64,000 nt of DNA from positions 4,672,001 through 4,736,000 of the forward strand of contig CBDCJO010000002.1 of the NCBI GenBank assembly GCA_965217865.1, read 5' to 3'. Positions 1-64,000 of this stretch are shown piece by piece. A model generated the notes under the pieces. The model did no database searches and was not told the origin of the DNA. It worked only from the letters and a program-made list of their open reading frames with translations. Source of the DNA: Candidatus Latescibacterota bacterium. GTDB taxonomy: Bacteria; Latescibacterota; UBA2968; SICM01. Position numbers and translations under genes: made by a program. Numbering within the stretch: position 1 is the first letter of the stretch; each line of letters opens with the position of its first letter.

Positions 1-1549
1 AGACGCCAGGGTTCGTGATCGTGATCGTCCCCTGAACAGCGTTTTCACCGATCTTGACGGTCTCCAACGACAGGGTGGAGGCCGACAGGCTGATCTCCGG
101 ACCGCCCTCCACGGCGAACCCGGTCACGTCGATCCCCTTGGACCCGGCATCGGATTCAACAAACAGGACGGCCGACCGGGCCCCTTTTCTGCTGGGGGAA
201 AAAATCACGGTGACTGTCTCGATGCCGCCGGCGTTGATCGTGGGCAGTGTCTCCTGTCCCTGGTAATCCCTTCTTCCCGCACCGCTGAACGAGAACTCGG
301 TGAGGGTCAGGGGCCCGGTCCCGATATTATGGACCTCCAGGGTCTGTTCGGAACTCCCCCCGACTCCGGTCGTGTCGAAAGCCAAGGATGTGACCATGAG
401 GGCAAGGATCCCGTCGGGCCCCACGCGGCGGATGCGGTGATTTTGAGTGTCGGAGAAATAGACGTTTATGCCGTCCGCATCCACGGCCACGTCGTAGGGC
501 TGATGCAGCTCGGCCTGGTTCGCCTGCCCTCCGTCCCCTGCATATCCACCCCTTACATTCCCATCTGCGTCCTTATCAAATTTTGAACCCGCAATGGTAT
601 CGATGATCCTGCCTGTGTCCACAATCCGGATGCGGTGATTGAGGGTATCGGCGATGTAAACATTTCCTTTGGAATCAACGGCTAGGCCGAGGGGCGTCCA
701 CAGGGCTGCTTCGGTAGCTTTGATGCCCGTCCTGAGTTGCGCCCTGTCCCCCCTTCCGCCGGCAAAGGTCGTGATGTTCCCCGTAGCGTCCACATGACGG
801 ATGAGGTGAGATCTCCCGTCCGCGATGAAGATGTCCTGCCCGTCTATGACGAGGCCTGTCGGTTGGTCCAGCTCGGCCTCTACAGCCGGTCCCCCGTCCC
901 CGTCTGAACCTCTCTCGCCGTTACCGACCACGGTCGTGATCGTTCCCGAGAACGCGTTCACTTTTCGAATACGGAAATTTTGCCGGTCTGCTATGAAAAC
1001 GCTCCCCGATACATCCACGGCCACATCTCGCGGCCAGAACAGTTCGGCCTCCTTAGCCGGCCCGTTGTCCCCGGAATAAGCACCCTCCCCTCGGACGGAT
1101 GTAGTTCCCAAACCCGCGAAGGTGGTGATGATCCCGTCAGGATCTACGACGCGGACCCGGTTGTTGTTGGTGTCGCCGATGTATATATTCCCTTTTGAAT
1201 CCACGGTCACACTAGTAGGTTGGTTTAAGCCGGCCTCCGTAGCGGGTCCATCATCCCCTGAAAAACCCGTATCTCCGTTTCCGGCGATGGTCTCGATGAC
1301 CCCGTCCAGGCCCACGCGGCGGATCCGCCCGTTATTTGAGTCGGCGATGTAGAGGACCCCCCTTTCATCCAGGAACAGGCCCAGCGGTTCATCTAACTTG
1401 GCCTCGTTGGCCGGACCTCCGTCCCCTGCAAATCCGCCCGTCTCTCGACCTGCAAAGGTCGAGATGTTATCCGTGCCTTCAACAGCGGCAAGATTTCCCG
1501 GAACCTGAAGGCAGAACATACAAACAAAAGCAACGAAGAAACGGCCCAT
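1..1549 (-). CDS. Secreted NHL-repeat beta-propeller protein followed by Ig-like choice-of-anchor-D (ASPM-SPD-2-Hydin-like) domains; 3' end runs off the window
   Basis: Manual translation from ATG 1549 (RBS GGAGGAGG): MGRFFVAFVCMFCLQVPG signal-like N-terminus; repeated 'GDGGPAxEAxLxxPxGxxxDxxGxxYIADxxNxRIRxV' NHL units; then 'SEQTLEVHNIGTGPLTLTEFSF...TVTVIFSPS'. Absent from the ORF track because there is no stop inside the window. Confidence 0.85.
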   Translation of the reverse strand, partial: MGRFFVAFVCMFCLQVPGNLAAVEGTDNISTFAGRETGGFAGDGGPANEAKLDEPLGLFLDERGVLYIADSNNGRIRRVGLDGVIETIAGNGDTGFSGDDGPATEAGLNQPTSVTVDSKGNIYIGDTNNNRVRVVDPDGIITTFAGLGTTSVRGEGAYSGDNGPAKEAELFWPRDVAVDVSGSVFIADRQNFRIRKVNAFSGTITTVVGNGERGSDGDGGPAVEAELDQPTGLVIDGQDIFIADGRSHLIRHVDATGNITTFAGGRGDRAQLRTGIKATEAALWTPLGLAVDSKGNVYIADTLNHRIRIVDTGRIIDTIAGSKFDKDADGNVRGGYAGDGGQANQAELHQPYDVAVDADGINVYFSDTQNHRIRRVGPDGILALMVTSLAFDTTGVGGSSEQTLEVHNIGTGPLTLTEFSFSGAGRRDYQGQETLPTINAGGIETVTVIFSPSRKGARSAVLFVESDAGSKGIDVTGFAVEGGPEISLSASTLSLETVKIGENAVQGTITITNPGV

Positions 1550-1832
1550 TACGACCCTCCTCCTTTTATGTATATAGTCCATCGTTCCCCGGGACGTGGA
1601 AATTTGACTTAATTTACAAATATATTGAGCGATCTACCGGAAGTCAAGAAATTAAGGGATGTTTGCCTACAAACAGTGCGGTCCCGAAAAACGGGTTTCA
1701 CGAGTTCAATAGGGAAGTGCAACGCTTAGGACAGAATTTTAAGGGTCTGCCGAACATTTCGGTTAATTCCTGTATTTAAAAAAGTTCGCGCAATTATTGT
1801 ATGGAGTTATCAAAAGGATCAGCGAAATAAGC

Positions 1833-1910
1833 TGGTGGGCGGTACTGGATTCGAACCAGTGACCTCCTGCTTGTAAGGCAGGCGCTCTGAACCTGCTGAG
1901 CTAACCGCCC
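1833..1910 (-). tRNA. tRNA-Val(UAC)
   Basis: Reverse complement GGGCGGTTAGCTCAGCAGGTTCAGAGCGCCTGCCTTACAAGCAGGAGGTCACTGGTTCGAATCCAGTACCGCCCACCA: acceptor stem, anticodon loop CTTACAA, T-loop GGTTCGAATCC, encoded CCA. Confidence 0.97.
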
Positions 1911-1983
1911 GCGCCGAAAACATAAAGACCGCACCATTCGAAGTCAAGGGGATTATTCCGGATGTAACCAGGGGCAAATCAGC

Positions 1984-2012
1984 TTGACATTAAAGGCTTT
2001 CTTCATTATTTT
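1984..2012 (+). promoter_or_regulatory. Putative sigma70 promoter
   Basis: TTGACA-N17-TATTTT upstream of the small ORF at 2057. Confidence 0.6.
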
Positions 2013-2056
2013 GATAGTGTTAATTACACAAAAATCCGCCTGATTAGGATAACTGT

Positions 2057-2258
2057 ATGGCCATTGCACCCTTGAGACAGAATCCGAACCCCGAACAGAT
2101 CGCCGTCAATCTTATCGGACGCACGGTGGCGGATAATAAAGCACCCGGAATCGCCGAATCAGCCAGCGTCATGAACGCCACCCCCAAATTTTTCTCGGCC
2201 GGAACCCCCCCCCCGTCATGTCGAGTGGTTTGGGCCACAATCTGGACGTGAGGGCCTG
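2057..2258 (+). CDS. Small protein, probably ending in a YjfB-like GxNLDVRA motif; frameshifted at a C10 tract
   Basis: AGGA RBS-like sequence, ATG 2057 and an upstream promoter. The frame shifted after C10 (2205-2214) reads VMSSGLGHNLDVRA-stop. Confidence 0.5.
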
Positions 2259-2281
2259 AGCTCCCAGGCCGCGTCGTCAAT

Positions 2282-3469
2282 TTGATGAACGTCCGATCCT
2301 CCCTCACATACCGAATCAAGTCTCACGCCCGCGAATTGGGCTTCGAACCCGTCGGGGTTGCGCCCGCAAGCCCTCCGGAGCACTGGCCGTTTTACCTGAA
2401 ATGGATCGATCAGGGTTTTGCCGGAGAGATGGGATATCTCCGCCGGAACCATGCACGTCGACGCGATCCGAAATCGATCCTTCCCCGGGCAAAGTCCATA
2501 CTTTGCGTGGGGATGAGCTACAATCACCTCCAGGGTCCGAACCGGAACGGATCCGGATTGCGCGGCCGGATCGCCAAATATGCGCGTGGGGAGGATTATC
2601 ACGATGTCATGAAAACCCGGCTGTTCCGGTTGCTGGACTTTATCAAGACCGAAGGGGGGCCGGACCTGGAGGGCCGGGTCTACGTCGACACGGGGCCGGT
2701 GCTCGAGCGGGATGCGGCTGCGCGAGCCGGGGTGGGGTGGTTCGGAAAGAACACCTGTCTGATCGACAAGCGGGTCGGATCCTGGCTGCTCCTGGGGGAG
2801 ATTATCCTGGACGTCGTGCTCGAATACGATGCGCCCGTCCCGGACCACTGCGGTACCTGCACGCGTTGTATCGATGCCTGCCCGACCGGGGCGCTACCGG
2901 AACCCTATGTCCTGGACTCCAGAAAATGCATCTCCTACCTGACGATCGAGGTCAAGGGGGATATTCCCGTGGAGATGCGTCCAGGTCTGGGGGATTGGGT
3001 CTTCGGATGCGACATCTGTCAGGATGTCTGTCCGTGGAACCACGAAGCGACCACGACGAATGAACCGGCCTTCGCTCCACGAGACGGACTCGACGCCCCG
3101 CAGCTGACCGATCTCCTGGGGATGGATCAGGCCGCCTTCAGCGGGAAATTCAAGGGGAGCCCGGTCAAGCGGGCAAAACGGAAAGGGTTTCTGAGAAACA
3201 CCGCGGTCGCCCTGGGAAATTCCGGGGATCGGCGGGCGGTACCGGCTCTTGTGGAAGCCTTGAAGGACACCGAACCGCTCGTGAGGAGCCATGCGGCGTG
3301 GGCGCTCGGACGGTTGGGGGGCGAGACCGCACGTGAGGCGTTGAAGGAGGCCCTGGGCAGGGAGGCGGACGAAGGGGTGCTTGAGGAAATCGAGTGGGCA
3401 TTTAAAGAAGTCACGAATCGCGGATCCGGGCCCCTGAGTCAAGAGTCCACATCGGACTCTGACCTTTGA
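2282..3469 (+). CDS. queG: tRNA epoxyqueuosine(34) reductase QueG with C-terminal HEAT repeats
   Basis: YARGEDYH, YVDTGPVLER, CGTCTRCIDACPT and CISYLTIE..FGCDICQDVCPWN Fe-S motifs. Confidence 0.95.
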   Translation: MMNVRSSLTYRIKSHARELGFEPVGVAPASPPEHWPFYLKWIDQGFAGEMGYLRRNHARRRDPKSILPRAKSILCVGMSYNHLQGPNRNGSGLRGRIAKYARGEDYHDVMKTRLFRLLDFIKTEGGPDLEGRVYVDTGPVLERDAAARAGVGWFGKNTCLIDKRVGSWLLLGEIILDVVLEYDAPVPDHCGTCTRCIDACPTGALPEPYVLDSRKCISYLTIEVKGDIPVEMRPGLGDWVFGCDICQDVCPWNHEATTTNEPAFAPRDGLDAPQLTDLLGMDQAAFSGKFKGSPVKRAKRKGFLRNTAVALGNSGDRRAVPALVEALKDTEPLVRSHAAWALGRLGGETAREALKEALGREADEGVLEEIEWAFKEVTNRGSGPLSQESTSDSDL

Positions 3470-3498
3470 CCCTGACTCGCGACTCTTAGGGGTTTAAA

Positions 3499-4857
3499 TT
3501 GGTAAAGTCTTTATTAAATATCGAATCTGAAAACCTTGAAGGGGCCTCCCTCCCGAAAAGGCATGTCTACATCGAGACTTACGGGTGCCAGATGAACCTC
3601 TCCGACTCCGAGCTAATGTCCGGGGTTCTCAGGGAAGCGGGTTTTTCGGAGACGGCCCAAGTCGATAAGGCGGATGTCATCCTGGTCAACACCTGTGCAA
3701 TTCGGGAACGAGCTGAGGAGCGGGTGATCGCCCGACTCTCCCAACTTAACGGATACAAGGTCAGACGGCCGGACGTTGTCCTGGGGGTCTGCGGCTGTAT
3801 GTCGAAGCATCTGAGCGAGAAGCTGATAGACAGGGCACCCTATGTCGATCTGGTGGTTGGGCCCGATTCTTATCGAGGACTTCCTGCGCTGATCGGCAAG
3901 GCATCTGGCGAACCCGCCTTCGACCTGCGGATGGACCGGGCGGAAACCTACATAGGCGTAGATCCCGCCCGGAGGGGGGGCGTGAATGCCTGGGTGACGG
4001 TCGAGCGGGGCTGCGACAAGTTTTGCAGCTTCTGTATCGTTCCTTTCGTGCGAGGCCGGGAACGGTGCGTTCCGGCTCAGGAGGTCGTGCGGCAGGTGAA
4101 CAGTCTTGCGGATGAGGGTTATCGTGAGGTGACGCTCCTCGGCCAGACGGTGAACGCATACCGGGACGGTGAGGTTGACTTCGCCAATCTTCTTCGGATG
4201 CTCGCCGGCATCGATGGGATTGAACGCATCAGGTTCACCTCCCCCCACCCGAGCGAGTTCACCCCCGGGTTAATCGATGCGATGGCGGAGGAGCCGAAGG
4301 TCTGCGCGCATATCCACCTGCCGGTCCAGTCCGGTTCGGACCGGATCCTGTCCGCCATGAAGCGGGGCTATGACTCTGGGGAGTATTGCCGGCTTGTGGA
4401 GAAGATTCGCGCGGCCATGCCCGGCGCTGCATTGACCACGGACATCATCGTGGGATTCCCCGGAGAATCGGATGAAGACTTTCAGGAGACGGTGGACCTT
4501 ATGCGGAACGTGCGCTACGATGCAGCGTTCATGTTCATGTATTCCCCCCGGGAGGGGACGACCGCGGAACGGGAGCTCCAGGATGACAGCCCTCGGGATC
4601 TGAAGCGGCAACGCCTCGAGTCGATCGTGGCGCACCAGGAGGAGATCTCGCTGGAGATCAATCGATCGTTCATCGGACGGACCGTTCGGGTTCTGGTGGA
4701 AGGGGAATCGAAACGAGACCCGGACCGGTTTTACGGTAAGTCGGAGGGGTACAAGACGACCATATTCCCCCGCGGGTCCACGCGGGAGAATACGTTCGTG
4801 GATGTCAGCGTGGATCGGGTGACGTCTCATACGCTTTTGGGCATCGTTCGTGGTTGA
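3499..4857 (+). CDS. miaB: tRNA-2-methylthio-N6-dimethylallyladenosine synthase MiaB
   Basis: ETYGCQMN, NTCAIRE, radical SAM motif CDKFCSFC, C-terminal TRAM domain. Confidence 0.95.
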   Translation: MVKSLLNIESENLEGASLPKRHVYIETYGCQMNLSDSELMSGVLREAGFSETAQVDKADVILVNTCAIRERAEERVIARLSQLNGYKVRRPDVVLGVCGCMSKHLSEKLIDRAPYVDLVVGPDSYRGLPALIGKASGEPAFDLRMDRAETYIGVDPARRGGVNAWVTVERGCDKFCSFCIVPFVRGRERCVPAQEVVRQVNSLADEGYREVTLLGQTVNAYRDGEVDFANLLRMLAGIDGIERIRFTSPHPSEFTPGLIDAMAEEPKVCAHIHLPVQSGSDRILSAMKRGYDSGEYCRLVEKIRAAMPGAALTTDIIVGFPGESDEDFQETVDLMRNVRYDAAFMFMYSPREGTTAERELQDDSPRDLKRQRLESIVAHQEEISLEINRSFIGRTVRVLVEGESKRDPDRFYGKSEGYKTTIFPRGSTRENTFVDVSVDRVTSHTLLGIVRG

Positions 4858-4935
4858 AATTGAAGATTGGATATTGAAGATCGTAGGGATCAATAGGACC
4901 ACAGTCAAAGAGATCCAAAGGGCCAAAATAAGGCC

Positions 4936-5880
4936 ATGAAACATCCTATGTCTCAACATCTTACAGCCATGGCCTCAGACGATTTATTAACCCTCGAAAA
5001 CCCGATGAAACGGCAGCGGAAACCGGTATGGCTCAAGGCCAAGGCCCCCGGAAGCCCGGGGTTTCTCGAACTCAAACGACTGGTCGGCGAACTTGAACTG
5101 AACACAGTCTGCGAGAGCGCGATGTGTCCGAACATCGGAGAGTGCTGGGATCGCGGGACGGCGACGTTTATGATCCTGGGGGACATCTGCACGAGGCGCT
5201 GCGGGTTCTGCGCGATCGCCACGGGAAAACCTGAGGGGCTCGACCTCGATGAACCGAAAAGGGTGGGCCAGGCGATTCAGCGTCTGGGCCTGCGGCACGC
5301 GGTTGTCACCTCGGTCAACCGGGATGAGCTGGAAGATGGCGGGGCCTTCATCTTCGCGGAAACGATTCTGAAAATCCGGGAATTCAGCCCCGAGACCAGC
5401 ATCGAGGTGCTGGTCCCGGACTTTCAGGGGGACTGGGACGCCTTGAAGATCGTGATGGACGCCGGGCCCGATATCCTGAATCACAACCTGGAGACGATTC
5501 CCAGACTCTACAGGCTGATGCGTCCTCAGGCCGTGTATGAACGTTCCCTTGAGCTTCTCCGCCGGGCAAAACAATTTGCCGGCGGCACGCCGACCAAGTC
5601 GGGGATCATGATCGGCGCCGGGGAATCGTGGGATGAAGTGATTCAGACAATGGCGGATATCTCGGAGACAGGGTGCGATATCCTCACGATCGGACAGTAC
5701 CTTCAACCCTCCCCGGCACATGTACCTGTCCTGCATTACTACCTGCCTGAGGCGTTCGACCGGTTGAAGTCCCTTGGCCGGGAGATAGGCTTCCGTCACG
5801 TGGAATCGGGGCCGCTGGTGCGGAGTTCCTACTACGCCGAGGAGCAGGTGGTACTTGCGGAAAATCGCGTATCGGCCTAG
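4936..5880 (+). CDS. lipA: Lipoyl synthase (start codon uncertain)
   Basis: [31 protein letters not shown] motifs. Confidence 0.96.
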
Positions 5881-5890
5881 AAAGGGAGGC

Positions 5891-6898
5891 ATGGGCAGAC
5901 ACGACATTATGACGACGATGGTCGGAAGCTATCCGGTTCCAGAGTGGTTGAAGGCCTATCCGTCGATGCAGAACCTGATCGACGCGACGATGGTCGTGTT
6001 CAAAACCCAGGAGCAGAGGGGGCTGGATGTGGTGTCCGACGGGGAGCTCGACCGCTTCGATCTGAATCACCCCGAGACGAACGGGATGATCGATTATTTT
6101 ATCCGTCCTATGTCCGGTATCACGGTCGAAGTCAGCAGGGAGACCCTCAACGAATTCAAACGGGATTCGGGACTTGAATATCGGATCGAGCCGGCCGGCG
6201 TGGTGGAAGGACCGATCGGAGAGGGAACACTCAACCTCCCGAAGGCCTATAACCTTGTTCGGGGATTGACCGGGGCCAGGCTCAAGTTCACGGTGACCGG
6301 ACCCCATATGCTAAGCAAGGTCCTGATGGATCGGTACTATCACGACCGATCGAGGCTGGCCGATGCCATCGCGGATGTGCTTTCCGATCAGGTCGCGGAG
6401 ATCGATGCGGAGGTGGTCCAGCTGGATGAGGCAAATATCCCGGGTTACCCGGAAGAGGGACCTTGGGCCGCCAAAGCGATCAACCGGGTTCTGGACGCTG
6501 TGAAGGGTGAGAAAGCCGTCCACGTCTGCTTCGGAAACTACGGCGGACAGACGGTTCAAAAAGGGGGGTGGGAAGCGCTAGTTCCGTTCCTTTCAGAGCT
6601 TCGAGCCGACCATCTGGTTCTCGAATTCAAACGAAGGGGCATCGAACAGGCCGCATGTCTGAAGGAATTGCCGGAACAGTTGGGCATCGGTCTGGGCGTC
6701 ATCGACATCAAGGACAACAGGATCGAGAGTCCGGATGAAATCGCGGGCGATATCGAAAAGGCGGAAAAGATCCTGGGAAAAGGCCGCATCAAGTACATCC
6801 ATCCCGATTGCGGGTTCTGGATGCTCCAGCGGAGCGTTGCCGACCGGAAAATGCGTGCCCTTGTACAGGGCCGGGATCTCTTCGAAGGCCGAAGTTGA
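5891..6898 (+). CDS. Cobalamin-independent methionine synthase II family protein (MetE catalytic-domain type)
   Basis: VGSYP, SDGE, QLDE, Zn ligands HVCFGN / LEF / PDCG; RBS GGGAGG before ATG 5891. Confidence 0.85.
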   Translation: MGRHDIMTTMVGSYPVPEWLKAYPSMQNLIDATMVVFKTQEQRGLDVVSDGELDRFDLNHPETNGMIDYFIRPMSGITVEVSRETLNEFKRDSGLEYRIEPAGVVEGPIGEGTLNLPKAYNLVRGLTGARLKFTVTGPHMLSKVLMDRYYHDRSRLADAIADVLSDQVAEIDAEVVQLDEANIPGYPEEGPWAAKAINRVLDAVKGEKAVHVCFGNYGGQTVQKGGWEALVPFLSELRADHLVLEFKRRGIEQAACLKELPEQLGIGLGVIDIKDNRIESPDEIAGDIEKAEKILGKGRIKYIHPDCGFWMLQRSVADRKMRALVQGRDLFEGRS

Positions 6899-6923
6899 AA
6901 ATTTTCAGGGATACGTGGTCAAC

Positions 6924-7235
6924 GTGAAGGACTTTATCAAGGTGGCCGATGTCGATGAAATCCCTCCGGGCACTGGTAAGGTCGTGACGATACTGGGTCG
7001 GGAGGTCGGACTATTCAACCTTGAGGGGCAGTTTCGCGCCATCGACAACGTGTGTCCGCACACCTACCGGCCGATCGGGGTTGTGGACTTTGATGGGAAG
7101 ATCGTGACCTGTCTCTGGCACGGGCTTAGTTTCGACGTCGAGGACGGTCGGTGTCTCCAGACGACGGAATACTGTGTGGACACCTATCCCGTTCGGGTGG
7201 AAGACGGACAGGTCATGGTGTCCCTTGGCCGCTGA
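6924..7235 (+). CDS. Rieske [2Fe-2S] ferredoxin
   Basis: CPH...CLWHG ligands; GTG start at 6915 or 6924. Confidence 0.85.
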   Translation: MKDFIKVADVDEIPPGTGKVVTILGREVGLFNLEGQFRAIDNVCPHTYRPIGVVDFDGKIVTCLWHGLSFDVEDGRCLQTTEYCVDTYPVRVEDGQVMVSLGR

Positions 7236-7236
7236 G

Positions 7237-7635
7237 ATGGAGACGGTCCGATTGTCCGAGGAGGATGCCTTCTCCCTTCGAGAAGGCATCCGCGAATTTA
7301 ACGAAGGCTATTATTTCGAGGCGCACGATACGCTTGAGGAGGCCTGGCACGGTATTCGGGGTCCCCACCGTGCTTTTTACCACGGTTTAATTCAGATGGC
7401 GACCGGATTCTACCACCTGACCGGGAACAACCTCAAGGGGGCCGAAAGCCAGCTCTCACTGGGTTTAAAAAAGCTCTCCCCGTTTCTTCCCTTCTACCTG
7501 GGGGTTGAAGTCGCCAGACTCGATGAACAGGTGAGGAAGATTCTGAATCACGTTCGGGCGGCACGGTCGGGCCGTATGAGCGGGATTGAAACAGGTCGCC
7601 TTCCTTGCATCCGATTTCGGGAGAAAGATAGCTGA
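7237..7635 (+). CDS. DUF309 family protein
   Basis: FNEGYYFEAHDTLEEAW...GLIQMATGFYH signature. Confidence 0.88.
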   Translation: METVRLSEEDAFSLREGIREFNEGYYFEAHDTLEEAWHGIRGPHRAFYHGLIQMATGFYHLTGNNLKGAESQLSLGLKKLSPFLPFYLGVEVARLDEQVRKILNHVRAARSGRMSGIETGRLPCIRFREKDS

Positions 7636-7755
7636 AGGTGAAAGGAATTCTTTCAATTGACTCAGGAATTCGAGCGGCTGAATTGATGTGATTTGGGAGG
7701 GATGAGACGGGGTGAGCCAAGTCCTCCCCTTCAATCATTTCAGGAGAGGTATCAG

Positions 7756-9024
7756 ATGAGACTTTATCGAGGCACCGTAATCGGCATCGGGTGTGTTGTT
7801 CTTCTGGGCATGTCGCCGAGCACCAGTTCGGGGGGGTCCGAGGATCGCATGCCTGGCAAGGAGGAAAAAGTCACCAAGGGTGACGCCAAGGTGGCCCTCC
7901 GCTCCGCAAGGCTCTACGTCAGACAGAAGCTCTACAAAAGGGCCATCGAGATGCTCGAGATCGCGATCAAGGGAGATCCGAAAAACCCGGCTCCTCATTT
8001 CATGATCGGCGAGATATATGCTGGTATGGACAAAATCGATCTGATGAATTATCACTTCGACCAGGTGATCAGGCTCAACCCCAAAAAATATGGAGAAAAG
8101 GTTAATCATCAGAAGAAGCAGGTGTTTGTCCAGCATTACAACATGGGCCTCCGGGCGATTGAAAAGAAGCGGACCGACCTGGGGATCGAAGAATTATTGA
8201 TTGCGACAAAGATCGATTCCACGAATGTGGACGTCCACAGGACTATGGGATTCGCATACAGTCAGTCGGGTGAGGAGGAAAAGGGGATCGCATCCTTTGA
8301 GAAGGCCGTGGCGCTGGACCCGGGTGACATCCAGACCATTGTAAACCTGGGGATTTCCTACCAGAAACTCGGGAAGTCGAAGGAGGCTCTGGCGTCGTTC
8401 CAGAAGGCGGAGAAAATCGATCCCACAAACATAAACATCGTCACAAACCTGGTTGTCGCTTATCAGAACCTTTCCAGAACAACAACCGACAGCCTGAAGG
8501 CGATCGCGTATAAGGACAGTGTCATGGCGGTGTGCGACCGCGCGATATCGATCGATCCCGACAATCCCCAGCTGGCTGTCACCGCCGGACAGCTCCACCT
8601 GACACGGGCGTTGAGTCTCCAGGGTGCGGAAAAAAAGGATGAGGCTCAGGAATATTTTACGAGCGCGACGAGGCTTCTCGAGATCGCGGTCAAGAACGAT
8701 CCGAATGACGAGTCGTCCGCTTTCAATCTTGCACACTGCTACAATGAATTGGGCAAGCCAAAAAAGGCCATATCGATGTGGCAAAAGGCGGCCGAGATAG
8801 ATCCAACTGATGTCGATACGTGGATGCAGCTCGCTTTCGCCCAGCTCAGGCAGGAGGACACGGACGCGGCGCTTAAGTCATTTCTGAAGATCATCGAGGT
8901 GGATCCCAAAAACGTCCGGGCCCATCAATTTCTATCGAGGCTCTATGCCCAAAGGGACGATGTGGCGAAGGCCAAGGAGTTCTACAACAAGGCCGAGGCA
9001 TTGAAGAGCGGGGGAACGGACTGA
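7756..9024 (+). CDS. Exported tetratricopeptide repeat protein
   Basis: N-terminal hydrophobic signal and many TPR units (e.g. ASFEKAVALDPGDIQTIVNLG); RBS GGAGAGG. Confidence 0.85.
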   Translation: MRLYRGTVIGIGCVVLLGMSPSTSSGGSEDRMPGKEEKVTKGDAKVALRSARLYVRQKLYKRAIEMLEIAIKGDPKNPAPHFMIGEIYAGMDKIDLMNYHFDQVIRLNPKKYGEKVNHQKKQVFVQHYNMGLRAIEKKRTDLGIEELLIATKIDSTNVDVHRTMGFAYSQSGEEEKGIASFEKAVALDPGDIQTIVNLGISYQKLGKSKEALASFQKAEKIDPTNINIVTNLVVAYQNLSRTTTDSLKAIAYKDSVMAVCDRAISIDPDNPQLAVTAGQLHLTRALSLQGAEKKDEAQEYFTSATRLLEIAVKNDPNDESSAFNLAHCYNELGKPKKAISMWQKAAEIDPTDVDTWMQLAFAQLRQEDTDAALKSFLKIIEVDPKNVRAHQFLSRLYAQRDDVAKAKEFYNKAEALKSGGTD

Positions 9025-9115
9025 AATGAAATGCGCTTTACGGAGTCTGGAGTCTATCTCCTTCTTAAAAAAGCAAGGTGGACGGACCTTCAGATCTCCT
9101 ATTCCTGCACGGATG

Positions 9116-9147
9116 AAAAGACGAGAGGCGGTTCCTTTCGTCTTTTT
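9116..9147. terminator. Intrinsic terminator-like hairpin
   Basis: AAAAGACGAGAGG-CGGTT-CCTTTCGTCTTTTT inverted repeat with A/T tails. Confidence 0.6.
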
Positions 9148-9215
9148 GCATTTAGCGTTTGTTAATGGGCTGTATCTGGCTGAACGTCACGCTGTTTGTT
9201 GAGGATATCTGGATT

Positions 9216-12200
9216 ATGGATAAGCGGTTTACCCAGGAATCGGGGATCGGGATCTTCACCGGGAATGAGATGATTGTAAAGGGGGGGCTGGAGGGACGTG
9301 TGGGGCTGATCACCGGATACCCCGGCTCTCCGGTTGCGGAGGTCTGGGACGCTGCAGGTAGGATTCGGGAGTTGCTGGGGGATCGCGGCATCGTCGTCCA
9401 GATCGCCAACAATGAAGCGCTAGGGGCCGCACGCCTGAATGGAGCGCAGATGGAGCGCATCAGAGCGATGGCGGTCATGAAAAGCGTGGGGGCCCACGTT
9501 GCATCGGACGGTCTTGCAATCGGGAACATGGCGGGAACCGGACCCGGCGGGGCCGCTTTGGCCGTGTTTGGGGACGACACGTGGTCGGAGGGGACCCAGG
9601 TCCCTGCGGATTCTCGGTTTATCTCAAAACATCTCTACATGCCGGTTGTTGAGCCGAGCACTTTCCAGGAGGTCAAGGACTGGATCGAAGTGGCTTTCGA
9701 CCTTTCGGAAAAGACCCGACTTTACGTCGCCTACCTTGTGACTTCCAACCAGGCCGACGGGGGAGGGACGGTGGAGGTCAGGCCGAACCAGTATCCCGAG
9801 GTGACGTTTAAAAACCCCCAAACCCTCGACAGCCGGACCATTCCCGTGGATGACCGGGTGGTGATTCCCCCTCACACGGCGGTCAAAGAGGACGAGGTGC
9901 TTCGAGAGCGGCTCCCGTCTTTCCTGGTCAACGCCAGGGTTTATGGCCTGAATCGAATCCTGTACCCCCCGGAATCCGGCGTGAAGCGGATCGGGTTTGC
10001 GACGAGCAGTCTGGCTTATTCTTATCTGGAACATGCCCTTGAACTGCTGGGCGTGCAGGGAAAGATTCCGATTTTGAAGTTTGGGATCACCTATCCCATA
10101 GATCGGGAGATCCTGCGGGCGTTTTCGGCGCAGGTGGATCGGATCTTTGTCGTGGAAGAGAAGCGCCCGTTTCTTGAAGAACAGGTGAGGGCGGCGCTCC
10201 AGGAGATGCGCCAGTCCGGAGAGGTGGGCCCCTTCGAGGTGTGGGGAAAGAGATTCCCGGATGGATGTCAGGGGTTCCCCGAGAGCAAGGGGATGAACCC
10301 CTCGATCGTCCTCCAGACACTGGCCCCCCTGATATCGGAGCTCGACGATTCCACCGTGCCGGTGGATCGAGAACGGATCTCCCGCGAGGTCGCACTGATC
10401 GAGGCAACTGAGCGATACGACCTTCGGGCAACCACCCGAACCCCTTCGTTCTGCCCGGGTTGTCCTCACCGGGATTCGGCAAGCGTGTTGAAGCGAGTCG
10501 TCACAGATCTGATGGACGAGTCGTATACTCGCAAGCACCACGGGCATGAGGCGATGGACGTCATTTTTCACGGGGATATCGGGTGCTACTCCCTTCTGAA
10601 ATACGAACCGTTCGATCGCCTGATGCACAATCTCTCGGGCATGGGACTCGGGGGCGGAACCGGGGCGGGGATCGACCCCTTCATCACAAACAAACAGGTG
10701 GTGTTCATGGGAGACTCCACGTTCTTCCACACCGGTATGGGGGCCATCTCAGACTCGATCAAGAACAGACAGGATATCACCTATGTGATTTTGGACAATA
10801 AGACGACCGCGATGACAGGACACCAACCGACCCCGGGCGTGGGCGTGGATATTATGGGAAAAGCCACTTTCTCGCAGGACATAGAGCGCGTTGTGCGGGG
10901 AATGGCCGGGGGGGAATCGCAAGAAGGGGCATTTGTCGCCCGGATGAATCCCGCGGATCGCCAGGGATATCGAAAGGTGGTGGAGGATGCGATCTTGAAA
11001 GACGGGGTCAAGGTCATCATCGCCGATAAGGAGTGCGGCATCACCTATCATCGGAGGGTGGGAGCGGAGCGCCGTCGGGTGGCAGCGGAAAAGGGTTTTC
11101 TCCCGGAGGAGCGGCACATCAACATCACGCCCGAGGTGTGCGAGTATTGCCTGGAATGCACCCGGGCGACGGGCTGCAGCGGTTTGACTGTCGAGGAGAC
11201 GCTCTACGGGCCAAAGATCGCCACGGACCTGTCTCTGTGCGTTGCGGACGGGGCGTGTGCCAAAGTGACGGTTGCGCACGGGGACAAGACGTGCCCGTCG
11301 TTCGAGGAGGTCATCGTTCGGCGCACGCGTCCTCCGGAAGTCCGGACGGAAGAGATCGCACTCCGGGACATCCCTGAGCCCGAGATTCGATCTTTCGACG
11401 GGACATGGTACGCTTATGTGGGGGGGGTCGGGGGGATGGGGGTCAATACGGTGTCGGCGATCATCGCGACGGCAGGTGCCAAGCAGGGTTATTCGGTCCA
11501 GTTTACGAATAAAAAAGGGCTGGCCATTCGAAACGGGTCTGTCTACTCACACGTTAGTTTCACCAGAGGCGATCGGGTGATTTCCCAGATAACCCCATAC
11601 GGACATGCGGATCTTCTACTGGGATTGGATATCCTGGAGGCTGTTCGGGGGATCGAACCGACCGGACACGGCAGGATCGCCAGCCCGGAACATACGGCCG
11701 CGGTCGTTGAAACGGGGAAAAGGCCGACGATCCTTACCCTTACGGGAAAGGATGATTTTGATCCCGCCCATCTGGAGACCCTCATCAAACGGCATACGGA
11801 CTCGGATCGCTATTTCGGGATGGATCTCGGGAAGATATCCGAGCGGTTTCTCGGGGATAAAATCTATGCGAACAGCATGCTCCTGGGTGCTGCATACCAG
11901 CGGGGGGCCCTGCCCCTGGAACTTGAGAATATCCGCTGGGCGATTGAACGAAATATCAAAAAAGACCTTGCGAGAAATCTGAAGGCATTCGATATGGGTC
12001 GTATGGCTGCGGAGAAGCCGCACGCCTTTGAAATTCAGGAAGCGGCTCCCGGATTCCAGGATGTGGTGGAGGACAAGCTGAGTCTCCTGGAGCGATCCGG
12101 GGGGAGCAGAGCAGTGGGAGCGTTTCAGGCATTCGTCGCCCAAGCGCGCGGGATGGAGCTTGAGGAAAGCGTGAAGATCGAGTTCGCTCTGGGGGTTTAC

Positions 12201-12830
12201 GATCTTATCCGATGGAAGGGCCCTGATTACGCCCGTTCATATGCGGATCGGGTTCGGAAGGTATACGACCTGGACACCCCCGAATTCCGTTACGCGGTTA
12301 CGGGGTCGGTTATCCGGTATCTGGCAAGAGTGATGGCGTATAAGGATGAAATCTATGTCGCTCAGCTGTTGACCAGCGAGGAGAAGCGGCGCAGGGATCG
12401 TAAGCGATATAACATCGATCCCGACCGCGGAGACAAAATTGCCTACGTGCATCTGACACGACCCCATTTCAAAATTCTCGGGATTGATGTGGTCTTCGAT
12501 CTCAACTCGCGCGATTGGATGTTGAGGATCCTTCGGCGGTTGAAAATTTTGCGGGCCCTTTTGCCGTCCTGGCATCAGGAAGAGAAGGAATACCGGGATT
12601 GGTATATCGGGCTTGTCGATGGATTCTCGTATGAAGATGAAAAACAGTATCGGACGTATTTACGCGTGCTGGGGCTTCCCGAGGGGGTCCGGGGATATCG
12701 GGAGGTGATCTGGGGTAAGATGAAGTCGGCCATGCGGATGGGGGCTTCGCTTCTGAACGGCGAAGCGCCGCGGGGGGATGAGGAATATTTGATGATCGAG
12801 CCGGCCGAAGAGAAAGTACAAAGGGCATGA
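9216..12830 (+). CDS. Indolepyruvate:ferredoxin oxidoreductase family protein (fused alpha/beta, DUF6537-type C-terminus)
   Basis: GYPGSP, NEALG, FCPGCPH, GDIGC, GDSTFFHTG (TPP binding), CEYCLEC ferredoxin motif, GVGGMGV, MAYKDE. Confidence 0.88.
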   Translation: MDKRFTQESGIGIFTGNEMIVKGGLEGRVGLITGYPGSPVAEVWDAAGRIRELLGDRGIVVQIANNEALGAARLNGAQMERIRAMAVMKSVGAHVASDGLAIGNMAGTGPGGAALAVFGDDTWSEGTQVPADSRFISKHLYMPVVEPSTFQEVKDWIEVAFDLSEKTRLYVAYLVTSNQADGGGTVEVRPNQYPEVTFKNPQTLDSRTIPVDDRVVIPPHTAVKEDEVLRERLPSFLVNARVYGLNRILYPPESGVKRIGFATSSLAYSYLEHALELLGVQGKIPILKFGITYPIDREILRAFSAQVDRIFVVEEKRPFLEEQVRAALQEMRQSGEVGPFEVWGKRFPDGCQGFPESKGMNPSIVLQTLAPLISELDDSTVPVDRERISREVALIEATERYDLRATTRTPSFCPGCPHRDSASVLKRVVTDLMDESYTRKHHGHEAMDVIFHGDIGCYSLLKYEPFDRLMHNLSGMGLGGGTGAGIDPFITNKQVVFMGDSTFFHTGMGAISDSIKNRQDITYVILDNKTTAMTGHQPTPGVGVDIMGKATFSQDIERVVRGMAGGESQEGAFVARMNPADRQGYRKVVEDAILKDGVKVIIADKECGITYHRRVGAERRRVAAEKGFLPEERHINITPEVCEYCLECTRATGCSGLTVEETLYGPKIATDLSLCVADGACAKVTVAHGDKTCPSFEEVIVRRTRPPEVRTEEIALRDIPEPEIRSFDGTWYAYVGGVGGMGVNTVSAIIATAGAKQGYSVQFTNKKGLAIRNGSVYSHVSFTRGDRVISQITPYGHADLLLGLDILEAVRGIEPTGHGRIASPEHTAAVVETGKRPTILTLTGKDDFDPAHLETLIKRHTDSDRYFGMDLGKISERFLGDKIYANSMLLGAAYQRGALPLELENIRWAIERNIKKDLARNLKAFDMGRMAAEKPHAFEIQEAAPGFQDVVEDKLSLLERSGGSRAVGAFQAFVAQARGMELEESVKIEFALGVYDLIRWKGPDYARSYADRVRKVYDLDTPEFRYAVTGSVIRYLARVMAYKDEIYVAQLLTSEEKRRRDRKRYNIDPDRGDKIAYVHLTRPHFKILGIDVVFDLNSRDWMLRILRRLKILRALLPSWHQEEKEYRDWYIGLVDGFSYEDEKQYRTYLRVLGLPEGVRGYREVIWGKMKSAMRMGASLLNGEAPRGDEEYLMIEPAEEKVQRA

Positions 12831-12837
12831 GGCGTCC

Positions 12838-13832
12838 ATGGTCAAAGTCGGACTGATCGGATGCGGCAGCATCGCGCAAAGGGATGGGAACGGGTCCAGG
12901 AAAAGGGTCTTGCGAGGGTGTCTGCCACGTGCGATGCGGAGGCGGTACGGTCGAAAGAGATGGCGGAGCAGTTAGGCTCCGCCGAGGCCTTCGATCGATG
13001 GGAGGCGTTGTTCGAGGAAGATCTGGATGCGGTGGATATCTGTTTGCCCCACCATTTGCATCGGGACGCGATTCTGGCTGCATCCGAAGCGGGTGCGCAC
13101 GTATTGATCGAGAAACCCCTCTGCCTTACGCTTCAAGAGGCCGGGGAGATCAGGAATGTCAGGAAAAGATCCGGGATTTCGATCATGTGTGCGCATAATC
13201 AGATTTTTCACCCGGCGGTGGTTCAAGCCAGAAAGGCGATCGAAGCGGGAAGGATCGGCCGGATATTTTCCGCCCGGACGCTTGACTGTTTTCACATTTC
13301 AAGGACCCAAGAAGAGTGGGGATGGCGGGCAAACCTTTCGACCGCTGGGGGAGGATGCCTGATCGACACGGGTTACCACCCCTCTTACCTTCTGCTTCAC
13401 CTGGTCGGGGAAAAGGCGGAATCCGTGTTCGCCATGAATTGTAATTTCGGCCAGCCTTTGATCGAAGGTGAGGATTCGGCCAACGTCCTCGTGAAATTCC
13501 AGTCAGGAGCCGTTGGAAACATCTTCACGAGCTGGGCGTGGGACCCACCTGGGGCGGGATGGCAGTTCGAGGTGACGGGCGAAAAGGGACAGGTTTACGG
13601 GCGGGGAACTCAGTTTTTTTTCAAGGCCCTCAAGTCAGAACCCGTGGAGGAGATCCTGGACGCTTCCAATGCCTTCGAGGCAGAGATCACCCATTTCGTC
13701 GAGTGCATCGAAAAGGATTCAAAGCCGCTGCAGACTGAAGAGGATGGGATCGAGGTGTTGAAGGTTATTTTGGCCGCATATAAGTCGGACCGGGAGGGAA
13801 GGGTCGTCACGCTTGACGGGGATGAGTCCTGA
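12838..13832 (+). pseudogene. Gfo/Idh/MocA oxidoreductase, frameshifted near 12875
   Basis: ATG 12838 gives the Rossmann start MVKVGLIGCGSIA in one frame; the body (CLPHHLH, HVLIEKP, GGGCLIDTGYH) is in another frame. Real lesion or assembly error. Confidence 0.75.
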
Positions 13833-13895
13833 TTCTCACCGGGCCGATTTTTTCAGTTCGATCGAAAATATGCATTCTGTGATTTTAACCCTGTC

Positions 13896-15302
13896 CTAGG
13901 GTTCCGTCGATGCGATGATCGGAAGGTTTGCAGCTTCCCATCCGGCCATCCCTCCCACGAGTTCCGAAACCCCTTCCACCTTTTCCCGTTCCAAAAGGCT
14001 CGCGGCAATCGAGGATCGATAGCCGCTTTCACAGTGGACGACCACCTCCCCCCCAAGAGGGTGCTCACGGATCGCATCCTGAAGGCGATTCAGGGGGATG
14101 TTTGTGCTTCCTTCGATCCTCCTGGACTCCCACTCCTTCCGGGTACGAACATCGATGACCACGGGGGCCTTTTCGGAGCGCAGTTTTGCCGCAAGGTTTA
14201 CCGGCGAGATCCGTTCGGTTCGTTTAACCAGCTCCGGATACGGCTCCAGTGCCTGCATTCCTCCCTCCAAATAGCCCGCCATATTGTCGAAACCGATTCG
14301 ACCCAACCGAACGCCGGCCTCCTCTTCGCGTCCCATTTCGGCGATGACCACAATCCCTTTATCCTGTTCCAGGATCGTACCCGCCCACGTTGCGTATTTT
14401 CCCCCCAGGCCGATGTTGATGCTGTCCGCAAGGTGTGCCCCCTCAAATTCCACGGGGTCCCGGACGTCAAGGAGCACGGCCCCTTCGTCTCTCATTCGAA
14501 GGACTTCCGACAGACCGAGAGGTTTTAAGTTTTTCCGGAGGGTCTGCTCGAGGGTAGGGCGTTCCTTCATGTTCAGAATGGCATCGTATTTAATGTACGA
14601 AGGGGCATCCGGCTGTTCGGCGGTCACGATCCGGATAAAGGCCTCTTTGCTCATCGGCTGGAGGGCATAGTTGTAATGACGTTGCGTTCCAATCGTTGAG
14701 AAAGTGTCCTCGCTCAGATTCTTGCCACACATAGAACCGGCCCCGTGCGCCGGATAAACCAGGGTCTCATCCGGAAGGCCCATGAGTTTCTGGTGAAGCG
14801 AATCGTAGAGCATGCCTCCGAGTTCGGTCGCTGACCAGCCGAGGGATGCCCTCAAGTCGGGCCGGCCGACGTCCCCGATAAAGAGTGTGTCACCCGTGAG
14901 GACCGCGTGGGGTTTGTGAGCGTCCCTTTTGAGGTCGTAAACCAAAATGGATATGGAATCGGGGGAATGCCCCGGTGTCTCGAGTATCTCAAGCCGGACC
15001 TCCCCAAACTCCAGCAGATCCCGATCTCTCATCGGGGTAAACTCGAATTCGGCCTTTGCCCCGGCTCCCAGATGAATCTTTGCGCCGAACCGGTCACGCA
15101 GTTCCAGGTGACCGGCGATAAAGTCCGCGTGGGAGTGGGTCAGGAAGACATGACAAATCTCGAGTCCCCGGCTCTCCGTATCTTTCAGGTACCGATCGAT
15201 ATCCCTCTGGGGATCGACAACCACGGCGGTCCGGGTTCCCTCGTCCGCGATGAGATACGAGGCATGGGCAAGGCAACCGAGATAATATTGCTCCAGGATC
15301 AT
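13896..15302 (-). CDS. MBL-fold hydrolase (persulfide dioxygenase-like) fused to two rhodanese domains
   Basis: LTHSHADFIAGH, TPGHSP, TGDTLFIGDVGRPDL, PAHGAGSMCG; rhodanese LDVR and HCESGYRS. Confidence 0.9.
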   Translation of the reverse strand: MILEQYYLGCLAHASYLIADEGTRTAVVVDPQRDIDRYLKDTESRGLEICHVFLTHSHADFIAGHLELRDRFGAKIHLGAGAKAEFEFTPMRDRDLLEFGEVRLEILETPGHSPDSISILVYDLKRDAHKPHAVLTGDTLFIGDVGRPDLRASLGWSATELGGMLYDSLHQKLMGLPDETLVYPAHGAGSMCGKNLSEDTFSTIGTQRHYNYALQPMSKEAFIRIVTAEQPDAPSYIKYDAILNMKERPTLEQTLRKNLKPLGLSEVLRMRDEGAVLLDVRDPVEFEGAHLADSINIGLGGKYATWAGTILEQDKGIVVIAEMGREEEAGVRLGRIGFDNMAGYLEGGMQALEPYPELVKRTERISPVNLAAKLRSEKAPVVIDVRTRKEWESRRIEGSTNIPLNRLQDAIREHPLGGEVVVHCESGYRSSIAASLLEREKVEGVSELVGGMAGWEAANLPIIASTEP

Positions 15303-15535
15303 ACGGCCCTCCTTTTGGGTTGCTCCCCTATGACGTTGGAGCGCAATCGTCATAAATCTTATGATTTTATCCCACAAAAATCAAAGAGGATTTTCATAAG
15401 CATGAATTTTCAACCCGCGTCCGTGGTATGGTAATGAGGGCTTGACATCATTCGGGGGTTTTCTATTTTCAAACGTTCTGTGAATTAAGGAACGGTTAAC
15501 TTGCAGTGATCCTGGCACAGGATCAAAATACCGAT

Positions 15536-17065
15536 ATGATTCCAGAATCAAAAATCCCGAAGCGTCTCCGATTTCTTAAAAATCCTTTCCGCCGGCCTTT
15601 TTTATATATCAAACAACTGCGCAGTAACCCCGAATCCGCGACGTACCTCCTGCCGAGCTTCATCTATCTAAAGGCCATGGGGCTGGTCTATGGGATTGCG
15701 TTCGCCTCTTTCAAAGTCCAGGCACTGGGTCTCATCGGTTCGAGGGGCATCCTGCCGGTTTCGGACTATCTGGAAAGGGTCTACGTGGGGGCCGGGGCAA
15801 AGGGATTCCTGCTGGTACCGACGATATTCTGGCTTCATTCGGACGATTGGTTCATCGGGGCTGTCTGTTTTGCCGGGATCGCCGGGGCAATATGCCTGAT
15901 GCTCGGCGTGGCTCCGAGGCCGATGCTCATCGCTCTATTTGTTCTTTACCTCTCACTCGTGACGGGGGGCCAGAGGTTCACGGCATTCCAGTGGGATGCC
16001 CTTCTCCTGGAGGCGGGATTTCTCGCTATATTTCTATGCCGATCGTCGAAGATATCGATTACCCTGTCCCGGTGGCTCCTCTTCAGGCTGATGTTTCTCT
16101 CCGGGATTGTGAAACTCCTCTCCGGCGATGCGTCCTGGCGAGGACTCACCGCTCTCACCTATCACTATGAAACCCAACCGCTTCCGACTGTGGTGGCGTG
16201 GTACGCCCATCAACTGCCCCTGTGGTTTCATAAAATCTCCGCCTTGTGGATGTTCATTACCGAGCTCATCGTGCCATTCTTTATTTTCGGGGGACGACGT
16301 CTCAAAATGTTTGCCGGGGGGGCGATTGTTTTTCTTCAACTCCTCATTATGCTCACGGGAAATTACACCTTTTTCAACCTCCTCGCAATCGCGCTCTGTG
16401 TGTTCTTGTACGACGACGACTTCTTGAGGTCCGGGCCGATCCGATCGCTTTTTGAGCGGATACAAAAAGGGACGGCCCCCCCTGCTTCTGAAGGTGTGTT
16501 TAAAAAAAGATTGATTCCGGTCGTCGCTCCGGTTATCGTCGCACTCAGTCTGGCTCATATGTGGCAATCCATCTTTCGCACTTCACCCCTGCCGCAGACC
16601 GTGCAGGCTGTCCTTGGAGCCTTTGCCCCGTTTCGGATTGTCAATTCATACGGACTTTTCGCCGTTATGACGACGGTCCGTCCTGAGATTATGGTTGAAG
16701 GATCCCGGGACGGAGAGAAGTGGTCACCTTATGATTTCAGGTACAAACCGGACGAACTTCAGGGATGTCCCCGATGGGTCGCGCCGCACCAGCCCAGGCT
16801 GGATTGGCAGATGTGGTTTGCTGCGTTGAGAACCTATCAAGGCACTCCCTGGTTTGTGAATTTCGTGGGGCGACTCCTTGAAGGCTCGCCCGAAGTCCTG
16901 GGGCTTCTGAAAAACAATCCATTCCCGGATGCTCCGCCAAAATTCATTAGGGCCAGGCTTTATCGTTATGGCTTTACAACCCCAACCGGAGGCACCGGGG
17001 AAACCTGGTGGAAACGGGCGGACATGGGGTTCTACCTTCCCTCCGTAACGCTCACCCCCCCTTAG
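15536..17065 (+). CDS. Lipase maturation factor family membrane protein
   Basis: FQWDALLLEAGF, YHYETQPLPT, GNYTFFNLL, NSYGLFAVMT, APHQPRLDWQMWFAA; TTGACA promoter-like site at 15442. Confidence 0.9.
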   Translation: MIPESKIPKRLRFLKNPFRRPFLYIKQLRSNPESATYLLPSFIYLKAMGLVYGIAFASFKVQALGLIGSRGILPVSDYLERVYVGAGAKGFLLVPTIFWLHSDDWFIGAVCFAGIAGAICLMLGVAPRPMLIALFVLYLSLVTGGQRFTAFQWDALLLEAGFLAIFLCRSSKISITLSRWLLFRLMFLSGIVKLLSGDASWRGLTALTYHYETQPLPTVVAWYAHQLPLWFHKISALWMFITELIVPFFIFGGRRLKMFAGGAIVFLQLLIMLTGNYTFFNLLAIALCVFLYDDDFLRSGPIRSLFERIQKGTAPPASEGVFKKRLIPVVAPVIVALSLAHMWQSIFRTSPLPQTVQAVLGAFAPFRIVNSYGLFAVMTTVRPEIMVEGSRDGEKWSPYDFRYKPDELQGCPRWVAPHQPRLDWQMWFAALRTYQGTPWFVNFVGRLLEGSPEVLGLLKNNPFPDAPPKFIRARLYRYGFTTPTGGTGETWWKRADMGFYLPSVTLTPP

Positions 17066-18591
17066 CAGCCCGTTGAAGAACTACCTTTCAACGCACATAA
17101 ACGGAAAAGACGCCTGGAGTGCGGGTCAGATAAATCAAGGTAAGGAGATTGAGCAGGAGACGCTGATAAGAGGTTAAAAAGGTGACCGAGGGCAGCAAAC
17201 GTGATTGTAGGACGAGCAGTAGACGCTGCAAGGCCTTGGCCAGGTCCTGGAGGGCCTTCGGAGTACCTACGCCCATCACTTTGCGCATGAGCAGAGCCAG
17301 GTTGCAGCCCCCGATGTGGATCAGCAAACGCTTGAGGATATTGCCGCGGTCTCTCAAGTGCAACCTGCGCATGCCACCGGTATCATATGTGTGAGCGATG
17401 GTTCTTTCCACCCGTTCTGCACGACTTCGGCGCAAGGCCTTGCCGCGATCTCCCTTGATCCGGCGTCGATTCGCATATACCGCGGCCTGCTCATCTCGTC
17501 GGCCGTTCCACTTGCGGCGTCCCCGATCCGGTTCTGAAATGTAACTCCGGATGCCGCCTTGCTTCAGACTGGTCAATACATCGTTGCTATGATATCCTTT
17601 GTCCGCAACCACCTCCCGTATACGCTGTCTGTGCAAACGTTTGGCAGCTTTTTCGTCCTTCGCGACCTGCTTGAGATTGAGCGGCGCCTCGAGCAGCGTC
17701 CAGGGCAACGACTCGGTATCTCCTTCATCTGCTCCCGACAACGCCACTGCCACAATGGCATTGGTGTCCAGATCCACCGCGTGCTCCACCTTGTGCGCCA
17801 TGTGCGTGCGACCGTCCTTCATCTTAGCGATCTTGGCATCCGGGTCGTGCGGGTGCTCCCAGTCCTGGTTCGATCCCTTCTTCGGTCGCTTCTTATCGAT
17901 CTTGGACAAGTCCTCGCGGGTAGGCGTTTCAATGCCCGAGGCCTTGGCCAGATTCTCAAGGAATGCCTGGTAGCCTTCACCCGTGTCACGGCGTACAATG
18001 CTGCGCATCGCGGCGTTGGCCTCCAGTGTCGTAGCATCCACGCCCAACGTCTTCCCCTTCACCAGACCCGCTTTGCACAAGACCCTCAGGATCCACTTGA
18101 AAACCGCTTCGTGAACTTCCAAGGGAAGCCGATGCCGGATGCGAGACAGGCTGGAATGATCCGGGGTCTGTTCGTCAAGGGCATACCCCAAAAACCGGCG
18201 CAACGTCAGCGAGTCAGATACACGCCATTCGATCCCACGTTCCGAATCAAGTCCCTCGAAATACCCAATCAAAAGCATCCGAAAATAAACCCCGGGCGGA
18301 ATGCCCTTGCGACCCATATGAGGAGCGTAATACCGCTGGCAAAGCCCCTCGACGAACTCGTCGAAGCCGTTCGCCCCCAATACCTGATTCAGCTTCTCGT
18401 AGAACGGATGACCCGGAGATTTCACCAAAGTGTTCGATGCGATGAACAGGTTTTCCTGTCTCTGTCGTCCTCGTTTTCCCATTGCCATTTGCTCGTCCTC
18501 CCTTCTCAGTTTGAACCTGATATATCATAGGACCAAACCACAAGGAAAGACAACAGTCATCTTGGCATAAACGCACTTTTTCAACAGGCTG
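17066..18591 (-). mobile_element. IS1182-like insertion sequence, copy 1 (1526 bp)
   Basis: Terminal inverted repeats CAGCCCGTTGAAGAA / CAGCCTGTTGAAAAA; flanked by TTAG direct repeats (17062-17065 and 18592-18595). Confidence 0.92.
17088..18488 (-). CDS. DDE transposase (IS1182/IS5-like: DUF772-type N-terminus plus DDE domain)
   Basis: TPDHSSLSRIRHR, VDATTLEANA, VADKGYHS, R..VERTIAH. Confidence 0.93.
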   Translation of the reverse strand: MAMGKRGRQRQENLFIASNTLVKSPGHPFYEKLNQVLGANGFDEFVEGLCQRYYAPHMGRKGIPPGVYFRMLLIGYFEGLDSERGIEWRVSDSLTLRRFLGYALDEQTPDHSSLSRIRHRLPLEVHEAVFKWILRVLCKAGLVKGKTLGVDATTLEANAAMRSIVRRDTGEGYQAFLENLAKASGIETPTREDLSKIDKKRPKKGSNQDWEHPHDPDAKIAKMKDGRTHMAHKVEHAVDLDTNAIVAVALSGADEGDTESLPWTLLEAPLNLKQVAKDEKAAKRLHRQRIREVVADKGYHSNDVLTSLKQGGIRSYISEPDRGRRKWNGRRDEQAAVYANRRRIKGDRGKALRRSRAERVERTIAHTYDTGGMRRLHLRDRGNILKRLLIHIGGCNLALLMRKVMGVGTPKALQDLAKALQRLLLVLQSRLLPSVTFLTSYQRLLLNLLTLIYLTRTPGVFSVYVR

Positions 18592-18607
18592 TTAGGTTGT
18601 GGCGCTG

Positions 18608-19309
18608 ATGCGAAATTTTGTTCAACTGGTGGCCAGGGTTCTGTTTCCAATTGCTAGGTTAAGGATCATCGGGCGACTGGTTGGGATTTTTTTTGAATTC
18701 GGAAATTTTGTGCTTCCCGTTAAACGGCTGGTCGACAATGATCGGGTCATCGCGTTTTATCACCCGAAACCGACTTTCCCCCATCACGTCCTGATTGTTC
18801 CGAAGAAAAGGATCCCTACTTTTATGGAACTGATTTCCGACCAAGGGATACCGTATCTGGGGTCTATTTTGATGGCAGCCCGGGACATCATCAAAGGGAA
18901 ACGGTGGGGGATGGCATGGGTTTTAGGGGTCAACGGGGGGCCCCGGCAGGATGTTGAACAGGTCCACTTTCACCTGTACAAGGGGCAGGGATCCCACAGG
19001 AATTATTCTGACCCTTTGCCACCGGACCCCCTTTTTTCAGAAGGCGGATGGTGCTTTTTTTTTCACCCGGACCCGGATTGGGATACCCATCTTCTGGTTT
19101 GCATAACCCAGGACGCTGGCTTTACATCCGGGGATTCAGGACGGATTCGTTCTATCAGAAACGTTTGGGCAAAAGTGGATAAGGTATATTCACTCACTGA
19201 GAGGGGTTATACCGTCTTCGTCCAGAGCGGGAAATCCCCGGACGGGTGCGGTTGGACCTTCCATGTTTTATCTGGTGAGGCCTTGAGGCCCCAGGTTAAA
19301 CCCGAATAA
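18608..19309 (+). CDS. HIT-domain protein with a second degenerate HIT-like half
   Basis: AFYHPKPTFPHHVLIVPKK...VNGGPRQDVEQVHFHL; repeat half FFFHPDPDWDTHLLV...WTFHVLSG. Confidence 0.7.
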   Translation: MRNFVQLVARVLFPIARLRIIGRLVGIFFEFGNFVLPVKRLVDNDRVIAFYHPKPTFPHHVLIVPKKRIPTFMELISDQGIPYLGSILMAARDIIKGKRWGMAWVLGVNGGPRQDVEQVHFHLYKGQGSHRNYSDPLPPDPLFSEGGWCFFFHPDPDWDTHLLVCITQDAGFTSGDSGRIRSIRNVWAKVDKVYSLTERGYTVFVQSGKSPDGCGWTFHVLSGEALRPQVKPE

Positions 19310-19440
19310 GCACTCGGCTCGGAACCGGATTATCGCCTTCCCAAAGATTCGGTTCACCCCGGAACCCCTGGAAGATGCCAATCGTTCAAACAGCAAGCGC
19401 ACGATTTCCTTCAATGCTGAATTCTACAGAGGGATATGGA

Positions 19441-19890
19441 ATGCGATTTTTTTGGACCTTATTCGGTCTCGTGTTGCTGGCCGGATGCGCTTCCCGGCCA
19501 CCGGTCATACACAAATTCAAAAGTTTCGAGGACTATCCCGTACCGGATCAAAGGGTATGGGAGGTCGTTGTTCAGCTATTCGACGAATTTGAGTGGCCTA
19601 TAGAAAAGAATGAGGAGACCCGCGGGATCATCGCTTCCGAATGGGTGAGGGACGATCTGGGGGGAGGAGACTATGGACAATCGGGTTTTTCTTCCGTCAT
19701 CCTGAGTGACACCAAACAGATGGTGGTCAACATCAAGGTGAAAATGCAATCGGAGAACCTCACCCGGGTCAGGGTTCACTGCTTTTTTCGTGTGAAATGG
19801 TCCGATGGTAATCGCGAGGCGTGGGGGACTGGCACGTCTCGAGGCGTTGTTGAGAAAAAGATACTCGATTCAATCCACAAAAGGTTTTGA
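19441..19890 (+). CDS. Hypothetical lipoprotein
   Basis: Lipobox LLAG-C; WEVVVQLF...GIIASEW resembles BamC-like helix-grip lipoproteins. Confidence 0.7.
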   Translation: MRFFWTLFGLVLLAGCASRPPVIHKFKSFEDYPVPDQRVWEVVVQLFDEFEWPIEKNEETRGIIASEWVRDDLGGGDYGQSGFSSVILSDTKQMVVNIKVKMQSENLTRVRVHCFFRVKWSDGNREAWGTGTSRGVVEKKILDSIHKRF

Positions 19891-19907
19891 GTCCAAAGGA
19901 GTCTCTC

Positions 19908-20327
19908 ATGTTATCCCTGACGCATCCAATTGTCGACATTGCGATCACACCCAGTCGCTTTGAAGCATCTCTGCACTTCTACCATGAATGTCTGGGCCTG
20001 GATATTGTAATGGATCTTAAAATTCCGGAGGATGTGGCAAAAGAGGCCGGGTTGGCCCCCGGATCCTTCCGACAGGTACGCTTAAAAGCTGGGAACACGT
20101 TGATCAAACTGATGGACATCGATTCGCCGCCGCCGAAGCCGGAAGAGGGTTTCAGGGCAGGGGTAAGATGGTTGACATTTTTCGTCGCGAATATCGAGGA
20201 GACAATAGAATTGTTGGAACGGAATGGATTAAAGTTTCTTTCAGACCCAGTAAAGGCCCCCGATGTTGCCGGCGTAGCCTGTGTTCGAGACCCCGACGGG
20301 ATTTTAATCGAGTTTGTTCAGCTTTGA
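19908..20327 (+). CDS. VOC/glyoxalase family protein
   Basis: SLHFYHECLGL, WLTFFVANIEE, VRDPDGILIEFVQ. Confidence 0.88.
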   Translation: MLSLTHPIVDIAITPSRFEASLHFYHECLGLDIVMDLKIPEDVAKEAGLAPGSFRQVRLKAGNTLIKLMDIDSPPPKPEEGFRAGVRWLTFFVANIEETIELLERNGLKFLSDPVKAPDVAGVACVRDPDGILIEFVQL

Positions 20328-20354
20328 TAAAACTGAACCGCCGTGGGAGGCTAG

Positions 20355-21880
20355 CAGCCTGTTGAAAAAGTGCGTTTATGCCAAGATGACTGTTGTCTTT
20401 CCTTGTGGTTTGGTCCTATGATATATCAGGTTCAAACTGAGAAGGGAGGACGAGCAAATGGCAATGGGAAAACGAGGACGACAGAGACAGGAAAACCTGT
20501 TCATCGCATCGAACACTTTGGTGAAATCTCCGGGTCATCCGTTCTACGAGAAGCTGAATCAGGTATTGGGGGCGAACGGCTTCGACGAGTTCGTCGAGGG
20601 GCTTTGCCAGCGGTATTACGCTCCTCATATGGGTCGCAAGGGCATTCCGCCCGGGGTTTATTTTCGGATGCTTTTGATTGGGTATTTCGAGGGACTTGAT
20701 TCGGAACGTGGGATCGAATGGCGTGTATCTGACTCGCTGACGTTGCGCCGGTTTTTGGGGTATGCCCTTGACGAACAGACCCCGGATCATTCCAGCCTGT
20801 CTCGCATCCGGCATCGGCTTCCCTTGGAAGTTCACGAAGCGGTTTTCAAGTGGATCCTGAGGGTCTTGTGCAAAGCGGGTCTGGTGAAGGGGAAGACGTT
20901 GGGCGTGGATGCTACGACACTGGAGGCCAACGCCGCGATGCGCAGCATTGTACGCCGTGACACGGGTGAAGGCTACCAGGCATTCCTTGAGAATCTGGCC
21001 AAGGCCTCGGGCATTGAAACGCCTACCCGCGAGGACTTGTCCAAGATCGATAAGAAGCGACCGAAGAAGGGATCGAACCAGGACTGGGAGCACCCGCACG
21101 ACCCGGATGCCAAGATCGCTAAGATGAAGGACGGTCGCACGCACATGGCGCACAAGGTGGAGCACGCGGTGGATCTGGACACCAATGCCATTGTGGCAGT
21201 GGCGTTGTCGGGAGCAGATGAAGGAGATACCGAGTCGTTGCCCTGGACGCTGCTCGAGGCGCAGCTCAATCTCAAGCAGGTCGCGAAGGACGAAAAAGCT
21301 GCCAAACGTTTGCACAGACAGCGTATACGGGAGGTGGTTGCGGACAAAGGATATCATAGCAACGATGTATTGACCAGTCTGAAGCAAGGCGGCATCCGGA
21401 GTTACATTTCAGAACCGGATCGGGGACGCCGCAAGTGGAACGGCCGACGAGATGAGCAGGCCGCGGTATATGCGAATCGACGCCGGATCAAGGGAGATCG
21501 CGGCAAGGCCTTGCGCCGAAGTCGTGCAGAACGGGTGGAAAGAACCATCGCTCACACATATGATACCGGTGGCATGCGCAGGTTGCACTTGAGAGACCGC
21601 GGCAATATCCTCAAGCGTTTGCTGATCCACATCGGGGGCTGCAACCTGGCTCTGCTCATGCGCAAAGTGATGGGCGTAGGTACTCCGAAGGCCCTCCAGG
21701 ACCTGGCCAAGGCCTTGCAGCGTCTACTGCTCGTCCTACAATCACGTTTGCTGCCCTCGGTCACCTTTTTAACCTCTTATCAGCGTCTCCTGCTCAATCT
21801 CCTTACCTTGATTTATCTGACCCGCACTCCAGGCGTCTTTTCCGTTTATGTGCGTTGAAAGGTAGTTCTTCAACGGGCTG
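20355..21880 (+). mobile_element. IS1182-like insertion sequence, copy 2 (1526 bp)
   Basis: Same terminal inverted repeats; flanked by CTAG direct repeats (20351-20354 and 21881-21884); reverse complement of copy 1. Confidence 0.92.
20458..21858 (+). CDS. DDE transposase, copy 2
   Basis: 466 aa, identical to copy 1 except EAQLN versus EAPLN. Confidence 0.93.
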   Translation: MAMGKRGRQRQENLFIASNTLVKSPGHPFYEKLNQVLGANGFDEFVEGLCQRYYAPHMGRKGIPPGVYFRMLLIGYFEGLDSERGIEWRVSDSLTLRRFLGYALDEQTPDHSSLSRIRHRLPLEVHEAVFKWILRVLCKAGLVKGKTLGVDATTLEANAAMRSIVRRDTGEGYQAFLENLAKASGIETPTREDLSKIDKKRPKKGSNQDWEHPHDPDAKIAKMKDGRTHMAHKVEHAVDLDTNAIVAVALSGADEGDTESLPWTLLEAQLNLKQVAKDEKAAKRLHRQRIREVVADKGYHSNDVLTSLKQGGIRSYISEPDRGRRKWNGRRDEQAAVYANRRRIKGDRGKALRRSRAERVERTIAHTYDTGGMRRLHLRDRGNILKRLLIHIGGCNLALLMRKVMGVGTPKALQDLAKALQRLLLVLQSRLLPSVTFLTSYQRLLLNLLTLIYLTRTPGVFSVYVR

Positions 21881-21901
21881 CTAGGGAGCGGCCGGATGTT
21901 T

Positions 21902-22771
21902 TTAACCGAACCCGACGATCAAGGCTATTCCGGCAAACATGACAAGGGAGGCGAACAACCGGGAGGGGCCGTAGGGTTCGCGCAGCAGGAAACTCCCCAT
22001 GACCACCCCGAAAACGATACTCAACTGGCGTATCGCGGTGACGTAACCGACACGTTCGATTCGGAGGGCTTCCAGGGCCAGGAGGTAGCCCAGGAGGGAA
22101 ACGGCGCCGGCCAGGACTATGGCCACTCGGTGGGTTCGCCATTCGGCCAGGATCCGTCCCCGGCGGGAACGGCAGATGTATGGAATGTAGAGAAGGAAGC
22201 TGAGGGCCGAAAAGATATAAAGATAGAGAAAGGGCTCGACCTGTTCCACACCACGATCATCGATGAGTGAATAAGCGGCCACAAGAATCGTGGTTGCCCA
22301 GGCCATTCGGATAGAACGATCGTGCGCTACGGCCAATACGGGCGCAGCGATCTGCTTCCAGGTGAGCCCTCTCAACTGCAGGACATATGCGCCGAGTACG
22401 ACCGTAAATATCCCGATTTTCCCCAAAGAGCTCATGGGATCCCCCCAGACCAGAGATGCCCATAGGAGGATGAAGATCGGGGCGGACCGGGCGATGGGGT
22501 AGACCAGGGACAGGTCTCCCTGGTCATAAGCTTCGGCGAGCGTATAGTAGTAGAGGACGTGTACTGCACCGCTGGCCAGGATGAAGGCCCAACCTGCGGG
22601 AGGGATTTCCATATCCAGGTTTAGGAGAAAGATCGGGAAGAAGAGGACCAGGGCGATCAGACGGTACCAGTAGATGAAGAGCTGTTTGTCGCCTCCCTTT
22701 TTTGTCAGGTACTCCCGGAACGCGTGGAGCATGGCGGAAGCGAGTATCAGGGTTACGGCAAAACGGTCCAA
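21902..22771 (-). CDS. EamA/DMT family transporter
   Basis: AYDQGDLSLVYPIARSAP, YSLIDD, TAIRQLSIVFGV; about 10 hydrophobic segments. Confidence 0.9.
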   Translation of the reverse strand: MDRFAVTLILASAMLHAFREYLTKKGGDKQLFIYWYRLIALVLFFPIFLLNLDMEIPPAGWAFILASGAVHVLYYYTLAEAYDQGDLSLVYPIARSAPIFILLWASLVWGDPMSSLGKIGIFTVVLGAYVLQLRGLTWKQIAAPVLAVAHDRSIRMAWATTILVAAYSLIDDRGVEQVEPFLYLYIFSALSFLLYIPYICRSRRGRILAEWRTHRVAIVLAGAVSLLGYLLALEALRIERVGYVTAIRQLSIVFGVVMGSFLLREPYGPSRLFASLVMFAGIALIVGFG

Positions 22772-22836
22772 GGTTTCCTGCCTTCTTCCGTCGTGATGCT
22801 AAGCGTTTGGGAAGGATCCTAACGGGAGCGTGTTCC

Positions 22837-23522
22837 TTATGGACCATCCATCGGTATAACATAGATCTGCCACGTGCCGGACTGTCCGGAGTTATAGAGG
22901 ACATACCTGCCATCCCAACTCAAGGTCGCGTGAGGATCCGTCCTCATCCCCTCCTCCACCTCTGGCCCCGCCACGAGTTTTTCCACCTTGCCCGTTCCCG
23001 CATCCATCAGATAGAGTCCTCCGGGTCCGTTGGTTATGATTTTGGATCCATCCGGACTGAAAATGGGGTGTCCCCCGAACTTCGATTCCGAAATCATCCG
23101 TTTGTGGCGACCGTCCGCATCGATCAGGTAGACCCGGTTGCCCTCCCGATCGGGGGGTTGGCCGGCGAACAACACGCGCTTTCCGTCGGGATGCCAGGAA
23201 TGGTGGTGCCATCCGGGATCTGAAACAAGACAGGTAAGGCCGGAACCGTCCGCGTGAGTGACCCAGAGGTCCTTGAAGGCTGCCCCGCCGTATGTGCCTC
23301 TGATCCGCATGAGGATCTTCGAGCCATCGGGGCTCCAATTGAAGTTACAGAGGCCTCCGCGGAACTGTAAACAATTTCTCGGGTTACGGGATTCCACGGA
23401 CAACAATCGTAGTAGGCGAGAATGTTGTGAGACACCCCCCCGTGATCTTCTGCGTGGGTCATTTGCCATGAGATCCTGCCGGTTTCCGGGCAGGTCAAAA
23501 CGGTCTTTCCGTGACCTTGCAT
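22837..23522 (-). pseudogene. TolB/oligogalacturonate-lyase-like beta-propeller, frameshifted and probably internally deleted
   Basis: N-terminus (CPETGRISWQMT...YYDCCPWN) lies in the 23124-23522 frame; PD40-like repeats (WSPDGSKI, WHPDGKRV, FSPDGSKI, DPHATLSWDG) lie in the 22837-23469 frame; junction at about 23345-23365. Confidence 0.7.
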
Positions 23523-23546
23523 TTTATCCTCTGTGGAAGGGAAACT

Positions 23547-24629
23547 TCAGCCCCCCCGCTTGACACGGCGTTCGAAAGCCCGAATTTCCCGTCCTCCCTC
23601 GAGAACCCCGATCTCCATGTGGAACTCTCGGACTTCACCCGGTTTGATGTACTGAAGGGTTTTATTTTTTCGGTTCCATGCACGGCCCAGCACGCTGCAA
23701 TTCCCCGGTTCGATTCCCATTACATAGGTTCCGCGGTGGAAGTGCTGCCACTGATTGACGATGGGGATCTCCCTGCAGGGAAATTTCCAGTAGATCCCCA
23801 TCTGCAGCCGATCGTTGATCAGGCCGAGGTTGACGTCCCCACCGGCGTCGGGGATGGGGCGATGTACATAGACATCGTCGTGCGCTTTTTTCTGAGGCCC
23901 CCTGGCGACTTCATAGTCTTCGGGTCCGACCTCCCGGTCTCCCTTCCACTCAGTTGTCTTCCGGCTGTTGATCACCAGTCGTGTGCCCGCATCCAGGATG
24001 GGAAACCCCGGGTTGGTGTGGTAGGCTAACATCAATGGGGAAGGATCAACGCTGAGGTTTTCGATCCGATCGTAAATTCGAAGCCGTTTTTCGCCCAGGA
24101 CGGTGGAAATCTCACGGGTTAGCTCCAGATTCGTGCCGAAGATGACGGCCTCGCGCATCTTGCCTCCCACCTTCACCACATAGTCCTCCCCTTCCCACAA
24201 GCTTTCCGCCACGACCTCCTTGGCTGGGATAAAAGATATCCGGCCGTGGAGGCCGAGTTCCTGGTTTTCCTCCTCCGGATCCACCTCAGGGTGTCCGCAG
24301 AATGTCAACCCGCAGCTGACAACCAGGCCCCCGTAAAAACCCCTGGCCCAACCCCAGCCCTCCGGCTCATAGAAGGCCGGGCCCACATCTCCGGTGTTGC
24401 TGCGAAAACAGAGGGAATGCCCTCGATAGTGGGCGGATGCGATATCAAGGGCCCGTCCGGGGAGGATGGAAAAACAGAGTCCAGAGGCATTGAAGACCTC
24501 GATCAGATCCGCCCCACGTTCATTTCCTTCCACCAGCTCCGCCCGGCGAGCTCCGGCTAACTGGGACATGTCCCCGACAAGGTCCAATAGTCGTTTTTTA
24601 TCGTAATTCCGTCCGAAAAGCCTTGGCAT
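23547..24629 (-). CDS. Aldose 1-epimerase family (DUF4432) protein
   Basis: LPGRALDIASA, LGLHGRIS, LAYHTNPGFP, YVMGIEPGN. Confidence 0.88.
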   Translation of the reverse strand: MPRLFGRNYDKKRLLDLVGDMSQLAGARRAELVEGNERGADLIEVFNASGLCFSILPGRALDIASAHYRGHSLCFRSNTGDVGPAFYEPEGWGWARGFYGGLVVSCGLTFCGHPEVDPEEENQELGLHGRISFIPAKEVVAESLWEGEDYVVKVGGKMREAVIFGTNLELTREISTVLGEKRLRIYDRIENLSVDPSPLMLAYHTNPGFPILDAGTRLVINSRKTTEWKGDREVGPEDYEVARGPQKKAHDDVYVHRPIPDAGGDVNLGLINDRLQMGIYWKFPCREIPIVNQWQHFHRGTYVMGIEPGNCSVLGRAWNRKNKTLQYIKPGEVREFHMEIGVLEGGREIRAFERRVKRGG

Positions 24630-24707
24630 GGGTGCCTCCTTTTAAAAAGCTTCCTTCTTGGATCGTTGGGATCTTTCGACCTGTTGCAGCGTTTCCCCTC
24701 AATTAGT

Positions 24708-24850
24708 TTAAGAGGCAGTCAAAATTTCTTTACGCATAAGTGACAAAATTTTCCCGGTCTTCCCCGAATCGAAGAGTCTAAAAGCTTCCGGAGCTCGGTC
24801 GATCGTGACGCCTTCATATTCTCTCCAGTTGAAGTGGATGAACCAAACAT
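24708..24850 (-). pseudogene. Probable C-terminal remnant of a Zn-dependent (MDR) dehydrogenase
   Basis: ...HFNWREYE-GVTIDRAPEAFRLFDSGKTGKIL resembles the MDR C-terminal motif; no N-terminal part is visible. Confidence 0.45.
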
Positions 24851-24889
24851 CTGATTTTAAATAAATCGTTTTGTCACCACTCTCAACTT

Positions 24890-25639
24890 TTAGAAAAGGT
24901 AGCCCGCCAAGAGAGGGGGGAGGATCATCATGGCTGCGTTGTCCCATCCGCACGGGGTGATCCCTTCGATCAGGGCACAGAGAATTCCCAGCAGAGGAAC
25001 CGTGAGGAACGATGTCGCAGAGAATTCTATTGTCGACAAGGAAAAAACCCCTATCGAGATCGCACCCACACACGCGAGAAACACACCAACGGAACCCTCG
25101 TAGCTTCGCGTGGAATGAGCTCCGCTGACCGAGAAGACCTTATAGGTATGTTTCCCAAACCTTGTTCCAACGGGTTCACCGACCGCGTCGCCAAGACCGG
25201 TCACAAGATAACCGATCACGGCCATCTGACCTAAAATGATGTTGCTGGCCAGCCCGCCGATCAGGGTTGCGAAATAAGGCGCAACGATATAGTACGTTCG
25301 ATGAGGAGCGTCCTTTTCCCTGGCGATCGCCTCATAGAAAAAGTTTCCGGGACCTCGCACGACAGCATAAAAGATGACCAGTGTGGTCATCCCACCGAAA
25401 AGGCAGACCCAGGCGGTTCCACCTGCAAGGTGGAGGGTCGCGACGCTTGAAAAAATCAGGATATGGAAGACTTTTCGGGTATAGCCGGTCTTCAGCCCTT
25501 TCCGCTTTTTGAGCCATCCGGAGATGAACAAACAGAGGGTTGCCCACAAAAGCCCCAGTGGACCGCCTATTACAATGGCGTCCCACGTCGGCATGTTATC
25601 TATGAAAAAAGAGATGGACCTTTCTGTGAATAAATCCAT
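24890..25639 (-). CDS. Polyprenol/phytol kinase-like (cytidylyltransferase family) membrane protein
   Basis: GYTRKVFHI, GLGDAVGEPVGTRFGKH, RSYEGS, GWDN motifs. Confidence 0.8.
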   Translation of the reverse strand: MDLFTERSISFFIDNMPTWDAIVIGGPLGLLWATLCLFISGWLKKRKGLKTGYTRKVFHILIFSSVATLHLAGGTAWVCLFGGMTTLVIFYAVVRGPGNFFYEAIAREKDAPHRTYYIVAPYFATLIGGLASNIILGQMAVIGYLVTGLGDAVGEPVGTRFGKHTYKVFSVSGAHSTRSYEGSVGVFLACVGAISIGVFSLSTIEFSATSFLTVPLLGILCALIEGITPCGWDNAAMMILPPLLAGYLF

Positions 25640-25738
25640 AGCCTGGTCCAGGGATCGGATTCAGGGTTTCTGTTTTCATCGATCTCCTCCTCGCGGAGAG
25701 ATGGGAACTGAAAATTGGAGGACGAGGAAGATGACGGA

Positions 25739-26356
25739 TCAACCCGGCTTCCGATCTATCAACGTTCGGAGCTCGAGGTAGTATTCAAGTTTTCGATCTC
25801 GAGGGATGGGAAGGGCCCGACTGGTGGAAGGGGCGAGGTAAACAGGTACCCCGCTGAGGCCCTCTTCCTGAAGTCCATAGGTACACGGCCGGTTGAGGAT
25901 TACCCCATAGCCGCTCTTACCGTTGAAACAGACGATCCGCGGAAGAGCCTCCCGGATCTTTTCTTTGAGAGCTTGGAAGTTCGTCCGGAATTCTCCCGGG
26001 GATAGGTCTCCGACACCGGGCGTGGATCGTTTGACCATGTCTGTGAGTCCTAGATTGTAGTTGAGAATCAGGGCGTCTTCTTCGGGTTTGAGCCTGCGGT
26101 CTGTGAACCCCGATTCAAAAAGGAAAGGCCAAAACTGGTTTCCCCTTCCGGCATAGTAATGGCCCAGAAGGGCTGACCGGGTCCCGGGATTCAACCCGAC
26201 AAAGACGACATCGAGCCCGGATTTGAGGTAATCGGGGAGCAATGAACGATCGAAGTGTGGTATCTGTTGGAGGGGATGACTACGGGATTCGCTGCTGTCG
26301 TTTCTTAACCTTGTGCGGGGTTTCACGATCCGGTTGCCCGTAAAATACACCCGCAA
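25739..26356 (-). CDS. mug: G/U mismatch-specific DNA glycosylase (start codon uncertain)
   Basis: FVGLNPG, GHYYAGRGNQFW, GLTDMVKR, PSTS. Confidence 0.88.
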   Translation of the reverse strand: MRVYFTGNRIVKPRTRLRNDSSESRSHPLQQIPHFDRSLLPDYLKSGLDVVFVGLNPGTRSALLGHYYAGRGNQFWPFLFESGFTDRRLKPEEDALILNYNLGLTDMVKRSTPGVGDLSPGEFRTNFQALKEKIREALPRIVCFNGKSGYGVILNRPCTYGLQEEGLSGVPVYLAPSTSRALPIPRDRKLEYYLELRTLIDRKPG

Positions 26357-26399
26357 ATCGCCTGTGTCAATTGACTTTTCCAGTTGATATTACTAAATT
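26342..26399. promoter_or_regulatory. Back-to-back divergent sigma70 promoters for mug and the rsmI operon
   Basis: Minus strand TTGACA(26370-26365)-N17-TATTTT; plus strand TTGACT(26371-26376)-N17-TAAATT. The abutting -35 boxes form the palindrome GTCAATTGAC. Confidence 0.6.
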
Positions 26400-26427
26400 T
26401 ATTCGAACTGATCGGATCAACGACTCG

Positions 26428-27171
26428 ATGGGCAATCCCGTAAAACAAAAAGAAGCGTTGGGGACACTGTTTGCGGTGGCCACCCCGATTGGAAATCTCG
26501 AGGATATCACTTATCGTGCTGTTCGCACGTTGAGCCAAGTCGATGCCTTAGCCTGTGAGGATACCCGTTATACACGAAGGATCTTTGAGAGATACCGGAT
26601 CTCCAAACCCGGGAAGGTATTCTCGTATCACGAGCATAACGAAGAAAGAGCCGGCACGCGGATCGTTGGTTTGTTGAGGGATGGTCGTTCGGTGGCGCTG
26701 TGTACGGACAGCGGATTTCCCGGCATTAGCGATCCCGGCTACCGCATCATATCGAAGTGTCTCGATGCCGGAATTCCCGTGGAGGTCATCCCCGGAGGGG
26801 GGGCGGTTTCCGCTGCTCTCCTGAACTCCGGCTTGCCAACATCGAGTTATACCTTCAAAGGATTTCCCCCGAGGAAACCCGGTCCCCAAATCAGGTTTCT
26901 GGAGATGGAGCAAGACATGCCCCACACGATGGTGTTGTTTGAGTCGCCTCATCGTGTCGGGAGATTATTGAGGAATGCGCTTGATGTGCTGGGAAATAGA
27001 AAAGCGGCCGTCTGCATCGAAATGACGAAGAAATTCGAAGAGATTCACAGAGGGTTCCTCGGAGAGCTTTCGGATCGATTTCGAGACACCAAGATCAGGG
27101 GAGAGGTGACGGTGGTCATCGCCGGAAAACACCCCAAATTTATTAAACAGGATGAACCTGATGTTTCTTAG
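26428..27171 (+). CDS. rsmI: 16S rRNA (cytidine(1402)-2'-O)-methyltransferase
   Basis: VATPIGNLEDITYRA, ACEDTR, GFPGISDPG, FESPHR, EMTKKFEE. Confidence 0.95.
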   Translation: MGNPVKQKEALGTLFAVATPIGNLEDITYRAVRTLSQVDALACEDTRYTRRIFERYRISKPGKVFSYHEHNEERAGTRIVGLLRDGRSVALCTDSGFPGISDPGYRIISKCLDAGIPVEVIPGGGAVSAALLNSGLPTSSYTFKGFPPRKPGPQIRFLEMEQDMPHTMVLFESPHRVGRLLRNALDVLGNRKAAVCIEMTKKFEEIHRGFLGELSDRFRDTKIRGEVTVVIAGKHPKFIKQDEPDVS

Positions 27172-27225
27172 TGGAAAAAGGAGGCCTTTCGGAGTTCGGT
27201 TTTTGTTGGGCTCTTTGGGATTTTC

Positions 27226-28332
27226 GTGAAGCGGCTTCGGACCAATCATGGCGTTCTTTCCCTCCCGTCCTTTCTACCCGACGCCACCAGGGCGGTCGTA
27301 AAATCCCTGGATGCCTCGGACCTCACCGAATGCGGTGTGAAGGGCCTCGTGGTCAACACGCTGCATCTCTCATCTCACCCTGGAACCTCTTTGATCTCCA
27401 AACAGGGAGGCGTCCATCGGTTCATGGGGTGGGATAACCCCATCATCTCAGACTCGGGGGGATACCAGGTCTATTCCTTAATATCTGAATCTCCGAAGTC
27501 GGGGGGGATCACCAGCAGGGGGTTCACATATCGCCTTGGGGGTGGCGTCAAAAAGGTCCTGACCCCCGAAAACTGCATCCAGAAACAGTGTCAAATCGGA
27601 TCGGATATCCTGGTTTGTCTGGACCATTGTACGCACCCGGACGATCCGAGGGAACTTCAGGAAACGAGCGTCAACAACACGGTCGAATGGGCCCGAAGAT
27701 GCAAGGCGGCGTTTCAGAAGAGGATGGAACAGAACCCTCCCGACGGATCGCCCCCTCTGATTTTTGCTGTCATCCAGGGGGGATCGGATCCCGACTTGAG
27801 GCGTTCTTGCTTTGAGCGGTTGTTGGAGATCGGTTTCGATGGGTACGGATACGGAGGGTGGCCGATCGATTCCAAGGGAAGACTCTTGGATATGCTCGAA
27901 TTCGTTGCGGGATTGATCCCGAACGAGTTTCCGAAACACGCTCTCGGGGTGGGCAAACCCGAAAACCTGGTACGCGCTTTCACGATGGGATATAACCTTT
28001 TCGATTGCGCGATTCCCACCCGCGATGCTCGCCACAAGCGGTTATATGTGTTTAACGAGGGATCGGATAATAAAGATCGGGACCGGGATTCTTTCTTCCA
28101 TCCCTTTTTCATCTCGGATAAGAGATATGTTCGGGATGGTCGGCCCATCGATGAGCGATGCAAATGTGTGTGTTGTCGTCGCTACTCGCGGTCTTATCTC
28201 CACCATCTTTTCAAGATTCGAGATTCCCTTGCACCCCGCCTTGCCACGATGCACAATTTGACCTTTTACACCGATCTGTTAAAAAAACTGGCGAAATCTC
28301 AAAAACCTGAGAGATCAAAACCTCAATTATAA
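27226..28332 (+). CDS. tRNA-guanine transglycosylase family protein (divergent TGT paralog)
   Basis: DSGGYQ, LDHC, QGG, FDCAIPTRDARH, Zn site CKCVCC...HNL; atypical GGWPI loop. Confidence 0.88.
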   Translation: MKRLRTNHGVLSLPSFLPDATRAVVKSLDASDLTECGVKGLVVNTLHLSSHPGTSLISKQGGVHRFMGWDNPIISDSGGYQVYSLISESPKSGGITSRGFTYRLGGGVKKVLTPENCIQKQCQIGSDILVCLDHCTHPDDPRELQETSVNNTVEWARRCKAAFQKRMEQNPPDGSPPLIFAVIQGGSDPDLRRSCFERLLEIGFDGYGYGGWPIDSKGRLLDMLEFVAGLIPNEFPKHALGVGKPENLVRAFTMGYNLFDCAIPTRDARHKRLYVFNEGSDNKDRDRDSFFHPFFISDKRYVRDGRPIDERCKCVCCRRYSRSYLHHLFKIRDSLAPRLATMHNLTFYTDLLKKLAKSQKPERSKPQL

Positions 28333-28337
28333 AACGG

Positions 28338-29189
28338 GTGGATATCTCTTTACGCGCTTCAACCCACAGATCATGTATGGAGCAAAGCGTCCCTCACCAG
28401 ATGGTAAGCGACCTTCGGAGGACCCGAAAATACCGAGAACTATGTGAGGACACGCTTTATCGTGCGGCTTCCTGGGCTCTGATGCGTCACAAAACACCGA
28501 AGGAGGCTCTGAAGGCCGCCAAACGCAAACTTCATCAAGTATACGGGGCCTATTTGAACGGGATCGATTTCGGGAAGTTAGAGGACTGGATCGATAACCT
28601 GTCCTCCTCATCTTCTCAATCCTCCCTTCGAGAAACCTGCCTCCGGATCCTCGATTGCCAGACCTCCACGGCAGAACGGGTCCCAATTCTCGACTCGTGT
28701 TTTTCCGACCTTTTCCGGGAAACGGGTGAGCCGACGAGCATCCTGGACCTGGCGTGTGGGCTTAATCCGTTTGCCTTGCCGTGGATGGGCGTTTCCCCGA
28801 ATATGTCGTATTTCGCCTGGGATGTCGATAAACGGTTGATTTCAGCGACGAACGAATTTTTTATTCGTACGGGTCGGCCTCCCACGGCTGAGTTCCTGGA
28901 CGTCCTGGCCTCACCCCTGGACCTGCGCGTGGACGTGGTTTTCCTTCTCAAGTCGCTCCCCTTTCTGGAACAACAGGAAAAATGGTTCGGTGCCCGGTTG
29001 CTTCGTGAGGCGAACGCCCGGTTTGCGGTGATATCTTTTCCGGCCCGGTCGATCGGAGGGAGAGACAAAGGCATGGTGAGGCACTATGAACGGTTTATGG
29101 AGAAAATGACCGGGGAGCTCGGTTTATCAGTGAGCAAACATGTGTATCCGACGGAAACCTTCTACGCCTGCAACCTCGACGGCCGATAA
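28338..29189 (+). CDS. FmrO/Sgm/ArmA/Rmt-family 16S rRNA (guanine(1405)-N7)-methyltransferase homolog (alternative start 28377)
   Basis: KRKLHQVYGAY, STAERVPILD, ILDLACGLNPFA, LLKSLPFLEQQ, SFPARSIGGRDKGM match the family motifs. Confidence 0.88.
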   Translation: MDISLRASTHRSCMEQSVPHQMVSDLRRTRKYRELCEDTLYRAASWALMRHKTPKEALKAAKRKLHQVYGAYLNGIDFGKLEDWIDNLSSSSSQSSLRETCLRILDCQTSTAERVPILDSCFSDLFRETGEPTSILDLACGLNPFALPWMGVSPNMSYFAWDVDKRLISATNEFFIRTGRPPTAEFLDVLASPLDLRVDVVFLLKSLPFLEQQEKWFGARLLREANARFAVISFPARSIGGRDKGMVRHYERFMEKMTGELGLSVSKHVYPTETFYACNLDGR

Positions 29190-29277
29190 GCGAGGTTGAC
29201 GGGTAACCGGACCCGGCATTCGCGGGCGATGTCATGGCGTATTGTTAAACCTTCATCCGAAAAGAAAGGGATTGAAT

Positions 29278-30690
29278 ATGCCAACTCAGGATATCTCCTT
29301 CAGGGAAAGTGTAGATCGAATGGCCGGCCGTGCCGCTGCGACTTTGGACTTGCCACCGGGCCTTGCCGAGCAGATCCGGATCTGCAACAATGTCTATCAG
29401 GTCCGCTTCTTTGCGAAGTTACGCGATGGCTATCGAACGTTTACGGGTTGGCGGGCCGTCCACAGCGATCACCGGTTACCTGTGAAAGGAGGCATCCGGT
29501 TTTCCCCGCACGTGGGTCAAGATGAGGTAGAGGCACTGGCCGCTTTGATGTCCTACAAGTGCGCGATCGTGGACGTACCATTCGGCGGTTCCAAGGGAGG
29601 GCTCTGCATAGACCCAAAGGAGTTTCATGAATCCCAGTTGGAAAGGATCACCCGCAGGTTCGCTCAGAAACTCTCGGAAAAGGGATACATCAGTCCCAGC
29701 CTGAACGTGCCCGCTCCGGACATGGGGACGGGGGCAAGGGAGATGGGCTGGATCGTCGATACTTACCAGATGCTTCATCCGGACGACATTAACGCGATCG
29801 CCTGCGTCACCGGAAAGCCTGTGACGCAGGGGGGCATACGGGGTCGGGTCGAGGCGACGGGTCGGGGCGTTCAGTATGGCCTCAGGGAGTTTTTCCGTCA
29901 TCCTGAAGATGTCTCAAGCGCGGGTCTCGAGGGTTCTCTGGAAGGAAAGCGGGTCGTGGTTCAGGGCCTTGGGAATGTGGGCTACCACGCAGCAAAATTC
30001 CTTTCAGAGGAGGACGGCGCGTTGATCGTAGGTATCATCGAACGTGACGGTGCCATCGTGTCCGAAGGGGGGCTTCCGGTGGAGGATGTCGCGGCCTTTA
30101 AAAAAGGACACGGCGGAATCATGGGATATTCAGGCGGGACCTACATCGAGGATGGGAATTCAGTGCTGGAGGCCGAATGTGATATCCTGATCCCGGCCGC
30201 GCTGGAGGGCCAAATCCACTCCGGGAATGCCCCCAGGATCCGGGCCCCCTTGATTGCCGAAGCGGCAAACGGTCCGATCACCTACGAGGCGGACAACTTC
30301 CTCCGGCAACAGGGAAAGGTGATCATTCCGGATGCCTATCTGAATGCAGGAGGTGTGACGGTCTCTTATTTCGAATGGATCAAAAATCTCTCCCACGTCC
30401 GCTTCGGCCGTCTGGACCGGCGGCACGAAGAGGTAAAAGGCAGACAGGTCATCGAAATCATCGAGACGATGGTGGGACGGCCCGTCCCGGAGCATTTGAG
30501 CGCAAAGCTTTGCCAAGGCGCTGATGAACTCGATCTCGTCCGGTCCGGGTTGGACGACACGATGCGACAGGCCTACAACGAAATCCGTGAAACCTACCTC
30601 TCCAACGACGCGGTGCCGGATCTCCGCACGGCCTCGTACGCCATCGCCATTGAAAAAATTGCGCGAAGTTATCTCGAATTGGGGCTTTGA
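29278..30690 (+). CDS. gdhA: Glu/Leu/Phe/Val dehydrogenase (glutamate dehydrogenase)
   Basis: KGGIRF, PFGGSKGG, VPAPDMGT, QGLGNVG, NAGGVTVSYFEW. Confidence 0.92.
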   Translation: MPTQDISFRESVDRMAGRAAATLDLPPGLAEQIRICNNVYQVRFFAKLRDGYRTFTGWRAVHSDHRLPVKGGIRFSPHVGQDEVEALAALMSYKCAIVDVPFGGSKGGLCIDPKEFHESQLERITRRFAQKLSEKGYISPSLNVPAPDMGTGAREMGWIVDTYQMLHPDDINAIACVTGKPVTQGGIRGRVEATGRGVQYGLREFFRHPEDVSSAGLEGSLEGKRVVVQGLGNVGYHAAKFLSEEDGALIVGIIERDGAIVSEGGLPVEDVAAFKKGHGGIMGYSGGTYIEDGNSVLEAECDILIPAALEGQIHSGNAPRIRAPLIAEAANGPITYEADNFLRQQGKVIIPDAYLNAGGVTVSYFEWIKNLSHVRFGRLDRRHEEVKGRQVIEIIETMVGRPVPEHLSAKLCQGADELDLVRSGLDDTMRQAYNEIRETYLSNDAVPDLRTASYAIAIEKIARSYLELGL

Positions 30691-30774
30691 TGATGCTTAG
30701 GTGGGGATTGTGCGGAGAACAGGAAGGATATTAATTGAGATCTGAATTCCGTTGTCTCCAGGTTGCTGATGTTT

Positions 30775-31443
30775 CTAATCGTCTTCTTTTTCCCAGAATC
30801 CTATTTTCTCGAACGGGTTTAGAATACTCGAGGTGATATTCAGTATATGCGCTGCTATTCTCTTCAGGTATCGGGCATAGAGCGCGGTTGCAACGGCATC
30901 CGTTGAGTCCATGGAACTATTCGAATTTATCAATTGTATGACGACGTCATCACAAACCTTGGCTATCCAGCTGCTTGAATCCCACAACTCCTCGGCGGCT
31001 TGTTTGTCGGACGATTTAAAGGCCGGGACGATCCCTTCGAATAAGTGCGTGACCCCCTTCTCGATCCTCTGAATATCCTCCTCAAAACGATCGCAAACCA
31101 ATCTTTTGGGATGGGCAACCGCCAGGTCCACGATGTTCTTGGTATAGTCTCCGATTCGTTCGATGTCGATGACAATGCTCGTCAGGATCAGACCTGGAAT
31201 CATGTTCATCCCCCCGGTGATGGCCAGGTGTTTCATGACCTTCCTCCGCACATCCCGCTCATACTCATTCACAGTTTGATCCATCTCATAGATGTTGTCG
31301 ATCTCTCCATCTTCACTTTCTCGGAGGGATTTCACCGATTCCCTGAACATCTGGTACGTGGTGTCAAGCATGGTGTGGGAATTGTTCAGGGCTTGAGTGA
31401 GTGAGTTGTCCGATCTCCAGAGTTCGATCAATTCTTTAAACAT
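30775..31443 (-). CDS. PhoU-domain protein
   Basis: DQTVNEYERDVRR, DIERIGDYTKNI, RYLKRIAAH. Confidence 0.85.
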   Translation of the reverse strand: MFKELIELWRSDNSLTQALNNSHTMLDTTYQMFRESVKSLRESEDGEIDNIYEMDQTVNEYERDVRRKVMKHLAITGGMNMIPGLILTSIVIDIERIGDYTKNIVDLAVAHPKRLVCDRFEEDIQRIEKGVTHLFEGIVPAFKSSDKQAAEELWDSSSWIAKVCDDVVIQLINSNSSMDSTDAVATALYARYLKRIAAHILNITSSILNPFEKIGFWEKEDD

Positions 31444-31448
31444 ATGAA

Positions 31449-32537
31449 TCACCCCAAGAAATAAATCAAAATGAGTGGTATGAGGAAAAATACAACTCCG
31501 ATGTAGGCCACCGGAATCATTTTAGATCTCAATGACCATTCGGCCAAATTTTGGGAAAGGCGGAGGGGGATTTCCCTGATCCGCCAAATTATGGCGATAC
31601 CGAAAAGGTTGAATAAGAGATGCGCAAAAGCAACGGTGACGGCCGCCTGGGATCCGGTTACGAGAGAGGCCAAGAATGCCGTGATGGTCGTGCCCACGTT
31701 CGACCCGAGCGTAAACGGAAAAATTTGTCGAATAGTTAGGATTCCGGCCCCCGCCAGGGGAATGACAAGAGAGGTGGTGATAGAACTGCTCTGAACCAGC
31801 ACGGTAATGGCGATCCCCAGGAGCATCGCACGGATCGCGTTCTTGAACAAAACGGTGTTAAAGAAGGCTTCGATTTTTCCCAGCACCAGGCCTTTGAGGT
31901 TGACCACGATATAACGGAGGGCAAGGAAAAGAAAAGCAATGGAGATGATCAACATCCAGATGCCAGATCCGGACGTGAGACCTATGATCAGGTTTACGGA
32001 AGGGTCCACAATAATCTTGAGTGGATTGACAAGTTTGAATCCGCCGATGCTGCTGAACTGTCCTCCAATGAAGACAGCCGAGATTTCCAGGAAGTTTGTG
32101 GCCAACTGGAGAGGAAACAGGATAATCACGGCGATCAGGTTAAAAAAATCGTGAATTGTAGCCGCAGAGAAGGCCCGTTTGAATTCTCCGGATCTCGAAA
32201 TATGGCCCACGGATACCAGCGTATTGGTGACGCTTGTACCGATGTTCGCGCCCATGATGATCGGTATGGCTCGAGAGACGTCCAGGGCGCCCCCGGCCAC
32301 GAGCCCAACCGTCATCGATGTGGTCGTTGAAGAACTTTGCACGAGACTCGTGGCAAGCACGCCGATAAAAAGGCCCACAAAGGGATTGGCCGTGGTCGCG
32401 AGAAGCACCTCGGCAAATCCCTTTCCGAAAAACTTAAAGGAGGCCCCCATCAACTTGATGCTTACAAAGAACAGGTAGAGCAAAATCAACAGAAGGATCA
32501 ATCTAATTAGAGGATTAACACCTGACTGTCGGTCCAT
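31449..32537 (-). CDS. Na/Pi cotransporter (SLC34/NptA family)
   Basis: Two QSSS repeats and GANIGT/GSNVGT motifs. Confidence 0.92.
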   Translation of the reverse strand: MDRQSGVNPLIRLILLLILLYLFFVSIKLMGASFKFFGKGFAEVLLATTANPFVGLFIGVLATSLVQSSSTTTSMTVGLVAGGALDVSRAIPIIMGANIGTSVTNTLVSVGHISRSGEFKRAFSAATIHDFFNLIAVIILFPLQLATNFLEISAVFIGGQFSSIGGFKLVNPLKIIVDPSVNLIIGLTSGSGIWMLIISIAFLFLALRYIVVNLKGLVLGKIEAFFNTVLFKNAIRAMLLGIAITVLVQSSSITTSLVIPLAGAGILTIRQIFPFTLGSNVGTTITAFLASLVTGSQAAVTVAFAHLLFNLFGIAIIWRIREIPLRLSQNLAEWSLRSKMIPVAYIGVVFFLIPLILIYFLG

Positions 32538-32710
32538 GGGGCCTGTGGGTTGGAGGGTTGGATTTTCCTAAATCCGACACGTTCTTCGGGTATGGGTCTA
32601 TCGAAATCTGGATATGGGACTTTAACTATAGGTGAGCTGAAGAGATGGCTCTTCGAGGGAGGGAAGAAGGTCTGTGTCGAATTAGAAGGATTGTGTAGAC
32701 GGAGACGGCA

Positions 32711-33732
32711 TTATTCGTGAAACTTTTCGTCGTTCTTCTCGATCTTGGAAGAGAGCTGGACGGCCTTTCGGCGTCCGACCAGTCCAGGACGTCCCAGGAA
32801 CTTGGGTTTTGTCCCGACGAAGACGACGGTGGGTTCCTTCACCCGCGTGTCGAGCTTCAACACGTCACCCACTTGGAGTTTCAGCACATCTTTGAAGGTG
32901 ACCCCTCTGCTTTCCCAAGGACCGCCCGGATCGGGGCCATCACCTGTGTTACCTGAGAAAGGCGGTGAACCTTTTCGGACTCCTTTCGCCCCTTTTCCCG
33001 ATATGCCCAGTTCTGCACGTTGAGCAGGTTGATGACGGGTTCCAGGGTAAAAAACGGGTAGCAGAGGTTCACCAGGCCGGAGGCGTGCTGGCTGTTGATC
33101 TCGAAAGCGATCAGGAGGACGGTGTCCGAAGCCGCGGCGACCTGCATAAATTCGGGGTTGGTCTCCAGTTCCGCATCCGACATCTGGATTTTCAGCAGGG
33201 TTTCCCAGGTGGCCTCCAGATCCTCCAGAGTGCGGGCCACCACTTTGCCCATCACGCTCCGTTCGATCGAGGTGAGCACGCGCGCATCTCCGGATGATGG
33301 TGTGCTTCCTTTCCCCCCGAACTGGCGATCCACGAAAGAATAGGCCACCGGCAGGGCAAAATCGATCACCGCCGGTCCGCCCAGGGGTTCTATGGCGAAG
33401 ACGTAGGAGCAGGACGGGTTGGACAGAGACATGATGAACTCTGCATATGTGGTCTGGTCCACAAAAGCGATGTCGGCGTCCACCACCGCCCGCTGGAGGT
33501 TGGAGAACGAGGCGGCTAGGTTTCTGGCAAGGCTGGAGTGGATGTTCTCCAGGGTGCGTATCTGATCCTTAGAGACCCGGTTGGGGTGTTTAAAGTCGTA
33601 GGTCACAACAGGCTTGATCGGGGCTGCGGCTGACTTGACCTCCCGACCACCCCCCCCACCCCCTCCCGACTCGGAACTGCCTGTGGCCGTTAGAAGGGCA
33701 TCTATCTCATCCTGTGACAGTATGTCTGGCAT
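32711..33732 (-). pseudogene. fliM: Flagellar motor switch protein FliM, frameshifted at a G4 run (32902-32905) before the SpoA domain
   Basis: MPDILSQDEIDALL CheY-binding peptide, YDFKHPNRVSKDQIRTL, ETNPEF. The shifted frame continues VTFKDVLKLQVGDVLKLD...PKFLGRPG...to TAA at 32711. Confidence 0.88.
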
Positions 33733-34157
33733 GCAGATTTCCTCCGGATCTATGGCCAAATCTTAAACGAAAAATCGGATGCTGACCGGACCCGAACGCC
33801 AAAATATTCCGGGTCCTTATCTCTAATTTTCGTCAAATTCGATAATTCCTTGACCCCTTAAATAACGTATGATATATTCAGTGGTGAACAAAATTATACT
33901 AAACTTCGATCCTGTGAGGATGTTACCTAACGAACAATATAAGAAAATTCCGTCCTAATTTCAACAGATTACCTTATTTCTAATCAGCTTTTGTTGAAAT
34001 CGAAAGGACTTGAATCGTAAAATGCGCCGAGTGAATATCTCAGACCGGGGAGAGTCCTGGGACTGCGGGGCAACCACTTTCCCCCATCTATTCCGTCCGA
34101 TTCGCTTGAACCCTGGCATAGGACAAAATATCATTAAACGGAATCCTGGAGGAAGAA

Positions 34158-35771
<1,614 letters not shown>

Positions 35772-35792
35772 GATCGCCCGAGGAGAATTCAC

Positions 35793-35821
35793 TTGACAAT
35801 CAAAAGGCCTCGCATTATGTT
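35793..35821 (+). promoter_or_regulatory. Putative sigma70 promoter
   Basis: TTGACA-N17-TATGTT. Confidence 0.6.
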
Positions 35822-35989
35822 CACAGAAATTCAGGACCTTCGGCAGTTTCCTACAAGGGTTCTGCGCGGCCTCTCTAGCCGGGAGGAATTCGGGTGGGAG
35901 AGTGCACCTGCCCGATTTCTAGAGCTTCTCCGGGAATGAACCCCACATCCAATGTGTGCGGGTTTTTTCGTTTTTGACAGGATTTCGGA

Positions 35990-38900
35990 ATGCGCAACGA
36001 TCGCAGCATAACCAGACCATCATCCGCGGGGTGGAAACGGAAGGTCTTGATCCACCTGGCCTTGGTTTTTGGAATAGTCGTATTCGGTCTCCTTCAAGGG
36101 CCGATTTCCCGGGCGGCAGAAAGCCTTTCCCCTTCGGGGAAGGCCCGGGTCGATTCCCTGATGCGGAAAGCCGACCAGCGGTTGAGTGATGGGGATATCC
36201 GGGGAGCCGGGTCCGTTTTCGAGGAGGTCATAACGATCGACCCCGAACACGCGGTCGCTCTTCGGTTGCTCGGGGCGATCTATCTTGGGGAAGGACGGCT
36301 GGATGAGGCGGAGGAGGTGCTTCAGATGTCTCTCAAGATCGAAGACTCCGGGGACACCTGGTATGGTCTGGGGATGGCGACGGCCCCGGGGGACATCGCC
36401 GAAAAGCGATTGGCCGTCACCCGATTCCGAGAAGCCCTGAAGCGGAACCCGCGGCTAATCGATGCCCGGTTTCAACTTGCTGTTGTCCTGCACGCCCTGA
36501 AAGAGCCGGATGCGATCGTTGAGATGGAGGGTGTGGTGAGGATGGATTCGACCCGTTCTGCGGCTTATGAAGCCCTCTCCAGATGGGTCGAACCAGGACC
36601 GGATGGCATGCAAAAATCAATCGAATGGTGTGAGCGGGGTTTGAAGCTGCATCCTGGCGACCCGGCCCTTCAGATTCGGAAGGCAGAACTAAAGCTGATT
36701 TCCGGGAAAGAGGAATCCGAGGCGGTGGCGGAATTGTTGGCTCTTTTCAAAAAGTGGCCCAAGCAGGTTCGAAGACTTCCCCAGGACCTCCTTCCAAGGA
36801 TTTCTCTCGCTTTGATCGCGAATGAGAAGTGGGAACCCGCTTACGAGGCCTTTCGCGCTTTTCTGGATCGGTCCAGCCCTCAGGTGCGTGCGTTTTTTGA
36901 GGATATCTCCCTGGTCGGCACCGTGGCGGAGGTGGAGGCCTTCTACAAACTTGAACCCTCGATGGTGGACGTATTCCTGGCGCAGTTCTGGGCCCGGCGG
37001 GACGTGGATCTGACCTCGGGTGTCAATCGCAGGCGGCTGGAGCATTACCGGAGGATCTGGATCGCCATGACGGAGTTTCCGGGAGCTGTGGGCCCCTGGG
37101 ATCGGAGAGGCGAGATCTACATTCGGTATGGGGACCCCGATTTTCGGCAGACCAGCGACAATCCTGATTTCGAGGGGGGGATGGACCCCAGGGTTCGGGC
37201 TGTCCGAAAGCGCACAGCTTCCCGAATCTACGGTCCCGCGATGGCGAGAGGGGAGGACATGAAAGCCATCGTCAATGCCCTAGGGGGAAAATTGGAGGAT
37301 AACAACCTCGATACCTCGGTAAGATCGCTTATAAGGGGAAGTCAAACACAGGCTACTTCGGATGAAGATTCAACCTTTGTGGGGGAATTCATGGCCGAGA
37401 GCTTTGACGCGATGAGTGCGTCTGCGGTCGATATGATGGAGTTTTTCAAGGGTCCCGCCTATCCGGTGAAGAACTCCGAACATGGGTTCACGATTGTAGC
37501 GGCCGGGGGATTCACATCCTCTCGTTGGGAGAGCTGGATCTACTTCCGGGTCGGCGGCGGGATGGAGTTCGTCTTTACGGATGATGACAATAACGGCGAC
37601 TACGAATTCCCCGGCGTCCCCGTCTTCACACCTACGCTAAAAACAGGTGAGATGAAGCGATTGGCGCGCATCGGATTGGCCTCCAAACTCCGGGTGGAGG
37701 CGCCTGAGGAGGTCTTTCGTGCACTAAAAATGGATGCCCCGGCATTGTATATCCCGGAGACGCTGGCCGAGCCCCTTGTTGTCGATGTGGCCACCGTAGA
37801 TTTTCGGGGGGTGGGCGACAGTTCGCGCGTGGAAGTCCATCTGGAGCTGCCCTCGGCCCAGTTCGATCTGGAGGGTCAGGATTGGTCAGGGGAACGGCTG
37901 GTGGTCGTATACGATCTGGCATGGCGAGAGGTTCGCCGATCCATCGGGCGTTCCACACTCAACGGGTTTGGGGGGTTTCTGGATGTGGCCAAATTGAATC
38001 TTCTTCCGGATGAGTATTACATTGCTGTAAGGGTAAAAGACCCGGTGTCCAAGCGAAGTCGGTTATACCGGGACAGGCTTCTTGCCGCGGATTATAGAGG
38101 GGACGCACTCGGGTTGAGCGGGATCCTGCTTTCCCGGGATATCTCACCCGCCTTGGAGGAGGGAAAATTCGTGAGGAACGGGCTTCGTGTGATCCCCGTG
38201 CCATCCCGGGTGTTCGACCTTGAGCAGGATCTCTACGTCTACTTCGAGATCTACAACCTCTCCCAAATTTCGAGTGGGCAGACCCGTTATCGGGTCGACT
38301 ACAATGTCCGGGGGATGAAGAAAAAAAGAGGCATCTTCGGGAGGCTGACCGGACGAGGCAAAAATCGTCGTGACGTCACCGTCTCCTATGAATACGGCGG
38401 AGAGTTGCGGGATGACACGGTCTACAATGCGCTCGATCTAAAAAAGAGCAAGGGGGGTGTGGATACCCTGGAGGTGACGGTCAAGGATCTCAATAGCGAA
38501 CAGAAAGCCAGCAAACAAACGTATTTTACCCTGGTGTCCGCGAAGGAGATCACCAAAAGGGATCGGGAAATGAGGAAGCGGGAGGCCAGGATAAAGAAGG
38601 ACTACAGCGTGGCCGGTTCGGCTGACGGGAACCGCGAGGGGGGGAGTTTAAAGGAGGCCTTTCGTAAGCGGCATAAAGTCCTCCGGGGTGGGGAGATGGT
38701 CTATGTGCCGGGAGCCGGGTTCTGGATCGATCAATTTGAGGTGACAAACGCCGCGTATGCGGAGTTTGTCAACGAAACCCTGCATCGCGTTCCTAAGGTT
38801 TCGGACCCGGTCTCCGTCGGGATGGCGGGTTGGAACATGTGGCAGGGAAAGTCCCCGCCTTTGGGTTGCGAGGACTACCCCGTCGTGGGTGTTAGCTGGA

Positions 38901-39292
38901 AGGATGCCGTTGCGTATTGCGAATGGGCGGGCAAACGATTGCCGAAGTATAAGGAATGGAGACGGGCGGCACACGGGCAGGAGATGCGAAGATATCCCTG
39001 GGGGAGGATGAAACCAAACAGAAGACTTGCGAACTATGGGGATAAGGTCGGGCATCCGATGGACGTGGGGAGTTATCCGGACGGCGCGAGCGCTTTCAAG
39101 GCTTTCGATTTGGGTGGCAACGTCTGGGAGTGGACTTCGACCTCAGGTGGAAGAAAGCGCCGGGTCATCTGCGGGGCGTCGTGGTATTCCCGGTCCCTCT
39201 TCCTCCAGAGTGGGAAACACTACGACTGGGAGGCGGGACATCGAAACGAAATTATCGGTTTCCGATGTGTGAGATCGGATAAGGGGCCATAA
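35990..39292 (+). CDS. TPR + GWxTD-domain + FGE-sulfatase(SUMF1)-like domain exported protein
   Basis: N-terminal TM/signal and TPRs; FWARRD..NRRRLEHYRRI..GPWDRRGEIYIRYGDPD (GWxTD); C-terminal IDQFEVTN, PVVGVSW, RLP, GNVWEW, GFRC. Confidence 0.85.
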   Translation: MRNDRSITRPSSAGWKRKVLIHLALVFGIVVFGLLQGPISRAAESLSPSGKARVDSLMRKADQRLSDGDIRGAGSVFEEVITIDPEHAVALRLLGAIYLGEGRLDEAEEVLQMSLKIEDSGDTWYGLGMATAPGDIAEKRLAVTRFREALKRNPRLIDARFQLAVVLHALKEPDAIVEMEGVVRMDSTRSAAYEALSRWVEPGPDGMQKSIEWCERGLKLHPGDPALQIRKAELKLISGKEESEAVAELLALFKKWPKQVRRLPQDLLPRISLALIANEKWEPAYEAFRAFLDRSSPQVRAFFEDISLVGTVAEVEAFYKLEPSMVDVFLAQFWARRDVDLTSGVNRRRLEHYRRIWIAMTEFPGAVGPWDRRGEIYIRYGDPDFRQTSDNPDFEGGMDPRVRAVRKRTASRIYGPAMARGEDMKAIVNALGGKLEDNNLDTSVRSLIRGSQTQATSDEDSTFVGEFMAESFDAMSASAVDMMEFFKGPAYPVKNSEHGFTIVAAGGFTSSRWESWIYFRVGGGMEFVFTDDDNNGDYEFPGVPVFTPTLKTGEMKRLARIGLASKLRVEAPEEVFRALKMDAPALYIPETLAEPLVVDVATVDFRGVGDSSRVEVHLELPSAQFDLEGQDWSGERLVVVYDLAWREVRRSIGRSTLNGFGGFLDVAKLNLLPDEYYIAVRVKDPVSKRSRLYRDRLLAADYRGDALGLSGILLSRDISPALEEGKFVRNGLRVIPVPSRVFDLEQDLYVYFEIYNLSQISSGQTRYRVDYNVRGMKKKRGIFGRLTGRGKNRRDVTVSYEYGGELRDDTVYNALDLKKSKGGVDTLEVTVKDLNSEQKASKQTYFTLVSAKEITKRDREMRKREARIKKDYSVAGSADGNREGGSLKEAFRKRHKVLRGGEMVYVPGAGFWIDQFEVTNAAYAEFVNETLHRVPKVSDPVSVGMAGWNMWQGKSPPLGCEDYPVVGVSWKDAVAYCEWAGKRLPKYKEWRRAAHGQEMRRYPWGRMKPNRRLANYGDKVGHPMDVGSYPDGASAFKAFDLGGNVWEWTSTSGGRKRRVICGASWYSRSLFLQSGKHYDWEAGHRNEIIGFRCVRSDKGP

Positions 39293-39322
39293 GGAGCCCC
39301 TCCGATAGGCCGGATCCATGGG

Positions 39323-40144
39323 TCATCGCTTGACGAAGAACATGATATACTCGTGCTTGAAGACATAGAATCCCCCTGCCAGCGCACGGTATTTCCAGAG
39401 GTGGAGCTGGTTGCGTTTCCCGCGGTTTTCCTGAATGTCCTTCACGCAGATACTCTTGAGCTGAAATCCCTCTCGTATGACGACCTGCATGGCCTCGAAA
39501 CCGAGAGGTACCCATTCTCCTCTTGCATATTTGTCCCCGATGACCAGGACCAGGTAGCGCCCAGGTTCCAACAAAGCCGAGGCCTTCCTCACGATTTCAG
39601 AAAGGCCGTCGCAGAAGGCCATTAAAGAAGGCGCGTTGGAGAGGTCCTCCTGTGATTCGCTGAATCGAATGATGTCGTGGTAGGGGGGGTGCAGAATCAG
39701 GAGCTGGATCGATTCACTCCCGATGTCGCCAAGGTGGGAACGGACCTTTCCCCACACCGCTTCGGATTGGCTGTCCCCGGTGATGACCGCAGTGGTGATC
39801 CCGTGCGGGTTCTCCTGGGAAGCGATCCGCTTTCTCGCTTCTTTGGCCACATCCCCATTTAAGTCGATCCCGATTCCGTGTCTGCCCAGGCGTCGGCATT
39901 CGATCAGCGTGGTGCCCGATCCAAGAAAGGGGTCCAGAACGATCTCGCCGGGCTTCGAAAACCGGCAGAGGGCCTGTGTGGCGATCTGGGGGATAAAGTT
40001 CCCCCAGTAGTCACCATCGTGGGACCCGCTCTTTCCGCGCTCCGGCATGAGCCAGAGGCTGTCTGTGAGGACCGTCGGGTATTCCTTCCATCGCTTCAGG
40101 TCAATATCGCTGAAAGGCGTGGTTTTCGGTGCGCCGGCTTTCAA
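39323..40144 (-). CDS. Orphan amino-methyltransferase (N4/N6 DNA methylase or Trm11-like)
   Basis: GNFIPQI, LDPFLGSGTT (SAM binding) preceding catalytic HPPY; HEYI. Confidence 0.8.
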   Translation of the reverse strand: MKAGAPKTTPFSDIDLKRWKEYPTVLTDSLWLMPERGKSGSHDGDYWGNFIPQIATQALCRFSKPGEIVLDPFLGSGTTLIECRRLGRHGIGIDLNGDVAKEARKRIASQENPHGITTAVITGDSQSEAVWGKVRSHLGDIGSESIQLLILHPPYHDIIRFSESQEDLSNAPSLMAFCDGLSEIVRKASALLEPGRYLVLVIGDKYARGEWVPLGFEAMQVVIREGFQLKSICVKDIQENRGKRNQLHLWKYRALAGGFYVFKHEYIMFFVKR

Positions 40145-40266
40145 AAGCGTTCCCTTGGATGGAGATAGGGCCGCCTGATCATTCGCGATTCAGGCGGCCC
40201 TTGAATTTTAGGTTCCGATGCGACCCACTCCGGGTTGTTCGCAGGCAGGGTTCACAACCCCTCCTG

Positions 40267-42648
40267 TTAACACTTCGACCATCCACAGTGATGGCAGACG
40301 AGGCATCCGGTCTCGTGAGCGACCGTTGAACCACACTCCGGACACGTGACCAGTAAATGAACACGCCCGGGCCCATCTTTTATACCGGTTGGCTCCCCGG
40401 TCTCTCCATTCCCCGTCGGATCGGCCACCGTCGGCTTCCCCTCCCTTTCATCCATATAGATCTCCAGTGCTTTGCCGATGGCATCCGGGGTGGACAGGAT
40501 GAGCTGTCCGTTCTCCCAGACCGGGGTCGGTCCGGAGATGCCCTTGAGCTCCTCCACGATCTCTCGAGGTTCGATTCCGGACCTGAGACACAGGGAGATC
40601 AGTCTGCTGATGGCCTCAGATTGCGCTGCTGCGTTTCCGCCCGCCTTCCCGATGGTCGTGAAGACTTCGCACAACCCGAGATCGTCTTCATTGATCGTGA
40701 GGTAGAGGTTTCCCTCGCCTGTCCGGACCCGCTTCGTGACCCCCTTCGTCGTAGCCGGGCGCTTGCGGGGGTGGTGTCCCCTTCCCTTTTGACCGGTCGC
40801 TTTTGGATCTCCCTCCTGCTTGGAGGCGAAGCTGTCGGTTTGAAGGATGCCCGTCCGGGATCCTTCTCGATAAACGGTCACCCCCTTCAGTCCCTCCTTG
40901 TATGCCGTGATATAGATGTCCGCAACGGTCTCCACGGAGATGTCCTGAGGTAGATTGATCGTGGATGAGATGGCCGAATCGACGTATTTCTGGATCACAC
41001 CCTGGAGTTTCACGCGAAAATATGGATCGATCTGGTGCGCGGTCCGTACATAATCGGGCAGGTTTTCATCCCCTCCGAACAGTTTCTTGATGAGCGGATG
41101 GTAGACCTTGTAGTCCTTGAAAGACTCCCCGTCTGCCTGCTTGACCCTCCTGTGGTAGGAGGTGCAAAAGATCGGCTCGATGCCGGAGGAGGTTTCCGCA
41201 ACGATCGAACCGGTTCCTACCGGAGGCACGGTGATCACGGTTCCGTTCCTTATTCCGTGCCTCTGGATCTTTTCCTGCAGCTCCCCCGGCAGCCTCTGGA
41301 TGAATTCGCTCTTGGCGAACCCCTCCCATTCGAAAGCGGGAAACGGCCCCCGCTCTTTGGCCATTTCCACTGACTCGTCATAGGCCTCATAACAGATGGT
41401 CGCCATGATCTGGTCCGTCTGGTTGAGGGCCTCCTGGGAGTCGTAAGGGATTTTCATGGCCACCAGGGCGTCGCCAAGCCCGGTGATACCCAGGCCCACA
41501 CGCCGGTCCGACGCGACGGCCTCCTTGATCTTCGGCAGCGCGTGATTCGACATGTTGTATGTGATAACGTTTTCCATGAAGCGCGTGGCGATACGCGTTG
41601 TGCGCTTCAAGTCCTCCTGGTCGAAGCTCCCATCCTCCCGCACGCACCTGAGGAGGTTGATGTTCCCCAGGTTGCAGGCGGTATAGGATGCCAGGGGTTG
41701 TTCCCCACAGGGATTTGTTGAACTGAGTGGATTGATATACTCCACGTTATGGCACGCCTTTGTCCGATCCCAGAAGATGACGCCGGGTTCCGCAGAGGCG
41801 TGTGCGTTCCGAATGATTTTATTCCAGAGCCACCGTGCCTTCAAGGTCTTGTATACTTTCCCTCCCCATCGGAGGTCGAAGTCTTGGTCGTTGATCACGG
41901 CCTCCATGAACTCATCGGTGGCCAGGACAGAGATGTTGGCATACTGCACCTTTAATCTCTTGGGATCATTCTTGATGACGATGAAGTCCTCAATGTCAGG
42001 GTGATCCACCCTCAGTGTGAGCATGAGCGCCCCTCTCCGGCCGGCCTGTGCCACCGTGTTGGTGCTCTCCGAGAGGAGATGCATAAATGCCGTGGACCCG
42101 GGAGACGTATCCACCGTCGCGTTGACCGATGAGCCCTTGGGTCGGAGAATGGAAAGGTCTGTGCCGACTCCCCCGCCCGTTCGGTAGACCATGGCTGATT
42201 CGGTGAGGCAGCGATAGATTCCCTCGATGCTGTCCTCTTCGATCGGGATAACATAACAGTTGCTGAGCGTCGGCCGCCGTTTGGCTTCCTCCCTTCCTGC
42301 GCCGTGCATGGCGCGTCCACCCGGGATGAACTTGAAGTCCTTTAAGATGGAGAAGAAGGCCTGATACCATCGTCCCTGCTCGTGTTCAACAGACGCCATG
42401 GCCCGGGCGACCCGATCCCACATCTGAAACGGACCATTCTCGCCGGGGGCCAGGTATTTATTCCGCATTACATCCGCTGCTAAGGTATTGTCAGCGTAGT
42501 AGAGATCGGCGTCAAACGATTTGTCTGGAGGGGCTTGGGGTTCAGCCTTATGTTTTGTCGGTGGGGTTTTTTGGTCCGCCACTGCCACCCGATCCACACC
42601 TCCATTTCCTGCAGCATCGTGAACCCTCGACTTGCCGTTGCCTGACAT
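40267..42648 (-). CDS. nrdJ: Adenosylcobalamin-dependent (class II) ribonucleotide reductase with C-terminal TSCPD-like and Zn-ribbon region
   Basis: LSNCYV, GGGVG, RRGALM, TNPCGEQPL, CNLGNINL, SSGIEP, KGVTVYREGSR, CPECG..CHHCGWSKC; no beta-subunit gene nearby. Confidence 0.92.
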   Translation of the reverse strand: MSGNGKSRVHDAAGNGGVDRVAVADQKTPPTKHKAEPQAPPDKSFDADLYYADNTLAADVMRNKYLAPGENGPFQMWDRVARAMASVEHEQGRWYQAFFSILKDFKFIPGGRAMHGAGREEAKRRPTLSNCYVIPIEEDSIEGIYRCLTESAMVYRTGGGVGTDLSILRPKGSSVNATVDTSPGSTAFMHLLSESTNTVAQAGRRGALMLTLRVDHPDIEDFIVIKNDPKRLKVQYANISVLATDEFMEAVINDQDFDLRWGGKVYKTLKARWLWNKIIRNAHASAEPGVIFWDRTKACHNVEYINPLSSTNPCGEQPLASYTACNLGNINLLRCVREDGSFDQEDLKRTTRIATRFMENVITYNMSNHALPKIKEAVASDRRVGLGITGLGDALVAMKIPYDSQEALNQTDQIMATICYEAYDESVEMAKERGPFPAFEWEGFAKSEFIQRLPGELQEKIQRHGIRNGTVITVPPVGTGSIVAETSSGIEPIFCTSYHRRVKQADGESFKDYKVYHPLIKKLFGGDENLPDYVRTAHQIDPYFRVKLQGVIQKYVDSAISSTINLPQDISVETVADIYITAYKEGLKGVTVYREGSRTGILQTDSFASKQEGDPKATGQKGRGHHPRKRPATTKGVTKRVRTGEGNLYLTINEDDLGLCEVFTTIGKAGGNAAAQSEAISRLISLCLRSGIEPREIVEELKGISGPTPVWENGQLILSTPDAIGKALEIYMDEREGKPTVADPTGNGETGEPTGIKDGPGRVHLLVTCPECGSTVAHETGCLVCHHCGWSKC

Positions 42649-42980
42649 GAATGCGCCCTCCTTCGGTATGGAATGACTTAACCCCAATTCGAAAACGTTG
42701 TCAACGCAATCCCCCATTGCTGGGTTTGGTTTTTCGGAGAGATTTCCCCCCCCGCTTCGATTTTATTCGCGATCGATTTCCAAAATGTGAACGGGATGAA
42801 TGAAGGGGATTTTTTAGTTTGAAGTAAAGGATACCCCTAGCCGCTCCGGATCCTTGCGGGCGACGTGAACGTGGGAGAACGTTGAAAGGGGATTATAGCG
42901 AGTTGGAGCACGGCTCCTCGCCACCGCGTGGGGGGAACGAATCAAGGGGATTCAATCCGGGTGGCAAGGTGCGATTCGGG

Positions 42981-43451
42981 TCAACCGCCTTTCTTGGGGA
43001 TGGTTCCTAGCTGTCGAAGTTCCTCCGCAAACTCATTCAAGTCTTTGAAGTGGTAATAAACGGAGGCGAACCGGATATAAGCGATATGGTCAAGGGATTT
43101 CAACTCGTCCATCACCAGGAGCCCGACATCCTTTTTAGCGTTGATCTCCCGCTCTCCAAGCCCTACCAGTTTGGCCTCGATCCGATCGACGATCTCTTCG
43201 ATTTTAGCGGTGGGGATAGGGCGCTTGTTGCAAGCGATCTGAAGCTTTGAAAACAACTTGCTCCGGTCGAACGGTTCCCGCCGACCATCGGACTTGATTA
43301 CGGTGATCGGCATGTCTTCTATGTATTCGTACGTGGTGAACCGTCTCCCGCAACTCAGGCATTCCCGGCGTCTACGAATAGAATTTCCCTCTTTGCTGGA
43401 CCTGGAATCGACGACTTTGTCTTCCAGGGAATCGCAATAGGGACATCGCAT
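42981..43451 (-). CDS. nrdR: Transcriptional repressor NrdR
   Basis: MRCPYC...RRRRECLSCGRRFTTYE, ATP cone, AYIRFASVY. Confidence 0.97.
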   Translation of the reverse strand: MRCPYCDSLEDKVVDSRSSKEGNSIRRRRECLSCGRRFTTYEYIEDMPITVIKSDGRREPFDRSKLFSKLQIACNKRPIPTAKIEEIVDRIEAKLVGLGEREINAKKDVGLLVMDELKSLDHIAYIRFASVYYHFKDLNEFAEELRQLGTIPKKGG

Positions 43452-43465
43452 GGAGACTCCTTCAC

Positions 43466-43518
43466 CAACTAATTGTTGTAGTCGGATTCAAATATAATAC
43501 AAAATGTTGTGTTGTCAA
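43466..43518 (-). promoter_or_regulatory. Tandem NrdR boxes overlapping the nrdR promoter
   Basis: CAACTAATTGTTGTAG (43466-43481) and ATACAAAATGTTGTGT (43497-43512), 31 bp apart, versus consensus acaCwAtATaTwGtgt; minus-strand TTGACA-N16-TATATT. Confidence 0.75.
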
Positions 43519-43970
43519 GTGGATTTTCCGGCTTTTTTTTCATATTCGGAAATCTTCCGAACCCTTCTCTGGTGCCTCTCGCCTTCAAATCCGGTACTGA
43601 GCCAGGTTTGCAGGATCCCTGCCGCACTTTGAGGGTCGGTGGTCCGACCCCCGAGGACAAGGATGTTCGCGTCGTTGTGGCGGCGGCTCATCTCCGCCAT
43701 CTCGTCAGAGGTACAGAGCGCTGCCCTGATTCCCGCCACCTTGTTTGCGACATAAGACATCCCCAGCCCGGTGCCACAGACAAGAAGGCCCCGCTGGGCG
43801 TCCCCTCGTGAAATGGCCTCGGCCACAGCAAACCCGAAATCCGGATAGTCCACCGACTCCTCAGAGTGGGTACCAAGATCCACCACCTCATTCCCCTTCT
43901 CAATAAGGTGTGCCTTGAGACGCTCCTTGAGGGAGAATCCGGCGTGATCGCTTCCGACGGCGAACTTCAT
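43515..43970 (-). CDS. rpiB: Ribose-5-phosphate isomerase B
   Basis: GSDHAG, DYPD, CGTGLG, HNDAN, RHQRRV. Confidence 0.95.
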   Translation of the reverse strand: MKFAVGSDHAGFSLKERLKAHLIEKGNEVVDLGTHSEESVDYPDFGFAVAEAISRGDAQRGLLVCGTGLGMSYVANKVAGIRAALCTSDEMAEMSRRHNDANILVLGGRTTDPQSAAGILQTWLSTGFEGERHQRRVRKISEYEKKAGKST

Positions 43971-44929
43971 CGAGAATGGCCCTTTCGACCGATCACCTCA
44001 CGTGCCGCTCCGGCAATCTCCGCCGATGTAAGCCCGTAAGCCTGCAACAGCTCAAGTCCCTTGCCGGACTCGGCAAAACAGTCCTTCAAACCGATCCTTC
44101 TCATCGGGACAGGGGTTTGCTCCACCAGGACTTCAGCAACGGCGCTGCCCAGGCCCCCAATGATGTTGTGTTCCTCGGCCGTAACGACCGCACCGGTCTC
44201 TTCCGCGCATTTAGAGATCAGTTCCCCGTCCACGGGTTTGATCGTGGCCATGTTGACAACACGTGCCCGGATGCCTTCTGCGTCGAGGATGTCACGGGCA
44301 TCGAGCGCGATGTTCACCATAAACCCACACGCGATGAGGGTCACATCGTCCCCATCGGCCAGGAGGTCACCTTTTCCGGTCTGGAAATCATAAGTGTCAT
44401 CATAAAGGACAGGAAATTTCTCCCGAGAACCCCGGATGAAAACGGGCCCGGGGATGTCTACGGCGGCAGCAACGGCCTTTCCCATTTCCGTGGCATCAGC
44501 CGGGACGATAACAGTGAGATTTGGAAGGGATCGGACGGCCCCGATGTCCTCCACGGACTGCTGTGAAACCCCGTCGTCCCCCACGGTTATTCCGCCATGG
44601 CTGACCACGGCCTTGACCGGGAGGTTGGGATAGCAGACCACCTGGCGAAAGGGCTCCAGGGCCCGGCAGAAAAAGATCGCGAAGGTCGAGAAGAAGGGGA
44701 CCTTGCCGGTCGCCGCAAACCCAGCGGCCGTGCCGACCATATCCTGTTCAGAGATCCCCATATTGAAGAACCGGTCCGGGAACTTTTCTCCGAATTTTCC
44801 GGTCCGGGTGGAGGTTGAAAGATCGGCATCCAGCACCACGATATCGGGATTGTCCCTCGCAAGCTCGATTAAGGTCTCGGCGTACCTGTCGCGAGGAGCG
44901 ACCATCTCACCTCGGATGGCTGTGCTCAA
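43967..44929 (-). CDS. Transketolase, C-terminal (pyrimidine-binding) subunit
   Basis: LDADLS, NMGISEQ, VTAEEHNIIGGLGSAVAE. Confidence 0.9.
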   Translation of the reverse strand: MSTAIRGEMVAPRDRYAETLIELARDNPDIVVLDADLSTSTRTGKFGEKFPDRFFNMGISEQDMVGTAAGFAATGKVPFFSTFAIFFCRALEPFRQVVCYPNLPVKAVVSHGGITVGDDGVSQQSVEDIGAVRSLPNLTVIVPADATEMGKAVAAAVDIPGPVFIRGSREKFPVLYDDTYDFQTGKGDLLADGDDVTLIACGFMVNIALDARDILDAEGIRARVVNMATIKPVDGELISKCAEETGAVVTAEEHNIIGGLGSAVAEVLVEQTPVPMRRIGLKDCFAESGKGLELLQAYGLTSAEIAGAAREVIGRKGHSR

Positions 44930-44985
44930 TTTGTACTCCTTATCGGTTTGGCATTCAAGTATACGGTCGGCTAGGCGTTGAACTC

Positions 44986-45816
44986 TTAAACGTGTTCAAG
45001 TTCCTTGAGGGCTACTGCGAGCTCATCGTCGGTCGGCGAGACCCCGTGGTACTTTGGATTGTTCGCGAAGATGGAGACGCCGCCCCCTTTGATGGTCTGG
45101 GCGATAATGGCCGTTGGTTTTCCCTTTATTGTCTCGGCTTGATCCAGGGCGTGGATCACCTGGGCGATGTCGTGGCCGTCGATGTCGATCACGTTCCAAC
45201 CGAAGGCCTTCCATTTGTCCGCCAAAGGTTCCAGGTTCATGATGTTCTCGACGAATCCATCCTGTTGGATCCTGTTCCGGTCGGCGATTACACACAGGTT
45301 GTCCGACCGGTAATGCGCAGCGCTCATGGCCCCCTCCCAGACCATACCCTCCTCCATCTCACCATCGCCAAGAACTGCGTAGACCCGAGCATCCTTTTCG
45401 TCCAGTCGAAGTCCGAGGGACATGCCGTGAGCAACGGAAAGGCCCTGCCCCAGCGAACCGGTGGACATCTCGATACCCGGGAGGTCGATCATGCTCGGGT
45501 GACCCTGGAGACGGGAATTTTGCTTTCGAAGGGTCATCAATTCCGATCGGGGAAAATAGCCGACCTTGGCCATAATCGCATACAGCGCAGGAACGCCGTG
45601 TCCCTTAGACAACACCAATCGATCACGGTCCTCCCATTTCGGCTCCTGGGGCCGAAATCGCAGTTTGGCAAAGAAGAGCGCCACAAGGATTTCTACTGCG
45701 GAGAGGGACCCTCCGATGTGCCCGGATCCCGCGGCGTTCAGCATTTTGAGTATATCGATCCGGAGTTCGCGGGCAATATTTCCCAGTTCTTTAAGTTTTT
45801 CGTCGGATATAGGCAT
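44986..45816 (-). CDS. Transketolase, N-terminal (TPP-binding) subunit
   Basis: GHIGGSLS, DRLVLSKGH, LQGHP, TGSLGQG, GDGE. Confidence 0.92.
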   Translation of the reverse strand: MPISDEKLKELGNIARELRIDILKMLNAAGSGHIGGSLSAVEILVALFFAKLRFRPQEPKWEDRDRLVLSKGHGVPALYAIMAKVGYFPRSELMTLRKQNSRLQGHPSMIDLPGIEMSTGSLGQGLSVAHGMSLGLRLDEKDARVYAVLGDGEMEEGMVWEGAMSAAHYRSDNLCVIADRNRIQQDGFVENIMNLEPLADKWKAFGWNVIDIDGHDIAQVIHALDQAETIKGKPTAIIAQTIKGGGVSIFANNPKYHGVSPTDDELAVALKELEHV

Positions 45817-45847
45817 CGCTCCCCCAATTGGCTCACAACTGCAATAT

Positions 45848-45895
45848 CTACTATATATTGATGGGTATTTGATGTTTCTGGACGATATATAGTGT
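45848..45895 (-). promoter_or_regulatory. Tandem NrdR-box-like sites upstream of transketolase
   Basis: CTACTATATATTGATG (45848-45863) and GGACGATATATAGTGT (45880-45895), 32 bp apart. Confidence 0.72.
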
Positions 45896-46051
45896 TAGAA
45901 TATATTCAAATCCCATTCCGAAAGCAATGAAAATGTTTCTTGTCTTTTCTCCTTTAGATACCTATATTTAGAGACTTTTTCGGGTTCCATTTCCCCGGAA
46001 TCCTTTTCGATTTCCCCACCGAGTCTCCCTGAAATCCCCGTTGCTTTTCGG

Positions 46052-47491
46052 ATGTCATCAATATTTTCCCTCCTCAATCAGCTGGGATCAGAGCAGATCG
46101 ATCTCAAACGTCAGATCGTTCTCTCCCTTTACCAGAATCCGTTCTTGAATACTGAAGTCGAAGCCCTGTCCCTGCGCTTTGCACATCCTTCCGGGGTGGT
46201 AAGCAGGATCCTGGACGATCTCTGTGGCCGAGAGATCCTGGTACAGACCGGTTGGGGAGGATTGGGGCTTTCCCCATCTCCGGATATCTATGGCCATGTG
46301 GTTACCATGGCGAAGGAATGCGGGGTAGAGGAGGCCTCCCTCAGGAAGCAGATCTACGAATTGGAGACGACTGAACGTCTGAAGCAAAAACTGGCGGTGT
46401 CGAAACAGGAGGTGGAGGCCATCCTGGATATCGTTCCCGCGGGTGTCATGATCTTCGATCGGAACGGATCCCTCGTCAAGTCCAGTCGGGCGGCGTGGAA
46501 TATTCTGGGATTGAAGGAGGCACGGATGAGGGAGAAGGGGATATGGGAAGAGCTGGGCGTCTCGGAAAAGGCGGTCGAAGGGGCTTCGGACCAAACGCTT
46601 CCAGAGCTTTTGGGGGAAACGAAAGAACGACGTTGGGAGCTGGAGCGGGATCCCCCGGTGGAGATCGTGGCCCGGCCTTTTTCATTGGGGCCGGAGGGAA
46701 AGGGAATCATTCTCACTGTCAGGGATATTTCTGTACGGCGTGCAGCTGAGGAAGCAGCGGCCAGGCTTCGAGGGGATTTTTTCTCGATGATCCGACACGA
46801 ACTTATCAAACCCTTAATCGGAATCGAACGTGCCATAGGGAGTTTCGGGGGAAACGTCCTGTTGGATGAGTCGGAACGTGACGGTCTTTTCGATAACGCC
46901 CGTGCGGGGTTGAAGCGGATCAAGTCTATGATCGATGACATGCTTCTTCTGGCCAGGCTTGAGCGAGATCCGATGGCCGTCTCCCCGGGAGATACCATTC
47001 TGCTGACCTTATTGCTTACCAGCGCCGAACTCACCTTTCGGGAAAGGGCTGCCGAGGGCGGATTGTGTTTAAAAAGCGAAATCCCTGATGATGATGTGGA
47101 GTTTATGGGGGATGAGAATCGCATTATGCAGGTCCTGGATAATCTGCTGGACAATGCCATCAAATTCACTCCGCCCGGAGGATTGATCGTGCTCACCGGG
47201 AAACGAAACCCGGGGGGGGAGTGGGTAGAGATTTCAGTATCCGATACCGGCATCGGTATTCATCCGTCGGAGAAGGACCGTATCTTTACGAAATTCTACC
47301 AGGTGGAGCAGGGACCCGATCGAAAAGTAGGACTGGGCCTGGGTCTGGCGATCTGTCAGGGGATCGTGTCGTCCCACGGAGGACGGATCGAGCTCGAGAG
47401 CGGGGCAGACTCCGGAACGACGGTGACGGTCCTGCTACCGGGGGATCAGATTAAACAGAAATCGGGAGTGAAGAGTCGGAATTCAGGATGA
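46052..47491 (+). CDS. Cytoplasmic sensor histidine kinase (possible wHTH N-terminus, PAS, HisKA, HATPase)
   Basis: RHELIKPL H-box, NLLDNAIKFT, DTGIGI, GLGLGLAIC; no TM segment. Confidence 0.9.
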   Translation: MSSIFSLLNQLGSEQIDLKRQIVLSLYQNPFLNTEVEALSLRFAHPSGVVSRILDDLCGREILVQTGWGGLGLSPSPDIYGHVVTMAKECGVEEASLRKQIYELETTERLKQKLAVSKQEVEAILDIVPAGVMIFDRNGSLVKSSRAAWNILGLKEARMREKGIWEELGVSEKAVEGASDQTLPELLGETKERRWELERDPPVEIVARPFSLGPEGKGIILTVRDISVRRAAEEAAARLRGDFFSMIRHELIKPLIGIERAIGSFGGNVLLDESERDGLFDNARAGLKRIKSMIDDMLLLARLERDPMAVSPGDTILLTLLLTSAELTFRERAAEGGLCLKSEIPDDDVEFMGDENRIMQVLDNLLDNAIKFTPPGGLIVLTGKRNPGGEWVEISVSDTGIGIHPSEKDRIFTKFYQVEQGPDRKVGLGLGLAICQGIVSSHGGRIELESGADSGTTVTVLLPGDQIKQKSGVKSRNSG

Positions 47492-47560
47492 ACGTCCTGC
47501 GTCCGGACTCGAATGTCGGTAACGAACCGCTTTGATTCTGGAAAAGGATGCGCTCGAGCC

Positions 47561-48238
47561 ATGAATCCCCAAACCATCTTGATCGTGGATGACGATCCGA
47601 GTACGCTCAGATTTCTTCACCAGCGTCTCCGGGTCGTTGCTGCGGAAGGCGGAAACGAAGCCCTCAAGAGGCTTGCAGAGGAAGAGATCGATCTGGTTCT
47701 ATTAGATGTTTCCATGCCGGATATCAGCGGTTACGAGGTCCGGGATCGAATGAAGAATGACCCTCAAAAAAGCCGTATTCCGGTGATGTTCTTGACGGTC
47801 ATGGACAGCCGCGAGGATGAAAGGAAAGGGCTCAAGGAAGGGGTGATCGATTATCTGAGCAAGGAGATTTTAACGCCGGACCGAATCGACCTCCTGATCT
47901 ATCGCATTCGCAACTTCTTCTCGTGGCAGGAAAATGAAAGGTTGCGGGGGATTCTTGCCACCATCGTGTCCGTAAACCACGAGATCAACAACCCGCTTAT
48001 GGTTATCCTTGCCGACACGCATCGGCTTGCCAGGTCGGAGAAACACAAGAAGGAGTTCAAGGAGCAGGGCATCCTGACCCATATCGAGGGAAAGTGTATG
48101 GAGATCAAACATTGCCTAAAGCGAATTTCGGACCTCAGCACGTGGGATTCAAAACCGTATGTGGAGGGTGTGGAGATGCTGAATCTTGGGATCGCTCCGG
48201 ATCGAGGCAAACCCCTAAGGTGGATCGTTTATGGATGA
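47561..48238 (+). CDS. Response regulator receiver fused to a HisKA-like (DHp) helix lacking HATPase
   Basis: ILIVDDD, LLDVSMP, FLT, DYLSK; then SVNHEINNPL. Confidence 0.85.
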   Translation: MNPQTILIVDDDPSTLRFLHQRLRVVAAEGGNEALKRLAEEEIDLVLLDVSMPDISGYEVRDRMKNDPQKSRIPVMFLTVMDSREDERKGLKEGVIDYLSKEILTPDRIDLLIYRIRNFFSWQENERLRGILATIVSVNHEINNPLMVILADTHRLARSEKHKKEFKEQGILTHIEGKCMEIKHCLKRISDLSTWDSKPYVEGVEMLNLGIAPDRGKPLRWIVYG

Positions 48239-49268
48239 TATCGAAGATTTCATCAAACGTGCTTCTTGTTCGGAGACCGACGGTCGAGCCCGCATGAAGG
48301 CCGTTCATGTCCTCAAGTCTGCCAGCCTGTCGACACGGGACGCAGAGTCTCTTTGCGGTTTTCTCGAAAAGGCGGATGACCCGAATCACCGGGCCGCTGC
48401 GGCGCAGGTTCTGGGCCATCATCGGAAGGCGGGGTCCGATCCCGAAATCCTCGGTCACCTGATCGAGCGGTCCACGCGGGAGCGTGACCCGGGTGTTCTA
48501 AAAGCCATTGCCTTCGCCTTGAGGGGCCGAGATGAGGTATGTAGACTCCTGGAACATCCACGTCCGGAAGTAAGTCTTGAGGCGGTCTTCGGAGCCCCGC
48601 TGACAGGCCGTTCCCTGAAGGGTTTGCTGGGCCATTTCTTCCATTGTCGCGATGGAGCCCAGAAAGCAAAGATCGCGACCCGATTTCAAGGGGTGGGGAC
48701 GGCCGTGCTCAGGGAGATCGTCGAGTATCTTCACAGTGCGGAGCTCCCCGACGGTGGCGGAATTGCCGCGGATTTAGAGATCCTGCTGGAGACTTTTCCG
48801 CAAGAGGACATCTTCCCGATCGTAGCCGAGAAGGAAGGCGATATCAACGGCCTTCAAAACGGCCGAAGCTCCGGGTTCAAAGATCGCAGTCGAAGACGGA
48901 TGGTGATGGAAGTTTACCGAAAAGTGGTACTGGATTCCCCTTCGCTCGATCTTCTTATCGTCCTTTTGCGTCGGCTCAGGGACGAGGAGTCCTTTTATCA
49001 CGAAAACGTCCGATTTCTCCGGCAGATCTTCGGGAAGGTCATGACCCGGGATTGCAGAAGCCTTCTCGCTTGGTTTAAAAAGCTGGGGAAGGAAAGGCGG
49101 GGATCCCCTGTGCTGCGAATGGCCGAGATCCTATCGATCGTTTCCAGGGCCCATCCGAACATCAGGGGAGAGGCGAATATCCTTCTTAAGGCCTGGGCTC
49201 AGGAGACCCCTGAGGTCAATCTGCGAATCTACCACCTCAGGCTCCAGACGGCCAGGGGGGTGGGATAA
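48231..49268 (+). CDS. HEAT-repeat-like hypothetical protein
   Basis: HRAAAAQVLG, VLKAIAFAL helical repeats; overlaps the regulator stop codon. Confidence 0.6.
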   Translation: MDDIEDFIKRASCSETDGRARMKAVHVLKSASLSTRDAESLCGFLEKADDPNHRAAAAQVLGHHRKAGSDPEILGHLIERSTRERDPGVLKAIAFALRGRDEVCRLLEHPRPEVSLEAVFGAPLTGRSLKGLLGHFFHCRDGAQKAKIATRFQGVGTAVLREIVEYLHSAELPDGGGIAADLEILLETFPQEDIFPIVAEKEGDINGLQNGRSSGFKDRSRRRMVMEVYRKVVLDSPSLDLLIVLLRRLRDEESFYHENVRFLRQIFGKVMTRDCRSLLAWFKKLGKERRGSPVLRMAEILSIVSRAHPNIRGEANILLKAWAQETPEVNLRIYHLRLQTARGVG

Positions 49269-49286
49269 AAGCGGGTTCACCAGCAT

Positions 49287-50486
49287 TTAGCGTCGGGCGT
49301 GATGGGAAACCGGGGAGGGACGGTACGGGACGCACAGGTGGGGTGTTTCGAGAGGTCCCTGGCCTTTCAGCCGGGAAATCAGGCAACACTCCAGGACGCC
49401 GCTGACCAGGAGAGTGCGTTCGGCGGGAAACGGCGCCCGACCTGTTTCAAACATTTCTTCGATCTTGGCCACCAAGCAAGCGGAGTAATCCACGTTTGGA
49501 TTTGGTGTCAGGAAGAACTGGGTGGAGACCGGGCGGGGTTCCCCCCTGAGGCGAGCGGCGAAGCAGAAATCCTTAATGCCGCCGCTGAGCATTAGAAGTG
49601 TGGCCTTGAGGCCGTCGTTATATTCGATAAAGTAAGCAGCTGGATTTTTGACAAGTTTGGGCAACTCTCCGTTGCCTAATAGATCCTGAGTCCGGCCGTC
49701 TATCTCTGTGAGGCCGCAAGGAGAGTCGCACCTCGAGAGGGCGGCTTCCAGCAATGACCCGGACCAGCGTCCGTTTTTTTCAGCCCTCCACACATCATCT
49801 CCCTCGATCATCTCCACAGCACGCACCCCGGTTTCCCCCCCTCTCCGTCGTTCGACCATACACTGCATGGCCTCCAGGGCGTGGTAGTCCATCGCATCGG
49901 AACCGCCGATGCCCACCGTTAGGGCCTCCTCGATTTCGCATCCGAGGGGCAATTCCAGGTCGGGGAGGCGCCAGGTCACCGGGAGGGAAGAACCCGCCAG
50001 GAGAGGGAAACCGAGCCGGTGGGCGTCGTCCACCATCTCGCGTGCCTTTTCGAAGCTGTATGAGAGATGTTTGTCGTTGTAGACGGGAACCGAGGCACCA
50101 TCGTCTTCAAAGACTTTCACACACGCCTTGAAAAGTTCGTGTCGGGGATAGAGCTTCTGCCCGATTCTGTTGACCGGGTAATCGCCGTGTTCTCCGATGA
50201 TCAGCACGGCATTGACCGCGAGGCGGTTTCCTCCGCAGCGGAGGGTTTCGGCGATTGTGGGATAGACCGTAAAACAGAACTCACGAGCCCGGTCGGTGCT
50301 CTGATCACCCTCGGTCCTCTGGTCCACATAGAGGGACACCACCTTCGCGTTGGGCCGATGCCACTTACCTTCGTATGGATAACCGACAAGGAAGCGGTCT
50401 CCGAAATGCTGTGCGTGCTTCAGGTGGCGATAGACCGTAGCGACGATCGCGATCCGTTTTTTCGGTGTATCGGGATCGGGTTTCAC
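49287..50486 (-). CDS. Conserved hypothetical protein, Gfo/Idh/MocA-like fold (paralog 2)
   Basis: HAQHFGDRFL, SLYVDQ, IGEHGDYP, YNDKHLS, AGSSLPVTWR, YHALE, ERTLL. Confidence 0.75.
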   Translation of the reverse strand: MKPDPDTPKKRIAIVATVYRHLKHAQHFGDRFLVGYPYEGKWHRPNAKVVSLYVDQRTEGDQSTDRAREFCFTVYPTIAETLRCGGNRLAVNAVLIIGEHGDYPVNRIGQKLYPRHELFKACVKVFEDDGASVPVYNDKHLSYSFEKAREMVDDAHRLGFPLLAGSSLPVTWRLPDLELPLGCEIEEALTVGIGGSDAMDYHALEAMQCMVERRRGGETGVRAVEMIEGDDVWRAEKNGRWSGSLLEAALSRCDSPCGLTEIDGRTQDLLGNGELPKLVKNPAAYFIEYNDGLKATLLMLSGGIKDFCFAARLRGEPRPVSTQFFLTPNPNVDYSACLVAKIEEMFETGRAPFPAERTLLVSGVLECCLISRLKGQGPLETPHLCVPYRPSPVSHHARR

Positions 50487-50537
50487 GACTTTATCTCTAA
50501 ATTTTGTTTGGAACCGGAAAAGGATATCGCCTTTACC

Positions 50538-51779
50538 TCAAGCCCTCCAGAAGGTCGATTCCTCGGTGGGCTGATAGGAGATATCCAGATGCGGGGTTTC
50601 TTGTTGGTCCCCGTCTTGATATAGACTCTCCACACCCGCAGCCACAAGACCGGTGGTCAACAGGGTTCGTTCCACCGGATAGGACGGTTTGCCGCTCAGG
50701 AACATCTTTTCCACGTGATTCACCTGTGGGGAAAAGAAGTTGGCAAGGGTGGTTCGAACCGGTGGCATGGGGAGGTAGAACTGGGTGGAAAGGGGCTCTG
50801 AACGATCCTCGAGATGGGCCGCGAAGTTGAAGTCCTCGACCAAACCATTCATCATGATGGCGGTAGACTTGACGCCATCCAAATGCTCGTATTGGAACGC
50901 GATGGGGTCCGCCACGATCGCTTTCATTTCATCGCCTGTTGGAAAGATGTGGTTGAACCCCTCCCTGGCCGGTGTAAGGGTGTGACTCCGGCAGAGTGCA
51001 GCTTCGAATAACGCCCGCGACCATCTTTCTTCGTGATGGGCTTTCCAGAACTCCGCACCCCGGTAAGCCTTGAGCCAACGGACGCCTTTCTCCCCCCCAT
51101 CCCTCCGTTCCACCATGCACTGGAGCGTTTCGAAGGCGTGGAAATCGTAGGAATCGACCCCCCCATACGCCACGGTAAGGGCCTCCCGGACGCCGGCGTT
51201 CATTGGCAGATCGATAGGGGGGGTGCGCCACGTGACCGGAAGGGATGAGCCTGCCATGAACGGGAAGCCAATTTCCAGAGAAGTGTCGTACATCTCACGC
51301 GCCCACGACCAGTTCCACGACAGATGTTTGTCGTTGAACACGGGGGCTGTACGACCGCTGTCTCTGAAAACCTGCACGATTTCCTTGAAGAACTCGAAGC
51401 GCGGATACAGGCACTGGCCTTTATCGTTCTGGGGATAATCTCCGTGTTCCCCGATTAAAAGGACACCGTCTACAGCGAGATTGTCCCCTCCCAGGGTCAG
51501 GGCTTCAGCGATTGTCGGATAGATCTTCAGAACGGGAAAGCGCCCTGCACGCTCTCCGCTCAGATCGTTGTCACCCACCTGGTCGACATAAAGCGAGACC
51601 AGGTCCATGGGCGGCCGGTGGTGCCTGCCTTCCCAACCGTAGCCCTCCAGGAAACGGTCGAGGATGTGCTGGGCGTGGGACAGATGACGGTAGATCGTGG
51701 CGATCGCCGCGATTTTGAGACGTTCTTTCAAACCGGATGTCTTTCTTGAACTGGAAGACAACGGCCCATCCGTCGGCAC
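50538..51779 (-). CDS. Conserved hypothetical protein, Gfo/Idh/MocA-like fold (paralog 1)
   Basis: Same motif set as 49287-50486 (HAQHILDRFL, IGEHGDYP, FNDKHLS, AGSSLPVTWR, ERTLL). Confidence 0.75.
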   Translation of the reverse strand: MPTDGPLSSSSRKTSGLKERLKIAAIATIYRHLSHAQHILDRFLEGYGWEGRHHRPPMDLVSLYVDQVGDNDLSGERAGRFPVLKIYPTIAEALTLGGDNLAVDGVLLIGEHGDYPQNDKGQCLYPRFEFFKEIVQVFRDSGRTAPVFNDKHLSWNWSWAREMYDTSLEIGFPFMAGSSLPVTWRTPPIDLPMNAGVREALTVAYGGVDSYDFHAFETLQCMVERRDGGEKGVRWLKAYRGAEFWKAHHEERWSRALFEAALCRSHTLTPAREGFNHIFPTGDEMKAIVADPIAFQYEHLDGVKSTAIMMNGLVEDFNFAAHLEDRSEPLSTQFYLPMPPVRTTLANFFSPQVNHVEKMFLSGKPSYPVERTLLTTGLVAAGVESLYQDGDQQETPHLDISYQPTEESTFWRA

Positions 51780-51789
51780 CGCCGCCAGG

Positions 51790-52938
51790 TTAAAGGATCT
51801 GCTCGTTCGGTACGATGGTGGCCTTGAGACAACTCATGGCCATCGCGCTTTTAGTTGCCTCCAGCAAGCCCTCTTCAGTAAACGGAAACCTGGCCTGTAT
51901 TTTTTCCCACGCGTATCGATCCTGTATCCGGCCCAACATGCTGATGGCAAGGGGTATATCGTCAGGTTTGAAAGCCCAGCTGCCCAGCAGGTTGATATCT
52001 TTGAGGCAGATCCGATGCCAGTTCGTTTCGATCGAGCCGGAATCTGTGAACTGGCCCATCTCGACGTAGGTCCCGCCGTCCCTGAGCATCTCGATACCCT
52101 CAGGACCGGCGGAGGGGTGTCCGCTGCAATCGACGACCAGATCTGCCCCAAACCCGCCGACCTCCTGCCGGACCGCCTCGATCCGGTCTTTTGGCGTGGT
52201 ATGGGACTCGATCGAAACGGTTGCGTGGGCGCCGAATTCACGGCAAAGGTCGAGTCGCGGTTTTTCCGGTGCGCCGACAACGACAACCCTTCCCGCCCCC
52301 ATTTCCCGAGCGGCGACAAGGGTGAGCAGACCAATGGGTCCGGAACCCTGGATCACCACGACATCACCTACCCGGAAGCCCCCGCAAGAGACCGCACGAT
52401 TCAAAGCTCGAATGCAGGAGGTCAGGGGCTCGGACAGGGAGCCGATCATCAACGGCATGGCATCCGGCAAACGGTAGATTTTGGTCGCCGGCAACGCCTC
52501 AAGATCCACGTATACCATTTCCGCCCATCCTCCCCAGAGGTGCGGGGGCTTTTCGAATGGGAGGTAGCGTCCATAATAGGTGGGATTGAGACATCGATTG
52601 GCGTGTGCCGGATAATGGACACAGTAGTGACACACACCGCAGGACATCAGGGGGGGGAGCATGACCTTGCATCCCACCCTCAGGGGAACCCCCATATAGT
52701 CCTGTTCCAGACCGTTCCCTTTTTCGACGATCACCCCGGCCAATTCGTGACCCAGGGTAAACGGCCAGGGGAGGGGGCGGGGCCAGTGCCCCTTGAGGAT
52801 GTGCAGGTCGGTTCCGCACACACCACACGCCCCGATCTGTATCAGCGCAGCCTTGTCTGGAACATCCGGCCGATGCACGCTCCTGATCTGAGGTCTTGCA
52901 CCCGGACCGGAATATGTAGCGACGCGAACTGTCTGCAT
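51790..52938 (-). CDS. Zn-dependent alcohol dehydrogenase (MDR family)
   Basis: CGVCGTDLH, LGHE, CGVCHYC...C structural Zn, GSGPIG. Confidence 0.92.
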   Translation of the reverse strand: MQTVRVATYSGPGARPQIRSVHRPDVPDKAALIQIGACGVCGTDLHILKGHWPRPLPWPFTLGHELAGVIVEKGNGLEQDYMGVPLRVGCKVMLPPLMSCGVCHYCVHYPAHANRCLNPTYYGRYLPFEKPPHLWGGWAEMVYVDLEALPATKIYRLPDAMPLMIGSLSEPLTSCIRALNRAVSCGGFRVGDVVVIQGSGPIGLLTLVAAREMGAGRVVVVGAPEKPRLDLCREFGAHATVSIESHTTPKDRIEAVRQEVGGFGADLVVDCSGHPSAGPEGIEMLRDGGTYVEMGQFTDSGSIETNWHRICLKDINLLGSWAFKPDDIPLAISMLGRIQDRYAWEKIQARFPFTEEGLLEATKSAMAMSCLKATIVPNEQIL

Positions 52939-52971
52939 ATTTTCTTTCCCACCCAGAAAGAATATGACCCC

Positions 52972-54426
52972 TTAACCAAAAAGTTTCTGAAACAGGCTCC
53001 AACCGCTGATTCCGGCGAAGAATACGAGGATCCCAGCGGATATGATGGCCCCGATCAGAATCGGAGGGCGTGTCCGGTAGGATGGAGGGAGCTTAAAATT
53101 GAGATAGAGGGCGGCAAGCATGATGACGGCAATCGCCAGGTTCGCAAGGATGAAACCCGCAATCTGAATGAGGATATCGAAAGGGATGTCGAGCCAGACA
53201 ATGACCATCGACGAGATGAATATATAGAAACAGATGATCTTTCGAATCTGATGATAATCCCATCGCCGATCGTGCCAGATCGCCTGAAAAAACTCATGCG
53301 TCACGCGACCATAGATCTCGGGGAGCGCCTGCAGGGTACCCCATAAGGCTGCGATGATGCAGATATAATAGACCCAGACCAGGGTGGGATGGATGTTGCC
53401 CCAGACATGGGCCTGGTTGGTCAGGAGACTCCAACCCTCAAATCGGGTTTTCAGGGGATACAACACGGTGGCCCCCGACAGCATGAACGCAACGGTCACG
53501 ATGAAAAGGACGATGGCCCCCATGCCCACATCCCACCGAAGCGGGGCCGTCAACGTGCGCAGTCGGCCGACCTCTTCAGAGTTTTCGGGCAGATAGTCGA
53601 TGGCGTCGTGGGCGAAAGCATTCTCCCGGATCTCATCGATATGCGTGTGACCTGTCAGACCCCAACGATGAAGCCCTACCCAATTGGCATAGACAATGTA
53701 TGACATCACCCCACCTCCCACATATCCGAAAATTGTCGATGTCGTCAGCATGGGATGCTTGATCGCATCCTCTGGGGCCCAGGAGGGAAACGGGGGCAAA
53801 TAGCCGAAGTTGAGGCTTCCGGAAACGGCCTGCCAGAATCCGGGCCGGACCATCAGAGTACCGATGACTGTCCCGATCACCAGGATACAGCAGATCAGGA
53901 GCTGTTGTTTCTCCAATCTTTCATATGATAGTCTTAGACCGAGAAAAAGGGCCAGGCCGATAAAGCACGAGGTGATCAGATTTCCCCAGACGGGTGGGGG
54001 AATAGACGAGGGGAGCACCGCAGAAAACAGGAAGTGGAACAGATCTCCGCAGGGTTTGGCTATGGCGACCCAGGCCAGAGGGGCACCGAGCATTTCGAAC
54101 GCCACGAGTGAGAGGGGCAGCCAGCCACGCGGACCCGGTAGGTGCACCAGGCGATGCCCGATGTACTCTCCGCTGATGGCTGTATACCGTCCCAACAGAT
54201 AGGTTACGAAGACTCCTTTCACGACACAGCTCAGGAGGACCAGCCAGAGCAGGTCGTATCCAGCCCACGCACCGGCTCGAACAACGACGATCGTTTCCCC
54301 GGCTCCGATACTGACCGATGCGACGATAGCCGCGGGCCCGAAGACCGAAAGCAAGCCCCACAGTTTCTTGAACGGCCTCCGAGAGGCAAATACACCGCTC
54401 ACCTGGGGTATGTCGACTTTGTTCAC
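52972..54426 (-). CDS. Nramp-like/APC-superfamily membrane transporter
   Basis: GPAAIVASVSIGAGE, GYDLLW, about 11 TM segments; lacks the DPGN metal-binding motif. Confidence 0.75.
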   Translation of the reverse strand: MNKVDIPQVSGVFASRRPFKKLWGLLSVFGPAAIVASVSIGAGETIVVVRAGAWAGYDLLWLVLLSCVVKGVFVTYLLGRYTAISGEYIGHRLVHLPGPRGWLPLSLVAFEMLGAPLAWVAIAKPCGDLFHFLFSAVLPSSIPPPVWGNLITSCFIGLALFLGLRLSYERLEKQQLLICCILVIGTVIGTLMVRPGFWQAVSGSLNFGYLPPFPSWAPEDAIKHPMLTTSTIFGYVGGGVMSYIVYANWVGLHRWGLTGHTHIDEIRENAFAHDAIDYLPENSEEVGRLRTLTAPLRWDVGMGAIVLFIVTVAFMLSGATVLYPLKTRFEGWSLLTNQAHVWGNIHPTLVWVYYICIIAALWGTLQALPEIYGRVTHEFFQAIWHDRRWDYHQIRKIICFYIFISSMVIVWLDIPFDILIQIAGFILANLAIAVIMLAALYLNFKLPPSYRTRPPILIGAIISAGILVFFAGISGWSLFQKLFG

Positions 54427-54609
54427 GTGTGTCTCCTCACGACGTCACTCGATTTCTATGCGTCGCCCGGAAGCGAACCAACCGACGGCTCGATGTCCTG
54501 TTTGTTGTTGACTTGGCGGGTATTTAAATTATCTTGCCGCAAGCGGGAATGATTTTTGAATCGATGAACTAAAATAAAAAAAAGTCAATCGTACAGGAGG
54601 GTCCGCCGC

Positions 54610-56175
54610 TTGCGCCCCAATTCACGCAAACCGAATATTCTCCTGATCCTGACCGATCAGCACGCCCCGAAAGTCGCAGGCTTCGCAGGAGACCCGGCGG
54701 TTCAAACCCCCCATCTCGACGAATTGGCCTCACGGTCGGTTCAATTTGACACGGCCATCTGCGCCTCCCCGGTCTGTACGCCTTCTCGCATGTGCTTGCT
54801 CACCGGAAAAGAAGCCCACACGTGCAGCGCGTGGAACAATCACTGGGTGATTTTCCCCGAACATCTCACCTGGCCTGCCCATTTCGCATCACACGGATAC
54901 CGCACCTGCCTGGTCGGAAAGATGCACTTTGGCGGGAAGGACCAGATGCAGGGGTTTCAGCACCGACCCTATGGGGATCTCAGGCACGGGCTGGGACATC
55001 AGGCCGACCCCGTCGATTTATTTCCCTCTTATTCCGGTCCTGTGGGCGCCGGCATCACGGAGATCCCCGAGAGCCTCCTGCAGGATGCGGTGGTCACCCG
55101 GGAGTCCCTCTCCTTTCTCCTCGAACATCAGGACCGGGAGCCTGATGTCCCCTGGTTCTTCTGCGCATCCTACTCCCGTCCGCACTCCCCGTTCACCGCC
55201 CCCGGTCGCTACATCCGGCGTTACCGAGGGATTGTTCCCGCAGTGGAATTGACCCGGGATTTCAAAGACCGCCTGGACCCTTTTTCCCGCAACACATTCG
55301 AGGGGGAATCCGGGGGAGATCTGTCTCCGGAAAAAACCCTGCGTGCGCGTGAGGCCTACTATGCCTGTGTGGATTTCGTGGACGACTGCATCGGCGAGTT
55401 GTTGAACGGTCTACAGGCGACAGGCCTTCTTGACAATACGATCGTGATCTACACGAGCGATCACGGGGAGATGGCTGGCATCCACGGGCTCTGGGGTAAG
55501 GTCGTTCATTTCGAACCCTCCGTAGGGGTTCCTCTGCTCATCAGCGGGCCCGGGGTCCATCCCGGACATTTCCGGAACAGACATCCGATTTCTTTGATGG
55601 ATCTTTATCCGACCACTTCAGCGCTGGCGGGATTACCGATCCCCGATGGCCTGGATGGTGTTGACTTCAGCGATGTCCTGGCCGATCCCGAATCTGCACC
55701 ACCTCCCCGTACCTACGCGCCAAGCGCTTTCTTTATGTACGGTGTACGCTGGAGCAGGTTCCGCTGGGAGAATGAGACGGAGGAATTTCCCCCCTGCAAC
55801 GCCATGCGGATGGTCCGGAGCAGAGACTGGAAATACGTGGAGATCGAAGAAGGACCGCCCCTGCTCTTCGATATGGTCAACGATCGGGACGAGCTCGTGA
55901 ACCTTGCGGGCCAGTCGGAGCATACCGACAGGTGTCGCGAAATGCGAGCGGACCTCTTTCGCGGTTTCACCTGGGAAGGGGTTCACATACAGCTGACTTC
56001 AGACAGAGAGCGCATCAAGGAATTCCAATCAAGGCAAAAGCCCAGCACCCCGAATCAGTACATGCTCGAGGACGGCAGGATCTTTGATGCCGAGGGGGGA
56101 CTATACGGCGCGCGATGGATTTCTTATCCATCAATCCCAGGGGGGGGTGGAACCATCCCTCAGCAATTCGGCTGA
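54610..56175 (+). CDS. Cys-type sulfatase (choline-sulfatase-like)
   Basis: PNILLILTDQH, CTPSR formylglycine motif, GKMH, SDHG; no signal peptide. Confidence 0.92.
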   Translation: MRPNSRKPNILLILTDQHAPKVAGFAGDPAVQTPHLDELASRSVQFDTAICASPVCTPSRMCLLTGKEAHTCSAWNNHWVIFPEHLTWPAHFASHGYRTCLVGKMHFGGKDQMQGFQHRPYGDLRHGLGHQADPVDLFPSYSGPVGAGITEIPESLLQDAVVTRESLSFLLEHQDREPDVPWFFCASYSRPHSPFTAPGRYIRRYRGIVPAVELTRDFKDRLDPFSRNTFEGESGGDLSPEKTLRAREAYYACVDFVDDCIGELLNGLQATGLLDNTIVIYTSDHGEMAGIHGLWGKVVHFEPSVGVPLLISGPGVHPGHFRNRHPISLMDLYPTTSALAGLPIPDGLDGVDFSDVLADPESAPPPRTYAPSAFFMYGVRWSRFRWENETEEFPPCNAMRMVRSRDWKYVEIEEGPPLLFDMVNDRDELVNLAGQSEHTDRCREMRADLFRGFTWEGVHIQLTSDRERIKEFQSRQKPSTPNQYMLEDGRIFDAEGGLYGARWISYPSIPGGGGTIPQQFG

Positions 56176-56230
56176 CACGGGATGAATCGAGATTGGGAAA
56201 ATGGGGAGGTGCACTTCGTAGGCTATTCCC

Positions 56231-57115
56231 TCAGGATTGGCAAAAGATCCGGTACTTTGCGTCTACACCGCCATCACTGGCATTTCCCTTGTGAATGTAG
56301 ATCCCGTAGCGGAACCTCACGTTTTCAGGACCGCCGTCCAGACCCGGGTGGCGATGCGAAAGGCCGATGGGACCGTAGGCCGATGCGTGAGCGTCTCCGG
56401 GAAATCCCGGATTGTCGGGGTGATCGAAAAGGGCAATCCCCTGCTGTTTTTCCTGTCGGCCTCCGGAGAAATCGACCCATTCTTTTCCGTGAAATCGTTC
56501 TTCCCGGCTCACTTCTCCGTTTGCGCTGCTCATCTCCCCGCCGTTCTCGACCAGTTCCCATCTCCCGTCTGCCCCCTTTTTCCGATTGTCTCGAGCTCGA
56601 ATGGAATCACAGACACGGCCTGATAGCATAAAGGGTCCACCGTTGGGTTCATTCGGTATGGGGACCGTCCTGGACCAGTCGATAAAGCACTCCCCCTCCG
56701 GGAGTGCGTAAATCGAAATTTCGCGGGTTTCTGCAAGGATAGTAATTCCAGACCCATTCACGTAAAGGATGTGTTCGACGATACGAGCAGAATCCCCATC
56801 ACTCTCGATACGCTCGAAGTCCAGGTGGAGCATTTTTCCACACGGTCCGAAGGGAGGTTCGTCCCAATCCGACCAGATGTTTGTGGGGCCCGAGGCAGGT
56901 CCGTGGCCGCCGTAGGCCAGGAAGAGTCCCGCTTGATGCTGGTGTTCACCCGAAGCACCACGGAGGATGTTGCCGTGGGGACCGCATAAGGGCCAGAGGT
57001 AGGGCTTCCAGACACCCTTGAAGTTGTAGTGAGCGATCTTGTGATCTCCTGCGGAGATCGATAAAAATGCCGGATAGGTCACGACTGAGAGGCCTGACCC
57101 CCCTGATGTTCGCAA
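56231..57115 (-). CDS. DUF6807/PmoA-like family protein
   Basis: KPYLWPL, HQHQAGLF, WVDFSG, GIALFDHPDNP, YG, FRYGIYIHKG. Confidence 0.75.
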   Translation of the reverse strand: MRTSGGSGLSVVTYPAFLSISAGDHKIAHYNFKGVWKPYLWPLCGPHGNILRGASGEHQHQAGLFLAYGGHGPASGPTNIWSDWDEPPFGPCGKMLHLDFERIESDGDSARIVEHILYVNGSGITILAETREISIYALPEGECFIDWSRTVPIPNEPNGGPFMLSGRVCDSIRARDNRKKGADGRWELVENGGEMSSANGEVSREERFHGKEWVDFSGGRQEKQQGIALFDHPDNPGFPGDAHASAYGPIGLSHRHPGLDGGPENVRFRYGIYIHKGNASDGGVDAKYRIFCQS

Positions 57116-57454
57116 TGATTTCTCCAGAGATTTCTCGTGTTAAGAATCCGGTTATGATGATACCTGTGGCTCAAGCGCTTATGATAAATCGCCAATCACG
57201 TATTGTCAACCGGTTTGTCCCCAGGATCCGAGATGGTGGCGATAAAGATTTTGAACTGAGGTTCCCGCTTATACCATCAGGAAGAAAATACCTGCTCAAA
57301 TTTGCACTTGCATCAGGAGGACCCGGAACGTATTTTTAGATCGATGGACGGCCGGGCCCATAACCCCCTGTTATGCCTGCCGAATTTCTGACTTCCTCCC
57401 CAAACAATCACTCGATACTCGGATCCTGAACCATCCCTTCCGTTTGGAGACCCT

Positions 57455-60274
57455 GTGTCTATCCTTGACGAATTTGTCTCTATCCATCTGGAGCCTTCTG
57501 AAACGGACTGCAACGGTGAACTCCCATCGGTCGAGGCCGTGGTCGTGGCGTCGGGGAAGCTGAAGAATCGGTTTGAGGATCCGCGCCTATCCAAACGCCG
57601 GGGGGGAGGTCGATGCGTGGGACCCGCGGAGGTCCTCCGTACCTTGGCCCAGTTCACCCAGGATCGTCCCCTTATTGTATTCGATCCCCAGTCTGTACGA
57701 AATCTTCTCAACCCCCACCTGCCGACCCCCTTCAACGCCGGGATGCACAGTCTGAGGGACCTTTCAAGAGCGGCCCTCCCGAGATTAATGGATCATCGAC
57801 TATCGACGTTACTCGAATTTTTCGATATCCACGTTGATAACCGCGCAGAGGGGGTATCCCTGGCCTATCAGGCGGTATTGGATAGGCTGAGGTCAAGAGA
57901 TTTTTCTCTTCTGGAACGCATGCTTTCATTAATTTCCGGGACGCGATCGGATCTGATTCCAATATTTGCTTCCCTCGCGAGCGAAGGTGTGGGAGAGGTC
58001 CTCAAAAGAAAAATTGGTAAGGACTTTACAAGAAACACGTTCACGGCAACAGGATCCACCGCGTCCCTGTCCACTCGGGGGGGCGTGGATGGAGGCCGCA
58101 CCCTTGACGTCGGTGAAATTCGCTTGACCTTCGAAGATGACGGCCCCCTTCGGAGGGCGATTCAGGGTTATGAGATCCGGCCTCAGCAGATCGATATGGC
58201 TGTCGCCGTCGCAGAGGCGTTTAATCAAGGTGAAATCCTGGTGGCGGAAGCGGGAACGGGCGTCGGTAAATCCATGGCCTACATCGTCCCGGCCATAAAT
58301 TTCGCCGTGTCAACCCAAAACCGGGTCGTGATGTCAACGAACACAAAAAACCTCCAGGAACAGCTGTTCTTCAAGGATCTTCCACAACTCGCTGATATTT
58401 TAAACATCCCGTTTCGGTACGCTTTGTTGAAAGGACGATCCAATTATCTCTGCCGGAACCGATGGGACCAGGCAACCGGACATTTGCAATCCGCTTTCTC
58501 CGAAGAGGAACGGATCGCTGCCTTGCCCCTTGTCCTATGGTCGTCGGAAACCGAAACAGGAGACATCTCCGAAAACACAGGCTTCGATCCGAAAGAAGCA
58601 CCCGGGTTATGGGCGAAGGTCTGCTCGGACGCGGCCGCGTGCAGAAGCCAACGCTGCCGGTCCAACGGCCTCTGCTTCGCGAACAACGCAAGGCGCGCCG
58701 CGGCCTCCGCCCATATAATCGTTGTCAACCACGCGCTCCTCTTCTCGGACCTCGCGGCCGATAATTCCCTCCTGGGGGACTATCGTCACCTTATCGTAGA
58801 CGAAGCCCACAACGTAGAAAGGGTCGCTGCACAATATCTGGGTCGCGAACTGACGGTCTGGCGGGTGAGAAATCTTACGTCTCGGCTGAGCTCCCACGAG
58901 CCGACATCCACAGGATCCTTTCCCTCCCTCTTACACTGGCTCCGGGCTTCCGGGCTGGAGGCATCCGTTATTAATTCTTTCGAAGCGGGAGTCGAATCGG
59001 CGATCAAACGTTCAGATGCGCTATGGGAGACGGCGACCCGATTCTTTCGGGCGTTGTCAGAATCCCGATCCGAATTCTCCGGGGGAAATAATGAGTATAT
59101 GACCAAAGTCCGCTATAAAAATTCGGACCTGATGTTCGATCCGGTCGTGGAGGAACTCTCGGACTTTCGAGGGGAAGGGGTTCGTCTTTCGGATGAGATC
59201 CGGAAGCTGGTCGATTGGATGCGCGACCTTCCAGTACATGCATTTCCAAATCAGGATGAGGTGTTCCACGATCTAGAAGGCCGTTTTTTCGATTGTGGAG
59301 AACTCGTGGAGGACATCGACGCCCTTACAGAACCGGAGGATGAAGGACAGGTCTACTGGCTGGAAATCCCATCGCGAGACGGCAGTATCGACGTTCGGAT
59401 CCGTTCGGCTCCTCTGGATATCTCGGACCATCTGGTGACAACCCTTTACGCACACGTGGAAACCCTCCTGTTCACATCCGCCACCATCGCCATAGGCGAT
59501 CGGTTGGATTATTTCCTTCACCGCCATGGCCTGGATCGCCTGCCGGAGGGACGGGTGGGAACGCTGTGTGTTGATTCACCGTTCGAATATGACCGCCAGG
59601 CCCTCGTTTGCATCCCTTCGTTTGTCCCGTCTCCCAAATTCACGGAATTCGGCGACGTTGTGGCAGAACTCCTCAATCACCTGGTCACCCTTGTTGGGCG
59701 AGGCACCCTTGCTCTGTTTACATCCTATGGAATGCTGAATAAAGCTTATAAAAGGTTGAAAGATCCCTTTCAGACCAGGGATATCCTTCTCCTCGGGCAG
59801 GGAATTGACGGTCCGAGATCGGCAATCACCGAGCAGTTTAAACGGAACACAAGGTCCGTCCTTTTCGGGACCGACAGTTTTTGGGAAGGGATCGATGTGC
59901 CCGGGCAGGCCCTGGAAATCCTGGTTATCGTGCGGCTCCCGTTTGCCGTCCCCTCCGAGCCTCTGGTTTCCGCGCAGATGGAAACTTTGGAGAAAGCGGG
60001 TAAAGATCCATTCCTCCACTATTCGGTCCCCGAAGCCGTCCTGAAGTTCCGACAGGGGTTCGGCCGGCTTATTCGAAACCGGGTCGATCGAGGTGTTATG
60101 GTTGTCCTGGATAGCCGAGTTTTGAAAACAAGCTATGGGTGGGCGTTCCTGAAGTCCATTCCTGCACCTTATCGAACCTACAAGACAACGGAAGGCATGG
60201 TCGGAGAGATCAAACAATGGTTCAAGAATGCTCAGGAGCGAAAGATGGGGAATAAAACCGAAATGAGGGCGTGA
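57455..60274 (+). CDS. dinG: DinG-family ATP-dependent helicase with a degenerate N-terminal exonuclease-like domain
   Basis: RPQQ, EAGTGVGKS, KGRSNYLC, Cys cluster, DEAH, LFTSAT, SFWEGIDVPG, RLPF, QGFGRLIR. Confidence 0.88.
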   Translation: MSILDEFVSIHLEPSETDCNGELPSVEAVVVASGKLKNRFEDPRLSKRRGGGRCVGPAEVLRTLAQFTQDRPLIVFDPQSVRNLLNPHLPTPFNAGMHSLRDLSRAALPRLMDHRLSTLLEFFDIHVDNRAEGVSLAYQAVLDRLRSRDFSLLERMLSLISGTRSDLIPIFASLASEGVGEVLKRKIGKDFTRNTFTATGSTASLSTRGGVDGGRTLDVGEIRLTFEDDGPLRRAIQGYEIRPQQIDMAVAVAEAFNQGEILVAEAGTGVGKSMAYIVPAINFAVSTQNRVVMSTNTKNLQEQLFFKDLPQLADILNIPFRYALLKGRSNYLCRNRWDQATGHLQSAFSEEERIAALPLVLWSSETETGDISENTGFDPKEAPGLWAKVCSDAAACRSQRCRSNGLCFANNARRAAASAHIIVVNHALLFSDLAADNSLLGDYRHLIVDEAHNVERVAAQYLGRELTVWRVRNLTSRLSSHEPTSTGSFPSLLHWLRASGLEASVINSFEAGVESAIKRSDALWETATRFFRALSESRSEFSGGNNEYMTKVRYKNSDLMFDPVVEELSDFRGEGVRLSDEIRKLVDWMRDLPVHAFPNQDEVFHDLEGRFFDCGELVEDIDALTEPEDEGQVYWLEIPSRDGSIDVRIRSAPLDISDHLVTTLYAHVETLLFTSATIAIGDRLDYFLHRHGLDRLPEGRVGTLCVDSPFEYDRQALVCIPSFVPSPKFTEFGDVVAELLNHLVTLVGRGTLALFTSYGMLNKAYKRLKDPFQTRDILLLGQGIDGPRSAITEQFKRNTRSVLFGTDSFWEGIDVPGQALEILVIVRLPFAVPSEPLVSAQMETLEKAGKDPFLHYSVPEAVLKFRQGFGRLIRNRVDRGVMVVLDSRVLKTSYGWAFLKSIPAPYRTYKTTEGMVGEIKQWFKNAQERKMGNKTEMRA

Positions 60275-60278
60275 GTCC

Positions 60279-61541
60279 ATGCTTGTCCATCGTTATATTC
60301 TGCGAGAACACCTCTCTCCTTATCTCCTCGCCCTGGCTGCGATTCTTTTCCTCCTGTTCGTGAACCTGATCCTCGAATTAGTGGATCAGATAATCGGCAA
60401 AGGGGTTCCTGGAGGAGCGGCCCTGGAGGTTTTCATGTTAAATCTCGCATGGATGGTTGCCCTCGCTGTTCCGATGGCCGTGTTGGTGGCGGTTTTAATG
60501 GCCTTTGGGAGGTTATCCGGGGATGGTGAGATCTCCGCCATCAAATCGGCGGGAATCAGCCTCCACCGAGCCGCATGGCCTGTCCTCCTTTGCGGCGTTG
60601 TCCTTTCGATTGCTGTGGCGTTGTTCAACGATCTGATTCTCCCAGACGCCAACCACCGGGCTCGAATGCTGATGGATGACATCCGGCGGAAGAAACCTGC
60701 CGTGGCCTTCGCCGACAAGCCCGGCCTGGTCATCGACGACTTCGATTCCTACCGGATCCTGGTTGGCTCGATCGATCCCCATGACCAATCCATGGAGGAT
60801 ATCATAATTTACAAACAATTGCCTGGCGAGTTTCCCACCGCGATTCTTGCGGCCCGGGGGGAGATATCACTAACGTATGATCAGAAGGATATGGTTCTCA
60901 TGCTCTATGAAGGGGAAGTGCACGCAGTGGATAGCCAGGATCCATCCAGTTATATAAGGACCTTTTTCGATCGACAGTTGATTCGGCTTGGAGATTCCGG
61001 CCGACACCTTTTACGAACCGCTCAAGATACGCGCGGGGATCGCGAAATGTCAGTCGCCGCGATGCGGTCCCGGGCGTCATCCCACGCGGCAGAAGCTCGT
61101 CGGATCGAGAAAAAGGTGGCGGATGTATTTGAGGCGTTCGTACGTGGTAATCTTCTGAGCGGAAGCCAATATCCCCACGGTTCACTGAAGGACTTAAAAA
61201 AGACCGTCGGGCAGATTCGAAGCGAGTTGATGGTCCATCGGTATCGGGAGCGGGCGGTCAATCGATATCTGGTCGAAATCCATAAGAAATTCGCCATTCC
61301 GGTTGCCTGTATCGTTTTCATCTTCGTCGGATTCCCGTTGGGAATCCGACTCAAGACGGATGGCGCTGCGAGAGGAGGTGCGGCCAGCATCGGTTTCTTT
61401 CTTGTTTATTGGCTGTGTCTGATCGGAGGGGAGAAACTGGCAGACAGGGGTTATCTTTCACCCGGGATCTCGATGTGGGCTGCCAACATCCTGATCGGCT
61501 TTGTCGGTGGATACCTGACATGGCGGGTTTTGAAGACATAG
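60279..61541 (+). CDS. lptF: LptF/LptG family LPS export permease
   Basis: AFGRLSGDGEISAIKSAGIS, EIHKKFAIP, MWAANI. Confidence 0.85.
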   Translation: MLVHRYILREHLSPYLLALAAILFLLFVNLILELVDQIIGKGVPGGAALEVFMLNLAWMVALAVPMAVLVAVLMAFGRLSGDGEISAIKSAGISLHRAAWPVLLCGVVLSIAVALFNDLILPDANHRARMLMDDIRRKKPAVAFADKPGLVIDDFDSYRILVGSIDPHDQSMEDIIIYKQLPGEFPTAILAARGEISLTYDQKDMVLMLYEGEVHAVDSQDPSSYIRTFFDRQLIRLGDSGRHLLRTAQDTRGDREMSVAAMRSRASSHAAEARRIEKKVADVFEAFVRGNLLSGSQYPHGSLKDLKKTVGQIRSELMVHRYRERAVNRYLVEIHKKFAIPVACIVFIFVGFPLGIRLKTDGAARGGAASIGFFLVYWLCLIGGEKLADRGYLSPGISMWAANILIGFVGGYLTWRVLKT

Positions 61542-61669
61542 GATTATGCCCGTTGAATCTGTTTGAGACAGGAGAGCGTGGGAAGGGAGGTAAGTCGCTT
61601 TCAGTTACTTTTCTGAATTTCCTGAACCTTTGTTCCGATTGAAACCCTCCAGCTTCGGGTCTTTCTCCC

Positions 61670-61698
61670 TTGACAGCTTTTGGGATAGACCGTAAATT
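61670..61698 (+). promoter_or_regulatory. Putative sigma70 promoter for hpf-hprK
   Basis: TTGACA-N17-TAAATT. Confidence 0.6.
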
Positions 61699-61770
61699 AA
61701 TTCGGCCTTTACCTATCTTAGGATTTGTTATAAAGTTGAGATCGATTCTATATTCATCGGTGAGGTGACC

Positions 61771-62076
61771 ATGAACATACAAGTAACCGGTCGGAATTTT
61801 GCGGTTTCGGACAACCTCCGTCTGTATATCGATAAAGAGGCCGCAAAATTAGAGAAATTCTTCGACCGAATCATCGATCTCCAGGCTTTTGTGACGTCCG
61901 AGAAGCGGGTGCGAAACGTTGAGATCATCGTCAATGTACAAGGGCACACCTTGAAAGCAACCTGCGAAGCCAGAAGCGTTTACCAGGCCGTGGAAGGGGC
62001 GATGGACCGGGTTAAGGTACAACTCAAGAAGCTCCACGATAAGATCAGAAAACCGCGACATGTGACCTCAGAATAG
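61771..62076 (+). CDS. hpf: Ribosome hibernation factor (short HPF/RaiA)
   Basis: MNIQVTGRNF...KLEKFFD...QLKKLHDK. Confidence 0.9.
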   Translation: MNIQVTGRNFAVSDNLRLYIDKEAAKLEKFFDRIIDLQAFVTSEKRVRNVEIIVNVQGHTLKATCEARSVYQAVEGAMDRVKVQLKKLHDKIRKPRHVTSE

Positions 62077-62086
62077 GAGATCAAGA

Positions 62087-63061
62087 ATGCGCAGCATGTC
62101 GATCGGACAATGGGTCGCGGGGGTTGGGGGAAAGCTGGGCATGGAGTTGCGGGCAGGAAAGAACGGGCTAGACCGCCGGATCACATCGAGCGAGATTCAC
62201 AGGCCGGGTCTCGCCCTGATGGGTTTCGTCGGGATATTCACCTTTGATCGGGTCCAGGTTTTGGGCAACACCGAGATGCTTTATTTGAACGAACTTTCTG
62301 AAGAAGAATGCCGTGGGGCCCTGGATATCATCTATCAATTCGACCTTCCGTGTGTTGTCGTCACCGACGACAATCCGGTGTCCCCCATCCTGATTGAACT
62401 TGCGGACCAGAAGAACATTCCCCTTTTACAAACCAATTTTTCAACGACGAAATTCGCCCATCTGTTTGCGCTTTACGTGGACGATGTCTTCGCACCCCGT
62501 ACGACCCTTCACGGATCACTGGTGGACGTTTATGGAATGGGGTTGCTGTTTATCGGCAGGAGTGCGATCGGAAAGAGTGAGGTGGCCCTCGATCTGGTAG
62601 AGCGGGGTCACCGGCTAGTTGCAGACGATGTGGTGATTATCTCCAGGAAGATGCAGGGATTTCTCGTCGGGACGGGCCCGGAGATTCTACAAAATCACAT
62701 GGAGATCCGGGGGCTCGGTATTCTGGATATGCGGAATATGTTTGGAATCAGAGCCGTTCGGGTCCAAAAGCGGATCGAGACGGTTGTGAAGCTCGTCGAA
62801 TGGGACGACTCGCTCGACTATGAGCGAACGGGTCTCGAGGGTCATTATGTATCGATCCTTGAGGTGGAAATCCCGCTTGTCACAGTGCCGATTAACCCGG
62901 GAAAAAACATCACGGTTATCGCAGAGGCGATCGCCCTAAACCACCAGCTCAAGATACACGGACACTATATGGCCAAGGAATTCAACAAAAAACAGATGGC
63001 GTTCATAAAAGAAAAGAAAAATCGGTCTTCAGACAAGAATGTGGGGCTGGATGTGGAATGA
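62087..63061 (+). CDS. hprK: HPr kinase/phosphorylase
   Basis: HRPGLAL, HGSLVDVYG, GRSAIGKSE, GHRLVADD, EIRGLGI. Confidence 0.95.
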   Translation: MRSMSIGQWVAGVGGKLGMELRAGKNGLDRRITSSEIHRPGLALMGFVGIFTFDRVQVLGNTEMLYLNELSEEECRGALDIIYQFDLPCVVVTDDNPVSPILIELADQKNIPLLQTNFSTTKFAHLFALYVDDVFAPRTTLHGSLVDVYGMGLLFIGRSAIGKSEVALDLVERGHRLVADDVVIISRKMQGFLVGTGPEILQNHMEIRGLGILDMRNMFGIRAVRVQKRIETVVKLVEWDDSLDYERTGLEGHYVSILEVEIPLVTVPINPGKNITVIAEAIALNHQLKIHGHYMAKEFNKKQMAFIKEKKNRSSDKNVGLDVE

Positions 63062-63150
63062 CGATTTCACGACGCGTGCCAAATGGGTTCTATGGATCGG
63101 GGGGGGGGCAATTAAATGAACGGTTGCGAAATCCGGAGAAAGGCGGGGAG

Positions 63151-64000
63151 ATGAGGTATTTCGGGGTCTTATTCAGACTTGCGTTGTTGCTTCTTTTAGT
63201 GGTCGGGTGCGGAAAGGGTAAGGATGAGGGGGAAATGGAGCGCTTGCTTTTCAAGGCAGGATACCTGGAAGACAATCCAGATTCTCTGAGTCAAGCCATC
63301 ACGACATACCGTCTGGTTGAAAAGCAATTCCCGAGTGTCCCGGAAGCGGAGCGCGCGGCCGAACGGGCTGAAAAGCTTTCCGTAGTTGAAGAGATCTACC
63401 GAGCAACAGGAGAGACGGTCCAGGGGGATTCGGCTGTGATAAAGCTGTGCCGTCAGGTACTTTCGATTACGCCGGACTACCGTCCGGCAATCCGTCGCCT
63501 TGGAGTCGTGTATCACAAGCAGATCGATTTTATCGGCCAACTGGCTGCAAGCCCCATCTGGCATCAGGAATCTACGATGCATCAGGCATATTCGATCTGG
63601 AAGGAGCAGGATAAACTCTGGTCGGACTACGAATTTCTTCCAAGACCCCACGACCGAGAATGGGGAGATCGTCTGTGTCGCGCGTCGCTGATTGTTGCGA
63701 ACATGTTGGGCCGGTATGACCGTTATGCGGAAGCGGTGGAGACAGTCGAGCGGGGTCTGTATTACGTCGAGACCGATGAATCTAAAGCGGAGGCCACCGT
63801 CTGGGCCGCCTATTACAATTTCTGGCTGAGGCGGTTCGACGAGACCATCCGGCTTGCTCAGGAGGCCCTGGATTCGGACCTGTTAATAAAAAAAGATAGG
63901 GGAAGGGCCTACCACGCTTTGGGTATGGGTTATGCCTACCTATTTCAGGACTCTAAGGACCTGTTGCATCTCGAGAGATCGATCAAGAGCCTTAACGAAT
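63151..64000 (+). CDS. TPR-containing lipoprotein, 3' end runs off the window
   Basis: MRYFGVLFRLALLLLLVVG-C lipobox; AITTYRLVEKQFP and RAYHALGMGY TPR-like helices; no in-frame stop seen. Confidence 0.7.
   Translation, partial: MRYFGVLFRLALLLLLVVGCGKGKDEGEMERLLFKAGYLEDNPDSLSQAITTYRLVEKQFPSVPEAERAAERAEKLSVVEEIYRATGETVQGDSAVIKLCRQVLSITPDYRPAIRRLGVVYHKQIDFIGQLAASPIWHQESTMHQAYSIWKEQDKLWSDYEFLPRPHDREWGDRLCRASLIVANMLGRYDRYAEAVETVERGLYYVETDESKAEATVWAAYYNFWLRRFDETIRLAQEALDSDLLIKKDRGRAYHALGMGYAYLFQDSKDLLHLERSIKSLNE

What the first reader, a model, noticed from the sequence alone, without database searches (positions are those of the whole stretch)
26342..29189. rsmI - divergent TGT - Rmt-like m7G methyltransferase: candidate new RNA guanine-modification module
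Seen: three co-oriented genes (gaps of 54 and 5 nt) behind one promoter. Known: RsmI methylates 16S C1402 and the ArmA/Rmt/Sgm family methylates G1405 N7, three nucleotides away in the helix-44 decoding site; TGTs swap guanine for 7-substituted analogues. Inference: a TGT paralog tightly coupled to a guanine-N7 methyltransferase may form an undescribed system. Possibilities are base exchange in rRNA or a non-canonical tRNA, writer/eraser control of an N7-modified guanine, or self-protection against a decoding-site antibiotic. I know of no described pathway linking these two families.
Basis: partly seen in the sequence, partly recalled or inferred. Interest (0 to 1): 0.82.

Follow-up and report, generated by a model that had tools for sequence, protein, structure and literature searches.

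The report
Base-swapping enzyme paired with ribosome methylase
A second, altered copy of the tRNA base-swapping enzyme TGT sits beside, and is inherited with, a ribosomal-RNA methylase of the aminoglycoside-resistance type in many bacteria and on some clinical resistance plasmids, and it likely swaps a base in the ribosome's decoding site rather than in tRNA, which would be a new kind of ribosome modification.

Summary
rsmI, an atypical tgt and an Rmt/FmrO gene are intact and co-oriented; a canonical tgt and queA lie elsewhere in the genome. In 151 genomes of the host phylum, 16 carry Rmt, the same 16 carry this TGT clade next to it, and 135 carry neither. 71 of 80 Rmt-seeded metagenome loci hold it, one fusion protein exists, and the two proteins' distances co-vary. 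The clade also flanks clinical rmtD, rmtG, rmtB2 and rmtE2; papers note that neighbour but give it no function. Catalytic residues are kept and the RNA-binding surfaces are rebuilt. Best reading (inferred): the TGT acts on 16S helix 44 (about 55%), most likely swapping Rmt-made m7G1405 for a preQ1-type base (about 30%). Against: in Patescibacteria 16 of 18 clade members sit in genomes with no Rmt found, three are the only TGT of a genome with queA, and the same W-P pocket occurs in queA-linked TGTs, so a tRNA role stays open (about 30%). This scan reported the pair at least ten times before on other DNA. New here: the Patescibacteria tests, DPANN Rmt homologues, and a Clostridia operon close to the rmtD cassette.

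The parts
26371..27171 (+). rsmI, 16S C1402 2'-O-methyltransferase; the genome's only copy found; likely start ATG 26428
   Evidence: TIGR00096 over cut-off; single tblastn hit in the genome
27226..28332 (+). TGT of the Rmt/RsmI-linked clade (GGWP pocket), 368 aa; catalytic D76/D133/D260 and Zn ligands C312/C314/C317/H343 kept
   Evidence: model pLDDT 93.7; TM 0.85 to Z. mobilis TGT; 34% identical to the genome's canonical TGT
28338..29189 (+). Rmt/FmrO-family 16S m7G1405 methyltransferase homologue; likely start ATG 28377 (270 aa); Gln at the nearly invariant His of the HxST motif
   Evidence: PF07091 E 2.6e-38, best solved match Sgm E 5e-43; motif counts
25739..26356 (-). divergent Mug/UDG-family glycosylase; a neighbour only, not part of the conserved unit
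   Evidence: PF03167; not found in any of the 65 related loci

Best explanation
The Rmt homologue likely methylates N7 of G1405 in 16S rRNA helix 44 and RsmI likely methylates C1402, while the paired TGT, which keeps its whole catalytic set but has rebuilt RNA-binding surfaces, likely acts at the same site and would swap the methylated guanine for a preQ1-type 7-deazaguanine. SHOWN: operon layout, two-way co-occurrence, fusion, co-varying distances, a second canonical tgt, catalytic residues, the W-P pocket and the altered surfaces. FROM KNOWN FAMILIES: Rmt makes m7G1405; RsmI makes Cm1402; TGT exchanges bases through an Asp covalent intermediate. INFERRED: the rRNA target (about 55% over all variants), the order Rmt then TGT, and preQ1 as the incoming base (about 30% for the whole chain). 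On this reading, clinical Rmt resistance is one step of a native pathway cut out by mobile elements.
For: Co-occurrence. Host phylum: Rmt in 16 of 151 genomes, clade TGT in the same 16 (E<=6e-126; next score 2.6e-103), all adjacent, 135 with neither. Rmt lies within the locus in 49 of 63 clade loci; all 43 non-CPR/DPANN genomes among the 50 tested carry FmrO, 0 of 14 controls do; 3 of 3 DPANN archaea carry an Rmt homologue elsewhere. From the Rmt side, 71 of 80 loci hold the clade TGT, 30 of 30 where 1.5 kb is held on both sides. A 628-aa TGT-FmrO fusion exists. Distances over 28 genomes: TGT~Rmt rho 0.54, partial 0.53 given canonical tgt; Rmt~canonical partial 0.00. Redundancy: 39 of 43 and 14 of 16 genomes have a second TGT match. 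The recurrent neighbours are helix-44 enzymes: rsmI 23 of 63 and 34 of 80, rsmH 4 and 5, a second Rmt in 6 of 80, against 0 of 31 canonical tgt loci with about 1.5 kb flanks. In Patescibacteria 9 of 18 clade TGTs abut an rRNA methyltransferase (rsmI-like 5, Rmt 2, RsmG 1, SpoU 1) against none seen in 12 non-clade loci, and queA is found in 3 of 18 versus 85 of 183 genomes. Surfaces: the SHxDG motif is lost, about 15 residues are inserted after R269, and the C-terminal helix is shorter; the queA-linked outgroups keep the S/D residues and the short loop. Pocket: Pro replaces Ala232 in 42 of 42 and Glu235 is gone; in Z. mobilis the Ala232 NH binds guanine N7 through water and the Leu231 carbonyl binds preQ1 (PMC3660597 passages). 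The host 16S has G1405 and A1408 and the genome has queC-like genes and queA.
Against: No biochemical evidence of any kind. In Patescibacteria only 2 of 18 clade genomes have Rmt and 3 of 5 Rmt loci have no TGT beside them, so neither gene always needs the other. Three clade TGTs (G531, G582, G638) are the only TGT found in genomes with queA, and four outgroup TGTs with the same W-P pocket are sole copies with queA: the pocket alone does not indicate m7G and does not exclude tRNA G34. Four non-CPR genomes show only the clade TGT plus queA (draft genomes). The 16S context is C-G-U, not the U-G-U hairpin loop known for TGT. CPR and DPANN carriers mostly lack queC and yhhQ, so a preQ1 supply is unexplained there; 9 of 18 CPR members replace Cys158 by Phe or Tyr. 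Rmt works alone: 1591 plasmid records carry Rmt/ArmA and 15 of the 40 listed TGT hits are of this clade. This genome's Rmt has Gln at a His found in 248 of 267 homologues.
Confidence: 0.3

Rival explanations
1. The TGT is still a tRNA G34 enzyme (preQ1 insertion, perhaps for a subset of tRNAs or under stress). It is kept beside Rmt because Q34 offsets the decoding errors of m7G1405 ribosomes or adds aminoglycoside tolerance.
For: Sole clade TGT with queA in G531, G582, G638, and W-P outgroups with queA in 4 of 4; the GGFVV sister group sits beside queA in 3 of 3 loci; R266, R269 and K/R26 kept (their role at U35 is recalled); tgt loss lowers aminoglycoside fitness in V. cholerae and E. coli (PMC13602947 passages); Rmt enzymes make ribosomes error-prone (PMC12406665 passages).
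Against: Mostly redundant with a canonical tgt (39 of 43; 14 of 16). No que gene appeared among recurrent neighbours of 63 + 80 loci (clusters read by eye). queA is depleted in CPR carriers and not found in 3 of 3 DPANN. The tRNA-type SHxDG surface is lost.
Confidence: 0.3
2. Writer and eraser: the TGT removes m7G1405 and puts plain guanine back, making resistance methylation reversible and letting RsmI act on C1402.
For: Tight coupling as above; ArmA blocks RsmI methylation of C1402 (PMC12406665 passage citing Lioy 2014); needs no preQ1 supply; TGTs exchange guanine for guanine in vitro (recalled).
Against: Clinical rmtD1, rmtG and rmtB2 cassettes keep a full-length tgt with intact motifs, and isolates positive for 16S methyltransferase genes, rmtG among them, are highly resistant (PMC13388701 passages; gene context not given there). 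The Pro232 pocket disfavours incoming guanine. 16 of 18 CPR carriers have no Rmt found.
Confidence: 0.15
3. rRNA-directed but in another order: the TGT modifies helix 44 (or a nearby G) on its own and Rmt is an independent or later step, for example methylating the inserted base.
For: CPR TGTs without Rmt still abut rsmI, rsmG or a SpoU gene in 7 of 16 cases; some operons have two Rmt paralogues with different motifs.
Against: Does not by itself explain the near-strict two-way coupling and the fusion outside CPR; cloned clinical Rmt enzymes act in E. coli without this TGT (PMC12406665 passages).
Confidence: 0.12
4. No functional link: an old cluster of RNA-modification genes moves as a block.
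For: Patchy spread (2 of 300 Clostridia) fits transfer as a block; CPR shows the genes apart.
Against: Gene order varies (tgt-rmt, rmt-tgt, rmt-rsmI-tgt); where unlinked the genes still co-occur (5 of 5 such non-CPR genomes among the 50 tested, 3 of 3 DPANN); a fusion exists.
Confidence: 0.08

Closest known systems
Bacterial tRNA-guanine(34) transglycosylase Tgt (Z. mobilis, PDB 1enu/1q2r; TIGR00430)
   Same: Fold (TM 0.85), Asp102/Asp156/Asp280, Gln203, Gly230, Cys158, Zn site
   Different: Separate clade (support 100); L231-A232 to W-P, G234-E235 lost, V45 to D, SHxDG lost, about 15-residue insert, shorter ends; usually a second copy; neighbours are rRNA methyltransferases, not queA/yajC
Arm/Rmt/Sgm (FmrO) 16S m7G1405 methyltransferases
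   Same: PF07091; best solved match Sgm; D124, D149, D175, K192, S97, R101 kept
   Different: Chromosomal, no mobile element adjacent, no sign of aminoglycoside synthesis; under the NF000466 cut-off; His95 to Gln; activity untested
Clinical cassettes rsmH-tgt-rmtG-rsmI', tgt-rmtD1, tgt-phosphoesterase-rmtB2, partial tgt-rmtE2
   Same: Same TGT clade (46-51% identical to this one) and gene order; mentioned in PMC9311965 and PMC3904158
   Different: There flanked by IS elements and read only as resistance cargo; no function assigned to tgt in the passages seen
DpdA and archaeal TGT: TGT paralogues with changed substrate (DNA; tRNA G15)
   Same: Precedent that a second TGT changes substrate and that positions 231/232 set base choice (PMC5699537 passages)
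   Different: Weak scores only (NF041059 E 6e-4; TIGR00432 94 bits against 350); no dpd genes among recurrent neighbours

Membership tests
TGT superfamily | TIM barrel with catalytic Asp102/Asp280, Asp156/Gln203/Gly230 and C-x-C-x2-C...H zinc site | tested here: met
Bacterial Tgt (Q34) | TIGR00430 score over cut-off | tested here: not met
   301.8 against 306.75; Pfam 313 bits against 503 for the genome's canonical copy
Bacterial Tgt (Q34) | Leu231-Ala/Ser232-Val233-Gly234-Glu235 peptide switch | tested here: not met
   W-P-I-D-S here; Glu in 37 of 37 canonical rows, Pro232 in 35 of 35 non-CPR clade rows
Bacterial Tgt (Q34) | Inserts preQ1 at G34 of GUN tRNAs | not testable with these tools
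   W-P outgroups that are sole copies with queA suggest the pocket can do it
Queuine-inserting (eukaryote-type) TGT | Val233 to Gly and Cys158 to Val | tested here: not met
   Ile214 and Cys135 (criterion from PMC5699537)
Archaeal TGT / DpdA | Val197/Val198-type pocket and family score | tested here: not met
Arm/Rmt m7G1405 methyltransferases | FmrO domain with SAM-binding and catalytic residues | tested here: inconclusive
   PF07091 over cut-off; NF000466 217.7 under 250; D124/D149/D175/K192 kept, His95 replaced by Gln
Arm/Rmt m7G1405 methyltransferases | Methylates G1405 and confers 4,6-DOS aminoglycoside resistance | not testable with these tools
   target G1405 present in the host 16S
RsmI | TIGR00096 over cut-off, single copy | tested here: met
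Aminoglycoside producer self-resistance | DOI synthase (second DHQS-family gene) in the genome | tested here: not met
   one PF01761 match only; genome 96% complete

The most novel reading that the evidence does not exclude
Ribosomal RNA carries an enzyme-installed exchanged base: Rmt primes G1405 as m7G and a dedicated transglycosylase replaces it by a 7-deazaguanine, in bacteria of several phyla and in DPANN archaea. The clinical Arm/Rmt resistance mark would then be the stranded intermediate of a native two-step pathway, with Clostridia operons as the source of rmtD-type cassettes.
Probability: 0.3. Interest if true: 0.92.

Novelty: new variant of a known kind. Interest (0 to 1): 0.72.

Why it matters
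No TGT acting on rRNA in vivo turned up in my searches, and the origin and native job of the Arm/Rmt resistance methylases outside antibiotic producers is an open question. The module gives a direct test (two or three small genes, one nucleotide), names a cultured carrier (Anaerobacterium chartisolvens DSM 27016, locus L045), and links chromosomal Clostridia operons to clinical cassettes (the rmtD1 cassette's TGT is 92% and RmtD1 83% identical to locus L021). Even the tRNA reading would explain why a tgt gene rides with several resistance genes.

Tried and rejected
TGT-Rmt complex prediction: no verdict (score 0.11, mark 0.32), not used as evidence. Fusion search among longer proteins found nothing (weak test); the fusion came. 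Metagenome scan with the single Rmt protein: 33 stretches, no relatives. No RNA holder listed for the stretch. Promoter and terminator scans at chance level. A DNA-repair link through the divergent mug gene was rejected: not in 65 related loci. Early idea that V45D and the W-P pocket mark an m7G substrate was rejected as diagnostic, because queA-linked outgroups share them. yhhQ/Vut_1 enrichment in CPR carriers: not seen (1 of 18 versus 24 of 183). Weak Rmt-like hits in two single-contig CPR genomes look like generic methyltransferases (E 1e-3 to 1e-6). G013 is a mixed bin (35 16S matches) and carries little weight. Recent acquisition: GC3 of 0.59-0.64 is low-normal for the genome (quartiles 0.62-0.69), not conclusive. 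Ten paper searches found no study of this TGT clade; subscription papers and all supplements were not seen.
Full report
OBSERVATION. Short-read contigs reproduce the DNA. The likely starts are ATG 26428 for rsmI and ATG 28377 for rmt (270 aa), so the last gap is 44 nt rather than 5. A shared promoter is not shown: 3 promoter-like sites against 3.2 by chance. The 6.4-Mb genome has one rsmI, one rmt, one rsmH, one 16S gene with G1405 and A1408, queA, two queC-like genes, and a canonical tgt 34% identical to this one.

THE PAIRING, SEEN FROM THE TGT. A scan of species genomes gave 65 loci from 100 candidate stretches; 63 have a GG[W/F/Y]P motif and 2 are canonical. 49 of the 63 have Rmt within the locus, 23 rsmI and 4 rsmH; of the 14 without Rmt, 3 end at a contig edge, 7 are Patescibacteria or DPANN and 4 are Clostridia. 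About ten of the 63 are close relatives. I tested 50 of the 63 genomes (9 close relatives and 4 short contigs left out). All 43 outside CPR/DPANN have FmrO somewhere, against 0 of 14 controls, and 39 of the 43 have a second TGT match, some partial. The 3 DPANN genomes have divergent Rmt homologues; the 4 CPR genomes have none found.

UNBIASED SAMPLES AND THE RMT SIDE. In 151 genomes of the host's phylum, 16 have Rmt and the same 16 have the clade TGT directly upstream; 135 have neither; 14 of the 16 also have a canonical copy. The next-best TGT (G061, 2.6e-103) was called canonical by the score gap only. Kin are not independent: the 16 fall in 10 genera of one class. In 300 Clostridia only 2 have Rmt, both with the TGT beside it; one search missed one of those TGTs, which one search shows. 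From the Rmt side, the best 80 of 178 metagenome loci hold a clade TGT in 71 cases; 5 misses end within 230 nt upstream and 4 have long upstream DNA without it; some loci are duplicates. P0192 is a TGT-FmrO fusion. Over 28 genomes, TGT distances follow Rmt distances (rho 0.54; partial 0.53), while Rmt does not follow the canonical tgt (partial 0.00).

CLINICAL LINK. The same clade precedes rmtG, rmtD1, rmtB2 and, cut short, rmtE2 on plasmids; an rmtE plasmid without an annotated tgt was also seen. 1591 plasmid records carry an Rmt/ArmA gene, while 15 of the 40 listed TGT hits (68 in all) are of the clade, so the methylase works alone. The full-length cassette TGTs keep their motifs, and a Clostridia genome (L021) is 92% and 83% identical to the rmtD1 pair.

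ENZYME ANATOMY. The clade is monophyletic with full support and folds as a TGT. Mapped on Z. mobilis numbers through, Asp102, Asp156, Cys158, Gln203, Gly230, Asp280, Arg286, Arg289 and the zinc ligands are invariant in 42 rows; an active enzyme is the plain reading. Leu231-Ala232 is Trp-Pro and Gly234-Glu235 is lost. In Z. mobilis that peptide flips, showing its NH to guanine and its carbonyl to preQ1, with Glu235 behind it (PMC3660597, passages); proline removes the NH, which favours a 7-substituted base. Cys158 and a bulky 233 argue against queuine (PMC5699537, passages). The RNA-facing parts differ too: SHxDG lost, about 15 residues inserted after Arg289, a shorter C-terminus. The roles of these surfaces in tRNA binding are recalled. 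The Rmt keeps its SAM-binding acids and Lys192 but has Gln for a His seen in 248 of 267 homologues, including its 90-91% identical relatives.

THE PATESCIBACTERIA TEST, WHICH CUTS BOTH WAYS. Of 201 genomes, 40 scored at E<=1e-108; I examined the best 30 and 18 fall in the clade. Only 2 of the 18 have Rmt (adjacent); 3 other genomes have Rmt without an adjacent TGT. For an rRNA role: 9 of 18 abut an rRNA methyltransferase, against none seen in the 12 non-clade loci, and queA is found in 3 of 18 versus 85 of 183 (nominal p 0.02). For a tRNA role: in those 3 the clade TGT is the only TGT found, and outgroups with the same Trp-Pro pocket are sole copies with queA in 4 of 4. The outgroups keep the tRNA-type S/D residues and the short loop that the clade has lost. 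I read this as a pocket inherited from preQ1-inserting ancestors, with a changed RNA-binding surface in the clade.

MECHANISM. Most likely (inferred): RsmI makes Cm1402, Rmt makes m7G1405, and the TGT cleaves the weakened glycosidic bond (m7G lability is general chemistry, recalled) and inserts a preQ1-type base, leaving a stable, cationic 7-substituted base in the decoding site. This fits the coupling, the fusion, the pocket and the survival of intact tgt in resistance cassettes. It does not fit the Rmt-less CPR members or their unknown preQ1 supply. Odds: this chain 0.30, tRNA G34 0.30, eraser 0.15, other rRNA order 0.12, no link 0.08; an rRNA target overall about 0.55. Canonical TGT needs U-G-U in a hairpin loop, though it accepts an mRNA in vitro (PMC1950534, passages); position 1405 is C-G-U.

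KNOWN OR NEW. PMC9311965 (passages) says rmtG lies in an operon with rsmH, tgt and rsmL; PMC3904158 (passages) notes the tRNA ribosyltransferase gene upstream; neither gives a function. PMC12406665 (passages) reports that ArmA blocks RsmI; PMC13602947 (passages) lists m7G1405 as an actinomycete and plasmid trait; PMC13388701 (passages) gives resistance levels without gene context. Ten searches found no study of this TGT clade; subscription papers and supplements were not seen. This scan's own notes report the pair ten times in other genomes; they are not independent evidence, but they prompted the fusion and second-paralogue checks.

VERDICT. A real, widespread and uncharacterised TGT subfamily coupled to Rmt: a new variant of a known kind on present evidence, and a new class of rRNA modification if the rRNA target holds. 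Interest 0.72.

Noticed in passing
L021:2900-8517 against L070 (plasmid NZ_KT935445.1): A chromosomal rsmH-tgt-rmt...rsmI operon of an uncultured Clostridia genome is 92% (TGT) and 83% (Rmt) identical to the rmtD1 cassette; the rmtG cassette is 78% and 59% identical. A likely reservoir lineage.
   Followed up: partly
L105:4956-5783, L106:358-1233, L113:825-1826: DPANN archaea carry divergent FmrO homologues, each next to a DRG-type GTPase ORF (Pfam-checked for L105 only), in genomes whose only TGT is of this clade and where no queA was found.
   Followed up: partly
L175, L188, L191, L198, L201, L217: A second Rmt paralogue with a distinct motif (K-M-Y-H-C-L-E) lies near the operon, in four loci as rsmH-rmt'-rsmI-tgt-rmt; its target may differ.
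   Followed up: partly
L244-L247, L252, L254, L255: Patescibacteria have sole-copy, queA-linked TGTs with non-canonical W-P or F-V pockets and no Glu235; probably tRNA enzymes of an undescribed pocket type.
   Followed up: partly
L136 (G031 16S gene): The 16S gene leaves the conserved sequence right after position 1402, probably an intron or insertion at the RsmI site.
   Followed up: no
L069:6155-6964: A metallophosphoesterase gene sits between tgt and rmtB2 on Providencia plasmids.
   Followed up: no
G000:C1:23740-25140: Two tandem queC-like genes, both at or over the TIGR00364 cut-off; several phylum relatives also have two.
   Followed up: no
window 20458-21858: A 466-aa transposase-like ORF (judged by reading, not searched) 4.5 kb upstream, not adjacent to the operon.
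   Followed up: no
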